From contig DAOTXC010000120.1 in the NCBI GenBank assembly GCA_034435555.1, forward strand, positions 3,132-67,131: a stretch of DNA of 64,000 bases, in the 5' to 3' direction. This DNA comes from Anaerolineae bacterium. Lineage in GTDB: Bacteria; Chloroflexota; Anaerolineae; B4-G1; SLSP01. The position numbers and the translations under genes were made by a program. Shown here one piece after another: positions 1 to 64,000 of the stretch (the first letter of the stretch is position 1; each line of letters opens with the position of its first letter). The notes beneath the pieces are model-generated. The model saw only the letters and a program-made list of their open reading frames with translations. It had not been told where the DNA came from and did not search any database.

Positions 1-3
1 GCG

Positions 4-228
4 GTGACAGTGGTACTCGACAGCGGGGAGGCGCTCGCCGGCGACCTCGTGCGCAGCCAATGGTTGATCGTACCCCGCCCAGCGGCGCGGCCCTTCGTGG
101 CCTGGGATCTCGAGCGCAACGCGGCGAGCGTCCGCGCGCTGCTGGCGCGCCAACCGACGCGCATCCACGTGAGCCACGGGGGGCCTTTCGTCCCTGCCGA
201 TCTGGAAAAGCCGCACCTGACGCAATGA
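4..228 (+). CDS. 3' fragment of an unidentified gene entering from upstream of the window (hypothetical)
   Basis: ORF open to the window edge (GTG at position 4 is probably internal). No recognisable motif. GC-rich genomes produce many spurious ORFs of this size. Confidence 0.2.
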   Translation: MTVVLDSGEALAGDLVRSQWLIVPRPAARPFVAWDLERNAASVRALLARQPTRIHVSHGGPFVPADLEKPHLTQ

Positions 229-279
229 AAACGCCGCCCTCAATGCGAGGGTGGCGCGATTCAGCCAAAAGGGGACACG

Positions 280-2145
280 CTAGAGTTCGCCGCTGCGCAA
301 GCCCGTCACTTCAAAGAGCAAATCGGGTTCGCTGTGGCCCTTAACGTGGATGTACCCCAGTTCTTGGACCACCACCTCATCCCGCAACCGCTCGTAAGCC
401 AAATCGTTGATAAAAATCTTCCCCGGCCCGGCCTGATCCTGGAAGCGGGAGGCCAGATTGACGCTATCGCCGACGGCGGTGTAGTTCTGCAAGCGGGTCG
501 AGCCGATGTTGCCCACAACTGCCGAGCCGGTGACGATGCTCACGCCGAAACTCAGCCGATAGTCCGGCGGCAGCTCGTGATGGAGCTCCCTGACCCAGTT
601 CCGAATCTTGAGCGCCGCGCGCACTGCCCGTAACGAATGATCGGGTTGGGAGAGCGGCGCGTTGAAGATCGCCATCACCGCATCGCCGACGAACTTATCG
701 AGCGTGCCCTCTTCGGAGAGGACGGCCTCCGCCGCGCGGTCGAGGTGGCGGTTGAGGACATCAATCAGCACCTCCGGCACGCAGTTTTCGCTAAAGGAGG
801 TGAAGCCGCGAATGTCGGCAAAGAGGATCGAGACCTCCTGGCGCACACCGCCCAGCCGGACGCTGGTGGGATCGGAGAGCAGCTTCTCCACCACCTGCGG
901 CGGCACGTAACGCTCGAAGGTGCCGCGCACCTGCCGCATCTGCTCCTCCAGCTGCCGCCGCTCGGTGAGATCGTCCACAACGATGGCGATGCCGGTCGTG
1001 TTTTCATGGTTGTCCTTGAGCGGGCTGAGGTGCAATTGCAACACCACCTTCCCCCGCCCCGGCAAAGTAGGGTTCACCTCATGGCCCACGACCAACCTGT
1101 TTTCGCTTTTGACGGTATTGACCAGCGGTTCCAGGCTTATCCCCAGGGCAGGCAACGCGGTGGTATAGAGAATCCCCACCGTATCCTCGGCCTTCACCCC
1201 CAGGATGCGCTCCGCGGCGCGGTTCAGGATGGTGACCATATCCTCAATGTCGGTGGTGATGACGCCGCTGGCGATGCTGGCGAAGATGTTGTCCATGTAA
1301 TTCTTCATCTCCGCGATGGCGTCACGCTGCTGCTTGACGTCGGCGAAGAGGCGCGCGTTGTCAACGGCGATGGCGGCCTGCCCGGCCAGGGCCATCAAGA
1401 GCTTCTCATCATCGGCGGTGAAGATGGCGCGCTCTTCCAATCGCCCCAACACGACGAAGCCCAAAATGCGCTCGCGGGTCTTGAGCGGCGCGCAGAGGAT
1501 AAAGGCCACCGGCGTGATGGCATCGGTCAGCTGCGCAGCCGTGAGGATGCGAGGCTGTCCATCCTGCAACGCCTCCAGGAAGCAGCCCTTGGACATCTCC
1601 ACAAGATGGGTCAAGATATCTTCGCCGAAACCCGAACGGAGAATCAGGGTTTGCAGATCATCAAATAAGAACACAGCGCCACCATCCGCCTGGATCACGC
1701 GCACCGCCTCTTCCAGAACCAGATGGGGGATTTCATCGGTATCGAGGCTCGCGCTGATGGTCTCGCCGATGTTGTAGAGCAGGTTGATCTCCCGGTAGCG
1801 TTCCAGCGTCTCCTGGGCCAACGAGCGGCCCTCGGAGGCGCGCTCCATGATCTGTTGGAGCGCATCGGCCAACACGCGCAGCGCCGGTTCCGCGACGGGG
1901 GCGGACAGTCCCGGCCCTTGCGCCCTCAACACGCCCAACTGGTAGGCATCAACGCGCAGGGGCAAAGAGAGCGACGTGGCTGATGCCTCCGGCGACAACG
2001 CCTCGCCGACCTTGATCAAGGTGCGCCCCTCGATATCTTCCAATGCCAGTGCAATCCCCGGAGCAATCTCCAGAAAATCCTGGAGCAGTTTTTTGGTCTT
2101 GCGCCCACTCAACAACCGTCTCAGCGAGATGGATGGTTGCGCCAT
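280..2145 (-). CDS. GAF/PAS-domain class III adenylate/guanylate cyclase
   Basis: C-terminal cyclase homology domain (FADIRGFTSFSE ... FVGDAVMAIFNAP ... GSTRLQNYTAVGDSVNLASRF). N-terminal GAF-like region followed by a PAS-like segment. Stop is 20 nt downstream of the upstream HK gene. Confidence 0.85.
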   Translation of the reverse strand: MAQPSISLRRLLSGRKTKKLLQDFLEIAPGIALALEDIEGRTLIKVGEALSPEASATSLSLPLRVDAYQLGVLRAQGPGLSAPVAEPALRVLADALQQIMERASEGRSLAQETLERYREINLLYNIGETISASLDTDEIPHLVLEEAVRVIQADGGAVFLFDDLQTLILRSGFGEDILTHLVEMSKGCFLEALQDGQPRILTAAQLTDAITPVAFILCAPLKTRERILGFVVLGRLEERAIFTADDEKLLMALAGQAAIAVDNARLFADVKQQRDAIAEMKNYMDNIFASIASGVITTDIEDMVTILNRAAERILGVKAEDTVGILYTTALPALGISLEPLVNTVKSENRLVVGHEVNPTLPGRGKVVLQLHLSPLKDNHENTTGIAIVVDDLTERRQLEEQMRQVRGTFERYVPPQVVEKLLSDPTSVRLGGVRQEVSILFADIRGFTSFSENCVPEVLIDVLNRHLDRAAEAVLSEEGTLDKFVGDAVMAIFNAPLSQPDHSLRAVRAALKIRNWVRELHHELPPDYRLSFGVSIVTGSAVVGNIGSTRLQNYTAVGDSVNLASRFQDQAGPGKIFINDLAYERLRDEVVVQELGYIHVKGHSEPDLLFEVTGLRSGEL

Positions 2146-2165
2146 ATCCTTGCCTCCCCTTTTAT

Positions 2166-5100
2166 CTATCTCATAACCTCGAGGCGCTCACCAGCAGGCG
2201 AGGTTTCGCCCAACAGCACCACGATGGTACGATTTTGTGTTGAATCGTGAAAACGATACGCCCGCACCACGTCGCCATCCGTGTACAATTGCGCCAACAT
2301 CTCTTGCACCACCGCAGTATCCTCCAAAGGCACATCGCTGTCCAGCAGCGCCCCGCGCGGATCGTATCCCTGGACGACTTCGAAGCCTTGTTGGCCCAAG
2401 GCGCGGGTGATGAGCTCCATCGCAGAATGTTGCTCCAGGGAAGCAATCAGAGGCAGGCGCTGCGGCGCGCGCGCCAGCAACGCGGCTATTGCTGTCAACA
2501 GGTGTTCAGTATCCACAGGTTTGGTCAAGTAGGCATCGGCCCCCAGCGAAAGCCCCAGAGGACGATCTTCGATGATGGAGAGTACCAGGATGGGGATATT
2601 GGCGGTGAGCGTGTCGGACTTCAGAACTCGCAATACGTCAAAGCCCGAAAGGTCGGGCATCATAATATCGAGCAGGATCAACGCCGGGCGATGCGAGCGC
2701 GCCATCATCAGGGCTTCGGCGCCGGTGGACGCCGTGATGATTTGATAACCAACCTGCGAAAGCTCCTGCGCCAGCAGCGAACGGATGGAGGCTTCGTCAT
2801 CCACGATCAACACGAGCGGCAACACCTCCTCCAGAGGCGGCAGCGGGCCAGTGAGGCCGCGCGGGCGCGCCTCCACCGCAATTGAGGGAGCTTCCTCCAC
2901 GATGCGCATCGCCGGCTCTATCGGCAGCGTGAAATTGAAGCGCGAGCCTTCCCCTAGCACCGAATCCACCCAAATCGCACCCTTGTAATGCGCGACGATC
3001 TCCTGACAGATTGCCAATCCCAATCCTGTGCCCTTGGGCTTCTCGGTCAAGGTATCGGTGGCGAGCTGTTGGAAGCGCCGGAAAATGCGGAGCCGATCCT
3101 GCTCCACAATGCCGCTGCCGGTATCGGCCACCGTCACCAAAACCCCACCACGCGCCGGGGTTTGCCACCCGTGGAGCTCCTCGCCTGGTGCGAGCAAGCG
3201 GATGGAGACACGCACCTGCCCCTCCGCCGTAAATTTGATCGCATTGGACAAGAGGTTATCAAGCACCTGCCGGATGCGCACCGGGTCGGCCACAATGGGC
3301 GGCAGAGGCGCTGCTGGCGGATCAAAGAGCAGGGTGAGGCCCTTCTGCTGCGCCTGAACGCGCCGACGTTCGAGCGCCCGCTCGATGAGCACCGGCAATT
3401 CAAAGGGGTGATCCTGCCATTCGATCTTGCCCGCCTCCATCTTGGCGATATCGAGCACATCGTTGATCAGATCGGTGAGACGCTCGCCCTCGGTGAGGAT
3501 GATCGCCAGGTTGTCGTAGATGCGACGCGCGGCGCGCTGGACGTTGTGCTCACCGTCGGAGAGGGCGGGGAAGACATCGCGCTCGAAGGTGCGATGGATC
3601 AGCTTGGCGAACCCCAGCACCGAGGTCAATGGGGTCCGCAACTCGTGCGAGACGGTTGAGATGAACTCGGTCTTCATCCAGTCAATCTCTTTTTCGTAGG
3701 TGACGTCGCGCAGGATTGTGACCACGCCAATCAGCCGGTCGCGATCAACGATAGCCGCCGAGGAGGCTTTGAAGATGCAGTCCTTGGAGAAAGGAATCTC
3801 AGCCATAAAAGTCGAATCCGGCACGTCGAGCGTGTTGTGGATGAGTTCGCGGAGCTCCGACCTGGCGACGATGGCGCTCAGGGGTTGTCCGATCAACGTA
3901 CTGGCCGACCGCTCGAACATGCTCTCAAAGGCGGGGTTGACCAACAAAATATGATCCTGCGGATCGGTCACAATCAGGCCATCGGCGATATTGAAGAGGA
4001 TAGCGTCGAGCTTGCTCTTGTCCTCGGCGATACTGTGCGCCATCAATGCGAGCTCGTCGGCCCGCCGTTGCGCCGTGCGATAGAGGCGGGCGTTATGCAG
4101 CGCGGCAGCGATGTAGGCCCCAAAGGTCTCCGCACCTTTGACGTCAACGGAGGTGTAGAAATTCGGCTCGTGCTTATCGAGTGTAAGCAGGCCGATGCTC
4201 TGTCCCTGAACGACCAGCGGAACGCCGATCCAGGCCCGAATCTTGCCCGCCCCTTCGACATCGTCCCGCTTGCTGCCCCAGATTGGCTCGCGCTGCACAT
4301 CCGCGACCATCCGCACCTTGCCGGAGCGCATCACCTGGTAGCCTAAATTTTTCTCATTGGGCGAGAAGCTCTTGCCCACCACAGCCTCCGGATCGCGGAA
4401 GCCACGGGCCGCCACAATAGTGATGGTTTCGCTATCTTCGGTGAGCATGATGGAGGCGCTGTCGTATTCGATAATCTCAGCGATTTGCGCGAGCGCCAAA
4501 TCGAAGACCTCATCCAAATCGAGGGTAGAGACGAGCAGTTGCGCCAACCGCGCCAGGCTGGTGACCTGGAGCCGCTGCTCCTCGGCCTCGCGGTAGAGCT
4601 GCGCGTTGTGGATGGCGATGGCCGCCTGAGTCGCAACCGCGGAGAGAATTCGCACATCGCGCTCGGTGAAGGCATCGAGCTGTTGCGCCTCCACGTTGAA
4701 GACGCCGATCAACTTCCCGCTGGCGACCATAGGAACGGCTAGATCGGAACAGGTCGTATCATCAACGGGGATGTAGCCCTCGCACGCCTGCACATTCGGC
4801 ACCGATGACGGTTCACCCGTCGCTGCGACACGCCCGATGATCCCCTCCCCCACTTGCAGGCGCGTCTCTATGGAGACAGAATCGATGTATGCGGCGCGCG
4901 CGGCGATATAGAGATCGCCACGCTCAGGGTCAAGCAGGAAGATGACAGAGTTGCGATAGCCAAAGGTCTCCTCCACGTTCCGAATCAGCCCCTGGAGCAG
5001 CTGGTCGACATCCAGAATCGAGCCGAGGGTGCTGGAGACGTGCTGCAAGGCCACTAATTCGCGGCGCTCCCGCTCTAGCTGGCTTTGTTCCGCGGCGATT

Positions 5101-6317
5101 TTATCCAACAGCGCGTTGAAGGCCCGCACCAAATCGCCGACCTCATCTTGCGAAAAGACGTTGAGCTTATCCAGCTGCGGACCGGTTTCCTGAGCGAGCT
5201 GTTTGAGGCGATAGGTCACGTACTTGATGTCGCGGGTGAGATCATCGGCAACATAGTAATTGACCAGGAATGATAACCCCAGAATCCCCAATACAAAGAA
5301 GCCGTAAACCCAGATCACGGTCCGCACCAGCGGCAACATCAGCGGGTCAATCTGATAGACAAAGACCAATTGCCAGCCTTCTGGATGTCTGGCAATTGGA
5401 ACGACCAGCGCCTCACCGTTAAAGAGAGGTTGCACTCCTAGATGCAACGTTGTCGTATCGAACTGGGTAGCAAAAGCGGGCAGTCCACCACCCAGCGCCA
5501 TACCCTGCTTATCCACAATAAAGGCGTATCCCTCGCCATTCATTTTCAAATCGGAAACATAGGCCAATAGCGAAGCATCATCCAGATAAATCGCAAGGTC
5601 GTCCGAGATGCTGCGCCCCAATAAGGCGTACTTACTCCGCAGACCCTCACGGACGCTGGAGACAATCAAGTGGTAGCCTATCACGCCAAGAAAGCCGGAG
5701 ACAAGGAGGGTCAAGATGACCGAGGTGATGAATTGTCGCGTGCGAATTGCAAAGCGGAGGTCTTGGTTATCTTCCAACTCATAATCGGCAGTCACCACGA
5801 GCACATTGACCAAGATACGGCGCGCCAGGATCGAAATAACCAGCGAGGCGCACATGGCGGCAAGCACGGTCAGAATGGTGGAGGGAAAGTGACGGGAGAA
5901 ATAATAGCCCTGGATAAAGAAATGGCCCAGGATGTCGGCTGTGGTGGCAACAACCGCCACAGCCAACGGGGGGATATACAAAAAGCGCAGCGGCACCATA
6001 AAGGCAAGCCGCCGCGCGCGGGACGCTAATTCCAATGGGGGCGCAGTGGATTGCGCCAGATGATCCGCCAGCTGCGTAATCGGACGCAGGTAATAGTAGA
6101 GCCAGAACAGCAGCACCGCGATGACCAACGGGGTATACAGCACATAGTTCAAGCGCCCCATCGCTGCCAGTTCGGGAGGCATAGCACTCACGATAGGATT
6201 GATGAACATTAACAGCGCTGCGGCCCCCACAGCACTAAGCGTCACCAAGACCATCAGGTAGCGGCGCACATATCTTATCTCAGGATCCACAGCCACCTCC
6301 TCCCGCACACCAGACAA
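2166..6317 (-). CDS. Hybrid sensor histidine kinase (TM sensor, HAMP, GAF x2-3, PAS, HisKA-HATPase, two receiver domains)
   Basis: 1383 aa. N-terminal TM segments. GAF-like blocks. H-box SHELRTPL. HATPase motifs DTGSGI / GTGLGL. Two C-terminal REC domains (LIVDDEASIRSLL ... LDIMMPDLSGFD). Confidence 0.85.
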   Translation of the reverse strand: MSGVREEVAVDPEIRYVRRYLMVLVTLSAVGAAALLMFINPIVSAMPPELAAMGRLNYVLYTPLVIAVLLFWLYYYLRPITQLADHLAQSTAPPLELASRARRLAFMVPLRFLYIPPLAVAVVATTADILGHFFIQGYYFSRHFPSTILTVLAAMCASLVISILARRILVNVLVVTADYELEDNQDLRFAIRTRQFITSVILTLLVSGFLGVIGYHLIVSSVREGLRSKYALLGRSISDDLAIYLDDASLLAYVSDLKMNGEGYAFIVDKQGMALGGGLPAFATQFDTTTLHLGVQPLFNGEALVVPIARHPEGWQLVFVYQIDPLMLPLVRTVIWVYGFFVLGILGLSFLVNYYVADDLTRDIKYVTYRLKQLAQETGPQLDKLNVFSQDEVGDLVRAFNALLDKIAAEQSQLERERRELVALQHVSSTLGSILDVDQLLQGLIRNVEETFGYRNSVIFLLDPERGDLYIAARAAYIDSVSIETRLQVGEGIIGRVAATGEPSSVPNVQACEGYIPVDDTTCSDLAVPMVASGKLIGVFNVEAQQLDAFTERDVRILSAVATQAAIAIHNAQLYREAEEQRLQVTSLARLAQLLVSTLDLDEVFDLALAQIAEIIEYDSASIMLTEDSETITIVAARGFRDPEAVVGKSFSPNEKNLGYQVMRSGKVRMVADVQREPIWGSKRDDVEGAGKIRAWIGVPLVVQGQSIGLLTLDKHEPNFYTSVDVKGAETFGAYIAAALHNARLYRTAQRRADELALMAHSIAEDKSKLDAILFNIADGLIVTDPQDHILLVNPAFESMFERSASTLIGQPLSAIVARSELRELIHNTLDVPDSTFMAEIPFSKDCIFKASSAAIVDRDRLIGVVTILRDVTYEKEIDWMKTEFISTVSHELRTPLTSVLGFAKLIHRTFERDVFPALSDGEHNVQRAARRIYDNLAIILTEGERLTDLINDVLDIAKMEAGKIEWQDHPFELPVLIERALERRRVQAQQKGLTLLFDPPAAPLPPIVADPVRIRQVLDNLLSNAIKFTAEGQVRVSIRLLAPGEELHGWQTPARGGVLVTVADTGSGIVEQDRLRIFRRFQQLATDTLTEKPKGTGLGLAICQEIVAHYKGAIWVDSVLGEGSRFNFTLPIEPAMRIVEEAPSIAVEARPRGLTGPLPPLEEVLPLVLIVDDEASIRSLLAQELSQVGYQIITASTGAEALMMARSHRPALILLDIMMPDLSGFDVLRVLKSDTLTANIPILVLSIIEDRPLGLSLGADAYLTKPVDTEHLLTAIAALLARAPQRLPLIASLEQHSAMELITRALGQQGFEVVQGYDPRGALLDSDVPLEDTAVVQEMLAQLYTDGDVVRAYRFHDSTQNRTIVVLLGETSPAGERLEVMR

Positions 6318-6333
6318 TCACGTCACGCAGGCC

Positions 6334-6720
6334 CTAGAACAGCTCCACCCCCAGAATTTCCGCGGCGCGCTCCAAAATATAATCGGGATCGAACGGCTTG
6401 GTCACATACTCATCGGCCCCTACTTTTGAGCCTTGTTCCTTATCCACCGCCTGCCCCTTCGCCGTCAACAGGATCACATAGATCTGCGCATCCAGCTGTT
6501 TGACCTGCTCGCAGACCTCGTAACCGCTGAGCTTGGGCATCATCACATCCAGGAAGATCAGGTTTGGGTGCTCAGCCTCTACCAGGTCGAGGGCCTCCTG
6601 CCCATCAACGGCCTGAAGCAATTCCACCCCCTCTTCCTCTAGCTCCTCCAACGTCTGTGAGAGCAAGACACGGATAAAAGCCTCATCATCAACAATCAAC
6701 ACCTTTTTAACTTCGTTCAT
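6334..6720 (-). CDS. CheY-like single-domain response regulator
   Basis: 128 aa. KVLIVDDEAFIRVLL ... LDVMMPKLSGYEV ... LTAKGQ receiver-domain signature. First gene of the RR/HK/cyclase operon. Confidence 0.85.
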   Translation of the reverse strand: MNEVKKVLIVDDEAFIRVLLSQTLEELEEEGVELLQAVDGQEALDLVEAEHPNLIFLDVMMPKLSGYEVCEQVKQLDAQIYVILLTAKGQAVDKEQGSKVGADEYVTKPFDPDYILERAAEILGVELF

Positions 6721-6825
6721 TCTGACCTCCCCTTACAGTCCGCTATGGGTTCCCTGCGGTTCAATGAAACTTTAGCACGCTCTTGACGAATGTCAAGATA
6801 ACGCCAATGGATATAATCTCGTGTC

Positions 6826-6853
6826 TTGACGTTCACGGCGCTTATGATACAAT
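6826..6853 (+). promoter_or_regulatory. sigma70-like promoter candidate TTGACG-N16-TACAAT upstream of the EF-G gene
   Basis: Read directly from sequence. About 100-nt leader to the ATG at 6962. A second TCTTGAC palindrome lies at 6781-6798. Confidence 0.3.
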
Positions 6854-6961
6854 AGCTTTGATCTGGAAGAAGTTGTTTGCATAAGGCCCGGGCCTCGAGC
6901 GGCACACTCGCTTCGAGGCATTTTTGTTGCTACACGGCCTAAGCCAAGGATTGAGGGGAAG

Positions 6962-9082
6962 ATGAGTAAGAAAAAAGAAGCACCAATCAACAAAGTACGC
7001 ATCATTGGGATTTTTGCCCACGTGGATGCAGGAAAGACGACGACTACTGAGTCAATTTTATACTACACCGGGCGGATTCACCGCGCCGGCAACATTGACG
7101 ATGGCAACACCCAAATGGACTTCATGGAGCAGGAGCGCGAGCGCGGCATCACTATCATGTCGGCAGCGACCGCCTGCCACTGGGAAGGCCACCGCATCAA
7201 CATCATTGATACGCCCGGCCACATTGACTTCACCGCCGAGGTAATCCGCTCCATCCGCGTCATTGACGGCGCGGTGATGATCCTCTGCGGCGTCGGCGGC
7301 GTGGAACCACAGACCGAGGCGGTCTGGCTCCACGCCAACACGGAGCGCCTGCCGCGCCTCATCTTCGTGAACAAGCTCGACCGCGTCGGCGCGGATTTCG
7401 AGCGCGTACTCGGCGAGATCCACGAGCGGCTCTCGCCCAATGCCATCCCCATCACGTTGCCCGTAGGCACAGAAGAAGATTTCAGCGGCATCGTGGATCT
7501 GCTGCACGAACGGGCGCTCACCTGGCAGCCCGGCGAGGATGATCCCACCGTTGGTCCTATCCCGGAGGAGATGGCCGACGCCGTCGCCGCCGCGCGCGAG
7601 CGGCTGATTGATGCCATCTGCGAGACCGACGAAGCCCTGCTGCTCCAACGGCTTGAGGGCGAGGAAATTGACGCGGCAACGCTCCAGGCCGCGCTGCGCA
7701 CCGCCACCATCAGCAGCGACCTGATCCCCGTGCTCTGCGGCACGAGTCGCAACCGCATCGGCGTGCAACCGCTGCTGGATGCCATCATCACTTACCTCCC
7801 CGCCCCAACCGACATGCCGCCGGTGCTCGGCCATAATCCATTCAAAGAAGCAGAGATCATCGAGCGGCCTGATGATCCCACCGCCCCCTTCTGCGCCTCC
7901 GCCTTCAAAATTGTCACCGACCCACACGTCGGCCACCTCACCTGGGTGCGCGTCTTCTCCGGGCAGATGAGTGCAGGCGACACGGTTTACAATCCGCGCA
8001 CCGACGAGACCGAGCGCATCGGTCGCATCTACCGGATGCACGCCAACCGCCGCGAGCAGGTGGACACGATGTCCGCCAGCGATGTGGTGGCGATCGTCGG
8101 CATCAAAGAGGCGCTCACCGGCGATACACTCTGCGATCCTGAGCGCCCCATCACGCTGGAGCACTTCCACTTCCCGGAGCCGGTCATCGCCGTGGCCCTC
8201 GCACCTAGCGCGACGAAAGAGCGCGAGAAGCTCCATCAGGCCGTCATCCGCCTCTGCGATGAGGATCCGACGCTCGTGCAACAGGTGGATGCCGAGACGG
8301 GTGAGCTCACCCTCGCAGGGATGGGCGAGCTGCATCTGGAAGTGACCATTGACCGGCTGCGGAGCGAGTTCGGGCTGCGGCCACAGGCCAGCTCGCCACA
8401 GGTCTCCTACCGCGAGACCGTGCGCCGCCCCGTCACCCTGAAGACCACCTACAAGAAGCAGAGTGGCGGCCACGGGCACTTCGCCGAGGTCGAAATGGCT
8501 ATCGAGCCGTTGGCCCCTGAGGAGGCCGAAGAGGCGAAAGAAGGCGTCTATTTTGTCAGCGCAGCGCCGCCTGCAGATTTGCCGCGCGAGTTCTGGCGGC
8601 CCACGGAGCTGGGACTGCGACGGGCGCTGGCCCAGGGCGTGATCGCCGGCTTCCCGGTACAACAGGTCAAAGTCACGCTGACCGACGGGCGCATCCACGA
8701 GGTGGACTCCGCCAGCATGGACTTCGAGATCTGCGGCGGTATGGCGGCGCGCCAACTGGTGCGCGCAGGTCAGCCCGCCCTGCTCGAACCCATCATGCGG
8801 ATTGACATCAACGTCCCGGAGGAGTACGTGGGCAACATCGTGGCCGACATCGGGCGGCGGCGCGGGCAGGTGAACGCGATGCGCGTGCGCGGGCAACTGC
8901 GTAACGTTGATGGCGAAGTGCCCCTCGCAGAAGCACGGGGCTACGCCACTACCCTGCGCAGCATGACACAGGGACGCGGCACCTTCACGTTGGAGTTCAA
9001 GCGCTACGACGTCGTTCCCGATGAGATCGCCGAGGAGGTCATCGCCGAGCGCAAGGCCGCCGGGAAGATACCGGAGCGGTAA
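6962..9082 (+). CDS. fusA: Elongation factor G (stand-alone paralog, EF-G2-like)
   Basis: G1 motif AHVDAGKTTTTE. DTPGHIDF. NKLDR. Full five-domain length of 706 aa. Not flanked by rpsL/rpsG/tuf, so probably the second EF-G copy. Confidence 0.9.
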   Translation: MSKKKEAPINKVRIIGIFAHVDAGKTTTTESILYYTGRIHRAGNIDDGNTQMDFMEQERERGITIMSAATACHWEGHRINIIDTPGHIDFTAEVIRSIRVIDGAVMILCGVGGVEPQTEAVWLHANTERLPRLIFVNKLDRVGADFERVLGEIHERLSPNAIPITLPVGTEEDFSGIVDLLHERALTWQPGEDDPTVGPIPEEMADAVAAARERLIDAICETDEALLLQRLEGEEIDAATLQAALRTATISSDLIPVLCGTSRNRIGVQPLLDAIITYLPAPTDMPPVLGHNPFKEAEIIERPDDPTAPFCASAFKIVTDPHVGHLTWVRVFSGQMSAGDTVYNPRTDETERIGRIYRMHANRREQVDTMSASDVVAIVGIKEALTGDTLCDPERPITLEHFHFPEPVIAVALAPSATKEREKLHQAVIRLCDEDPTLVQQVDAETGELTLAGMGELHLEVTIDRLRSEFGLRPQASSPQVSYRETVRRPVTLKTTYKKQSGGHGHFAEVEMAIEPLAPEEAEEAKEGVYFVSAAPPADLPREFWRPTELGLRRALAQGVIAGFPVQQVKVTLTDGRIHEVDSASMDFEICGGMAARQLVRAGQPALLEPIMRIDINVPEEYVGNIVADIGRRRGQVNAMRVRGQLRNVDGEVPLAEARGYATTLRSMTQGRGTFTLEFKRYDVVPDEIAEEVIAERKAAGKIPER

Positions 9083-9110
9083 ATAACCTCGATCAACAAG
9101 GATAAATGAC

Positions 9111-9151
9111 CACAGATAACAAACGAACGACCACTTAATTGTGGTCGTTCG
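9111..9151 (-). terminator. Hairpin terminator (11-bp perfect stem CGAACGACCAC/GTGGTCGTTCG, loop TTAATT) with U-tract on the minus-strand side
   Basis: Inverted repeat at 9124-9134 / 9141-9151. On the minus strand it is followed by UUUGUUAUCUG. It lies between the convergent EF-G and PIN genes. Confidence 0.45.
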
Positions 9152-9254
9152 CTCATGGTCAGCGGGCTACCATACAGAGAACAACTTGCGTTAAACTAAA
9201 TTGCGCCATGCAGCGTGCGGGGGTACAATAGACCCGAACTCGCAGAATGCACCT

Positions 9255-9788
9255 TTACAACAGCTCGTCCAGCGTCTCAATAGGGGAACGATACCCTACC
9301 CTCAGCAATTGATGCAAGAGGGCATTACCTTCCGCCAAAGAAAGATACCCTTCATGAATCAAGCGCACGAGAATACCAATGGTACCGGTCAGGCGCACAT
9401 TTAGGCGGATTGCGGCGCGACGCGCTGCAAGATCATCACTGGCGAGCACCCAGCCATGATGCGCGGCCAACGCCAGGCACGCAGCTTCGCCGGAATCCAG
9501 CGCGTCTAGCAGCTGCAGATAACACGCTTGTTCGGCGGGAGTTTCCAGCGTCACAATTTCCAACCATCCTATCCCTATCGGGGGCGCAAAAGCCTGCTCG
9601 ACCTGGCGAAGAATACCATAGCCGGCAGTTAAACCACGCCGGACCTCTTCAACTACAGGCAGGGTAGTGCAGGCCCAACCTTCATAAAGTTTCTGGAGCA
9701 AAGGCAGACAAGCAATGAGAGCAAAATTAGAGAGAACAGTGGTATCGAATACTACAGTGGATGCAGGTTCAGGCGTTGTAGACATCAT
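9255..9788 (-). CDS. PIN-domain protein (DUF3368-like), putative toxin of a UPF0175/PIN pair
   Basis: N-terminal VVFDTTVLSNFA acidic PIN-like motif. Its start overlaps the stop of the upstream UPF0175-like gene. Confidence 0.55.
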   Translation of the reverse strand: MMSTTPEPASTVVFDTTVLSNFALIACLPLLQKLYEGWACTTLPVVEEVRRGLTAGYGILRQVEQAFAPPIGIGWLEIVTLETPAEQACYLQLLDALDSGEAACLALAAHHGWVLASDDLAARRAAIRLNVRLTGTIGILVRLIHEGYLSLAEGNALLHQLLRVGYRSPIETLDELL

Positions 9789-10083
9789 CTTGCAGTTCGG
9801 CGATGTGTTGAGGGCCTAGAGGGATAGTATAGCCACTCTCGCGGAGCAGGTCCTTGAACTCCTCCTGAGAAAGTCCCAGGAGCGACGCAGCGCGTCCAAG
9901 GCTGATATCGCCGTGGTCGTAGGCGCTGATGACCATCTTCTGGCGAGTTTGGGGATGGAGCTGAAACAAAGCGCGTAGGGCGCTGCGCAGGGCCGCTTGC
10001 ATGTCAGGATATTGGCCACTCTTTACCAGGTATTCGAGCTCCCAACTACCCTCGATTACTTGTGTGGGATTGCTCAATTCCAT
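9769..10083 (-). CDS. UPF0175-family protein, putative antitoxin partner
   Basis: ISLGRAASLLGLSQEEFKDLLRESGY motif typical of UPF0175. Start moved to ATG at 10083, which has an SD (AAGGAG) 6 nt upstream. The longer ORF from the track has no RBS. Confidence 0.5.
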   Translation of the reverse strand: MELSNPTQVIEGSWELEYLVKSGQYPDMQAALRSALRALFQLHPQTRQKMVISAYDHGDISLGRAASLLGLSQEEFKDLLRESGYTIPLGPQHIAELQDDVYNA

Positions 10084-10209
10084 CTCAACTCCTTGGCATA
10101 ATGTTTCTGTACTTGATTTTATTATACTCGAATAGCATATTTTAGAAAAGACTGCGGAGATCATGGGCCGTGGTCTGCAATCAAGAAAATTTCGAGAAAG
10201 GAGCACTTC

Positions 10210-11256
10210 GTGTTACCCTGGTTAGGCGAATGGTTAACCCCAGTTTTCGGGCCGTTTCGGCTGCTCACCTCGTACCTCTTTCTTGCCAGCACAGGGACGG
10301 CGCTGGCGGCCCTGGCGACCTGGCTCCTGCTCCCCCGGCTCTGGTCACACCTGCCCCGCGACGGAGGGCGCGCCTTCGCCGTGGATGGCGAGCGCAGCCG
10401 GGGCAAACCCGTGGGGGCCGGGCTGATCTTTGTGTCAATTTTCGCCATCGTCTGCCTGTTGGTGCTGCCCTTCCGGCTCTGCAATCTACAGGTTTTAGCC
10501 TGCATGTTACTGGCGATGGCGGTCGGCTTCATTGACGATAAAATCGGCGGGCTAAGCGAACTGCAATTGGGACTTGCCGACCTGGGCATCGCCTTCCTCG
10601 GCGCGCTGGCCTTCTGCGAGGCTGCCCCGGTGATGATCTGGCTGCCGCTCATCAAGACAACATTTGCCATCTCCCCGTGGCTCTTCGTCCCGCTGGCGAC
10701 GCTACTGATCTGGTTGTGCATCAACGCGACCAACTGCACCGACGGCGTAGACGGCCTGTCGGGCAGCCTGGCAACGCTGGGGTTCGTCTACCTCGGCGGC
10801 ATCCTCTACGCCATCTTGGGCCATCAAGAGATCTCCCACTACCTGCTGGTGCCGCACTACCCCGATGGGGCCAACTGGGCCATCATGGCCTTTGTGATGG
10901 CAGGCTGTCTGGCGGGCTACCTCTGGCACAACGCACATCCCAGCGCGGTACTGATGGGCGACGCCGGCTCGCGTCCGATGGGATTTTTGATTGGGCTGCT
11001 GGTGCTGGCGACAGGCAACCCGTTCATGGTGGTGGTGGTCGCCTTCATGGTGCTGGTGGATGGCGCTACGGGGCTGCTCAAAGTCGCGCTGCTCCGCTTC
11101 TTCAACATCGGCATCTTCAGGACGGTGCGCTATCCCCTGCACGACCACGTCCGCAAGGAGCTGGGCTGGTCGAATACGCAGGTGCTCGTGCGGTTTGTGC
11201 TCCTACAAACCGTTATCACCCCGCTGCTGCTGGTCTTCCTGTTCAAAGTGCGGTAA
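10210..11256 (+). CDS. MraY/WecA-family (glycosyltransferase family 4) polyprenyl-phosphate sugar-phosphate transferase; MraY-like C-terminus
   Basis: FIDDKIGG. NATNCTDGVDGL. MGDAGSRPMGF. C-terminal YPLHDHVRKELGWSNTQVLVRF resembles MraY [20 protein letters not shown]. GTG start. Not inside a dcw cluster. Confidence 0.7.
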   Translation: MLPWLGEWLTPVFGPFRLLTSYLFLASTGTALAALATWLLLPRLWSHLPRDGGRAFAVDGERSRGKPVGAGLIFVSIFAIVCLLVLPFRLCNLQVLACMLLAMAVGFIDDKIGGLSELQLGLADLGIAFLGALAFCEAAPVMIWLPLIKTTFAISPWLFVPLATLLIWLCINATNCTDGVDGLSGSLATLGFVYLGGILYAILGHQEISHYLLVPHYPDGANWAIMAFVMAGCLAGYLWHNAHPSAVLMGDAGSRPMGFLIGLLVLATGNPFMVVVVAFMVLVDGATGLLKVALLRFFNIGIFRTVRYPLHDHVRKELGWSNTQVLVRFVLLQTVITPLLLVFLFKVR

Positions 11257-11268
11257 GCGCGCGCCCTC

Positions 11269-12075
11269 TCACCCCCGCGTGGTAACGAGATTCCCCGATG
11301 CGTAGCGCCGCAAGCCCCGGTAGAAGACCCAGCGGGCCAGCAGGCATATCCCCACGGTGACGAGCGACAAGAGCGCCAGCCAGCGCACGTCGAAATCAAG
11401 CAGCAGCCGGGCCGGGACCGACCCCACAAAAGCCGACGGGATCAAGGTATAGAGCACACCCCGCACCCCAGCAGGGAAGAAGTCAATAGGATAGAGCGCA
11501 AAGGAGAGCGTGGCGTTGCGAAGTTGCATCGCCAACTCCTGGGCCTGTCCCAGCCAGAAGGCGAGCGAGCCGGTCAGCACTCCCACCGAGGCGAAGAAGA
11601 ACGCCACCAGCACCGTCAGCAGGATGAAGAGGGGCAGCCGTTGCCAGCCGGTGGGGATAGCGATCACGTAGAGGAGCAAGCCGAAGAAGATGTCCCCCCA
11701 CCCCGGCAACGTCATCCGCGAGACGAGCAGGTGTAGCAACGGATCGGCGGGCAGGACGAGGTAATAATCCAGATCGCCCCCGGCAATTAGCGCGGCGACC
11801 CAGGAGGCGTTGCCGAAGACCACAACGGAGAGGCCGAAGCCCGACGCGGCGATGGCGTAGATCGTGACGACGCCGGTGAGGTCCCAGCCATTCAACAGCG
11901 GGAAACGCTGGAAAAGCAACGTCCAGAAGAAGAGCAGCATCACGTTGTTGAGCATCATCCCCAACACCTGCATCGCGAAGGCCCCCCGGTAGGCCAGAGC
12001 CGCCATGAAATTATGGCGGACGTAATACACAATCAAGCGCCAGGCGGACTTCATATCAGCCCCCTTGCACCACAA
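11269..12075 (-). CDS. ABC-2 family transporter permease
   Basis: 268 aa, about 6 TM segments. Adjacent to a second permease and an ABC ATPase, overlapping by 20 nt. Confidence 0.6.
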   Translation of the reverse strand: MWCKGADMKSAWRLIVYYVRHNFMAALAYRGAFAMQVLGMMLNNVMLLFFWTLLFQRFPLLNGWDLTGVVTIYAIAASGFGLSVVVFGNASWVAALIAGGDLDYYLVLPADPLLHLLVSRMTLPGWGDIFFGLLLYVIAIPTGWQRLPLFILLTVLVAFFFASVGVLTGSLAFWLGQAQELAMQLRNATLSFALYPIDFFPAGVRGVLYTLIPSAFVGSVPARLLLDFDVRWLALLSLVTVGICLLARWVFYRGLRRYASGNLVTTRG

Positions 12076-12829
12076 GCCGCCGCCGCGCGCGTTGCCAAAC
12101 CCCGGCCACGATCAACGCCAGCAGGCCGATGTAGAGCAGCTGGCCCACCAACGTCTCCCGCACAAAGGCCGCGTCGTAGGCAACCCAGGCCCGCGCGGGT
12201 GCATAGGTGATGAAATTGAAAGGCAGCCAGCGCGAGAGCGTCCGCAGCCAATCGGGAAAGAACTCCAGCGGCAGGAACAGCCCGCCCACGGTGAAGAGGA
12301 GCTTCTGGTAGATCCAAAAGACGGGCACGACCTCCTCCATCCAGAAGGCCAACAGGCCGATGAGCACTGCAATCAACGCATCGAGCGGCAGCGCGGCGAG
12401 CGCGCCCGGCAGGCTCCCCACCTGGAAGCCGACGCCCAATCCCACAACAATCACAGCGGTGACGAGATTGATGGCGCAACGCGGCAGCGTTGTTCCCAGC
12501 GAATTCGCCAGTTGCAGCAGCGGATAGGGCGCGGGACGGGTGAGCGTGTAGGCCACCGCCCCGGAGCGCACCGTCTCCGCGATCTCCAGAAAGATCCGCG
12601 AGGTGGAGAGCGCAATCGTCTCGGTGATCGCCAGATACCAGAGCATGGTGGTAAGGGTGTACCCGCTGAGGCTCGTCACACCCTGCGCGGTGTAGACGGT
12701 GCGCCACAGCGCCATGAAGATGCCCATGAAGATCACCATCGAGACGGCGCGCAACACGAACTCGCTGCGATAGGTGAGCTGTTGCCGGGCCGCGATCCGG
12801 GCCATGAAGGCGTAACGCCGCAGCGCCAT
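12056..12829 (-). CDS. ABC-2 family transporter permease
   Basis: 257 aa multi-TM protein. Immediately follows the ABC ATPase gene, with overlapping stop and start. Confidence 0.6.
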   Translation of the reverse strand: MALRRYAFMARIAARQQLTYRSEFVLRAVSMVIFMGIFMALWRTVYTAQGVTSLSGYTLTTMLWYLAITETIALSTSRIFLEIAETVRSGAVAYTLTRPAPYPLLQLANSLGTTLPRCAINLVTAVIVVGLGVGFQVGSLPGALAALPLDALIAVLIGLLAFWMEEVVPVFWIYQKLLFTVGGLFLPLEFFPDWLRTLSRWLPFNFITYAPARAWVAYDAAFVRETLVGQLLYIGLLALIVAGVWQRARRRLVVQGG

Positions 12830-13915
12830 CTACGCCCCCGCGTCCTGCGCGTAAATCTGCGCGATGATCTCTTCCATCGGCGGATTGTCAATGGTGATGT
12901 CAACGATGGTGTAGCGCGACAATAACTGCGCGATCACCGCTTCGATTGAGGCCCGCGAACCATCCACCAACAATTTGACGCCGTAGCCTTTGTGTTTGAG
13001 CACCTGCACGCCGGGCGCTTCAAAGCCCTGCCAGGCTGACCCCAGTTTGAGCGACACGGTTTTGGTGCGCAGGTAGTTGTGCTTGAGATCGTTGACGCGC
13101 CCATCGTAGATGACCTCGCCGTGGTTGATGACCATCGCCCGCTGGCACAGCACCTCGACATCGCCCGCATCGTGGGAGGTGAGGAAGATCGTCACCCCCT
13201 CCGAGCGGTCGAGCTCCAGGATCAGATCCCGGATGCGCTGCTTGACGACCACATCCAGGCCGATGGTCGGCTCGTCAAGGAAAAGGATGCGCGGGCTGTG
13301 CAACAGCGAGGCCGCGATCTCACACCTCATGCGCTCCCCCAGGGAGAGCTTCCGCACGGGCGTTTCCACGTAACCACCGATGCCGAACAGCTCGATCAGA
13401 TAGGCACGGCGCTCCACGTAAGCGCGCCCATCCAGTTCGTAAATGTGAGCCAACAGATCAAAAGAATCGGCTGGGGGCAGATGATACCAGAGCTGCGACT
13501 TCTGCCCAAAGACCGTGCCGATCTTGTAGGCCAACTGCCGCCTGGCTTGCCAGGGCGTCTTCCCCAAAACCCGCGCCGTACCGCTGGTGGGATACAAAAT
13601 GCCGGTGAGCATCTTGATCGTCGTTGATTTGCCCGCCCCATTCGGCCCAATGAAGGCGAGGCGCTCGCCCATCGGCACCGTGAAAGAGATATTCTTGACC
13701 GCTTGCACCGTGCGATGCTCAGGGCGGAAGAAGGCACGCAGGCTCCCGCGCAGCCCGGCGGCCTTGTCGGCGATCTGGAAATCCTTGGTCAGCCCCTCAA
13801 CCTCGATAACGTTCAATGGCGTCCCCCGTGTAGAAAGATACTCGCCAGACATTGTATCCCCCTTTGGAACAGAACGCAAAGGCGCGTGTCGGGGCATTGA
13901 TAAAACGCTCCCCAA
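12830..13915 (-). CDS. ABC transporter ATP-binding protein with C-terminal extension
   Basis: Walker A GPNGAGKST. ABC signature LSLGERMR. Walker B LFLDEP. H-loop TSHD. Confidence 0.85.
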   Translation of the reverse strand: MGSVLSMPRHAPLRSVPKGDTMSGEYLSTRGTPLNVIEVEGLTKDFQIADKAAGLRGSLRAFFRPEHRTVQAVKNISFTVPMGERLAFIGPNGAGKSTTIKMLTGILYPTSGTARVLGKTPWQARRQLAYKIGTVFGQKSQLWYHLPPADSFDLLAHIYELDGRAYVERRAYLIELFGIGGYVETPVRKLSLGERMRCEIAASLLHSPRILFLDEPTIGLDVVVKQRIRDLILELDRSEGVTIFLTSHDAGDVEVLCQRAMVINHGEVIYDGRVNDLKHNYLRTKTVSLKLGSAWQGFEAPGVQVLKHKGYGVKLLVDGSRASIEAVIAQLLSRYTIVDITIDNPPMEEIIAQIYAQDAGA

Positions 13916-13975
13916 AAAAATCAGGGAGCCTTATCGGCTCCCCAATCATTGGTCACACAAGTAACCTGCCAGCAC

Positions 13976-14188
13976 TCACCCGTAGCGCTGGCGTCGCGCC
14001 ATACGGCGGCGACGCTGCCGCGCCTTGCGGATACCCTTGCGCTTAGCGATGCGCTCCTGCTCACCCTTGGTGATGAAGTAGCGGCGCTTCTTCAATTCGC
14101 TAAAAATGCGATCCTGTGTTACCTTGCGGCGAAACCGTTTGATCAGGCTCTCAGCTGATTCACCAGCACGCAATTCTACAATCGTCAC
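13976..14188 (-). CDS. rpsU: 30S ribosomal protein S21
   Basis: 70-73 aa basic protein (LIKRFRRKV ... RRYFITKGEQERIAKRKG ... RQRRRRMARRQRYG) aligning along E. coli S21. GTG start at 14188 is preferred because a GGAGG lies 8 nt upstream. The track ORF extends to 14197. Confidence 0.85.
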   Translation of the reverse strand: MTIVELRAGESAESLIKRFRRKVTQDRIFSELKKRRYFITKGEQERIAKRKGIRKARQRRRRMARRQRYG

Positions 14189-14557
14189 GAATGTCACCTC
14201 CTCTTGATATTATAAGCACGCCGTCCCAAAAAGGGCGGCAATTCCACAACAAAAAAACCTGGGACTCCGCCACCGGCGTTCCCAGGTTCACAAGGCCTAA
14301 TTACAGCGCGTCAAATCATCGGACGCGCATCCTTATGCGTGATAACGTCTCCGCGCACACCCCGGTGCGCCTCGCTATGCACAGCCTCCCTATCTACTCG
14401 TTACTCTTCCAAATCACGTAACCCAGAGGCACTCCTGAGATGCGCTCTTAACTCCCACATCTCCTTACTACTCGTATTCTACCCCGAAAACACGATCTTG
14501 TCAAAATCGAATTGATGTTCACAAAAATTATGGCGCGCACAGCCCCAGAGCCAACCC

Positions 14558-15820
14558 CTACTGAGCCGCTCGATCTGCTTGCCCCGCCCACAGGGTAGCG
14601 AGGCGCGCACAGACCTCGACAGCCTGGCCCATATCCTGCAAGCTGATCCACTCCAGGGGGCCGTGAAGGTTCTGCATCCCGGTAAAAAGGTTCGGCGTCG
14701 GCACACCGCGCGCGGTCAGGCGCGCGCCATCGGTGCCGCCCCGCACCGAATAGAGGTACGGCTCAAGCCCACAGTCCCTCACAGCCTGGACCGCCAGCTC
14801 CACCGGCAGCGGATCTTTCTCGAGCCAGTAGCGCATGTTGCGATATTGCTCCACAAATTCGCAGGTGACCCGAGCGCGCGGCTCGATAGTCTGCACCGTC
14901 TCTGCCAACGATTGCAAAACGGCGCGGTGGGCGGCCAGACCCTCCAGCTCGAAGTCGCGGAGGATGAAGTGCAACTCTGCCCGCTCCGTCCGCCCCTGCA
15001 TCTGATAGAGATGAATGAAGCCCTCGCGCCCCTCGGTTACTTCAGGGCTGCAGGTGGATTGCGGCAAACAGCTGATGAACTTGGCGGCGAGTTGCAGCGC
15101 GTTGACGAGCTGCCCGCGCGCGGTTCCGGTGTGCGCCGGCACGCCCTCAATCGTTACCACCGCCTTATCCGCGGAGAAGGTCTCACCCGTGACTTCGCCC
15201 GGCAGCCCGCCATCGAGGGTGTAGGCCACATCGGCGCGCAGATCTTCCAGCCGCAGATGCTTGACCCCGCGCCCGATCTCCTCGTCCGGCGTGAAGACCA
15301 GCCGCAGCTCGCCGTGGGGGATTTCGGGATGCTCTAGCAACCATTGCGCCAGCGTCATCATGATGGCAACACCGGCCTTGTCGTCCGCGCCCAGCAGCGT
15401 CGCGCCGCTCGCGGTGATGATGTCGTGGCCGATTCGCGCCTGCAATGCGGGCAGCGTCTGGGGATCGAGCACCCGGCGCGGATCGTCGGGTAGCGCGATG
15501 GGCCGGCCATCGTAGGCGCGATGCACCAGCGGCTTGACTTCCGCCCCGCTGGTGTCGGGGGAGGTATCCACATGCGCCAGAAATGCAACGGTCGGCGCGG
15601 ATTTATCCACGGTAGCGGGCAAGGTGGCGAAAAGTGTCGCGTAGTCCGTGAGCGCGATCTCCTCCGCCCCCAACACTTCCAGCTCCTGCGCGAGCAGCCG
15701 CAAGAGCTCATACTGCTTCTCCGTGCTGGGCACCGCCAGCGATGATTCCTGGCTCTGCGTATCAATCTGGACGTAGCGCAAAAAACGCGCCTCCAAAGCT
15801 TGAAGATATTTTTGTTCCAA
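14558..15820 (-). CDS. pepT: Peptidase T (tripeptide aminopeptidase, M20B family)
   Basis: HVDTSPDTSG metal-binding motif. Length 420 aa. M20 catalytic/dimerisation organisation. Confidence 0.8.
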   Translation of the reverse strand: MEQKYLQALEARFLRYVQIDTQSQESSLAVPSTEKQYELLRLLAQELEVLGAEEIALTDYATLFATLPATVDKSAPTVAFLAHVDTSPDTSGAEVKPLVHRAYDGRPIALPDDPRRVLDPQTLPALQARIGHDIITASGATLLGADDKAGVAIMMTLAQWLLEHPEIPHGELRLVFTPDEEIGRGVKHLRLEDLRADVAYTLDGGLPGEVTGETFSADKAVVTIEGVPAHTGTARGQLVNALQLAAKFISCLPQSTCSPEVTEGREGFIHLYQMQGRTERAELHFILRDFELEGLAAHRAVLQSLAETVQTIEPRARVTCEFVEQYRNMRYWLEKDPLPVELAVQAVRDCGLEPYLYSVRGGTDGARLTARGVPTPNLFTGMQNLHGPLEWISLQDMGQAVEVCARLATLWAGQADRAAQ

Positions 15821-16108
15821 GTGCTTACTCCCTCAGAAAATAGCCACCAAGAACACAGAGTTCACAGAGAAAAAGAAAAACTCAGCGTGCTCTATGATCT
15901 CTATGGCTTAAATTTTAATCCTCGTTTTCACAACTCTCTCTAGCCCTATTGTAGACCCAAAGCACAATCTCGCCAAGGTGTCAGCTCTCCTCCAAGCCGT
16001 TACAAAATGACACAAAAATCGCCTTGCCTATCGCCCCATAATGTGGTATCTTTAGCCCCACGAGGCGCACGGTGTGCCTCCGATCACCTCAGGTCAAGGA
16101 GTTTGATT

Positions 16109-16768
16109 ATGACTGTTGCGGTATCAGCGGATAAACGCCGCGATCAAAACACACCGGTTCCGTTCACGCGGGCCGGTGTTATCGTTGTAGCGGCCTACAT
16201 TGCTGCTCAAATGCTGGCCGACATCGGCAGCCTGAAGATCGCCCTGGTCGGCGGCTTTAGCATTGACGGCGGCACCTTCATCTATCCCCTCACCTTCACA
16301 TTGCGGGATATGGTGCATAAGATCCTGGGCGCCCGCGCCGCACGTACCGTGATCATCACGGCGGCGCTGATCAACATGCTGATGGTGTTCTACTTCGTCT
16401 TCATCGCCTGGTTGCCCGCCGATCCCAGCTGGGAGCTGCAGGATGCCTTTACCGCCGTCCTCACCCCTGTCTGGCGGATTGTCGTCGCCAGCATCATCGC
16501 CGAGGTCATCAGCGAGCTGCTGGATACCGAAATTTACGAACTCTGGGTCACGCGCGTGACGCGGCGGTACGAGTGGAGCCGCGTTCTGGTCAGCAATGCC
16601 TTCGGCATCCCCGTGGATAGCCTCATCTTCTGCTGGCTGGCCTTCGGGGGCCTGTACCCCAACGCCGTCGTCTGGTCTATCTTCTGGGCCAATGTGCTGG
16701 TCAAGATGATCACCGCGGTGATCAGCATGCCCGGCATCTATCTGGTCAAAGAGCCGCCTAACACATAA
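16109..16768 (+). CDS. yhhQ: YhhQ-family (DUF165) queuosine-precursor transporter
   Basis: 219 aa. 6 TM segments. IYPLTFTLRDMV motif. ATG at 16109 has a GGAG 9 nt upstream. Lies next to era and convergent with tgt. Confidence 0.7.
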   Translation: MTVAVSADKRRDQNTPVPFTRAGVIVVAAYIAAQMLADIGSLKIALVGGFSIDGGTFIYPLTFTLRDMVHKILGARAARTVIITAALINMLMVFYFVFIAWLPADPSWELQDAFTAVLTPVWRIVVASIIAEVISELLDTEIYELWVTRVTRRYEWSRVLVSNAFGIPVDSLIFCWLAFGGLYPNAVVWSIFWANVLVKMITAVISMPGIYLVKEPPNT

Positions 16769-16780
16769 AGAGAGCAAACA

Positions 16781-17806
16781 ATGACAGAAAAAGAAACGTC
16801 CGACATCAACCAGGAAAGCCTGGAACTCATCAAGACCTTCCTTTCCGAGACCGGGGCCACACCGGAGGTAGGGGGAGATGCACTGGACTGGCATACCGAG
16901 CCGCTGCCGGAGGATCATCGCTCCGGCTTCATCGCGCTGATTGGACGGCCCAACGTGGGCAAGTCCACCTTGCTCAACGCGCTCCTGGGCCAGAAGGTGA
17001 GCATCGTCTCCAAGAAGCCCCAGACCACACGGCAGCGCGTCCAGGGGATCCTGACGCTGCCCACCTACCAAGCCATCTTCATTGACACGCCCGGCATCCA
17101 CGCCCGGCCCCATCTGCGCATCGGCGAGAGGATGGTCGAGAGCGCCGTCTCCGCCATCCCCGAAGCAGACATCATCCTCTTCGTTGTGGATGTCTCCGTC
17201 GCTCCGCACGAAGATGACCAGCGCATCGCGGCATTGCTGGCGGGAAAAGCCCCAGAGTGTCCGGTGATCTTCGTGCTCAACAAGATGGATCAGCTGCAAT
17301 TGGAGGAGGCAGAGGAGCGGATTGAAGCTTACTGGGCGCTCTTGCCCAGCTATGCCGACTCCATGCCCACCAGCGCAACGCGGGGCACGAACGTCCTCAA
17401 GTTACGCGAGCATCTGGTAGCCCAGCTCCCCCTCGGCCCGCGCTATTATCCCCACCATCAGGTGACGGATCAGACCGACCGCCAGATCGCCGCCGAGCTG
17501 ATCCGCGAGGGCGTGCTGCGCTACACGCACCAGGAGGTGCCCCACGCCGCCGCCGTCCTGATCAACGAATACGAGGAGCATGAGAACCACGTCATCTACA
17601 TTGACGCAACGCTCTGGGTGGAGCGCGAGTCGCAGAAGGGGATTGTCATCGGCAAGCAGGGGCAGATGCTCAAGAAGATCGGCGCGGCAGCCCGGCAACA
17701 GTTGGAGCGGATGTTGGGACAGCGCGTCTATTTGGACCTGTACGTCAAAGTCCGCACCAAGTGGCGCGAGCGCGAGCAGGATCTCCGCGAGCTGGGGCTA
17801 ACGTAA
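16781..17806 (+). CDS. era: GTPase Era (with about 40-aa N-terminal extension)
   Basis: G1 GRPNVGKST. DTPG. NKMD. C-terminal KH domain (VERESQKGIVIGKQGQMLKKIG). Confidence 0.9.
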   Translation: MTEKETSDINQESLELIKTFLSETGATPEVGGDALDWHTEPLPEDHRSGFIALIGRPNVGKSTLLNALLGQKVSIVSKKPQTTRQRVQGILTLPTYQAIFIDTPGIHARPHLRIGERMVESAVSAIPEADIILFVVDVSVAPHEDDQRIAALLAGKAPECPVIFVLNKMDQLQLEEAEERIEAYWALLPSYADSMPTSATRGTNVLKLREHLVAQLPLGPRYYPHHQVTDQTDRQIAAELIREGVLRYTHQEVPHAAAVLINEYEEHENHVIYIDATLWVERESQKGIVIGKQGQMLKKIGAAARQQLERMLGQRVYLDLYVKVRTKWREREQDLRELGLT

Positions 17807-17811
17807 GCGAG

Positions 17812-19002
<1,191 letters not shown>

Positions 19003-19188
19003 TCAGTAGATCGAAAAACGCTCCAAGGGGATCGCCAGATCCCCGCTTCAGGTCTGGATCTGATGATCCAGACCGAGCAAAATCACTTGGTGGCGAACTG
19101 GCGCGGACTCAAGCGCGCCCTCCTCCCGACACGCGAACCGCCCACCCGCTAGCCTCCCACCGGGTGGGCGGGGTGTTATACGACAGTC

Positions 19189-20085
19189 TTACGGAGCCGG
19201 CGGCGTGGGCAGTGGGGAGAGTGCCGGTTCCGGCGCTTCCGGGGCCACGGTCTCTTGCAACAGCGGCTCCAGCGGCGTGACCAGCTCCATCACCGAGGCC
19301 CACAGCGCCTCGAGCTCCGGCCCGACGCGGAACGAATTGGTCGCAATGAGCGCATCCAGGGCCTCGATCCGGGTCTGGAGCGCCTCCAACGTCTCGGCCT
19401 CCTCAGGCAATGCCGCGCGCGCCTGCTCCAGGTGCGCCACAGCGACCGGTAGCATCTCACGGGCCAGGCGCGGGTTATCCTCCAACAGCAATAGCCGCAC
19501 CTTCAGCAAATCCTGCGCCGTCTGCAAAAGCATCATCCGCCCGGAAAGCGTCCCGACCAGCTGGCGCGTATCCCGGGTCTCCGCCAGCCCGGCACTGAGC
19601 TCCACGTTGAGCGTCTCGAGCTCGCGGAGATTCGCCTCCTGAGCGGCGAGCAGCGTCTCCAGATCCGCGAGCGCCTGCGTCAGCTCGTCGAGTTGCGCCT
19701 CAGTATCTGCGATACGCGCCAGCGCCGCTGCGCTCTCCTCGCCGTAAGCGACCAGCTCCTCGCGGGAGGCGGCGAGCTCCGCCAGCTCCGTCAACTGCAC
19801 CTCCAGGCTGGTGATACGCGATTGCAGGGCCTCGACCTGCTCCTGCTCGCGGAGTTGCGTCTGCTCCAGACGCTGCTCCAAGACGGTGATGCGCGCGCGG
19901 TTATCCTGCACCGGTTGTACCAGGGTGCGGTAGCCCCAGGGGATGCCCCAGTAGAGCGCCAGTCCCAGGCCCGCGCCGATGATGAGCACAAACGTCAGGC
20001 GCAACAAGAACTTAAAAATCTTACCCAACGTCTCTCCAGCTACCTGCCATCCCGAACGCCGGGGCGTCGTCGTTTCCTGTGTCAT
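19189..20085 (-). CDS. Hypothetical membrane-anchored coiled-coil protein
   Basis: One N-terminal TM segment, then about 200 aa of heptad-rich Ala/Leu/Glu coiled coil, then a Pro-rich tail. No enzymatic motif. Confidence 0.5.
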   Translation of the reverse strand: MTQETTTPRRSGWQVAGETLGKIFKFLLRLTFVLIIGAGLGLALYWGIPWGYRTLVQPVQDNRARITVLEQRLEQTQLREQEQVEALQSRITSLEVQLTELAELAASREELVAYGEESAAALARIADTEAQLDELTQALADLETLLAAQEANLRELETLNVELSAGLAETRDTRQLVGTLSGRMMLLQTAQDLLKVRLLLLEDNPRLAREMLPVAVAHLEQARAALPEEAETLEALQTRIEALDALIATNSFRVGPELEALWASVMELVTPLEPLLQETVAPEAPEPALSPLPTPPAP

Positions 20086-20096
20086 CTGTTACCTCC

Positions 20097-21023
20097 TCAT
20101 TCACCTGAGGCCGGGGGCGTTTGCGGCCCCTCGCCAAAGATTTCTTGCAAAAGTTCCTGTAGCCGCTCGAAGAAGCGTTGCCCCCGCTCGGCCTGCGACT
20201 GGACGGTCTCCAATTCTGTGGAGAAGACGCCCAGCTGCGCATCAACGGCGTCAGCGTGTTCTTCCAGCGCCAGGGTCTGCTCGCGCAGGGCGGCGACCTC
20301 GGACTCGGCGGCCTGCATCCGCACGGTGAGGCCCTCCAGGGTATCGAGCCGCTGCCGCAGGCTGGTGGCATCGCTGCGCAAGATGGCGATCTGCCCTGCC
20401 AGCGCCTCGGATTGGCTGCGCAGATCCAGCACCGCCTCGCTGTGGTTGATGTCCAGTGAGCCGTTGATGCCGGAAAGCACCAGGAGCGTAAAGACCATGC
20501 CCAGCAGCGCCCCCGCCAACGAGGCCCACAGCCACGCCCAGAAGCTGCTGTTGTTGGTGCTAGCGACCACCGGTGTCGGGGATGTATCAGGAGCGACGGG
20601 CGGTTCAGGTTCGGGGGCCGGTTCAGACTCCAGTTCGGGCAAGGGATCGAAGGTAGGCGCAGCCGGGGGGTTGAGATGCAAGGGGTCTGGGAAGAGCGTC
20701 TCGAGTACAGGGGTAGGTTCCGGCTCATCTTCTGGCTCAGCAGCAGCGACCGGCTCCACTTGCAGGCGCGACGCCCAACGTTCATACAGCACCTCACCGA
20801 TACCGGGGACCTCTTTGAGTATCGCAGGGGACTCAAAGGGGCCTTGCATCTCGCGGTAGGCCAGGATGCGCTGGGCCAATGTCGGGCCAACGCCCTCCAA
20901 CGTCATCAGCTCCGCCTCAGTTGCCCGGTTCAGGTCTACCAGAGGCAACACCGTCGTTTCTTTTTGTGCTTCCAGATTCAAATCTGGCGCGACTTCAAAA
21001 TCCACCTGGTTTTCAGTCTCCAT
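20097..21023 (-). CDS. ComEA-like helix-hairpin-helix protein with central TM segment and C-terminal coiled coil
   Basis: N-terminal LNRATEAELMTLEGVGPTLAQRILAYRE (ComEA HhH motif). Acidic Pro-rich linker. TM FWAWLWASLAGALLGMVFTLLVL. Coiled coil. Confidence 0.6.
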   Translation of the reverse strand: METENQVDFEVAPDLNLEAQKETTVLPLVDLNRATEAELMTLEGVGPTLAQRILAYREMQGPFESPAILKEVPGIGEVLYERWASRLQVEPVAAAEPEDEPEPTPVLETLFPDPLHLNPPAAPTFDPLPELESEPAPEPEPPVAPDTSPTPVVASTNNSSFWAWLWASLAGALLGMVFTLLVLSGINGSLDINHSEAVLDLRSQSEALAGQIAILRSDATSLRQRLDTLEGLTVRMQAAESEVAALREQTLALEEHADAVDAQLGVFSTELETVQSQAERGQRFFERLQELLQEIFGEGPQTPPASGE

Positions 21024-21192
21024 CCTCCACCTCCTCTCTCAAATCAGCAAATCAAAAAATCAGCGAAATAGCAACACTCTTTATTATACGCGCCCCGCCG
21101 CCAGAGTGCAAATCACCGAGAGAAGAAAGAGGTGAAGCGGCTCATCCGCGCATCGGGTCAGCCGCTATATTGTTCAAACGTGCAAATCCCTA

Positions 21193-21483
21193 TCACGATC
21201 CCTTTTTCAAGAGTTGTTGCAACAAGTCACCCAGGTCAGATTCCATCACGATCCCCGGCGTGCCCTGGAAGTTGATGGTGAGGTTCTCGATGACGACGGA
21301 CGCCCCACCTTCGATACCCTCCAACGGAATTCGAGCGGTGATCGGTTGCGACGCGGGTGGTGGCGGCGCTTCAGGTTCGCGCACGGGAGGCGGCGTAACC
21401 TGCGGCGGCGCTTCCAGCGGTGGGTCGGATTGAGCAACGGGTTCGGCTTGCCTGCCTCCGGCCCGGAGGGGCGCTACCACCAC
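21193..21483 (-). CDS. Hypothetical Pro-rich protein (uncertain)
   Basis: Third consecutive minus-strand ORF upstream of the ComEA-like gene. Low complexity, no motif. Confidence 0.25.
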   Translation of the reverse strand: MVVAPLRAGGRQAEPVAQSDPPLEAPPQVTPPPVREPEAPPPPASQPITARIPLEGIEGGASVVIENLTINFQGTPGIVMESDLGDLLQQLLKKGS

Positions 21484-21658
21484 GATCTCGTTCCGCTAGG
21501 GATAGCGGCAAGTCACAAGGGATATTTCGCGTCTGGCGTGCAACTTTCACGCTGTAATTCCGTAATACACTTACAGAGAATGTGACTCATTCGCGCCACG
21601 TGCGCTACGTAAGTGATTTTTGGATTTGCTGATTTGCAGATTTTTACGGAGGTGTATG

Positions 21659-21880
21659 ATGATTGACACGAGTAAAATTCATTGGCTGTTGTGGCCGTTT
21701 GCCGCGCTGTGGAACCTGCTCTGCTGGATTCTGCAGGTGACCGGACGCCTGATCGCAGCAATTTTGGGGCTGGTCATCTTCATCGTCGGGATTGTGCTGA
21801 CGCTGACCGTGATTGGCGCGATTGTGGGCATCCCGCTGGCGATCTTCGGCCTGTTGCTGATGGTGCGGGCGATCTTCTAG
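21659..21880 (+). CDS. Small hydrophobic membrane protein (two TM), hypothetical
   Basis: 74 aa. GGAGG lies 6 nt before the ATG at 21659. The track ORF begins at a TTG inside the GATTT repeat element and is probably too long. Confidence 0.5.
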   Translation: MIDTSKIHWLLWPFAALWNLLCWILQVTGRLIAAILGLVIFIVGIVLTLTVIGAIVGIPLAIFGLLLMVRAIF

Positions 21881-21958
21881 ACCAAAGCACAGAAACCACA
21901 AAAAAGCGTGGGGCGCGTCCATTTTCAGGACGCGCCCCACGTTATCGCCAGGACAGCG

Positions 21959-24547
<2,589 letters not shown>

Positions 24548-24652
24548 CCCCCCTCAAAAATCAGTAAAATCGCCATGCTACTTTCATTCTAACCGATTCA
24601 CATTAGAAGCCCATTAACGCCATATAAGAAGCATCTTTGCGCCGGGCAGATG

Positions 24653-24680
24653 TTGACCAAACCGGGGAACAGGCTATAAT
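24653..24680 (+). promoter_or_regulatory. sigma70-like promoter candidate TTGACC-N16-TATAAT for the TPR gene
   Basis: Read directly. It implies use of the second ATG (24702) as start, given the SD AAAGGA at 24688-93. Confidence 0.3.
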
Positions 24681-24695
24681 CCGCTCAGAAAGGAT

Positions 24696-25235
24696 ATGAG
24701 CATGGAGATTATTCCGGCCAACAGCCCGACATTTGAAATCGTCCACATCAACGCCCAACGCTGCGATTGCGGAGGGCGTTATCAGATTCACGGCCAACAG
24801 TTGTTAGAAGTTGATGGGAATCCTATTGACCGCATCCGCACCAGCTGCGAGCGGTGCGAGGAAGAACGGGCCTTTTTCTTCGCTGTGCGGGGAGAGGCCG
24901 CTGACGACCACTTCGAGCGGACGGAAGCGAGCCTGCGCGCGGCACTGGATGCCATCCACGCGCAGGATTGGCCACTGGCAGAGGCGCAATTGCGCCAGGC
25001 GCTCGATCCGCAGCATGGCGAGCCGGCCTTCTGCTGGGCGCACTATCATCTGGGGATGGTGCTCCTGGCCCAGCAGCGGCCCGCCGAGGCGCTGGCCTTC
25101 CTCCGCCAGGCGGCGCTCCTCAGCCCCAACGAGGCGGAATTTTACCGGGGACTGGCAAAGGCATTGACCCTCACCGGAGAGCCGGAGCTCGCCGCCGATG
25201 TGCAAGCCACTTACAAAGCTTTACAGACCTTATAA
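24696..25235 (+). CDS. TPR-repeat protein
   Basis: C-terminal TPR-like helices (WAHYHLGMVLLAQQRPAEALAFLRQAALLSPNEAEFYRGLAKAL). The start may be 24702. Confidence 0.5.
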   Translation: MSMEIIPANSPTFEIVHINAQRCDCGGRYQIHGQQLLEVDGNPIDRIRTSCERCEEERAFFFAVRGEAADDHFERTEASLRAALDAIHAQDWPLAEAQLRQALDPQHGEPAFCWAHYHLGMVLLAQQRPAEALAFLRQAALLSPNEAEFYRGLAKALTLTGEPELAADVQATYKALQTL

Positions 25236-25252
25236 CGCAAAAGGAGTTATCC

Positions 25253-26413
25253 ATGACCGGCAAACTCACCCTCACGCCCGTGACCACACCCGCAGAGCGC
25301 GAAGAATTTATCCGCTTTCAGTGGGAGATCTATCGTAACGACCCCGACTGGGTTCCGCCGCTCCTCTCCGAGCGACGGGAGTTTATGGACCCGGCGCGCC
25401 ATCCCTTCCACGAACACGCCGAGGTACAGTCCTACATCGCGCGGCGCGATGGCCGCCCGGTGGGCCGCATCAGCGCCATCATCAACCACCGCCACAACGA
25501 GCACTGGAACGAGCGCGTGGGCTTCTTCGGCCTCTACGAGGTCGTCGAGGGCGAGCACGAGGCCTCCAAGGCGCTCCTGGCCGCCGCCGAGGACTACGTC
25601 CGCGACGCCGGGATGACGGCGATCCGCGGGCCAATGAACTTCTCGACCAACGAGGAGATCGGCCTGCTGGTGGAGGGATGGAACGGCCCCCCCGTGGTGA
25701 TGATGACCTACAACCCGCGCTATTACGTGGAGTACATCGAGGCCGCCGGTTACGCTAAAGCCATGGATGTGTTCGCCTACCTCGCCGACCTGCGCAACCT
25801 GCGTGAGGATGGCACGGGCATGAATCCCAGGCTGCTGCGCGTGGCCCAGAAGGTGCAGGAACGGTACAACTTCACCGTGCGCCCCATCAACATGCGCAAC
25901 TTCGATGAGGAAAAACAGCGTGTCAAGCAGGTCTACAACGCCGCCTGGGCCAAAAACTGGGGCTTCGTGCCGCTCACCGTACATGAAATGGACCACCTGG
26001 GCGAGGCCATCAAGACGATGATTGACCCCAAGACCGTCTTCTTCGCCGAGAAAGATGGTGAGCCGATTGCCTTTATGATCCCCTTCCTGGATCTGTGCCA
26101 ACCGCTGCTCAAAGCCTATCCGCGGCCCGGCGTTCCCGAATGGTGGACGCTGCTCAAGTTGGGCTATTGGTGGAAGGTGCGCAAGAATGTGACCCGGCTG
26201 CGCGCCGCCGTCGGCGGGATCATCGAGGAGTATCGCGGGCGCGGCGTGGATGCGGTGCTTTTTATGGAGACGCTCAAGGCCGGCATCCGTGGCGGGTACG
26301 AGGAATTCGAGATCTCCTGGGTTTTGGAAAACAACATCCCAATGCGCCAAACGGCGGAGAACTTCGGCGGGGAGCAGTACCGCACCTACCGCATCTACGA
26401 AAAGAGCTTGTAA
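25253..26413 (+). CDS. GNAT-fold acyltransferase-like protein (about 386 aa, hypothetical)
   Basis: AAGGAG 6 nt before the ATG at 25253. FQWEIYRNDPDWVPP N-terminal motif seen in a widespread family of GNAT/FemAB-fold proteins. Function unknown. Confidence 0.55.
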   Translation: MTGKLTLTPVTTPAEREEFIRFQWEIYRNDPDWVPPLLSERREFMDPARHPFHEHAEVQSYIARRDGRPVGRISAIINHRHNEHWNERVGFFGLYEVVEGEHEASKALLAAAEDYVRDAGMTAIRGPMNFSTNEEIGLLVEGWNGPPVVMMTYNPRYYVEYIEAAGYAKAMDVFAYLADLRNLREDGTGMNPRLLRVAQKVQERYNFTVRPINMRNFDEEKQRVKQVYNAAWAKNWGFVPLTVHEMDHLGEAIKTMIDPKTVFFAEKDGEPIAFMIPFLDLCQPLLKAYPRPGVPEWWTLLKLGYWWKVRKNVTRLRAAVGGIIEEYRGRGVDAVLFMETLKAGIRGGYEEFEISWVLENNIPMRQTAENFGGEQYRTYRIYEKSL

Positions 26414-26416
26414 TCC

Positions 26417-27715
26417 TTGACCCGAAAGGACGGCAACGCAGAGCGTAACGCCACCCTCAAGCTGCTGGCCCAGAACCCGGATTTTCTGCGCCTGTGGCTA
26501 GGGCAATTGCTCTCACAGATTGGCGATCGGGCCTTTCTGATCGCTACGCTCCAGCTGGTGAACCAGATGAGCGATTCGGTGACGGCGCTCCTGATTCCTG
26601 CGCTGGCGTTCGCCCTGCCGCAGGTGCTCTTCGGGCTGGTGGGCGGGGTGATGGCCGACCGCTGGAACCGCAAGCACACGATGATAATCTCCGAAGTTAC
26701 CCGTGGGTTGATCGTGCTGAGCCTGCTAACCATCCAGTATCACCGCCAACTCTGGATTCTCTACCTGGGCGTGGCGGCATTGGCCTTCGTGGGAGTCTTC
26801 TTCTACCCGGCGCGTAACGCGCTGCTCCCCAACATCGTCTCTGTAGGCGATCTCTGGAGCGCCAATACGCTCATTCAAGGCAGCGCCATGATCGCGATGG
26901 TCTTCGGGCCGGCGCTGGCGGGGATCGCGGTGGGCCTTTGGGGGGTGGGCTTCGCCTTCATCTTCGACGCCGTCACGTTCTTCCTCTCGGCGACCGCAAT
27001 TGCTTCGTTACAATCAAGCGGCCAGGTCGCACTTGTGGAGGGCGCCCAGCCGCGCTCCAACCTGCGCCAGGAGATGCACGATGGCCTCAAGTACATCATG
27101 GGCCACCAACTGCTCAAGCGCGTACTCGCGCTCATTGCCATGGCGACGTTGGGGATCGCCTCGATTGTGCTGCTGTCGGTGCGGCATCTGGATGAGGCGC
27201 TGGGCGTGGGCGCGACCGGCTACGGCTTCACGCTGACGGTGCTCGGCATCGGCGCGCTGCTCGGCGGACTGAGCGCCAGCCGGCTCAATCGCGTGCTGAA
27301 GGTGCGCCCGCTGGTCAGCGTCATGTTGCTCATCGCGGGCGTGGCGATCATCGGCTTTGCTTACGCGCCGACCTACGCCATCGTGCTGGTCTGCGTCGCG
27401 CTGTTGGGGATGAGCGTTGTAACCGCGCGCGGCGCGCTGGATACGATCACACAGGTGCTCGCGCCTGACGAGATGCGCGGGCGCGTCCAGGCCGCGGTGA
27501 ATCTGATCATCAGCGCAGCCACCGCCCTCGCGGAGGGGATGTCCGCGCTGTTGGGCGATCTCTTGGGGCTGCGGGTTGTCTTCACCGGCGCGGGGATTAT
27601 CACCTTACTGGCCGGGTTCGCGGGTTGGCGGATTTTGCGCGCTTTCAGCGCCGCTCCCCAACACGGACGCGCTGAAGAAAGCACGGCCATCGCTTCCCCA
27701 AAAAGCAGGGCGTGA
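26417..27715 (+). CDS. MFS transporter
   Basis: 12 predicted TM segments. MFS motif-A-like GxxxDRWNRK. TTG start 4 nt after the preceding stop. Confidence 0.75.
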   Translation: MTRKDGNAERNATLKLLAQNPDFLRLWLGQLLSQIGDRAFLIATLQLVNQMSDSVTALLIPALAFALPQVLFGLVGGVMADRWNRKHTMIISEVTRGLIVLSLLTIQYHRQLWILYLGVAALAFVGVFFYPARNALLPNIVSVGDLWSANTLIQGSAMIAMVFGPALAGIAVGLWGVGFAFIFDAVTFFLSATAIASLQSSGQVALVEGAQPRSNLRQEMHDGLKYIMGHQLLKRVLALIAMATLGIASIVLLSVRHLDEALGVGATGYGFTLTVLGIGALLGGLSASRLNRVLKVRPLVSVMLLIAGVAIIGFAYAPTYAIVLVCVALLGMSVVTARGALDTITQVLAPDEMRGRVQAAVNLIISAATALAEGMSALLGDLLGLRVVFTGAGIITLLAGFAGWRILRAFSAAPQHGRAEESTAIASPKSRA

Positions 27716-27753
27716 CCTCGCGGTCACGCCCTGAAAACTGGCTCGGTGAGCGG

Positions 27754-28566
27754 TTAGTACTTGCGCACGATGGCGCGGTACGCGCCCGGCTGCCGCGCCA
27801 GAATGATCTGGCTGTCCTCGCGCACCTGCCGCACCTCGTCCATATCCAGCCGCACCATGACGTAGCCTTCCTCCGGCTCCTCGAGGGCAGCGAGCACCTC
27901 GCCACGGGGGCTGAGCACCGCGCTCTGCCCGGCGAAGGTGTACGAGGGTTCCTCGCCGATGCGGTTGGCCGCCGCGACAAAGACGCCGTTTTCGTAGGCG
28001 CGGGAGACCAGCAGCGTGCGCCACATATCGGACTCCTGGGCCTGCCAGGCCGCCGGCACAACCAGCACCTCCGCGCCCTCAAGGACCAGATTGCGCGCAA
28101 CCTCCGGGAAGGCGAGGTCCCATCCCAGCACCACACCGATGACGCCCACTTCGGTCTCGATGGGAGCGATTTTGTAGCCGGGGCGGAAGACCAACCGCTC
28201 CTCCGCCGGGAGGTGAACCTTGCGGTAGGTGCCCACGGGCGCACCATCCGGCCCAATCAGGACCGCGCTGTTGTACAACACCGTCTCAACCTTCTCCTTC
28301 TCCGCCATCCCGATGAGGACGTAGATACCGAATTCGCTGGCGTGTTGCCCCAGGATGTTGGTCACAGCGCCGGGGACCCGCTGCGCAAATTGCGAGAAGC
28401 GCGAGCCGCCCTCGCAACCGGTCACGGAGAGTTCGGGGAAGACGATCAGATCCACGGCTTGCTGCGTGGCGATGTTGGCGATCATGTCGGCCATTTTGCC
28501 GACATTGGCCTCCAGTTTGCCCAACTGGGGTTCCATCTGGACAACGGCAATGTTCAATTGACGCAT
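27754..28566 (-). CDS. Carbon-nitrogen hydrolase (nitrilase superfamily)
   Basis: Catalytic triad context: FPEL (Glu), RK (Lys), LGWDLAFPE (the catalytic Cys position is replaced, checked by alignment only). 270 aa. Confidence 0.8.
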   Translation of the reverse strand: MRQLNIAVVQMEPQLGKLEANVGKMADMIANIATQQAVDLIVFPELSVTGCEGGSRFSQFAQRVPGAVTNILGQHASEFGIYVLIGMAEKEKVETVLYNSAVLIGPDGAPVGTYRKVHLPAEERLVFRPGYKIAPIETEVGVIGVVLGWDLAFPEVARNLVLEGAEVLVVPAAWQAQESDMWRTLLVSRAYENGVFVAAANRIGEEPSYTFAGQSAVLSPRGEVLAALEEPEEGYVMVRLDMDEVRQVREDSQIILARQPGAYRAIVRKY

Positions 28567-28576
28567 AGTTTTATCT

Positions 28577-28611
28577 CCTTGAAAATCTGAAAATCAGCAA
28601 ATCTAAAAATC
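28577..28611 (-). promoter_or_regulatory. Leader element: four tandem 8-nt GATTTNNN repeats abutting the SD of the CN-hydrolase gene
   Basis: mRNA sense: GATTTTTA GATTTGCT GATTTTCA GATTTTCA AGGAG ATAAAACT AUG. A near-identical element lies at 21614-21646. Confidence 0.5.
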
Positions 28612-28663
28612 GCCAGAATGTGCTTCTATTTAGGTTGGCTACGCTCTAAAACAGGCTACAGAT

Positions 28664-29608
28664 TTAAGAGCTTTTGGGGCGGGTCAAGTAGCGCAAGATG
28701 CCCTGCAGATCCGCCGGGAGCTGTGATTCGACAGGCTGTATGGTCGCCGTCTCTGGATGGGGAAATTCCAACCGGCTGAGATGCAAAAAGAGACGGTAGT
28801 CGAGCAACGGCTGAAAGCGGGAGCCGTACCAGCGGTCGCCGACGACGGGATAGCCATACCAGGCCAGGTGCGCCCGGATTTGGTGGCGACGCGATCCCTC
28901 CGGCGTGACCTCCAGCAGGGAGTAAGTGCGCGTCTGATCCCTGTAGCGTCGCAGGACGCGGTACGCGGTGCGGGCAGGGCGTCCCTCCCGCGCGATGATA
29001 GTGCGCCCGCGTTCGTGCGAGGCGCTGCCCAGTGGAGCCTCGATGACCTCCGTGCCGCTGGCCTCCCCTTCGACCAACACTGAGAAGCGCCGGATCACCC
29101 GCTGGCGTTTGACCTCCCGTTGCAGCGTGCGGTAGGCGGCCTTGGTGCGCGCCACGAGCACCAGCCCGGAGCTCTCCGCATCAAGCTGTTGCACGATGCC
29201 CGCCCGTTCCGCCCCGCCGACATGCGCGAGATCAGGAGCATATTCGTACAACTGCTGGGCCAACGTGGGCACGTCACGGTGTCGCCGCGAGGGATAGATC
29301 GGCAGGCAGGCGGGCTTATCCACCACCAACACGACCTCGTCAGCGTAGACGATAGCCAGGTCGGGAATCAGCGATGGCGGTTGCACCCCTACGACGTTTT
29401 CCGACGCGGCCTCTGGCACGGCGACATCGAGCAGATCGCCTATCTCCACGTACTGCCCGGCCTTGCGCGCCGGTTGTCCATTGACCAGAACCGCGCCCTC
29501 TTGGATCAACTGCCGGATCTCCAGGCGGCCCAGGTCCGGCCACGCCTCGAGCAACGCCTGATCAAGACGCTGCCCCTGCGTCACCTGTACGTGAGAACGA
29601 TCAGACAT
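28664..29608 (-). CDS. RluA-family 23S rRNA pseudouridine synthase (RluD-like, with S4 domain)
   Basis: N-terminal S4 (RLDQALLE ... EIRQLIQEGAVLVNGQP). Catalytic HRLDxxTSG-like motif (YVDKPACLPI ... RTKAAY). Confidence 0.85.
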   Translation of the reverse strand: MSDRSHVQVTQGQRLDQALLEAWPDLGRLEIRQLIQEGAVLVNGQPARKAGQYVEIGDLLDVAVPEAASENVVGVQPPSLIPDLAIVYADEVVLVVDKPACLPIYPSRRHRDVPTLAQQLYEYAPDLAHVGGAERAGIVQQLDAESSGLVLVARTKAAYRTLQREVKRQRVIRRFSVLVEGEASGTEVIEAPLGSASHERGRTIIAREGRPARTAYRVLRRYRDQTRTYSLLEVTPEGSRRHQIRAHLAWYGYPVVGDRWYGSRFQPLLDYRLFLHLSRLEFPHPETATIQPVESQLPADLQGILRYLTRPKSS

Positions 29609-30137
29609 CGGCGGAGCACTCCTGCTGTGACAATTTCTGCTGCTGCACCTCTCGCCGCTGCTCCAGGTAGGTCGCCAGGATCAACAGGGCAACGCCCACC
29701 ACGATGGCAGAATCGGCCAGATTGAAAATAGGGAAGTTATGAAAGGGCCAAAAATTGGCATCCAAAAAGTCAATGACCGCCCCGCCATGTTGCAGGCGAT
29801 CCACGAGATTGCCCAAAGCTCCGCCCACCTGCAAACCCAGGGCCAGATGCATCAGCCAGTCATCCACGGGCAGGGTCCGGTAGAAGAAGAAGATCAGCAT
29901 CACCACCAATACAGCCAACATGACAAACAATCCGCTCAGTTGAGGGAAGAGGCCAAAGGCCGCGCCGGTATTTTTAACGTAAGTGAAGGAAAGGATCGGG
30001 CGCAACCAGGGGATTACATCAACGGGGACCTGCTCAGGCAGTGTCGTCACTACCCAGTACTTTGATAGTTGATCGGCAGCCAGGACTACCGCCGCGCCTC
30101 CCAGTAACAGGAGACGACTGCGGAGCGCAACCCTCAT
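29601..30137 (-). CDS. lspA: Lipoprotein signal peptidase (signal peptidase II)
   Basis: FLDANFWPFHNFPIFNLADSAI conserved LspA block. 4 TM segments. 178 aa. Confidence 0.9.
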   Translation of the reverse strand: MRVALRSRLLLLGGAAVVLAADQLSKYWVVTTLPEQVPVDVIPWLRPILSFTYVKNTGAAFGLFPQLSGLFVMLAVLVVMLIFFFYRTLPVDDWLMHLALGLQVGGALGNLVDRLQHGGAVIDFLDANFWPFHNFPIFNLADSAIVVGVALLILATYLEQRREVQQQKLSQQECSADV

Positions 30138-30481
30138 CGCTTACCTTCGATGCGCGTCTGGCAGCGAACACAATGGCGTGCAGCGGGCATCGCTTCCAGA
30201 CGAGCGATCTCAATAGCGCCACCGCAGGATTCGCAAAGGCCGTAGGTGCCCTCCCCGAATTTCTGAAGCGCGCGCTGCACATCATCCAAGGAGCGGGCCA
30301 ACTGCCGCCGCAGGGAGACGTCGCGCGCCTGCTCGAAGACCTCGCTGCCCGCATCGGCCATGTGATTGCTATAGCCTACCCCTTCCTCGCGCACCTCATT
30401 GGTGATGGTCTCAAGTTGCTCTTCCAACTCGGGCGCCAATTCCAGAAGTCGTTGGTGTAGTTCATCGTAAGTTAACGGCAT
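30134..30481 (-). CDS. DksA/TraR-family C4 zinc-finger protein
   Basis: CESCGGAIEIARLEAMPAARHCVRCQ C4 finger preceded by a coiled-coil region. Overlaps the lspA start by 4 nt. Confidence 0.8.
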   Translation of the reverse strand: MPLTYDELHQRLLELAPELEEQLETITNEVREEGVGYSNHMADAGSEVFEQARDVSLRRQLARSLDDVQRALQKFGEGTYGLCESCGGAIEIARLEAMPAARHCVRCQTRIEGKR

Positions 30482-30685
30482 ATCTGATCTCTCTATCTCA
30501 CGTTATGATCCTCTGCATTTTACCCGGCTTTACAAAAAAGACAAGGGTTTGTTACAGCAGCGTTCTTGTAACGGCGCTGTAATACCACTTTGCGGAAATT
30601 TAGGCTATAATAAAAAGTGGGCGAAGAAAGATGGGCCACAACTTGTCCCATCACCACTTACTATTTCTGAGAGGAGGTTATACCC

Positions 30686-31141
30686 ATGAAACTGAGACTT
30701 GGCCTGCTGGTACTCTTCCTGTTGGCGCTGCTCGCGCCCACGCCCGTCCTTGCAAATGGCGGCGCGGTGAATTGCAACAATGTGCAGGGAACCCACATCG
30801 TGCGCACGGGCGAGACGCTCTACTCCATCGGACGCGCCTATGCGACCAACCCCTTCGCAATTGCCACCTGCAACGGCATCGCCAATCCTAATCGTCTGGC
30901 GATTGGAACCGCGCTGGCGATCCCGGTCGCGCCCTGGTCGCCTGTGCCGCCCGGCCCAACGGCCATCCGGCAATTTGGCGATCCCTCACCGACCTGTCGC
31001 TACCATCACACCGTGCTCTATGGCGAGACGCTGATCGCCATTGGCCTGCGGTACAATGTGAGTATCTGGGACATCGCCGCCGCGAACAACATCTACAACC
31101 TCAACCTGATTTACGCCGGGCGCGTGCTCTGCATCCCTTAG
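30686..31141 (+). CDS. Secreted protein with two LysM domains
   Basis: Signal peptide. Two LysM-like blocks (GETLYSIGRAYATNPFAIATCNGI ... GETLIAIGLRYNVSIWDIAAANNI). GAGGAGG lies 8 nt before the ATG. Confidence 0.75.
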   Translation: MKLRLGLLVLFLLALLAPTPVLANGGAVNCNNVQGTHIVRTGETLYSIGRAYATNPFAIATCNGIANPNRLAIGTALAIPVAPWSPVPPGPTAIRQFGDPSPTCRYHHTVLYGETLIAIGLRYNVSIWDIAAANNIYNLNLIYAGRVLCIP

Positions 31142-31142
31142 A

Positions 31143-32633
31143 TCACGGGAAGGTATAGTGATAGAGATCAACTCTGTGGAAGTGCGCCTCATCTACCAAC
31201 GTCCCGTGGATGTCAAGCCAGTTCTTCACCAACTCACGCTCATCCCATAGCACGACCTCGGAATAGACCAGCCACAGTTCACGCGCATCAGCGGTGAGCG
31301 CGCGTAGCTGTGTGTCAACGTAGCCTGCCCCTACCTCGTAGCCGCCCTCGGGCGTGCGCCAATTGGTGAAGGGGGCGGCAACGGCGGTCGCGGGGAGCTC
31401 CGGCGCGTAGTAGTCAATCATCCGCTGATTGTAGGGGATCTGGTACAGCAGCAAGGTCGGCGCGGAGGTGACATCCACCAGATAAGCCGCAGCCTCACGA
31501 AACTGCGGCTTGATGGGTTGCGCTGCCTGCCGCGCCAGGTTCACGCCGGAGATGAGCAACAACACTGCGATCAGCAGCGGCATCGCCGCACGCGCCAGAC
31601 CTTTGAACGTATCTAGCCCCACCGCGATCAACACTAGAAACGCCGGCAGCGACCAGATGAGATAGCGGTCGGTGAACAGGGGGCCGCGCAGCACAGAGAC
31701 CGTCCAGACGCCCAACAGCGGCAACGTGAGCCAGACCCACAACGCCGCCAGCCGTCGAGGTGCGCGAAGCAATAAGGTCAGCGCGCCCAACAAAGCCACG
31801 CCTGCGTACAGCGCCATCGCCCACACGCCCCCCCACCCTGTGATGCCGGTGCTCCAACCGTTGAGCAACACTACGATCATCTGCCTCAACGTGTAATTCG
31901 GGTAGCCGGTCTCTGCCTGCACCTGCATCAACAGGGGAAACTGCCAGAGCAACAGCGGTACATAGGGGAGCGTCAGCAACGCCAGCACGACGCCCCCGCG
32001 CATCCAGGAGCCAGGCGCACGCCGGGGATGCAGCAGGAACCAGAGCGCCAACACAGGGATCAGCAGCGCCGCCAGGATGTGGCTGTAGAAGGCCAGCGTG
32101 GTCGCCACGAGGACGCCCCACCACCAGCGCCACGCCATCTCGACGCAGGCGCGTTCCAGGGCGTAGCAGGCCAGCAGCGCCAACAACGTCATCCAGGCGT
32201 ACATCTTGGCATCTTGCGCGTACCAGACGAGATAGGGCGCAAAGGTCAAGAGCGTAGCTGTCAAGAGGCCAGCATCACGCCCCAGCAAGCGTCGGCTCAA
32301 GCAGTATCCCACCGGAATGGAGAGGACGCCGCACAGGAGCGCGAAGTAGCGCAACGCGAAGGCGGTCTCTCCCGTGAGGGCAATCCAACCGCGCAACAAC
32401 AGAAAGTAAAACGGACCATTCCAGCCGGGCCGGGTGAAATTTTCCGCCAGTTGCTCCAAGGGCGCTTGGGCAAAGAGCAGTGCGTCCACCTCGTCGCGCC
32501 ATAGCCCTTGCGCATCCAGGGTCAAAGCGCGCACGGCAAAGCCCAGCCAGAGCAACATCAAAAGCGCCAGCAGGCCCCAATCCTGGCGGGATATTCGACG
32601 CTGTTTATCGTGATGTTCTAGTATTGCAATCAT
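31143..32633 (-). CDS. GT39/ArnT-like membrane glycosyltransferase (PMT/ArnT fold), hypothetical
   Basis: 496 aa. More than 10 TM segments. N-terminal DE-containing loop (LWRDEVDALLFAQ) as in the GT-C family. No further specificity can be called. Confidence 0.55.
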   Translation of the reverse strand: MIAILEHHDKQRRISRQDWGLLALLMLLWLGFAVRALTLDAQGLWRDEVDALLFAQAPLEQLAENFTRPGWNGPFYFLLLRGWIALTGETAFALRYFALLCGVLSIPVGYCLSRRLLGRDAGLLTATLLTFAPYLVWYAQDAKMYAWMTLLALLACYALERACVEMAWRWWWGVLVATTLAFYSHILAALLIPVLALWFLLHPRRAPGSWMRGGVVLALLTLPYVPLLLWQFPLLMQVQAETGYPNYTLRQMIVVLLNGWSTGITGWGGVWAMALYAGVALLGALTLLLRAPRRLAALWVWLTLPLLGVWTVSVLRGPLFTDRYLIWSLPAFLVLIAVGLDTFKGLARAAMPLLIAVLLLISGVNLARQAAQPIKPQFREAAAYLVDVTSAPTLLLYQIPYNQRMIDYYAPELPATAVAAPFTNWRTPEGGYEVGAGYVDTQLRALTADARELWLVYSEVVLWDERELVKNWLDIHGTLVDEAHFHRVDLYHYTFP

Positions 32634-32694
32634 CTTCCGGTTAGACTATAGTATCAAATGGGGATTTTGGCAATTCGAGCAAACAAATCCGCCT

Positions 32695-32722
32695 TTGGAT
32701 TTCGCTGTCCCTATGCTACAAT
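32695..32722 (+). promoter_or_regulatory. sigma70-like promoter TTGGAT-N16-TACAAT upstream of the ferredoxin-AOR operon
   Basis: Read directly. About 40-nt leader with AAGGGAGAGAG SD before the ATG at 32765. Confidence 0.35.
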
Positions 32723-32764
32723 AGTAGCACAGGTTACACTCAAGATTCGGAAGGGAGAGAGATT

Positions 32765-33184
32765 ATGAAAGTATTGGCCTTCAATGCTGATCTTTGCACG
32801 GGCGCGCGCGAGTGCGAGGCCGCCTGCGCTCAGACATGGTTCAAGGTGCAAGACGCCGCCAAATCCAGCATCCGCATCAGCACGAAAGATAACGGCTTCA
32901 GCGCCGCGTTCTGCATTCAGTGCGGCAAGTGCATCGAGGTTTGCCCCACCGAGGCGCTTTACTACAACAAGCAGGGTGTCGTCCTGCTGAAGAAAGACCT
33001 GTGCGTGGGCTGTATGTCGTGTGTGGGCTTCTGCCCCTACGACGTGATGTACTTCGCGCCGGAAGAGGCCATCGCCTTCAAGTGCGTCGCCTGCGGGCAG
33101 TGCGTCAAAGCGTGCCCAAATGACGCGCTGAAGATCGTGGAGGTCGAAGAGGCTTCTACAGATGTGTGGAATTTGCGATTTTAG
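32765..33184 (+). CDS. Poly-ferredoxin (three or four 4Fe-4S cluster motifs), probable electron partner of AOR
   Basis: CIQCGKCIEVCP. CVGCMSCVGFCP. CVACGQCVKACP cluster motifs. 139 aa. Confidence 0.8.
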   Translation: MKVLAFNADLCTGARECEAACAQTWFKVQDAAKSSIRISTKDNGFSAAFCIQCGKCIEVCPTEALYYNKQGVVLLKKDLCVGCMSCVGFCPYDVMYFAPEEAIAFKCVACGQCVKACPNDALKIVEVEEASTDVWNLRF

Positions 33185-33236
33185 ATTTGGGAGATTTCAC
33201 CGCAAAGACGCAAAGATTTCAGAGAGGGCTTGACGA

Positions 33237-33557
33237 TTGGAACACATAACAATTCTGAAACAAATTCAGCAGCAGACCATTACCGAACAGCTGCGCCTTA
33301 CACAACACGCCCAACAGGAAATGGTCGAAGAGGACATTGTCTTGGATGATGTCCTTGAAGCAATCGCCACAGGCCAAATTCTGGAATACTATCCGGAGTA
33401 TCGGCGCGGAGCCTGTTGCCTATTAGGCGGTTATACATATACGGGGCGTGCGCTACACATCGTATGTACCACAGCAAATCCAATCTTGATTATTATCACC
33501 GTTTATGTTCCCTTACCGCCTAAGTGGGTCACACCAACACAGAGGAGCGAGACATGA
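33237..33557 (+). CDS. DUF4258-family protein (toxin-like component)
   Basis: Small protein with a C-terminal hydrophobic beta-rich block typical of DUF4258. TTG start preceded by AGAGAGGG. Overlaps the next gene by 4 nt. Confidence 0.5.
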   Translation: MEHITILKQIQQQTITEQLRLTQHAQQEMVEEDIVLDDVLEAIATGQILEYYPEYRRGACCLLGGYTYTGRALHIVCTTANPILIIITVYVPLPPKWVTPTQRSET

Positions 33558-33784
33558 ACATGAAATGTAGCTTTGAGGGTTGTCCTGGCGAGTATGAGCA
33601 CCAGGAAATCATCCATGCAGTAAGACACAGAGGAGAAATCGTGGTGATTGACCATGTGCCCGCCGAGGTTTGCTCCGTATGTGGCGATGTACTACTGCAC
33701 CCTGAAATTGTGCGTCAAATCGAAACGCTGCTGCAAGAAGAACAACCTGCTCCAAAGATGGCACCCTTGTATGAATATGCCTGA
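33554..33784 (+). CDS. YgiT-type (MqsA N-terminal-like) zinc-finger protein, antitoxin-like
   Basis: CSFEGCPGEY ... VIDHVPAEVCSVCGDVLL is the YgiT-type Zn-ribbon pattern (TIGR03831-like). Start set to MNMKC (33554), overlapping the DUF4258 stop. Confidence 0.55.
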   Translation: MNMKCSFEGCPGEYEHQEIIHAVRHRGEIVVIDHVPAEVCSVCGDVLLHPEIVRQIETLLQEEQPAPKMAPLYEYA

Positions 33785-33814
33785 TCAATCTAATTTGCTT
33801 TAGGGAGAAAATCT

Positions 33815-35956
33815 ATGACTGAAAAATTTACCCGTAAGATCCTCGCGGAATTTCCGTATGTCGCGCCCCAGGTGGAGCGCGGTTATACCAACCAGACCCT
33901 CTACGTCAACGTCGGCACGGGCGAAATCAAGGCCAAACCCGTGTCCGAGGAGATGAAGCTGCAGTTCACCGGCGGCAAGGGCTTCGATCTGTGGCTGCTG
34001 TGGCATGCGGTCAACGATGACACGAAGTGGGACTCGCCCGAAAACGAAATCGTCATCTCCAGCGGGCCGTGCGGCGGCGTGACGCAGTACCCCGGATCCG
34101 GCAAGTCGCTCATCACCACCATCTCCCCCATCACCGAGATCGTCACCGACTGCAACGCGGGCGGGCACTTCGGGCCGCTGCTCAAGTTCAGCGGCTGGGA
34201 CGCTATCGAAGTGCAGGGCATCGCCGAGAAAGACGTAGTGGTGATTGTGGACGCCATCGAGGGCAAAGTCACCCTCGAGGAGCTGCCCGATGCGCCGGAT
34301 GACACCCACATCCTGGGCGCGTGGCTCTATGACGCGCTCGCCGAGAAGCCGGAAGAGAAACATTACATCGCTGTAGTTTCCGCCGGGACGGGCGCGGAGC
34401 ATTCGCTGCTCGGCTGCCTCAACTTCAGCCTGTACGACCGTAAGCGGCAGGATGTGCGCTACAAGCAGGGCGCGCGCGGCGGCCCCGGCACTGTCCTGCG
34501 GCAGAAGCGCATCAAGGCGCTGGTGGTGCGCGCGAAGCCGTTCAAGGGTGACGCGAACCATCCCGCCGACCCGGAGCGCATCGCGCGCGTGGGTGCGGAT
34601 ATGCAGAAGGAAGTCGCCACCTGGGACCCCGTCCAGAACCGGATGCGCAATCGCGGCACGCCCTATCTGGTGGGCATCATGAGCGATTACGACCTGCTGC
34701 CGGTCAACAACTTCAAGTTTGGCGCGCACCCCAAAGCGCATGACATCAACGGCGCGTATTGGGAATCGCGCCTGACGCAAGGGCTGCCCGATGGCTGCTG
34801 GTATGGCTGCACCATCGCCTGCGCCCACGCCGTGGACGGCTTCGAGCTGCAAACCGGCCCGTACAAGGGGCAGAAGGTCATCGTGGATGGGCCGGAGTAC
34901 GAAACGGTCGGCGCGGTCGGCTCGACCTGCGGCATCTTCGATGCGGACGCCATCCTGGAGCTGAACTTCTACTGTGACACCTACGGCGTGGACACCATTT
35001 CCTACGGCAACACCATCGGCTTCCTCATGGAATGCTACGAAGCGGGGATTCTCGACAAAGAGAAGACCGGGGGGCTAGAGCTCACCTTCGGCAACGCGGC
35101 AGCCTCGCTGGAGATTCTGCATCAGCTGGCGCGCGGCGAGGGCCTGGGCAAGCTGGCCGGGCTGGGCGTCCACAAGCTCAAGGCCATCATGGTGGAGCAG
35201 TACGGGGCCGATCCGCAGTTCATGCAGGACATCGGCATGGAGAACAAGGGCATGGAGTACTCCATGTACATGGCGAAGGAATCGCTGGCGCAGCAGGGCG
35301 GCTACGCGCTCACCAACAAAGGCCCGCAACACGATGAAGCCTGGCTCATCTTCATGGACATGGTCAACAACCAGCTGCCCACCTTCGAGGATAAGGCCGA
35401 GGCGCTGCACTACTTCCCCATGTGGCGCACCTGGTTTGGGCTGTGCGGTTTCTGCAAGCTGCCGTGGAACGATGTGGTAGATCCCAAGAACGCGGAAAGC
35501 GACGAGCCGGCCAAAATCCCGCATCACGTCCAGAACTATGTGGACATTTTCTCCGCCGTGACGGGCCGCGAGGTCACCAAAGAGGATATTATCATCATGT
35601 CGGAGCGCGTCTATAACTTCCAGCGCGTGTTCAACATCCGCCTGGGCAAGGGCCTGCGCGAGCACGACTACCCACCCTATCGCGGGATGGGACCGGTGAC
35701 GGAAGAGGAGTACGAGTCGCGCCAGGAGCGCTACGACGGGCAATTGCGCGAGTGGGGCCACGATCCTGAGACGATGACGCTCCAGGAGAAGATGGCGGCA
35801 CATCGCAGACACCGGATGGAGCGCTACGAGCAGCTCATGGATGCGGTCTACGAACGGCGCGGCTGGACAAAGAACGGCGTCCCGACGATGGAGAAGCTCC
35901 AGGCGTTGGGCATTGATTACCCGGACATGCTCGCGGTAGTCGAAAAGCATCTGTAA
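33815..35956 (+). CDS. Aldehyde:ferredoxin oxidoreductase (tungsten/molybdopterin AOR family)
   Basis: 713 aa. AOR N-terminal domain and the cofactor-binding motifs of the AOR family (GGKGF ... cluster Cys in CGFCK). Confidence 0.9.
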   Translation: MTEKFTRKILAEFPYVAPQVERGYTNQTLYVNVGTGEIKAKPVSEEMKLQFTGGKGFDLWLLWHAVNDDTKWDSPENEIVISSGPCGGVTQYPGSGKSLITTISPITEIVTDCNAGGHFGPLLKFSGWDAIEVQGIAEKDVVVIVDAIEGKVTLEELPDAPDDTHILGAWLYDALAEKPEEKHYIAVVSAGTGAEHSLLGCLNFSLYDRKRQDVRYKQGARGGPGTVLRQKRIKALVVRAKPFKGDANHPADPERIARVGADMQKEVATWDPVQNRMRNRGTPYLVGIMSDYDLLPVNNFKFGAHPKAHDINGAYWESRLTQGLPDGCWYGCTIACAHAVDGFELQTGPYKGQKVIVDGPEYETVGAVGSTCGIFDADAILELNFYCDTYGVDTISYGNTIGFLMECYEAGILDKEKTGGLELTFGNAAASLEILHQLARGEGLGKLAGLGVHKLKAIMVEQYGADPQFMQDIGMENKGMEYSMYMAKESLAQQGGYALTNKGPQHDEAWLIFMDMVNNQLPTFEDKAEALHYFPMWRTWFGLCGFCKLPWNDVVDPKNAESDEPAKIPHHVQNYVDIFSAVTGREVTKEDIIIMSERVYNFQRVFNIRLGKGLREHDYPPYRGMGPVTEEEYESRQERYDGQLREWGHDPETMTLQEKMAAHRRHRMERYEQLMDAVYERRGWTKNGVPTMEKLQALGIDYPDMLAVVEKHL

Positions 35957-35985
35957 GCATCTTAATGTTTTTAGCCACAAATTTG

Positions 35986-36037
35986 CACGAATTTGACGAA
36001 TTTTTTGAAAATATGTGAGAATTCGTGGAATTCGTGG
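35986..36037. promoter_or_regulatory. Operator-like 2x2 repeat site: two direct ACGAATTT units and two direct AATTCGTGG units in inverted orientation
   Basis: CACGAATTTGACGAATTTTTTG ... GAGAATTCGTGGAATTCGTGG. Lies between the AOR stop and the MoaD-like gene. Confidence 0.4.
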
Positions 36038-36049
36038 CAAAGTAAAACA

Positions 36050-36250
36050 ATGATTACCATTAATAAACGCGAACCATTCAACTGGCATGAGGGGCTGACC
36101 GTCGCGGAACTGCTTGCGGCGAAGACCTACACCTACCCGCACATCATCGTCTCCATCAACGGGACGGTGGTGCCGCACGACACCTACGCGGAGACGCTCA
36201 TCCCTGATGAGGCGGACGTGCGGGTGATTCACCTCATCGCAGGCGGATAG
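36050..36250 (+). CDS. ThiS/MoaD-family sulfur-carrier protein (C-terminal GG)
   Basis: 66 aa ending ...HLIAGG*. Ubiquitin-like fold pattern. Start codon uncertain (weak SD). Confidence 0.55.
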   Translation: MITINKREPFNWHEGLTVAELLAAKTYTYPHIIVSINGTVVPHDTYAETLIPDEADVRVIHLIAGG

Positions 36251-36268
36251 GCTCAACAATCAAAGAGA

Positions 36269-36302
36269 GGCCCCCGATGCAGTGATACCACCATCGGGGG
36301 CC
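36269..36302. terminator. Bidirectional hairpin terminator (11-bp perfect stem GGCCCCCGATG/CATCGGGGGCC, 12-nt loop)
   Basis: Lies between the convergent MoaD-like and YeiH-like genes. Confidence 0.45.
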
Positions 36303-36325
36303 TGGTATTCAGGAAATCCCCGACG

Positions 36326-37498
36326 CTATCCCCCAACCAACAAGGTGATCGCAGCAATGCTGATCCCCCCGACCGTTAGCGCCGCGATCAATCCCACAAC
36401 GAAGGGCTTGAAGCCCAGCCCTTTGAAAGCGCTGAAGCGCGTGCTCAAGCCCACCCCGGCCAGCGCCACCGCCAGAAAGTTCACTGCCCACTGGTTAAGC
36501 GTGCCGTGCAAACCCCGCCAGGTCACTGCATCCCACAGCCACCAGGCCCTGCCCGTCGCAGCGAGGGCCGCGTCCCCCAACGTGCGCACGGCTGCCAAAG
36601 CCAAAAATCCAAGGATAAAGAAGGGTATCAGCTTGCAGACATCCGTCTTGCATGATCCCTCCTCAGAGGTCGTGCGCGCATAGTGCAGCGCCATCAGCGG
36701 AACCACGAGAACCAGAAAGACGTTGCGCACCAGCTTCGTCACCGTCGCCACGTCGAGTACCTGCGGCGCGGCGAAAAGATCGGCGTAGACCAATCCTGCA
36801 CCGGTGACCTGAGAGGTATCGTGAATCGCCGTTCCCAAAAACAACCCCGTCCGCACCGGATCGCCGCCGAACAGCCAATGCGCCAGGTAGGGATAGAGCA
36901 GCGTCGCCACGATACCGAAGACTGTGATCACCGCCACGGCATACGCGACCTCTTCCTCCTCCGCGTCAATGGCCGGCGCGGTTGCCAAAATTGCGCTCAC
37001 CCCGCAGATTGAGCTCCCCACCGCGATCAAAGCGCCCAGACGCGCGGGGAGTTTCAGCCAGCGGGTGGCCGCCGTGGTAAAGAGCAGCGCCCCAACGATA
37101 CAGGCCACGACAATCGGAAGGCCCTGGCCGCCCAACTGCAAAACCTCGAAAAGGCTCAACCGAATGCCCAGCAGGATGATGCCCACGCGCAGCAACTTCT
37201 TCACTGCAAATTTGAGGCCCGGTTTGAGTCGCGCGGGCACGGTGAACAGATTGCCGGCCAACAATCCCAACACAATTGCCATCATCACACTGGAAACAGG
37301 CGACTTCTCAAAGCCCATCCAGCGCACCCCAATCACCTCGCTAAGCCAGATACTCAAGATCGCCACCAGCACCGCCAGCAGCAGCCCCGGCCACACCTGC
37401 ATCCCAATCTGCCACGGTTTGAGCATGACCGCGAGACGTGTCGCTCTTTCCGCCTTGATGCTACGTTCCATTCCCAGCACCTCCTCGATTTTAATCAC
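36326..37498 (-). CDS. YeiH/UPF0324-family membrane protein (putative sulfate exporter family)
   Basis: About 10 TM segments. Family-like blocks LSEVIGVRWMGF ... SSVMMAIVLGLLAGN. True start may be internal. Confidence 0.55.
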   Translation of the reverse strand: MIKIEEVLGMERSIKAERATRLAVMLKPWQIGMQVWPGLLLAVLVAILSIWLSEVIGVRWMGFEKSPVSSVMMAIVLGLLAGNLFTVPARLKPGLKFAVKKLLRVGIILLGIRLSLFEVLQLGGQGLPIVVACIVGALLFTTAATRWLKLPARLGALIAVGSSICGVSAILATAPAIDAEEEEVAYAVAVITVFGIVATLLYPYLAHWLFGGDPVRTGLFLGTAIHDTSQVTGAGLVYADLFAAPQVLDVATVTKLVRNVFLVLVVPLMALHYARTTSEEGSCKTDVCKLIPFFILGFLALAAVRTLGDAALAATGRAWWLWDAVTWRGLHGTLNQWAVNFLAVALAGVGLSTRFSAFKGLGFKPFVVGLIAALTVGGISIAAITLLVGG

Positions 37499-37612
37499 AC
37501 TCTAGCACACAAATCGTAAAAAGACAATTTATAAAAGAAGTTGAAAAATTAAATCGCGCATTTCCCATTTGGATATTTAGAAGTACAATTGTGTAGTTAC
37601 TTCTAATCTGTG

Positions 37613-37630
37613 AAATCCGTGTCAATCCGT
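37613..37630 (+). promoter_or_regulatory. Direct repeat AATCCGTG x2 (10-bp period) 20 nt upstream of the pyrG SD
   Basis: GAAATCCGTGTCAATCCGTGAGCC read directly. Function unknown. Confidence 0.25.
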
Positions 37631-37653
37631 GAGCCGTTTTGGAAGGAGCGCAC

Positions 37654-39270
<1,617 letters not shown>

Positions 39271-39326
39271 CGCCCCACTTCGCCAACGTCTCCGCGGAAC
39301 TTTTACCCAATTGTAACGCGGCGCAT

Positions 39327-39355
39327 TTGACAGCAAAATAAATTTAAGGTAGACT
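39327..39355 (+). promoter_or_regulatory. sigma70-like promoter TTGACA-N17-TAGACT upstream of the histidine kinase gene
   Basis: Read directly. About 40-nt leader to the ATG at 39398. Confidence 0.4.
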
Positions 39356-39397
39356 GGTAACATCAGTTTAACCTAACCATCATGCGAAGCAACCGCT

Positions 39398-40714
39398 ATG
39401 ACCACGGAACCCGCCAAAAAGATCTTCGAAGCGAATGAGATTGACGAGGCCCAAGACCTGCGCAGCACCTTCTACTTTGCCGGGCTGCTGATACTGGGAT
39501 TGGCCGCGCTGATACTCACCTCCAGCAACCGCATTGCCGCGCTGCAAATTCCGCCCACAGAGCTGGGCCTGATCGTCATCGCAGCACTCGCCATCACCAC
39601 CTGCGGGCTGATTGCTCTGCAAATGGGCGTCGCGGTGCGCCTCGTCTCATGGTGCAGCCTGACGCTCTACACCATCATCCTCACCTTTGCTGTCCACTAC
39701 ACTGGCGGCCCGCAGACCCCCTTCCCGGCAGTCTATCTCGTGATCGTGCTGGGCGCTTCTTTCTTGCTAGGGCGCAAAGGGGCCACCATGATCGCCCTCC
39801 TCAGCGTCCTCTGCTACGCAGCGGTGCTTTATCTTGAGTACAAAGGGATCTTGCCCATGATCCAAATCTGGGGGATGCAGTTCTCACCTCAGGAACGGGG
39901 GTCGCTGCTCATCATCAACTGGATCACCCTGAGCATCCCCACCCTCATCACCTCGCAGTTGGCAGGATCATTGGCCGAGCGGCTCCGGCAGACCAACAGC
40001 AACCTACGCGAATCGGAGCGCCTCCGCGACAACCTCTCCCACATGATCGTCCACGACCTGCGCAACCCCATCACCGCCCTGATGGGTGGGTTAGACATCC
40101 TGCGCATGACGCTGCTTGACAAGATGAACGATGACCAGAAGCAACTACTCGAAAATGCGCGGCGCAGCGGGCACGTTCTCATCGGCCTGGTGGGTGAGAT
40201 TTTGGACATCAGCAAGATGGAGGCAGGGAAATTCAAACTCAATATTGAGCCGGTCAACCTCTGCAAACTCATCGAAGAGAGCGTTGATGGCAACCGCGCC
40301 CTCGCCGAAATCGAGGATATCAGCCTGGAAATCACAACTTGTAGCGCGGCCAACGCCATCCCCTGCGACCGGCAGCTGATCAGCCGCGTCCTTGCCAACC
40401 TGATCTCCAACGCCATCAAGCACACCCCCGCTGAAGGCACAATCACCGTCTCCGCCAACCACATCCCCAGCACAGAGCAGGTCATCGTGAGCGTGAGCGA
40501 TACCGGCGTGGGTATCCCGCCGGAATACCAAAAACTGATCTTCGAGAAGTTTGGGCAGGTACAGCGTCAGGGCGGACGGCAGGGAACCGGTCTGGGACTG
40601 ACCTTTTGCAAAATGACGGTCGAGGAACATGGCGGGGAAATCTGGGTCGAGAGCCAGGTGGGACAGGGCAGCACCTTCTCCTTCAGCCTGCCGCTGAAGC
40701 AACTCGCCAACTAA
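39398..40714 (+). CDS. Membrane sensor histidine kinase (5-6 TM N-terminal domain, HisKA, HATPase)
   Basis: H-box IVHDLRNPI. N-box ISNAIKHT. G-boxes DTGVGI / GTGLGL. No cognate RR adjacent. Confidence 0.85.
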   Translation: MTTEPAKKIFEANEIDEAQDLRSTFYFAGLLILGLAALILTSSNRIAALQIPPTELGLIVIAALAITTCGLIALQMGVAVRLVSWCSLTLYTIILTFAVHYTGGPQTPFPAVYLVIVLGASFLLGRKGATMIALLSVLCYAAVLYLEYKGILPMIQIWGMQFSPQERGSLLIINWITLSIPTLITSQLAGSLAERLRQTNSNLRESERLRDNLSHMIVHDLRNPITALMGGLDILRMTLLDKMNDDQKQLLENARRSGHVLIGLVGEILDISKMEAGKFKLNIEPVNLCKLIEESVDGNRALAEIEDISLEITTCSAANAIPCDRQLISRVLANLISNAIKHTPAEGTITVSANHIPSTEQVIVSVSDTGVGIPPEYQKLIFEKFGQVQRQGGRQGTGLGLTFCKMTVEEHGGEIWVESQVGQGSTFSFSLPLKQLAN

Positions 40715-40775
40715 AGGCAGCTTAACCACGCGCCCCAAGCATGGCTTGAGGCGCGTCTCTTTTGTCTATCGCCCG

Positions 40776-41819
40776 TCAGCCGCTCAAGCCATAGCGCGCC
40801 AACGCAAGCGCCAGAATCTCGTTGATGAGCGTCGCGTGCGAGACGCCCTCCGCGCGCGAGATGATGCACATGTCGCTCACCGCCGGGTTCAGGCCCGGCA
40901 GCGTGTTGATCTCGATCAAATAGGGACGCCCCTCCGCATCCAGGCGAAAATCAACCCGCGCTACGTCAAAGGCCTCGAGCGCCTCGAAGGCGGCTATCGC
41001 CAACGTCCCCAGCTCCGTCGCCAGGGCGTCGGGGATGTCGGCAGGGCAGAGATAGAGCGGCGCTTCGGGATCGTCCAGCGCAAAGGACTTCGCCAGCGCG
41101 TTGTAGACGCCGCCGCTAGCGCCCGCGCTGGCATCCACCTCGAGGACAGGGAAGATGTGATAGCCCTGCGCGTTATAGACGAGCGCGCAGCCCGGCGCAG
41201 GGTCCAGACCCGCATTGCCCACCAATCCCACAGTGAACTCGCGCCCCGGCAGGTACGTCTCCACCAGCGCCGCCTGGCGATAGGTCTCGATCACCCAACG
41301 CACCTGGGCGCGCAACTCGGCCTCGTCGTGGACGACGGAGCGCGCGTTGATGCCCATGCCGGACCCTTCGCGGACCGGCTTCACAAAGAGCGGGAAGGTA
41401 AGTCGCGGGTTCAGCGCCGCTTCGGGGCTGCGAAAACGCTGGAAGGGCGCGGTTGGCAGGCCGGCATCGCGCCAGAGGCCCTTGCAAGCGGCTTTATCGA
41501 GCGAGAGCGCGTTGGTAAGCACTTGGGAACCGGTGTAGGGGATCTTCAACAGCTCCAACAGGGCCGGGACGTGCGACTCGCGCGCGTCACCCGTGATCCC
41601 CTCGGCGATGTTGAAGCAGATGTCCGGCTGCTCGCGGCGGATGGTATCTAGCAACGTGCTATCCGCCTCCAGGAAGAGCGTCTCGTGGCCGGCGGATTCC
41701 AGCGCCGTGCGGATAGCCTGGACGGTCTCCTCGGCGTCATACTCAGCCAGAGCATCCTCCGGCGCGCCGGGCAAGAGTGGTAGACTATGTTTGAGGTTAG
41801 CAATGACCGCGACGCGCAT
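40776..41819 (-). CDS. D-Ala-D-Ala-ligase-family ATP-grasp ligase with non-canonical N-terminus
   Basis: ESHVPALLELLKIPYTGS ... SLDKAACKGLWRDAGLPTAPF ... ATP-grasp C-terminal Mg/ATP residues (EINTLPG). Lacks the Ddl N-terminal GGxSxEHxVS motif. Start at 41819 is 1 nt from the KamA stop. Confidence 0.7.
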   Translation of the reverse strand: MRVAVIANLKHSLPLLPGAPEDALAEYDAEETVQAIRTALESAGHETLFLEADSTLLDTIRREQPDICFNIAEGITGDARESHVPALLELLKIPYTGSQVLTNALSLDKAACKGLWRDAGLPTAPFQRFRSPEAALNPRLTFPLFVKPVREGSGMGINARSVVHDEAELRAQVRWVIETYRQAALVETYLPGREFTVGLVGNAGLDPAPGCALVYNAQGYHIFPVLEVDASAGASGGVYNALAKSFALDDPEAPLYLCPADIPDALATELGTLAIAAFEALEAFDVARVDFRLDAEGRPYLIEINTLPGLNPAVSDMCIISRAEGVSHATLINEILALALARYGLSG

Positions 41820-41820
41820 C

Positions 41821-43140
<1,320 letters not shown>

Positions 43141-43170
43141 TGCTTCTCCCTCCTAGCCGCTCAGGCTCGC

Positions 43171-43200
43171 AAAGATAAACGCCTGTTGCGCAAACAGGCG
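43171..43200 (-). terminator. Intrinsic terminator (8-bp stem GCCTGTT(G)/AACAGGC(G), loop GCGCA) followed by UUUAUCUUU on the minus strand
   Basis: Sits 95 nt downstream of the last gene of the ftsH-kinase operon. Confidence 0.5.
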
Positions 43201-43295
43201 CTTGTTAGACGAGGAGACATGATACCTGAAACATGTCCCAAAAGCATCCCAAAGGGCTTGCAATGGCATCGCAAAGCCGGGAAAGTGTGTGGCTT

Positions 43296-43676
43296 CTAGG
43301 ACATACCACCCCCTGGGGGGAGGAGCAACAGCGCGGCTTGCGAGCCGCCGGAGTGAAAATCGAGCACCTGCTGCACCTCTGTGAGCGTGCAGCCAAGTAG
43401 AAGTTTGAGCTCCACATCACGCTTGACCAGATCCACCGTACACACCAGCGCCGTGAGCCGGCGCTGCGGCAAGCTGCCGATCCAGATGTCAACGCCATCG
43501 CCATCTGCGGCAGTCGTCCCGGCGATGTAGCCATAATCCAGGGGATAGATGCGCTCCGGGTAACGGGGATGGGCGGAACCCGCCGGGCGGTCAATCACCC
43601 ATTCGCCGCTTGCCAGCAGGGTCTCCACGTAGTCCCAGAAATGGGGCGCGGCGAAGTGTCTATCCAAGGCTGACAA
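43296..43676 (-). CDS. Short inorganic-pyrophosphatase-like protein (degenerate or truncated family-I PPase fold)
   Basis: VIDRPAGSAHPRYPE ... YPLDYGYIAGTTAADGDGVDIWIG parallels PPase EIPAGSRNKYE ... YPANYGFIP..DGDPLDVLV. Only 126 aa, so the C-terminal half of a canonical PPase is missing. Confidence 0.4.
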   Translation of the reverse strand: MSALDRHFAAPHFWDYVETLLASGEWVIDRPAGSAHPRYPERIYPLDYGYIAGTTAADGDGVDIWIGSLPQRRLTALVCTVDLVKRDVELKLLLGCTLTEVQQVLDFHSGGSQAALLLLPPGGGMS

Positions 43677-43701
43677 AGACTGAAAGCGTTGACTGACGTG
43701 A

Positions 43702-45375
43702 CTACGGCGCTACGTACACCGTGAAGTTGTCGAAGGCGACCTCGGCATCACGGTCATCGGCAGCGATAAGCCCCAGGGCAACATCGCCAGAGGAGAGGGA
43801 GGTGTCGGTGACATCAAAAAGCATATCGCCGTTGATGGAAAATCGGATATTCGAACCATCGCACTCCAGTTCGACGCGGTTTACCACGTCACGCCCCTGC
43901 AAGATGCTGGCCGAGGTCTCCGGTTCCACCAAGAGCGTTAGCTTGTCATTAAAAATCACAAAGGCGGCATAGGAACCATCGGCGCTGAAAGCCGCCGCAT
44001 AGTAGTTGCTAGGATCGTTATAGCGACAGAGGAAGAGTTGCCAGCTGGAAAGGCTGCCCGCGACCTGCTGTGTGGTCACTTCAAAGCGCGCATCGGAGAA
44101 AGATTGTCCGGGCATACTGTAGATAAAGTCAGGCGCATCTGCGTAGTGGAGGATGTAAAGGGCATCGTTCTGATAACTCACTTTGCCGTAGACATCATCT
44201 TGTAGCCGCCACCCGCCGCTCGTGTTGGAGAAACTGTCGGAAAAAGCCACTGTGTTGAAACGCCCGGCGGTCATGTTCGACGGCCCGGCAGTCGGAGATC
44301 CCCCGCCCTCAAGCCCCAGCAGAAAGAGGCCGCCTATGCTCAGTACCAGGCACAACACCGCTCCCACAGCCAACCCGATCCATAAGCGGGCGGACTTCTT
44401 CTTGGCGGGCGGGGCGTACATCCCCTGGGGCGGGCGGGTGGAAGGACGCGGGGGTTGCGTCGAACGGCGCGGCGGCTGGGTGGAGGGGCGTGAGACTGCC
44501 ACAGGCGGAATAACCTGGGTAGGCGCAATCACCGGCGACGGCGCAGCTTTGACGTTGCGCAGGGCGTTGGCCATCTCCTGGGCGCTCTGATAACGCTGCC
44601 CCATCGCCACCGACATGGCCCGCAAGATAACGGCCTCCACGCCGGAGCTGATGCCACTGTTGATCTGTCTCGGCGGCGTGAAGGAGACCGGGTTCGCCAT
44701 GCGCTGCGTGGCTGTGGGGGGTGTCTTTCCGGTAGCAGCGTGGTAGAGCGTCGCGCCCACGCTGTAGATGTCGGTGCGCGGGTCGGTGTGCCCTAGCCCC
44801 ATATCATACTGCTCCGGCGGCGCGTACTCCGGCGTCCCCGCGCCGCGCATTACAGTGCGCGTCTGCGGATCGGTAGGGTCCCACAACTTCACCAGCCCGA
44901 AATCTACCAGCTTGACCCCGCCCTCCGGCGTGATGATGATATTTTGCGGCTTGATATCGCGGTGCAAGACCCCCCGCTGATGACAATAGGCCAGGCCCGC
45001 CAGCAATTGCGCCGCCCACTTGAGGAGGTCCGCCTCTGGTTGCGGGCCTTGCCGCTGGATCCGAGATGCGAGATTTTCCCCCTCCACAAAATCCATCACC
45101 AGATATTCGTTGCCTTCCCACTCAAAGTAGTCCGTCACCCGCACCAGATTGATGTGGTTCAACGTAGCCAGAACGCGCGCCTCGGCAGCGAACTGATCCT
45201 GCAGGGCCTTGAGCACCTCAGGATCCAAACCGGGCTGCGGGCACATCTCTTTGAGCGCCACGGCCTGATTCAGGCGCGTATCCCAGGCCTGATAGACCGC
45301 GCCCATCCCCCCTTTGCCCAGTAGTTTGATGATGCGATAGCGATTGTCAACCAGCTGCGTGCTCTCAAGTACCAT
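43702..45375 (-). CDS. Ser/Thr protein kinase with TM and C-terminal extracytoplasmic beta-sandwich (LamG/DUF1080-like) domain
   Basis: Hanks motifs GKGGMGAVY, VALK, HRDIKPQN, DFG, TPEYAPPE. Pro-rich linker. TM segment. 190-aa ectodomain. Confidence 0.9.
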   Translation of the reverse strand: MVLESTQLVDNRYRIIKLLGKGGMGAVYQAWDTRLNQAVALKEMCPQPGLDPEVLKALQDQFAAEARVLATLNHINLVRVTDYFEWEGNEYLVMDFVEGENLASRIQRQGPQPEADLLKWAAQLLAGLAYCHQRGVLHRDIKPQNIIITPEGGVKLVDFGLVKLWDPTDPQTRTVMRGAGTPEYAPPEQYDMGLGHTDPRTDIYSVGATLYHAATGKTPPTATQRMANPVSFTPPRQINSGISSGVEAVILRAMSVAMGQRYQSAQEMANALRNVKAAPSPVIAPTQVIPPVAVSRPSTQPPRRSTQPPRPSTRPPQGMYAPPAKKKSARLWIGLAVGAVLCLVLSIGGLFLLGLEGGGSPTAGPSNMTAGRFNTVAFSDSFSNTSGGWRLQDDVYGKVSYQNDALYILHYADAPDFIYSMPGQSFSDARFEVTTQQVAGSLSSWQLFLCRYNDPSNYYAAAFSADGSYAAFVIFNDKLTLLVEPETSASILQGRDVVNRVELECDGSNIRFSINGDMLFDVTDTSLSSGDVALGLIAADDRDAEVAFDNFTVYVAP

Positions 45376-45389
45376 TTTGCCCCCTCAAT

Positions 45390-48176
45390 TCAACGCCGAT
45401 CATCCAAATCGGTCACGTTATTGGAAAATGTATTGTTGCCCAAAGTTGGATTGGCATCCGCTGCTATATAGATACCCCATCTGTTCTCGACGAGCACATT
45501 GTCAATCGCCTGGCCGCCGCTTGAGCCAAAGTAAGCAATACCGGCTTCCACATTGACGGTACACGTATTGGCCTCCAACAGCGGGGCGGCTTCGTCGGTG
45601 ACATGGATCCCGTGAGAGCCATTGCCCAAGAAGGTATTGCCGCGCACGACGCCCCCCGCGTTCCCATAAAAGGAGATACCGCTGTTCGTGTTGTAATTGG
45701 AGACATTGTTTTCCAGGGTCGGTTGTGCGGATTCGCGCACACTGATGCCTGATAGCCCATTGCCTGTGCATTCGTTATCCGTCGCTACGGCGATCACCTC
45801 ACCCGAGAAACGCATCCCCACCTGCTCATTATCCGAACAGATATTGCCCATCACGATGGGATTGGCGTTGTCGTAGAGACCAATGCCATGATAGCCATTC
45901 TCCATTGATTGGTTATAGCGCAAAATCCCACCCGCGTTACCAAAGTAGACAATGCCGCTCTGCTCGCTACCCTGCACGGTGTTGCTCTCCACGGTTGGTG
46001 TCGCATCGTTGCGGATGATGATGCCCGATAAGCTGTTCTCGATTATTTCGTTCTCGCGCACGGAGCCGGTGGAGTTTCCACTTAAGCGAATGCCCACCTG
46101 CCCATTGTTGGCGCTCGTGTTCCCTACGAGGGTCACATTGGCATCGTCGGTGACATCAATGCCATGCAGGCCATTGCGCAAGAACTCATTTTCACGCGCC
46201 TCGCCCCCGGCATTATCGCGATAGATGAGGCCATCTTGCTCGTTGTCTGTGACGATGTTCGATTCGATTAGCGGGGCCGCGTTATCATTCACTGCGATGC
46301 CGTGCAGGCCGCTGCCTGTCACACGGTTGCCGCGCGCGATGCCCGTGGCGCTGCCCCAATAGCCGATCCCCAACTGGTCATTGTCTGTGATGATGTTATC
46401 CACAAAAGTGGGCGTGGCATTGCCGCTGGCCCCCAGGCCCGCCAGGCCATTATTGCGACAGGTGTTTCCCTCCGCCGATCCCTGCGAGGAATCCCTGAAG
46501 TTGATGCCGATCTCCACATTTTCAGCGGCGATGTTGTTGCGCAAGGTCACGTTGGCATTGTCCTCCAGGCGGAAGCCATTCACATCGTTGCCGGTCGCCT
46601 CGCACTGCTCAACCCTACCCGTCGTGCTGCCGGACATGCGCAGACCGGCGCGCACGGCAACATCATCGGCCCACACTGCGCCGGTGAAGCGACAGCGGGT
46701 GAAGCGCACCTCCCCATCAACGATCCAGACCACATCCGCCGGTTGGTCGCCGGTATGCCGGAAGGTGATCCCGTCAGCGGCGAAACGTCCCGTCCCTTCA
46801 TAGCTCACCACATACCCAGATGCCGCACTGCGGATTTCGGTGAGCTCCATGCCAGCGCCCACCAATGTGAGCGGCTTGTCAATATCTAAGGGCCGCGCGA
46901 GCACGTAGTCGCCCGCCGCCAGCCGGATGGTCCCGCCGGGAGCGATGGCCGCCACCGCCGCCGGGAGGTCCGCATACTCGCCCGTACCATCGGCGTTGAG
47001 CGCGATCTCCGTAGGCGCGCCCATGGGTGTCGCAGTGGGCGTCTCGGTAATCTGCGCCACGTCGCCATTGGGGGGCATGGGCGTTGGCGTGACTTGCCCC
47101 AGCAAGTAGAGCAATCCCCCGCCCCCCACGCCTACCAGCCCACACATGAACAAGCCCGCCACGATCCACACCCACGGCGCGCGCCGCCGTGAAACCGGCG
47201 GAGACGCTGCGTCAGGATAGACGGGCATTGGAGAAATAGGCGTCGGAGCGACCGCGCGCGGCGGGCCAGGCGCAACTGCCGTTTGTTCACGTCTGGGCGA
47301 AGCGGGTTCGGGCCGCGGCTGCGCCGGCGCGCTGGTCGAGAAGCCCGGCCACGGCGGGCGCAGCGCCAGCGCGAATTGCTCCGCCGTCTGGAAACGGCTG
47401 GACATTGAAACCGACATCGCCTTGAGGATGGCGGTCTCCACATCGTCGCTCACCGTCCCCTTGATCTGCCGTGGCGGCGTGAAACTCGCGGGATTGGCGA
47501 TCCGCTGCGTTGCCGAAGGGGGCGCCTGTCCGGTCAGCGCGTGGTAGAGCGTCGCACCGAGGCTGTAGATGTCACTGCGGGCATCGGTATGCCCCGTCCC
47601 CGTGTCGTACTGCTCCGGTGGCGCGTACTCCGGCGTCCCCGCCCCGCGCATCACCGTCTTCGTGTAGGGGTCGGCAGGGTCCCACAGCTTCACCAGCCCA
47701 AAATCCACCAGCACCGCGTCCTCATCCGGCGTGATGATGATGTTGTGGGGCTTGATATCACGGTGCAAGATGCCGCGTTTGTGGCAATAGGTCAGCGCGC
47801 CGAGCAGTTGCACCGCCCACTGCACGACCAGCTCCTCAGATTGCGCCCCCAGTCGCGCGATGCGCTGGCCCAGGCTCTCCCCTTCGACGAAGTCCATCAC
47901 CAGGTACTGGCTCTCTTCCCACATAAAGTAATCGGTCACGCGCACCAGATGGGGATGCGCGAAGGTCGCCAGCACCCGCGCCTCTTCCTGGAACTGCTGC
48001 CCCAACCCCTCCAGCACCTCCGCGGAGAGTCCCGGCTGCGGCGTCATCTCCTTGAGCGCCACGGGCGTGTTCAAACGCATATCCCACGCGCGATAGACGG
48101 CCCCCATCCCCCCACGGCCCAGGAGCTTGACCACGCGGTAACGATTATCAACAATCTGCCCGATCTCCAGCGGCAT
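45390..48176 (-). CDS. Receptor-type Ser/Thr protein kinase with extracytoplasmic right-handed parallel beta-helix (PbH1/NosD-like) repeat domain
   Basis: Kinase domain paralogous to the downstream STPK. TM segment. More than 20 tandem ~22-aa repeats of the pattern GNxxxxNxxxGIxx. Confidence 0.9.
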   Translation of the reverse strand: MPLEIGQIVDNRYRVVKLLGRGGMGAVYRAWDMRLNTPVALKEMTPQPGLSAEVLEGLGQQFQEEARVLATFAHPHLVRVTDYFMWEESQYLVMDFVEGESLGQRIARLGAQSEELVVQWAVQLLGALTYCHKRGILHRDIKPHNIIITPDEDAVLVDFGLVKLWDPADPYTKTVMRGAGTPEYAPPEQYDTGTGHTDARSDIYSLGATLYHALTGQAPPSATQRIANPASFTPPRQIKGTVSDDVETAILKAMSVSMSSRFQTAEQFALALRPPWPGFSTSAPAQPRPEPASPRREQTAVAPGPPRAVAPTPISPMPVYPDAASPPVSRRRAPWVWIVAGLFMCGLVGVGGGGLLYLLGQVTPTPMPPNGDVAQITETPTATPMGAPTEIALNADGTGEYADLPAAVAAIAPGGTIRLAAGDYVLARPLDIDKPLTLVGAGMELTEIRSAASGYVVSYEGTGRFAADGITFRHTGDQPADVVWIVDGEVRFTRCRFTGAVWADDVAVRAGLRMSGSTTGRVEQCEATGNDVNGFRLEDNANVTLRNNIAAENVEIGINFRDSSQGSAEGNTCRNNGLAGLGASGNATPTFVDNIITDNDQLGIGYWGSATGIARGNRVTGSGLHGIAVNDNAAPLIESNIVTDNEQDGLIYRDNAGGEARENEFLRNGLHGIDVTDDANVTLVGNTSANNGQVGIRLSGNSTGSVRENEIIENSLSGIIIRNDATPTVESNTVQGSEQSGIVYFGNAGGILRYNQSMENGYHGIGLYDNANPIVMGNICSDNEQVGMRFSGEVIAVATDNECTGNGLSGISVRESAQPTLENNVSNYNTNSGISFYGNAGGVVRGNTFLGNGSHGIHVTDEAAPLLEANTCTVNVEAGIAYFGSSGGQAIDNVLVENRWGIYIAADANPTLGNNTFSNNVTDLDDRR

Positions 48177-48184
48177 AACTCCCC

Positions 48185-51094
48185 CTATATCAAATCCTTA
48201 CGGCGCAAAACGAACGCAGTGATGGCAACATACAACAGCCCGAAGCCCCCCAACAACGCCCACGTCCCCAGAAGATGGCCCACCGAGCGATCGTAGTTGA
48301 TCTGGAAGGTCTCCTGAGTCGAGATGTCTAACGGGTCGGGCGTCACGGTGAAGGTCTCCGAAAGCGTCTCAGTGACCGTGACCATGGGATTCTCCGTCAC
48401 CTGCGGCACCGAGATCGGCACCGTCTGTACCAGCCCTGGCTGGATCGGGATGTCAATCTTCTGCGTCACCGTCACCACCGTCACCGGCTCCCAATCATCG
48501 GCGGGCCGCTCCACATCGAAGAAGACCTCTTCCGTGACCGGGTCCGGCTGGAAGCGCGTCCGCGTGAGCGTGTTCAGGTAGTCCACGTCAGTCGTCGCGC
48601 CCAGCCCCTCGACCGACCAGCGCATCAGCGTGAGATTCGAGAGCGGCTGCGCCAGACCAGGCAGATCGAAGAGGACGCCCGCAAAGATGAACTGGAAGAA
48701 GAGCAACAAGAAGACGATGTAGATGACCGAGTTGACGTTGGGCACAATCGCCGAGACGATCAGGCCCATCGCAATCGCCGCCAGCGTCCCGATGACCAGC
48801 GTGATGTAGATCTCTATCGGGCCGGGCAACAACACCCCCTGTCGAGGCAGATCCACCTTCAGACTGATGACCAGCAGCAACAGAAAACACTGGATAAACG
48901 CAAAGCCACCCAGCACCAGCATTTTCGAGCCTAAGTAGGGCAAGATGCGCAATGTGACCATCCGCTCCCGCCGGTAGACCGAGCGTTCCTTGACGATTTC
49001 ATAGACCGAGGCAAACAAGCCCAACAAAATCGAAGCCAGAGACATGGTAAAGAGGAGCACCTGACTTTCATAGACGATGCTATAAGCGGCGCTCGTCCCA
49101 TCGGCGGCGAGATCCGCTGCCAGCTGGCGCTCGATCTCCGGGATCGTGTTGCCTACCAGCCAGTTCGAGTCAGAGACCAACAGCACCAACGCCCCGATAA
49201 TCGGCATCACCGCCATTAATACGGTGAGGAGCATCTTATCGCGGAAAACCAGGTCGATGTAACGACGGGTCAAGACCAAGAATTGCCGCAACACGTTGAC
49301 CTTAGGGCGGGCGCGCTGCGCTTGCGTGGTCTGCGCCTGCTGTTGGATTTGCGGCAATTTCTGTTGGCGGCGGGCCACATATTGCTGATAGTACGACGAG
49401 GCGCGAAAACGTTCCTCCCAGTCGCGCGCCTTCTGCTGCGCTATTTGGGGATCGGGATCGTCTAACTTGCCGTAGACATCGGCGAAGTCCCCGCTCGTCA
49501 CCTCGAAGAAGTCCAACACATCCGTTGGAGGGCCAAAGAAGACCATCCGCCCTTGCGAGAGGAAGCAGACGTGATCGCACTGCACGATGTTCGCCGTGGC
49601 GTGCGTCACCAAGACCACCGTGCGCCCGCCATCGGCGAGACGGCGCATCGTCAACATCATCTTCTTTTCCAATCCCGGATCTAACCCCGAAGTCGGCTCA
49701 TCGAGGAAGAAGAGGTTAGGCTCGGCCAGAAGCTCCACCGCGATGCTCACGCGCTTGCGCTGCCCACCGCTCAAGCTGCTCACCGGCTGATCCTTCTGTG
49801 CCACCATCTCCACCTGCTCCAACACGTCATCAACGCGCCGCTCGATCTCGTCCGCGGAGGTGTCGGGCGGCAGGCGCAAGCGCGCTGCGTAACGCAGGGC
49901 ATTGGCAACGACAAGATCGCGGTGGATGATGTCATCCTGCGGCACGTAGCCGACCATCGTGCGGTAGAGATCGAAGTGCTGGTAGAGATTATCGCCATTG
50001 ACCAAGACCTGCCCATCGGCGCGGGCAAAGCCATTGAGCGCCATCATCAGCGTGGACTTCCCCGCCCCACTCGTCCCCACCAGGGCGACAAATTCCCGTG
50101 GCGTGATGGAGATACTGATATCCTTGAGGATTTGCTTGCGGCGATTGGCCGGGCCAACCTCGCGCACCAGATGGAGACCATCGAGGCGCACGCCACCCGT
50201 CGTCGCGTACTGCTGCAACTGCTCGGCGGTGTAGACCAAGGTGAACGGGCCAATTTGCACCACATCCCCCTCCTGCAAGGGCTGGGGCCGCGTCACCCGC
50301 TCGCCGTTGACATAGGTGCCATTGGTGCTGCCGAGATCAACCAGCAGCGCCCCGTGATCGCTGCGATCCAGGCGCGCGTGTTGCCACGAGATAATGGGCG
50401 CTTGCAGAGGAATGTCACAGCGCGGATCGCGCCCGATGGTCAATGACCTGACCTGACGCAGCGAGGTGGACCCCATCATCACCGTGCCGTAGGCCGCCTC
50501 CAACGCGGGCGTCTCGCTTGGCAATTCAAAGGTGATGCTCACCGAATTGCCCTGGAGATCGCCGATGCGCAGGATGTCGTTGTTTTGCAGCACGGCCTGC
50601 TTGCCTTTGCGCCCGTTGATGTACGTGCCGTTGGTGCTATCCAAATCCACGTAGTGCCAGGCCCCATCTTTGTACTCCAGCACCCCATGATGGCCGGAGA
50701 CATACAGCTCGGTCAGCACCACATCATTATCCGGCAAACGACCAATCGTGAAGCGCACACCATCCAGAGGAACGCGCCGCTCAGTCCCCTCCCCAGGCAC
50801 ACGAATGACGAGAGACGGCCTGGCGGATTTGGACTTGGCTGGCTGTTCGGGGCGCGCTTCTGGAGCTAACTCAATTCCACAAACCGGACAAAAACGGTCC
50901 TGATCCGTTAATACTTCACCACAACTATGACATCTGCGGGCCATTGGACACCCCCCCTTGATAATCGGATAAGAGGCCACTGCTATGTTTAGTATACCCT
51001 CAACTAAGTTCGTGTCAAAGCTTTTATGGATGCGCATCATCGAGGTAATGCAAAACCGCCGGATCATCAAGTCCGGCGGTTCAAAAAGCGTCAC
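48185..51094 (-). CDS. FHA-domain-containing ABC transporter (Zn-ribbon, FHA, FHA, ABC ATPase, ABC-2/ABCG-type permease)
   Basis: N-terminal CxxC...CxxC ribbon. Two FHA cores (GR..x..D..L......SxxHarL). Walker A GTSGAGKST. LSGGQRKRV. Walker B FFLDEP. 6 TM. C-terminal extracytoplasmic VTVT-rich segment and a final TM. Confidence 0.85.
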   Translation of the reverse strand: MTLFEPPDLMIRRFCITSMMRIHKSFDTNLVEGILNIAVASYPIIKGGCPMARRCHSCGEVLTDQDRFCPVCGIELAPEARPEQPAKSKSARPSLVIRVPGEGTERRVPLDGVRFTIGRLPDNDVVLTELYVSGHHGVLEYKDGAWHYVDLDSTNGTYINGRKGKQAVLQNNDILRIGDLQGNSVSITFELPSETPALEAAYGTVMMGSTSLRQVRSLTIGRDPRCDIPLQAPIISWQHARLDRSDHGALLVDLGSTNGTYVNGERVTRPQPLQEGDVVQIGPFTLVYTAEQLQQYATTGGVRLDGLHLVREVGPANRRKQILKDISISITPREFVALVGTSGAGKSTLMMALNGFARADGQVLVNGDNLYQHFDLYRTMVGYVPQDDIIHRDLVVANALRYAARLRLPPDTSADEIERRVDDVLEQVEMVAQKDQPVSSLSGGQRKRVSIAVELLAEPNLFFLDEPTSGLDPGLEKKMMLTMRRLADGGRTVVLVTHATANIVQCDHVCFLSQGRMVFFGPPTDVLDFFEVTSGDFADVYGKLDDPDPQIAQQKARDWEERFRASSYYQQYVARRQQKLPQIQQQAQTTQAQRARPKVNVLRQFLVLTRRYIDLVFRDKMLLTVLMAVMPIIGALVLLVSDSNWLVGNTIPEIERQLAADLAADGTSAAYSIVYESQVLLFTMSLASILLGLFASVYEIVKERSVYRRERMVTLRILPYLGSKMLVLGGFAFIQCFLLLLVISLKVDLPRQGVLLPGPIEIYITLVIGTLAAIAMGLIVSAIVPNVNSVIYIVFLLLFFQFIFAGVLFDLPGLAQPLSNLTLMRWSVEGLGATTDVDYLNTLTRTRFQPDPVTEEVFFDVERPADDWEPVTVVTVTQKIDIPIQPGLVQTVPISVPQVTENPMVTVTETLSETFTVTPDPLDISTQETFQINYDRSVGHLLGTWALLGGFGLLYVAITAFVLRRKDLI

Positions 51095-51097
51095 AAC

Positions 51098-51409
51098 TCA
51101 GCGCTTCAATAGGAGCAGGATGCCCGCAGCCAGCGCCAACACGCCCCGGACAATGCCTAGCCCAGAGAAAGAGAGCGCCAACAGCATGACCAATCCTTCC
51201 AGAATCAGCCAAATGCCAAGCAACAACAGCGCCAGACTGTTCTTAAACTTCAGCCTTGCGCCGCTCAGCAGCAACACACCGGCGGCGAGCGCCAGCAACC
51301 CCAACACCACGCCGCTGCCTGTAAAGCTGATGCTCAGCAACGACAACAACGCCGACAGAATCAACCACACGGCCAACAAAACTTCCCCAAGTCGCTTGTC
51401 AATCTTCAT
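51098..51409 (-). CDS. Small membrane protein with internal duplication (DUF3096-like)
   Basis: Two ~50-aa repeats, each with 2 TM (LxxxWLILxxLxxLLSISFTGSGVVLGLLALAAGVLLL). 3-nt gap to the ABC gene and 2-nt gap to ftsH. Confidence 0.5.
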   Translation of the reverse strand: MKIDKRLGEVLLAVWLILSALLSLLSISFTGSGVVLGLLALAAGVLLLSGARLKFKNSLALLLLGIWLILEGLVMLLALSFSGLGIVRGVLALAAGILLLLKR

Positions 51410-51411
51410 CT

Positions 51412-53253
51412 CTATCCCTCCTCGGATTCACGTTCGGACTCTACAATGCGGCAGATTTCAGCGCCGCTGATGACCTCTTTGGTGAACAGAATGCGCGCGA
51501 TCTCGTGCAACGCACCGAGATTCTCGGTCAAGAGCTCCTCTGCGCGCGCTTCCGCCGCCTCCACGATGCGCCGGGTCTCCTGGTCAATCAGGCGCGCCGT
51601 CTCCGGGCTGAGGTCTTGACGCACGCCAGTGACACGCCCCAAATACTCCTCACCCGCCTTGGGTGCATAGCGCAACGGCCCCAACGCCTCCGTCATACCG
51701 AACTCCGTGACCATCCGCCGGGCAATGTCGGTGACGCGCTCGAGATCATTGGCCGCGCCGGTGGAACGGTCGTGGAGGACGACCCACTCGGCAGCGCGCC
51801 CCCCCAACATCACCGAGAGCTGCTGCTCCAGCTCCTCTTTGCTGAGCAGATAGATGTCCTCTTCGGGCATCTGCATCGTGTAGCCCAGCGCGCCCTTGGC
51901 AGTGGGGATAATACTCACCTTATGCACGGGATCGGTCGTCGGGAGAAGCTGCGCCACCAGCGCATGTCCGCCCTCGTGATAGGCCACGCGCTTCTTCAGC
52001 TCCGGCTTGAGCGTCATCTTGCGCTGCAAACCCGCGACGACCCGCTCAATCGCCAGATCGAAGTCATCCATCGTGACCCGCTCGCGATCTTCGCGCACGG
52101 CCAACAGGGCCGCCTCGTTGACGATGTTCGCCAGATCCGCGCCGGAGAAGCCCGCTGTCACCTGCGCCAGCCGTTCCAAGCGCACATCGGAAGCCAGTGG
52201 CACCCCGCGCGTGTGGATTTGCAAAATCTCCCGGCGGCCCGCCTCAGTGGGCAACACGACCTGTATCTGCCGGTCGAAGCGCCCCGGTCGCAACAGCGCA
52301 GAATCAAGCACCTCCGGGCGGTTCGTCGCCGCCATGATGATGACGCCATTGTTCGGCTCGAAGCCGTCCATCTGGCTGAGTAACTGGTTGAGCGTCTGTT
52401 CTTGCTCGCTGTGACCGCCCATGGTGGTCACGGTAGAGCGCGCCTGCCCGATGGCATCAATTTCGTCAATGAAGATGATACAGGGGGCGCGGCGTTTGGC
52501 CTGCTCAAAGAGATCGCGTACGCGGGCCGCTCCCACGCCCACAAACATCTCCACAAAATCGGAGCCGCTGATGGAGAAGAAGGGAGCGCCCGCCTCGCCT
52601 GCGGTCGCCTTTGCCAACAAGGTCTTGCCCGTGCCCGGCGGCCCGACCAGCAGCACCCCCTTGGGCAACTTCGCCCCCAGGCGCGTGAATCGGTCGGGAT
52701 CTTCGAGGAACTCGATAATCTCCTTGAGCTCCACTTCGACCTCATCCATCCCGCCGACATCCTTGAACTTGACGCCCGTCAGCTCGCCCTGGATCTCCTT
52801 GGCCTTGCTCTTGCCGATGGACATCACCCCCGCGCCGCCCTGTTGCATCCGCCGAAAGACAAAGAACCAGATGAGGGCGAAGGGCAAGATGGGCAACACC
52901 CACGCGAGGATCAGCTCCAGGAAGCCGGTCTCGGAAGGCTCGGCAGAAAAGGTGACGCCGGCATCGGTCAGGCGCGCGATCAGATCGGGATCATCCACGC
53001 GCACCACGTTGTACGTCTGGAACAGTCGCTCTTCTTGCTCCTGCACCAGCGTGTAGACAATCCGCGTAGGGCCGAGGTTCACCTCATCAATTTCACCCCG
53101 CTCAAGAGTGGTCAGAAACTCGCTGTAAGTCACCTCGGTCTCGCGTATAAACAATGGCTCCAACACCAAATTCTGGAACAACAAGATCAATACCAAGACG
53201 ATCAAGAAATATCCCAGGGAAAATCCCATGCGCTTTTTTTGATTCTTATCCAT
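51412..53253 (-). CDS. ftsH: ATP-dependent zinc metalloprotease FtsH
   Basis: AAA Walker [12 protein letters not shown]. Zn-binding HEGGH. Two N-terminal TM segments. Confidence 0.95.
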
Positions 53254-53325
53254 GCATGACTCCTTTCGCGGTCAGCCCACTGGTACCATTATCGCACATA
53301 AGTGTTAGCAGGACATTAGCGACAA

Positions 53326-53353
53326 TTGACATCTGCACCTTCCACCATAGAAT
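53326..53353 (+). promoter_or_regulatory. sigma70-like promoter TTGACA-N16-TAGAAT upstream of the MFS gene
   Basis: Read directly, in the divergent region between ftsH and the MFS gene. Confidence 0.4.
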
Positions 53354-53382
53354 GCTACCGCAAAACTAACCAAACGAGGTGA

Positions 53383-54582
53383 ATGTTGGATCAGACAAAG
53401 ACAAGCAGCCTGATTCCCTGGGCGCGCCTGGGCGGCTACTACGCCAGCTTCATCATGCTAGGGATGACCGGCGCGGTGCTGGGGCCGACGCTGCCCGCGC
53501 TGGCGGAGCACACAGGCGTCACGCTCAACGCGATCGGCCTGCTCTTCACCGCCCGCTCGCTGGGCTTCCTGCTCGGCGCGGTCCAGGCAGGGCGACTCTA
53601 CGACAGCCAGCCGGGCCATCGCGTCCTCACGCTGGGGCTGCTCATCTCCGCCGGCATGACCGCCCTGACCCCCATCGCGCCGCAGCTCTGGCTGCTGTGG
53701 CTGATCTCGTTGGCGGCGGGGGTGGCGCAATCCACCATTGATGTAGGCGGCAACACGATGCTCATCTGGACTTTCCAAGACGACGTCGGCCCCTTCATGA
53801 ACGGGATGCACTTTTGCTTTGGCGTCGGCTCCCTGCTGGCGCCGCTCATCGTTGCGCGGGCCATCATCGTGACCGGGGATGTGACGTGGGGCTACTGGGT
53901 GCTCGCGTTGGCGATTCTGCCGGTGGCGGCATGGTTGGCGCGCCAGCCAAGCCCTCGCCGCGACGCGACCTCCGACGAAGAAAACACCCTCACCCACCCC
54001 CAACAACGGCTCATTTTGCTCATTGCCTGCTTCTTCTTCCTTTACGTGGGCGCGGAGATCAGCTTCGGCGGCTGGATCTACACCTATGCACTGACGCTGG
54101 GCGTGGCGACCGTGACCACCGCAGCCTACCTCAACTCCGCGTTCTGGGCGGCGCTGACCGCCGGGCGGTTGCTCTCGATCCCCCTGGCGAATCGCCTGCG
54201 GCCCAGCCTCCTGTTGCAAATTGCGCTGGCGGGTTCCCTGCTCAGCGGGGGGATCGTCGTGCTGGGCGGAGCGCGGGTGCTCCCCTTGTGGGTGGGAACG
54301 GTGGGCATGGGCCTCTCGATGGCGACGGTCTTCCCCACAACGCTGGCCCTGGCCGAGCGCCGCTTGCACATCACCGGCAAAATGATGTCCCAGTTCTTCG
54401 TGGGCGCGAGCCTGGGGTCTATGACCTTGCCCTCGCTCATTGGGCAACTCTTCGAGAGCCTGGGCGCGCGGGCTGGAATGATAACCCTCGTCGCAGATTT
54501 GGGATTGACCGCTCTGATGCTTTACGCGCTGCTGGCATACAGTCGCACCGCCGCGCCCGTGATCGCGCAGGATCGCGTTTGA
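53383..54582 (+). CDS. MFS transporter
   Basis: 12 TM segments. Characteristic G-rich loops. 399 aa. Confidence 0.8.
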   Translation: MLDQTKTSSLIPWARLGGYYASFIMLGMTGAVLGPTLPALAEHTGVTLNAIGLLFTARSLGFLLGAVQAGRLYDSQPGHRVLTLGLLISAGMTALTPIAPQLWLLWLISLAAGVAQSTIDVGGNTMLIWTFQDDVGPFMNGMHFCFGVGSLLAPLIVARAIIVTGDVTWGYWVLALAILPVAAWLARQPSPRRDATSDEENTLTHPQQRLILLIACFFFLYVGAEISFGGWIYTYALTLGVATVTTAAYLNSAFWAALTAGRLLSIPLANRLRPSLLLQIALAGSLLSGGIVVLGGARVLPLWVGTVGMGLSMATVFPTTLALAERRLHITGKMMSQFFVGASLGSMTLPSLIGQLFESLGARAGMITLVADLGLTALMLYALLAYSRTAAPVIAQDRV

Positions 54583-54606
54583 CAAGTTCGTAAGTTCGCG
54601 TATAAT
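54579..54606 (+). promoter_or_regulatory. Consensus sigma70 promoter TTGACA-N16-TATAAT driving the tRNA-Leu gene
   Basis: Perfect hexamers. The -10 ends 13 nt before the tRNA 5' end. The -35 overlaps the MFS stop codon. Confidence 0.55.
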
Positions 54607-54619
54607 GGCCCTTGTGCTT

Positions 54620-54702
54620 GCCCCAGTGGTGGAATTGGCATACACAGCAGGTTGAGGGCCTGTGCTCGAAAGGGCGTGGAGGTTCGAGTCCTCCCTGGGG
54701 CA
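54620..54702 (+). tRNA. tRNA-Leu (anticodon GAG), type II with long variable arm
   Basis: Manual fold. Acceptor GCCCCAG/CTGGGGC. Anticodon stem GCAGG/CCTGT with loop TTGAGGG (anticodon GAG). Variable stem-loop GCTCgaaaGGGC. T-arm GGAGG-TTCGAGT-CCTCC. Discriminator A. CCA not encoded. Confidence 0.8.
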
Positions 54703-54712
54703 TTCACCCGCA

Positions 54713-54741
54713 AACATCCCCCGGCATGACCGGGGGATGTT
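54713..54741 (+). terminator. Hairpin (12-bp stem AACATCCCCCGG/CCGGGGGATGTT) immediately after the tRNA
   Basis: Perfect inverted repeat. Weak U-tract (CCAUUACC). Confidence 0.4.
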
Positions 54742-54998
54742 CCATTACCGGCCTGACGGTCAATCCTCACGTCACTTTGACCTCTCCCGATTTTCCCTTA
54801 TCCTATCTCAGGATGCAAAAAAGCGCCACATCAGCGCGCCCACGGTGTTTGCAAAGGCCCAGGCCCCGCGTGTATGATTGCTTCTCCAAGGAAAGGAGCC
54901 TCAGCGCGAAATGCGCTACGGGACGACGTGTGCCTCGCAGCCGGTTGCATCCCTGGCGTTGGTATAGTGTCGGATTTCAACAAACATGAGGAGGAAAT

Positions 54999-56156
54999 AT
55001 GGCTGAGAAACTATTAACGTTAGGTGTGATTGGTACATCAAGCAAGGAAAATGAGCATCGGCTGCCCATCCATCCAGAGCATCTACCCAGAATCGAACCC
55101 CATCTAAGCCCGCAGATTTTCGTGGAAACGGGCTATGGAAACCGTTTCGGCGCAGACGAGGACTATTTGCGCGCCCACACCGGCGGCATCCGCTCGCGCG
55201 AGGCGCTCTTCGAGCAGTGCGATATCATCCTGCTGCCCAAACCTACCCCAGAGGACTTTCCCTACTTCCGCGAGGGGCAAATCCTGTGGGGCTGGCCGCA
55301 CTGCGTGCAGGGCAAGGCCATCACCCAACTGGGCATTGACAAGCGGCTCACGATGATCGCCTGGGAAGCGATGTACGTCTGGCGGAGCGAGCAGACCCCC
55401 GGAATGCACACCTTCTACAAGAACAACGAGCTGGCGGGCTACGGCAGCACCCTCCACGCCCTCCAGTTGCAGGGCATCACCGGGCATTACGGCCCCCACA
55501 AGCGCGCCGCTGTGATCAGCTTCGGCTCCACCGGACGCGGGGCGGTCTATGCCCTGCGCGGAATGGGCTACACCGACATCACCATCTACACGCAGCGCCC
55601 CTCGCACGCGGTACACAACCAGATCCCGGCGTTGGGCTATCGCCGCTACAAGCGCGCTACCCCTAATGGCGCGGATGTGGTCGCCGGGCGGCGCGGCACA
55701 AGAACGATGGCCGAGGAGCTGGGCAAATACGACATCATCGTCAACTGTGTGCTGCAGGATACCGACCGCCCGCTGATGTTCATCCGCAACGCCGAACTCG
55801 ACCACCTGCGGCCCGGCACGCTTATCATTGACGTGAGCTGCGACCACGGCATGGGCTTCGAGTTCGCTCGCCCCACCTCCTTCGAGTCGCCCACCTTCGA
55901 GGTCGGCGACCGTGTGTGCTACTACGCGGTTGATCACTCGCCCTCCTACCTGTGGAACGCTGCCACCGACGTCATCAGCGAGTCGGTGCTGCCCTACCTG
56001 CCCACCGTGATGGGCGGCCCTGACGCCTGGGCGCAAAACCGCACCATCCGTAAAGCCATCGAAATCCGCGAGGGCGTGACCCAAAACCCCAAGATTCTGC
56101 ACTTCCAGAAGCGCGCGGAGACCTACCCCCATCCCATCCGCAACGACGCCAAGTGA
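54999..56156 (+). CDS. Alanine-dehydrogenase/PNT-family NAD(P) dehydrogenase (N5-carboxyethyl-ornithine synthase / saccharopine dehydrogenase-like)
   Basis: N-terminal LGVIGTSSKENEHRLPIHPEH AlaDH/PNT N-domain pattern. Rossmann segment VISFGSTGRG. 385 aa. Substrate not assignable. Confidence 0.65.
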   Translation: MAEKLLTLGVIGTSSKENEHRLPIHPEHLPRIEPHLSPQIFVETGYGNRFGADEDYLRAHTGGIRSREALFEQCDIILLPKPTPEDFPYFREGQILWGWPHCVQGKAITQLGIDKRLTMIAWEAMYVWRSEQTPGMHTFYKNNELAGYGSTLHALQLQGITGHYGPHKRAAVISFGSTGRGAVYALRGMGYTDITIYTQRPSHAVHNQIPALGYRRYKRATPNGADVVAGRRGTRTMAEELGKYDIIVNCVLQDTDRPLMFIRNAELDHLRPGTLIIDVSCDHGMGFEFARPTSFESPTFEVGDRVCYYAVDHSPSYLWNAATDVISESVLPYLPTVMGGPDAWAQNRTIRKAIEIREGVTQNPKILHFQKRAETYPHPIRNDAK

Positions 56157-56479
56157 GATCGCTACACATCATAGGACTTACGCCATCACGCGGCCTCAAC
56201 ATCTTCAACCGCAGAGCGCGCAAAGGACGCAGAGTTTTTTGTTAAAAACCCGCCGACGTTGCTCAAAAAGACGGTTTTTGTTGTGCCAAGATGTTGAGAA
56301 AGTACTTTATAAAAATTCTCTTTGCGCTCTCTGCGTACTCTGCGGTTAGGTTCTCGATACTTGCGTAAGTCCTGATCAGAAAAGCCAGGGTTGGAACAGA
56401 TTCCTGCTTGTTCATGGAACAAATATGCCGGTTCCTACGTCTTTAAGATGTAGGCAAAACAGGAAAACAGAAGGAGGAT

Positions 56480-57061
56480 GTGGAAATGAAAACCCAACTG
56501 GTCAGCCTGATATTGGCAGTGTTGGTCATCGTAGTGGCCGGCTGTGCTAGAACGGATAATAGCACCGAGGTGGGGCTACCCAATCCCGCATCGGTCTATT
56601 GCGAAGAGCAGGGCGGCAAGCTGGAGATCCGCGAGGGCGAAGACGGCCAATACGGCATCTGCGTCTTCGACGACGGCAGCGAATGTGAGGAATGGGCCTT
56701 CTACCGGGGCGAGTGCGCGCCGGGCGTGGGAACGCTCCCCACCAATGGCGAAGCAACGCTCGTTCATGTGGACGAACTGACCCTGAACATCATGGAGTCG
56801 TTCCCCGTACAGGTGAACGCGGTGGTTCGCGGCAATCTGGCTGACGGCTGCGTCATTCTCGACGGCATCGAAGCCACCCGCGAGGGCAACATCTTCACTC
56901 TGGAGATCAACGCCCGCAGCGAGGGCGAAATATGCACAATGGCGCTCGTTCCCTTCAAGGAGATCGTCAGCCTCGAGGTCGAGGGATTGCCCGCCGGCGT
57001 CTACACCGTCGTCATCGAGGATCTAAGCGCGACCTTCACCTTCGACGTGGATAACGGCTGA
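56480..57061 (+). CDS. DUF333-family lipoprotein (putative hemolysin-like domain) with extra C-terminal domain
   Basis: Lipobox VVAGC. NPASVYCEEQGGK...GICVFDDGSECEEWAFYRGEC DUF333 signature. GGAGG SD. Confidence 0.7.
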   Translation: MEMKTQLVSLILAVLVIVVAGCARTDNSTEVGLPNPASVYCEEQGGKLEIREGEDGQYGICVFDDGSECEEWAFYRGECAPGVGTLPTNGEATLVHVDELTLNIMESFPVQVNAVVRGNLADGCVILDGIEATREGNIFTLEINARSEGEICTMALVPFKEIVSLEVEGLPAGVYTVVIEDLSATFTFDVDNG

Positions 57062-57149
57062 GCCGCAAAGACAGTTCACCATCAGGCCCCTCAAATGAGG
57101 GGTCTTTTTTCGTGCCGGTAGATGTCACGGGCGGGAAGCGTGGTATACT

Positions 57150-57827
57150 GTGGCAAATACTGACCGGGAAGTGACGCAGATGACCATGACCATCAAAGAC
57201 GAAGGTGTCTGGCGCGAGGAAATCGTCCGCGTGACGCGGCAATGCACCGCCCAGGGCCTCATCCGCTCCAGCGACGGCAACCTCTCCGTCCGGCTCGCCC
57301 CCGACCGCTATCTCATCACGCCCAGCGGCATCTACAAGGCCACGCTCCAGCCCGCCGACCTCCTGCTCATTGACGCTGAAGCCAACGTCATCGCCGGGCC
57401 GTCTGGCCTGCGCCCCACCTCCGAGACCCGGCTCCATCTGGAGGTCTACCGCCGCCGCTCCGACGTGCGCGCCGTCCTCCACGCCCATCCGCCCTACGCC
57501 ACCGCCCTCACCCTCATCGGGGTGACGCTGCCCGTCAACCTGATCCCCGAAGTGCTCCTCACGCTCGGCGATGTGCCCACCGCGCCCTACGCCACGCCCG
57601 GCACCGCTGAACTCGCCGCCAGCATCCGCCCCTATATCGCCACCCACGACGCACTCCTGCTGAGCCACCACGGAAGCCTCACCATCGGGCCGGACCTGGA
57701 GACCGCGCTCATCGCCCTTGAACGCATCGAACATACCGCGCGCATCTACGCACTGGCCCACGCGCTCGGCACGCCGCAGCCTCTCCCCGCCGCAGAAGTC
57801 GCACGGCTGCGCCGTCTGGGACAATAA
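57150..57827 (+). CDS. Class II aldolase/adducin-family protein (fuculose-phosphate aldolase / MTRu-1-P dehydratase-like)
   Basis: Zn/His motifs HAHPPYATALT ... LLSHHGSLTIGPDLETA. Stop overlaps the ECF ATPase start. Confidence 0.8.
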   Translation: MANTDREVTQMTMTIKDEGVWREEIVRVTRQCTAQGLIRSSDGNLSVRLAPDRYLITPSGIYKATLQPADLLLIDAEANVIAGPSGLRPTSETRLHLEVYRRRSDVRAVLHAHPPYATALTLIGVTLPVNLIPEVLLTLGDVPTAPYATPGTAELAASIRPYIATHDALLLSHHGSLTIGPDLETALIALERIEHTARIYALAHALGTPQPLPAAEVARLRRLGQ

Positions 57828-59563
57828 TGACCGCTCTGTTCATCAGCGAGCACCTTCACTACGCCTACCCCACCCCGCGAGGCGAGCCGCGACCGGCGCT
57901 GTGCGACCTCTCGTTCACCATCGCGGAGGGCGAATACGTCGCCATCGTCGGGGCGAACGGCTCCGGCAAATCCACGCTGGCCCGACACTTCAACGCACTC
58001 CTGCGCCCCACACAGGGCAGCCTGCACGTCGCCGGGATGGACACCCGCGAGGTCAAAGCGCACCGCGACATTCGCCAGCTCGTGGGGATGGTCTTCCAGC
58101 GCCCCGAAGATCAACTGGTCGCCTCCATCGTCGCGGATGATGTGGCCTTCGGGTTGGAGAACCTGAGGCTGCCCGCCATGGAGACCCAGCGCCGCGTTTA
58201 CGAGGCATTGCTCGCGGTAGACCTCTGGGACGAGCGCGACCGTCCCACGCACCTCCTCTCCGCCGGGCAGCTCCAGCGTGCGGCCTTCGCCGGCATCCTC
58301 GCCATGCGCCCGCGCTGCATCGTCTGCGACGAAGTCACCGCCATGCTCGACCCGCGCGGGCGCGAGGATGTGCTCGCGCTTCTGCGCCAGCTCCACGCCG
58401 ACGGGCTGACCATCGTGACCATCACGCACTTCATGACCGAAGCCGCGCAGGCCGACCGGGTGATCGTGCTCGACCACGGGCGGATCGCGCTAGATGGCCC
58501 GCCGCAAGAGATTTTCTCCCGCGACCAGGCGACGCTTCAGGCATTGGCCCTCGATCTACCGCCCGCCGCCGCGCTGAATCACCTGCTACGCCCCCACTTC
58601 CCCACCCTGCCCACCGGCCTGCTCACCGTGGACGACCTGGCCGCCGCGCTCGATGCGACCGTGCCCCAACCGCAGCGCCCGAAGGTCAGCAGCGCCCCGC
58701 CTGTTACGTGGCGCGAAGGCCCGCTGCACATCGAGGTCAACGAACTCGGCCACGTCTACTTGCAAGGGACGCCCCTGGAACGCCGCGCGCTCATCGGCAT
58801 TGACCTGGAGGTCGTCGCCGGCGCGGCGCACGGCCTGCTCGGCGCGACCGGCTCCGGCAAATCCACGCTGATGCAGCACCTCAATGGGCTGTACCGCCCG
58901 CAAGAAGGGCTGGTCCGCGTGGCCGGCTACAATCTCCGCTACGCCGACACCGATGTGCGCGAGGTGCGCCGCCGTGTGGGGCTGGCCTTCCAGCAACCGG
59001 AGCTGCAGATTTTCGAGCAATACGTGGGCGACGAGATCGCCTACGGCCCGCGCCTGCAAGACCTCGAGCGCGCCGCGCTGCGCGAGCGGGTGCGTTGGGC
59101 GATGTCCCTCGTCGGGCTGGAATTCGAGGCGTTCAAGGATCGGCTCACCTTCACGCTGAGCGGCGGCGAGCGGCGCAAAGTGGCGCTGGCTGCGGTACTC
59201 GCACTGCGCCCGGAGATCCTCCTGCTGGATGAGCCAACCGCCGGCCTCGACCCCGCCTCCCGCGCCGACCTCCTCACGCGCTTGCAGGCGCTCCGCGAGA
59301 GCGGCATGACCCTGGCTATCTCCTCCCATCAGATGGAAGACCTCGCCCTGTTGACAGAAAAGCTGACCATCCTGAGCGAGGGCGCGGTCGCCATGACCGG
59401 CCCCACCCGCGAAGTCTTTGCCCAGGGCGAAGTGTTGCGCCGTCACGGGCTGGCCCTGCCGACGATTTCGACGCTGGTGGCCTTGTTGCGCTCCCGTGGC
59501 TGGGCGCTGCCCCCCACACTGATCACCCCCGCCGAGTTCATGGCCGCACTGGGGCTGACATGA
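57827..59563 (+). CDS. ecfA: ECF transporter fused tandem ATPase (EcfA1-EcfA2)
   Basis: Two complete ABC cassettes (GANGSGKST ... LSAGQLQRAAFAG ... CDEVTAMLD ; GATGSGKST ... LSGGERRKVALAA ... LLLDEPTAGLD). Confidence 0.85.
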   Translation: MTALFISEHLHYAYPTPRGEPRPALCDLSFTIAEGEYVAIVGANGSGKSTLARHFNALLRPTQGSLHVAGMDTREVKAHRDIRQLVGMVFQRPEDQLVASIVADDVAFGLENLRLPAMETQRRVYEALLAVDLWDERDRPTHLLSAGQLQRAAFAGILAMRPRCIVCDEVTAMLDPRGREDVLALLRQLHADGLTIVTITHFMTEAAQADRVIVLDHGRIALDGPPQEIFSRDQATLQALALDLPPAAALNHLLRPHFPTLPTGLLTVDDLAAALDATVPQPQRPKVSSAPPVTWREGPLHIEVNELGHVYLQGTPLERRALIGIDLEVVAGAAHGLLGATGSGKSTLMQHLNGLYRPQEGLVRVAGYNLRYADTDVREVRRRVGLAFQQPELQIFEQYVGDEIAYGPRLQDLERAALRERVRWAMSLVGLEFEAFKDRLTFTLSGGERRKVALAAVLALRPEILLLDEPTAGLDPASRADLLTRLQALRESGMTLAISSHQMEDLALLTEKLTILSEGAVAMTGPTREVFAQGEVLRRHGLALPTISTLVALLRSRGWALPPTLITPAEFMAALGLT

Positions 59564-60381
59564 GCGACTTCGAGTTCTCGCGCTACGTGACGATTGGGCA
59601 ACATCTGCCCACCGGCTCTATCATCCACCGGCTCGATCCGCGCGCGCGTTTGCTCAGCGGGCTGGCGCTGCTGGTGGCGATCACCTTTGCGCGGCATCTC
59701 CTGGGACTGGGGATCGCGGTGGTAGGGCTGCTGGTGCTGCTACGAATCGCGCGCATTCCGGGCGGTTTTGCGCTCCGCGGGTTGCTCCCGCCGCTGCCGA
59801 TTTTGCTCCTGCTCGCAGCCTTCCAGGTCTTCTTCGGGCCACAGACGCAGGCGGGCGTCCTGCTCTCTGCGTGGGGGCCGATAAAAATCTCAACAGCGAG
59901 CCTGCTCGCGGGCGGCATCCTGCTGCTGCGCTTCGCCGCCCTCATCCTGGCGTTGAGCCTGATCTCGTTCACGCTGGCAACCACCGAGCTCGTGCGCGGT
60001 CTGGAGGCGTTACTACGTCCCCTCACCCGGCTGGGACTGCCCACGCAGGACTTCATCCTGTTGATCCAGGTCGCGCTGCGCTTCCAACCGCTGCTGGCCC
60101 GCGAGGCCGAGCGGATCGCCAAGGCGCAAGCCTCGCGCGGCGCAGATTGGGGCACCGGGCGCGGCAGCATTCTGCGCCGGGTGCGACAGCTGTTTCCCCT
60201 CCTAATCCCGCTCTTTTTGATTGGACTCCAGCGCGCCGAGCAACTGGCGCTGGCAATGGTGGCGCGCGGCTATCAGAGCCGAGGGCAACGCTCTTCGATG
60301 GTGGAATTACACTTTACCAGAGCGGATACGCTTGCCGTATTGTTGACAGGCATCCTATCCGGCCTGATTTTGGGGCTGTGA
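59560..60381 (+). CDS. ecfT: ECF transporter transmembrane (T) component
   Basis: 5-6 TM. Conserved ARG motifs (AxxARG: AKAQASRGADW ... LAMVARGYQS). Overlaps the ecfA stop by 4 nt. No S-component gene adjacent. Confidence 0.8.
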   Translation: MSDFEFSRYVTIGQHLPTGSIIHRLDPRARLLSGLALLVAITFARHLLGLGIAVVGLLVLLRIARIPGGFALRGLLPPLPILLLLAAFQVFFGPQTQAGVLLSAWGPIKISTASLLAGGILLLRFAALILALSLISFTLATTELVRGLEALLRPLTRLGLPTQDFILLIQVALRFQPLLAREAERIAKAQASRGADWGTGRGSILRRVRQLFPLLIPLFLIGLQRAEQLALAMVARGYQSRGQRSSMVELHFTRADTLAVLLTGILSGLILGL

Positions 60382-60412
60382 AGCAAGGCGGATGACGCCC
60401 TCCGCTTCGAAT

Positions 60413-61063
60413 TCAGTGCAGGCAAGCGGCCAGCCGCCGTTCCATCTCAACAATGTGACGCCGCTTGCCGCCGCCACGGAGGATACGGGCGGCGTTAGTG
60501 AAGTACATGTGGTTGCGCAGAAACTGTAACTGATGGGTATACCATTGCGCATCGGTGAAATCCATCCCCAACGCCGCTACCTCAGCGTGTAGAGCCTGGT
60601 TGCGTTTCCAAAAATCGCACCGCCCCAACACATCGAGATCGGCATCCGCCACGATTGCCTCTAGCAACGTGCGCGGCTGCTGCGGGATACTCGTCGCCAA
60701 AATCATCCCCACGATGAGCGAGACCTGGGTCGCGGTATAGCCAAAATGCGGCAACACCTCTGCGGCCAGCTGCGCGCCCACCGCCTCGTGATCCTGAGGT
60801 TGCTGCACAAAGCCAATATCGTGGAAACAGGCCGCGGTGCGCATCAGCTGTAGCGGCTCGCCTGTGACGCCTTCCAGAGCAGCCAGACGCTCCACAGCGG
60901 GGAGTACTTCATCGCGGGTATGCACCAGAGAATGGTAGGTCAACTGAGGGGACAACTCGTGAGACAATCGGTCGAGAGCATAAAGATGCGCCCTCTCAAA
61001 ATCGCGTATCTGCAAAAACGGATATGCCATCAACGGATGCTGTTCCAACCTCAAATCCACCAT
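60413..61063 (-). CDS. HD-domain phosphohydrolase
   Basis: H...HD motif (HSLVHT ... ACFHDIGF). Confidence 0.7.
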   Translation of the reverse strand: MVDLRLEQHPLMAYPFLQIRDFERAHLYALDRLSHELSPQLTYHSLVHTRDEVLPAVERLAALEGVTGEPLQLMRTAACFHDIGFVQQPQDHEAVGAQLAAEVLPHFGYTATQVSLIVGMILATSIPQQPRTLLEAIVADADLDVLGRCDFWKRNQALHAEVAALGMDFTDAQWYTHQLQFLRNHMYFTNAARILRGGGKRRHIVEMERRLAACLH

Positions 61064-61155
61064 TTTTCACCTGTCCTGAGTGGCTTTTACAACATACACC
61101 ATAGTATACTACCTTTTTACACCGAGCAAGGTTCAAAAAAGGGCCTTCCAAAATA

Positions 61156-61186
61156 ACGTAAGACGGGTTGGCAACCCGGCTTACGT
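61156..61186. promoter_or_regulatory. 31-nt near-perfect palindrome ACGTAAGaCGGGTTG-G-CAACCCGgCTTACGT (candidate operator) between the HD and lat genes
   Basis: 14 of 15 positions are symmetric. Read directly. Confidence 0.35.
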
Positions 61187-61332
61187 TGTCAGCCTTTACA
61201 TTCTGCAGGGGAATCATAGACACTTATCAGAGCTACCCCCTTGCAAATCAGGCTATAATGGGAGTGAGCGCGTCCCTAAAAGACGACCCGGCGCGATTTC
61301 ACCATGCGCCAAAAAATCTATTGGAGGCACAA

Positions 61333-62676
61333 ATGCAACCGCATCAGGTACATGAAACCATTGGTAAGTGTATGCTTGCCGACGGGGACCCCCTCGTCGT
61401 TGATCTCAAACGCTCTCACGGCTCCTACATCGTGGACGCCGTGACGGGTCGGGAGTATCTCGATTTCTTTGCCTATTTCGGCAGCCTGCCCATCGGACAC
61501 AACCATCCGCGTATGCACGAACCGGAGTTTTTGGATGAACTCACCACGGCGGCGCGGACCAAGCCATCCAGCTCGGACTTCTACACCCTGCCGATGGCTA
61601 ATTTTGTAGCGACGTTCGAGCGCGTGGCGCTCCCCGACTACATGCGCCATCTCTTCCTGGTGTGCGGTGGCGCGCTGGCCGTGGAAAACGCCCTCAAGAC
61701 TGCTTTCGATTGGAAATTCCGCCACAACGTCGAGCGGCTTCAGGCAGCGCAGGATGCCAGCTGGCAATATCAGATTGAAGGCTGGGGCAGCAAAATCATC
61801 CACTTCCAACAGGCCTTCCACGGGCGCTCAGGTTACACCCTCTCACTCACCAACACCTCCGACCCGCGCAAATACATGCACTTCCCCAAATTCGATTGGC
61901 CCCGCATCATCAATCCCAAACTGCGCTTTCCCCTCACGCCGGAGGGCATCGCCGAAACCCAACGCATCGAAGAGATGGCGATTGACGAGATCGAGCGGGC
62001 CGTCAGGCGTTATCCTGGCGACATCGCGGCGCTGATCATCGAGCCGATCCAGGCCGAAGGCGGCGACAACCACTTCCGCCCAGAGTTCATGCGCGAGCTG
62101 CGCCGCCTGGCCGATGAGCACGAATTCCTCTTCATCCTCGACGAGGTGCAGACCGGATTGGGCCTCACCGGCAAGATGTGGGCCATTGAGCACACCGATG
62201 TGCGGCCTGACATCATCGCCTTTGGGAAGAAGACCCAGGTGTGCGGCATCCTCGCCGGCCCGCGCGTGGATCAGGTTGAAAACAACGTCTTCCAGGAATC
62301 GAGCCGCATCAACTCAACGTGGGGCGGCAACCTGGTTGACATGGTACGCAGCGCCCAGTATCTCCGCATCATCGAAGAGGAAAATCTAGTGAAAAACGCC
62401 GAGGTAATGGGCGAGCGAATGCTCAACGGCCTGCTCGGCATTGCGGAGCGTTCGCAAGGCGTCGTCACCAACGTGCGCGGCAAGGGCCTGATGATCGCCT
62501 TCGATCTGCCAACGCCCGAAAAGCGCACCAAGATGCACCAAACGCTCAAGAGTAACGGCCTCTACGCCCTCATCTGCGGCGACCGTTCCATCCGCTTCCG
62601 CCCCACCCTCGACGTGCCCGCCGAGGTGATTGATCAGGCACTCGACATCATCGAGAACAGCCTGGTGGAACTGTAG
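61333..62676 (+). CDS. lat: L-lysine 6-aminotransferase (class-III PLP aminotransferase, LAT-like)
   Basis: N-terminal DGDPLVVDLKRSHGSYIVDAVTGREYLDFFAYFGSLPIGHNHP matches the LAT family block. PLP lysine region. GGAGG SD before the ATG at 61333. Confidence 0.75.
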   Translation: MQPHQVHETIGKCMLADGDPLVVDLKRSHGSYIVDAVTGREYLDFFAYFGSLPIGHNHPRMHEPEFLDELTTAARTKPSSSDFYTLPMANFVATFERVALPDYMRHLFLVCGGALAVENALKTAFDWKFRHNVERLQAAQDASWQYQIEGWGSKIIHFQQAFHGRSGYTLSLTNTSDPRKYMHFPKFDWPRIINPKLRFPLTPEGIAETQRIEEMAIDEIERAVRRYPGDIAALIIEPIQAEGGDNHFRPEFMRELRRLADEHEFLFILDEVQTGLGLTGKMWAIEHTDVRPDIIAFGKKTQVCGILAGPRVDQVENNVFQESSRINSTWGGNLVDMVRSAQYLRIIEEENLVKNAEVMGERMLNGLLGIAERSQGVVTNVRGKGLMIAFDLPTPEKRTKMHQTLKSNGLYALICGDRSIRFRPTLDVPAEVIDQALDIIENSLVEL

Positions 62677-62693
62677 CTGCCTCTCAAAAGCAA

Positions 62694-62741
62694 GTACCGC
62701 GAACTTCAGAGCGCCAGGGTGCGCACTAAAGTTCGCGGTAC
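62694..62741. terminator. Bidirectional hairpin (13-bp perfect stem GTACCGCGAACTT/AAGTTCGCGGTAC, 22-nt loop) between convergent genes
   Basis: Read directly. Flanked by T-rich runs on both strands. Confidence 0.45.
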
Positions 62742-62757
62742 AACTTTGTTAAACGGT

Positions 62758-63996
62758 TTACAACTCCAACCGCTGAAAAAGCGTATCCAAATACCGGGAT
62801 TTGACCTGCCGGCTAGCTAAGACGCGCTGCAACGGCGTGAGCTGTAACAACGCCCCCAACAGGCTCGCCAACGCCCGCTGGCTCCACAACACCCGATTGT
62901 CGAAGATCAAGTCCTGGAGCTTTCCCCGCTCGATGGCCATCATCACGATGCGATGGACCGAGTTCGCCGGCGTGATGACCCGCTCGGCGCGGGGCGTCAT
63001 CTGCAAGCAACCCGGAGCGCAGGTGCGCACGCATACCCCGCACCCCAGGCACGCCTCCGGATCGAGTTTGATGCGCTTGCGCTGTGGACGCGCGCCATCG
63101 TGCGCCGAGACCAACGTCAGCGCCTCAACAGGGCAAGTCGCCACGCATTGCCCGCAGCCCGTGCAATGCTCCACATCCACGGTGACGATGAAGTTGGTCG
63201 TGTGGATGGGACGCGCGTAGCCGAAGCGCCGCCCCGCAATCAACGCCTCGCAACAACAGCCGCAACAGTTGCAGATGAAGGTCACGACCTCGCGCGCGTT
63301 CTCCCCGAACTGCACCAGCTTGTGATCGTAGGCCAGCTACAACAGATCAAGCCCCTCGGCTACATCCACCTCCCGCGCAAAGCCGTGCTTCGCCAGCGAT
63401 GCCGCCGCGCCGCCAAAGGTCATGCAGATGTCCTGGGGCGCATCGCAGCCCAACCCCACCCGCTCCGCCTTGGTGCGGCAGTAGCACAGGCTAATCCCAC
63501 GATGCGTGGCCGTGCGGATCACCTCACTGGCCCGCTCGTAATCCAACACCTGCACCTCCGGCGGGATGACCGGCTCGTTGATGAAGACGCGCCCCATCTG
63601 CGTCTCGCCGCCGGAGAAAAGCCCGTACATGAAGTCATCCTCGATGGTGCAATACTGCTGATATAATTCCGCCAACATCTGCTGATCCACATCGTCGCGC
63701 AGCCGCATCATCGAAAACTCGAAGAACCCCGCCATCGGCGGCGGCAGCGTATAAGTGAGCTCGCCATCCTTCTCCACATCAATCAACAGCACCCGCGCCG
63801 CCAATGCCTCCAGAACTTGACGCGCCTCGGCGAGCTCCATGCCCCAGATGCGCGCCGCCTGCGCCGCTGTGAAGGGCTTGATGGGCAATAAGGCCACCAG
63901 ACCGGCCTCACGCTCGCTAAAGAGAATCTCCAAAATCTTGTAGAGTGCCTCCGTGGGCGGCGCGCCCTGCGGAAAACGATTCAACCGCGCGACCAA
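62758..63996 (-). pseudogene. Winged-helix + multi-[4Fe-4S] ferredoxin-domain protein split by a single in-frame TAG (63337-63339); 5' end at or beyond the window edge
   Basis: ORFs 63337..63996 and 62758..63315 are in the same frame, separated by one stop plus 7 sense codons. The downstream part has no ATG and no SD (GTG only). Cys motifs CNCCGCCC, CTGCGQCVATCP, CLGCGVCVRTCAPGC. If not an error, these are two genes. Confidence 0.4.
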
Positions 63997-64000
63997 ACGT

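Follow-up and report, generated by a model that had tools for sequence, protein, structure and literature searches.

The 64-kb window (the whole stretch of 64,000 nt of Anaerolineae DNA that was analysed) contains an intergenic element of about 200 bp, and the gene neighbours at this locus encode FtsH, an MFS transporter, an AlaDH-like protein, a DUF333 protein, an aldolase and an ABC transporter. Pfam matches (PF05222 and PF01262 upstream, PF03891 downstream) confirmed that the element lies, as the first-pass annotation had placed it, between an AlaDH/PNT-family gene and a DUF333 gene; the best named homologues of the former are N5-(carboxyethyl)ornithine synthases. The coordinates of the element and of its flanking genes are collected in Table 1.

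Table 1. Features of the intergenic element and its flanking genes (window coordinates)
Feature	Position	Strand	Remarks
Upstream AlaDH/PNT-family gene, N5-(carboxyethyl)ornithine synthase-like	54999..56156	+	PF05222 + PF01262; stop codon 16 nt before IR1
IR1 left arm, AGGACTTACGC	56173..56183		Outer locus-specific palindrome around core
IR2 left arm, CTCAACATCTT	56195..56205		Directly outside R arm; locus-specific
Purine-rich R arm: AAC cap + CGCAGAGcg, CGCAAAGga, CGCAGAG	56207..56234	+	Pattern match; arm common to at least 119 genome and at least 120 viral loci; found upstream of GxxExxY ORFs
AT-rich loop, 83 nt	56235..56317		No ORF and no similarity to GxxExxY
IR2 right arm, AAGATGTTGAG	56288..56298		Within loop; crosses IR3
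Pyrimidine-rich Y arm: CT, CTTTGCG (56320), CTCTGCG (56329), CTCTGCG (56338), GTT cap	56318..56347	+	Inverted copy of R arm
IR1 right arm, GCGTAAGTCCT	56363..56373		Pairs with IR1 left arm
Downstream DUF333 gene	56480..57061	+	PF03891 (on the identical locus L204); start about 107 nt after IR1 right arm

Three inverted repeats had been annotated here, and all three are present. IR1 and IR2 are perfect, with 11 of 11 positions paired in each. IR3, in which positions 56209 to 56234 pair with 56318 to 56345, consists of two inverted arrays of three tandem 9-nt units each; on the right, the array reads CTCTTTGCGct-CTCTGCGta-CTCTGCG and is followed by GTT (56345 to 56347). The core of the element (56207 to 56347, 141 nt) can therefore be written as AAC-(CGCARAGnn)x3, an 83-nt loop and (nnCTYTGCG)x3-GTT. 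Along the strand, the order of the arms is IR2 left, IR3 left, IR2 right and IR3 right, so that IR2 crosses IR3, as had been claimed. The description of the core as AT-rich likewise holds for the loop, which has a GC content of 0.44 to 0.49 versus approximately 0.62 in the flanks.

In dinucleotide-preserving shuffles of the 323-nt intergenic region (n = 2,000), a perfect inverted repeat of 11 nt or more occurred in 34 shuffles and two such repeats in none; for the triple-unit pattern of the arrays, shuffles of the whole window gave an expectation of zero matches. All three inverted repeats are real and non-random.

Folding and conservation at the locus

Both strands of the element fold far better than shuffled sequences (z scores of -4.3 and -4.0). 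The predicted stem is very stable (-71 kcal/mol), and the R arm pairs with the Y arm with a probability of 0.99 on either strand. At equilibrium, the pair probabilities of IR1 and IR3 exceed 0.95 and that of IR2 is close to zero; the conformer that contains IR2 lies 12.9 kcal/mol (+ strand) or 14.2 kcal/mol (- strand) above the minimum-energy fold.

These values bear on the function proposed by the first-pass annotation, which had taken the crossing repeats as the signature of an antiterminator/terminator, a riboswitch-like switch or a pseudoknotted RNA. A switch or attenuator in which IR2 and IR3 form alternative RNA helices, and thereby control read-through into the DUF333 gene, would agree with the topology of the two repeats, which makes them mutually exclusive, with the location of both flanking genes on the + strand and with the excess of folding on both strands; however, the IR2 alternative is costly in energy. 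Furthermore, Rfam 15 returned no match to the element even at E values of up to 10, neither a terminator-like nor a promoter-like site was detected, and no U-run follows the stem. Nothing resembling an expression platform was recognized, since there is no terminator, the ribosome-binding site of the DUF333 gene lies about 100 nt beyond the element and the alternative fold is 13 to 14 kcal/mol worse. Judging from the coordinates, only one nucleotide (56206) would be available to bridge a 28-bp helix in a pseudoknot that contained both helices in full.

Comparison with other loci points in the same direction. Homologues of the upstream gene at 63 to 67% identity have other downstream neighbours, no such element and no conserved downstream synteny, and IR3 is a generic repeat that accompanies unrelated genes in phages and across many phyla, as described below. 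The closest relatives of the locus, L204 and L205, which stem from two further metagenomes, show 100% identity across the spacer (381 nt); therefore, they provide neither covariation, which could have supported an RNA switch, nor an empty site. The element lacks riboswitch features, and we regard a switch acting on the DUF333 gene as very improbable.

Two further observations concern the spacer. In the contig L120, which carries a homologue of the upstream gene with 67% identity, cacCGCAAGAcCGCCGAGAaCGCTGACAG is found directly after the AlaDH-like stop codon (4158 to 4200) and may represent a decayed arm at the matching relative position. In the window, the gap between the element and the DUF333 gene (56392 to 56458) contains small palindromes (TTGTTCatgGAACAA), a direct repeat (TGGAACAGAT/TGGAACAAAT) and, at 56445, a third partial copy of the IR2 word (AAGATGTAGGCAAA); they may represent the actual 5' leader of the DUF333 gene.

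An interspersed palindrome family

One genome per prokaryotic species was scanned with the pattern CGCARAGnnCGCARAGnnCGCARAG. At least 119 genome contigs match this triple-unit pattern, and we estimate that about two such matches would be expected by chance. They represent more than a dozen phyla, including archaea; among the matches listed are Chloroflexia, Verrucomicrobia, Planctomycetes, Acidobacteria, cyanobacteria (Microcoleus), NC10, Bacteroidota, Nitrospirae and several archaea. The pattern is also matched by at least 120 viral contigs of IMG/VR, some of which carry genuine phage genes.

The arm of this family is a short array built from units of 9 nt, or sometimes 8 nt, whose 7-mer consensus is C-R-C-N-R-A-G; variants of the unit at other loci include CACAGAG, CACGGAG, CGCGGAG, CACGAAG and CGCCGAG. 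From either end, the strand that reads inward is the purine-rich one, and the caps are NAC...GTN. Among the matches listed, the usual arm consists of a cap followed by three (sometimes two or four) purine-rich units, the cap being AAC, TAC or CAC in 73 of 134 arm occurrences, with AAC the commonest (43/134). A downstream partner arm, in the same purine-arm-first layout as in the window, accompanies 66 of these 134 occurrences, and the loops are 9 to 413 nt long (median, 54.5 nt); most GxxExxY cassettes, described below, have this layout as well. No partner arm accompanies another 57 of the 134; the hairpin is thus not obligatory. With its AAC cap (56207 to 56209), three units per arm (56210 to 56234 and 56320 to 56344), 83-nt loop and GTT end (56345 to 56347), the window copy is a typical member, and its core belongs to a very large interspersed palindrome family.

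What is shared within this family is confined to the arrays. Copies inside one genome are alike in their arrays only, not in loop, interior or flanks. A second copy of this particular element was not found elsewhere in the 64-kb window. The IR1 and IR2 words occur beside the arrays of 119 other loci at chance level only and are therefore locus specific. Related hairpins at 18 loci likewise matched no Rfam family.

The capped arms invite comparison with integron attC sites, in which AAC and GTT are near-invariant in the R'' and R' boxes and which lie at the 3' ends of promoterless, co-oriented cassettes near intI. The window copy ends in AAC...GTTAGGT, like the R''/R' boxes, and the distribution of the family among phyla resembles that of integrons; its length of 141 nt is at the top of the attC range. 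However, AAC caps are found in fewer than one-third of the arms (the 43 of 134 given above, among the matches listed), TAC, CAC and others being common, and the flanking genes in the window are housekeeping genes rather than a cassette array. In addition, the arms of the GxxExxY cassettes described below bracket the ORF instead of trailing it, and, to our knowledge, attC sites are not built from tandem nonamers. An attC-like recombination site is exceedingly unlikely.

The arms of 60 cassettes were compared with each other on the coding strand (1,856 columns). Of the 246 mismatches, 64 were of the G·U type and 64 of the A·C type, and 118 were transversions; since G·U is not in excess over A·C on the sense strand, there is no sign of selection for RNA pairing. 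The family flanks tend to carry a T-run upstream and an A-run downstream, an arrangement opposite to that of an intrinsic terminator, whichever strand is read. Of 44 solo members, 26 lie in tandem, 11 in convergent and 7 in divergent spacers. Because there is no G·U bias, the T/A flanks are reversed and all spacer classes are represented, we favour, from these sequence patterns, a constraint that acts on the arms at the DNA level, either as repeated protein sites or through recombination between arms, and not through a dedicated RNA function.

The same data bear on the idea that the element is an RNA hairpin that serves the host, whether by stabilizing mRNA 3' ends, by offering RNase III a site for processing or by terminating transcription with the help of a factor; such roles have been proposed for REP elements. 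The window element begins 16 nt past a stop codon and has the very stable stem noted above, the family is somewhat commoner at the 3' ends of genes (86 adjacent 3' ORF ends versus 54 5' ends), and single arms come after the ends of genes in the phage-like contig L232. Such a role would not, however, account for the equality of G·U and A·C mismatches on the sense strand, the frequent transversions, the reversed flanks or the presence of members in all intergenic classes, including divergent spacers (7/44). Furthermore, single arms have no consistent orientation relative to neighbouring genes. A host-serving RNA hairpin is therefore considered unlikely.

Several other array types were considered and dropped because of poor fit: CsrA sites, DnaA boxes, uptake signal sequences, arrays of Shine-Dalgarno-like motifs, and Rho rut sites, whose 9-nt spacing would agree but which do not suit arrays that cyanobacteria and archaea also carry.

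Individual loci show how varied the arrangement of the arms can be. The virus-like contig L232, also retrieved as L249 (IMGVR_UViG_3300024287_000138, 27.9 kb), carries at least 10 single arms (ttaacCGCAGAGaaCGCAGAGaaCGCAGAG) in one orientation, mostly a few nucleotides past the ends of + strand ORFs, with neither a partner arm nor a GxxExxY gene. Hairpins or arms are arranged head to tail with a period of about 130 to 180 nt in L036 (4450 to 4870) and also in L063 and L095; L036 additionally contains a group II intron domain (Rfam RF00029) at 61 to 138. In Microcoleus and other cyanobacteria (L003, L020, L037, L051, L078, L096, L098, L100, L116 and L117), the arms are mostly single, have the form tttttAAC(CGCAGAGgg)x3, run into a GA-rich tract and lack an inverted partner within 500 nt.

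The window itself carries further hairpins and arrays of similar build with variant units. A second hairpin (15845 to 15925) is formed by CACCAAGaaCACAGAGttCACAGAG, a loop and CTCTATGatCTCTATGG, and a third (35966 to 36045), located between a stop codon and the next gene, has arms of tandem units (CACAAATTTGCACGAATTTGACGAATT and GAATTCGTGGAATTCGTGG) on either side of its loop. At 33165 to 33226, a single arm (cacCGCAAAGaCGCAAAGatttCAGAG) follows GATTT-type repeats and lies upstream of a small two-gene cassette (33310 to 33790), which may encode a DUF4258/BrnT-like toxin and a zinc-ribbon antitoxin; no partner arm was found downstream of it. Finally, arrays of 8- to 9-nt units stand directly before ribosome-binding sites and start codons at 21040 to 21074, 21623 to 21650, 28578 to 28612 and 37606 to 37631, their units being CAAATCAG, GATTTGC[TA], TGAAAATC and ATCCGTG. 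Those at 21040 and 21623 form an inverted pair around approximately 550 nt, and the gene behind one of the four arrays is presumably that of a CTP synthase.

Association with GxxExxY genes

At two genome loci (L111 and L035), an ORF of about 130 codons lies between the arms and encodes a GxxExxY protein. The NCBIfam model TIGR04256 matched the ORF of L111 with an E value of 1.7e-43 and that of a third cassette, L080, with an E value of 9.6e-39. Among 150 small ORFs that adjoin arrays, PDDEXK_3 (PF13366) was the only recurring Pfam family.

The association was examined in the reverse direction by starting from the genes. An alignment of GxxExxY proteins yielded 591 relatives on metagenome contigs, of which 80 loci were kept; 70 of these had both flanks and were compared with 66 controls. 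Periodic 7-mers with a spacing of 8 to 10 nt were present on both sides at 58 of the 70 GxxExxY loci versus 11 of the 66 controls, and three or more periodic units on one flank at 63/70 versus 4/66. Scores of 14 or more for an ungapped inverted repeat between the flanks were reached by 41 of the 70 loci and by none of the 66 controls, whose maximum was 10. The purine arm lies upstream of the gene at 49 of 69 loci, the reverse layout being rare, and the commonest layout has three units per arm. At loci that possess both arms, the median distance from the end of the R arm to the start codon is 16 nt, and that from the stop codon to the Y arm is 8 nt. GxxExxY genes, of about 125 codons (TIGR04256/PF13366), are thus associated with inverted nonamer arrays that bracket them closely.

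Seen from the arrays, the association is less frequent. Among the matches listed, a GxxExxY gene is present at 6 of 119 genome array loci, and none was found in 1.04 Mb of viral array loci. ORFs that start just past an R arm are no more frequent than in controls. Searches of the 64-kb window with phmmer and with an HMM returned no GxxExxY ORF, and the 83-nt loop of the window copy has none between its arms.

The GxxExxY family is large: at least 7,979 proteins were retrieved at E values of up to 1e-10, all of which carry PF13366. The AlphaFold model (pLDDT, 93) has a minimal PD-(D/E)XK core with invariant D73, E83 and K85 and the GxxExxY motif; the solved folds nearest to it, those of Cas4, lambda exonuclease and the AddB nuclease, are all weakly similar, and a phmmer search against PDB sequences with the GxxExxY protein gave no match. 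As modelled, the protein is a minimal PD-(D/E)XK nuclease that keeps the D-E-K catalytic residues. Multiple transfers have been reported for this protein family (PMC3424549). The literature that we searched contained no biochemical data on any GxxExxY protein and, for the terms GxxExxY, PF13366, TIGR04256 and IPR026350, no mention of flanking repeats; the array sequences themselves retrieved only coincidental primers. Within the incomplete coverage of these searches, no description of a link between the arrays and GxxExxY was found in Rfam or in the searchable literature.

The strength of this association also bears on the view that the arrays are protein-binding DNA, such as an operator or the site of a nucleoid protein, that regulates the neighbouring genes and has no relation to GxxExxY. 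Repeated 7-mers at a fixed 9-nt spacing would be expected of such sites, and the arrays directly before ribosome-binding sites in the window (21040, 21623, 28578 and 37606) would be suitably placed. However, the 7-mers occur beside unrelated genes in more than 12 phyla, including archaea, and in phages, which is a poor fit to a dedicated regulator, and the link to GxxExxY genes would be left aside. An array that serves neighbouring genes in this way is, in our judgement, decidedly unlikely.

Origin of the window copy and comparison with known systems

We consider that the window core is probably a gene-less, non-autonomous or decayed derivative of a selfish GxxExxY nuclease cassette. The full-length form would be one in which two inverted nonamer arrays tightly bracket the GxxExxY gene, and the window copy would be the solo form, related to the cassette as a REPIN is to its RAYT or a MITE to its IS. 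It can be envisaged that the likeness of the arms is maintained at the DNA level, because they serve as repeated nuclease sites or recombine with each other, and not for an RNA function. Since the spacer is tandem, transcription from the upstream gene would produce the very stable hairpin, which we would regard as a by-product. Three parts of this interpretation are inferred: recognition of the arrays by the nuclease, mobility of the elements, and the descent of solo copies from full ones or their dependence on them.

Several observations speak against the solo-cassette interpretation. The 64-kb window has neither a GxxExxY gene nor a second copy of the element, many arms have no partner, and neither a target-site duplication nor an empty site was found. 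In addition, most arrays are not located beside a GxxExxY gene; the arrays could thus be primary, with the nuclease genes homing in or another factor responsible for their spread. Causality could then be reversed, such that GxxExxY genes home into pre-existing hairpins.

A broader proposal, which is advanced only tentatively, is that GxxExxY proteins and inverted repeats of nonamer arrays together constitute an undescribed selfish or mobile class. The PD-(D/E)XK protein would recognize C-R-C-N-R-A-G arrays at both ends, and gene-less hairpins and single arms would be its non-autonomous progeny across bacteria, archaea and phages. On this view, the window element would belong to that progeny, and its crossing IR2 would be a footprint of rearrangement by the system.

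The first-pass annotation had offered a MITE-like mobile element as its alternative, and part of this suggestion holds: the core is a member of an interspersed palindrome family that is tied to a nuclease gene. As in MITEs, there are terminal inverted repeats around a short, AT-rich, non-coding interior, and the copies lie between genes and are multiple within genomes. A classical MITE, that is, a deletion derivative of an IS that is moved by the IS transposase and generates target-site duplications, is a different matter. In the window, neither the arms nor IR1 are bordered by a direct repeat, and across 278 arms the excess of flanking direct repeats was weak and inconsistent. Furthermore, copies in the same genome share their arrays and not their interiors, single arms are common, and no transposase family, of IS type or otherwise, recurs beside the arrays, the only recurrent neighbour being the 125-aa PD-(D/E)XK protein. 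We therefore consider a classical MITE improbable.

The closest analogue of the array-GxxExxY system would be the REPIN/RAYT system. As described for REPs, REPINs and RAYTs (PMC3116915, PMC3337134 and PMC3733652), the palindromes are short, intergenic and present in many copies, inverted copies of the repeat lie on both sides of an associated small nuclease or transposase gene, and copies that bear no gene are by far the more numerous. REPs are defined by a GTAG or CGTC tag at one end of a single palindrome of 20 to 40 bp (PMC3733652); in contrast, the arms described here are tandem 9-nt arrays, and that of the window element starts with AACCGCAGAG and has no GTAG or CGTC terminal tag. The enzymes also differ, in that RAYTs are HUH/Y1 proteins of the IS200/IS605 type, whereas the recurrent neighbour of the arrays is PF13366, with a PD-(D/E)XK fold. 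Lastly, REPIN-RAYT systems are mostly inherited vertically, whereas the unit sequences of the present family are common to different phyla, archaea and phages.

Two other systems share parts of this architecture. The ends of Mu, Tn7 and IS21 contain several direct repeats of a short motif, with the two ends mutually inverted, and the array arms are likewise short direct repeats that are inverted between the ends; unlike those elements, they consist of 7-nt units at 9-nt spacing, and the cargo is a single 125-aa nuclease or nothing. Intervening sequences of 23S rRNA hold a small ORF, which encodes a four-helix-bundle protein, or nothing within a long inverted-repeat stem. The cassettes resemble them in having a small ORF or nothing in a long stem but differ in the ORF family, which is GxxExxY. 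We rejected the window element as a 23S rRNA intervening sequence because it lies between protein-coding genes and conserved rRNA motifs were found in none of approximately 320 loci.

At the level of the locus, these results are deflationary, since the element is an interspersed repeat and not a gene-specific regulatory RNA. At the level of the family, they account for intergenic hairpins across many environmental phyla and some phages, and they offer a testable hypothesis for GxxExxY/PDDEXK_3, a very large family with no assigned function. If the link between nuclease and arrays is true, it would represent a REPIN/RAYT-like system built on a different enzyme fold and would be useful for annotation, for the masking of false structured-RNA candidates and for studies of how plastic the genomes of these lineages are.

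The solo-cassette interpretation does not account for IR1 and IR2, even though they are non-random. Outer inverted repeats around a hairpin were present in 6 of 48 family members, compared with 2.2% of shuffled controls; as outer palindromes thus recur in a minority of members, IR1 could be an older palindrome or a target. For IR2, one speculative source of the crossing is an inversion between the arms: flipping of the loop by recombination between them would turn the IR2 11-mer into a direct repeat that flanks the R arm. No general signal of the flanking direct repeats expected from such flipping was found in the array family.

Clear nested hairpins were seen at four loci, L030 (6100 to 6450), L077 (on the reverse strand), L080 (7100 to 7800) and L097 (1 to 170), where a hairpin is enclosed by the loop of another hairpin or by an outer palindrome unrelated to it. 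In L080, a GxxExxY gene occurs together with an inner CACAAAG hairpin and additional right arms.
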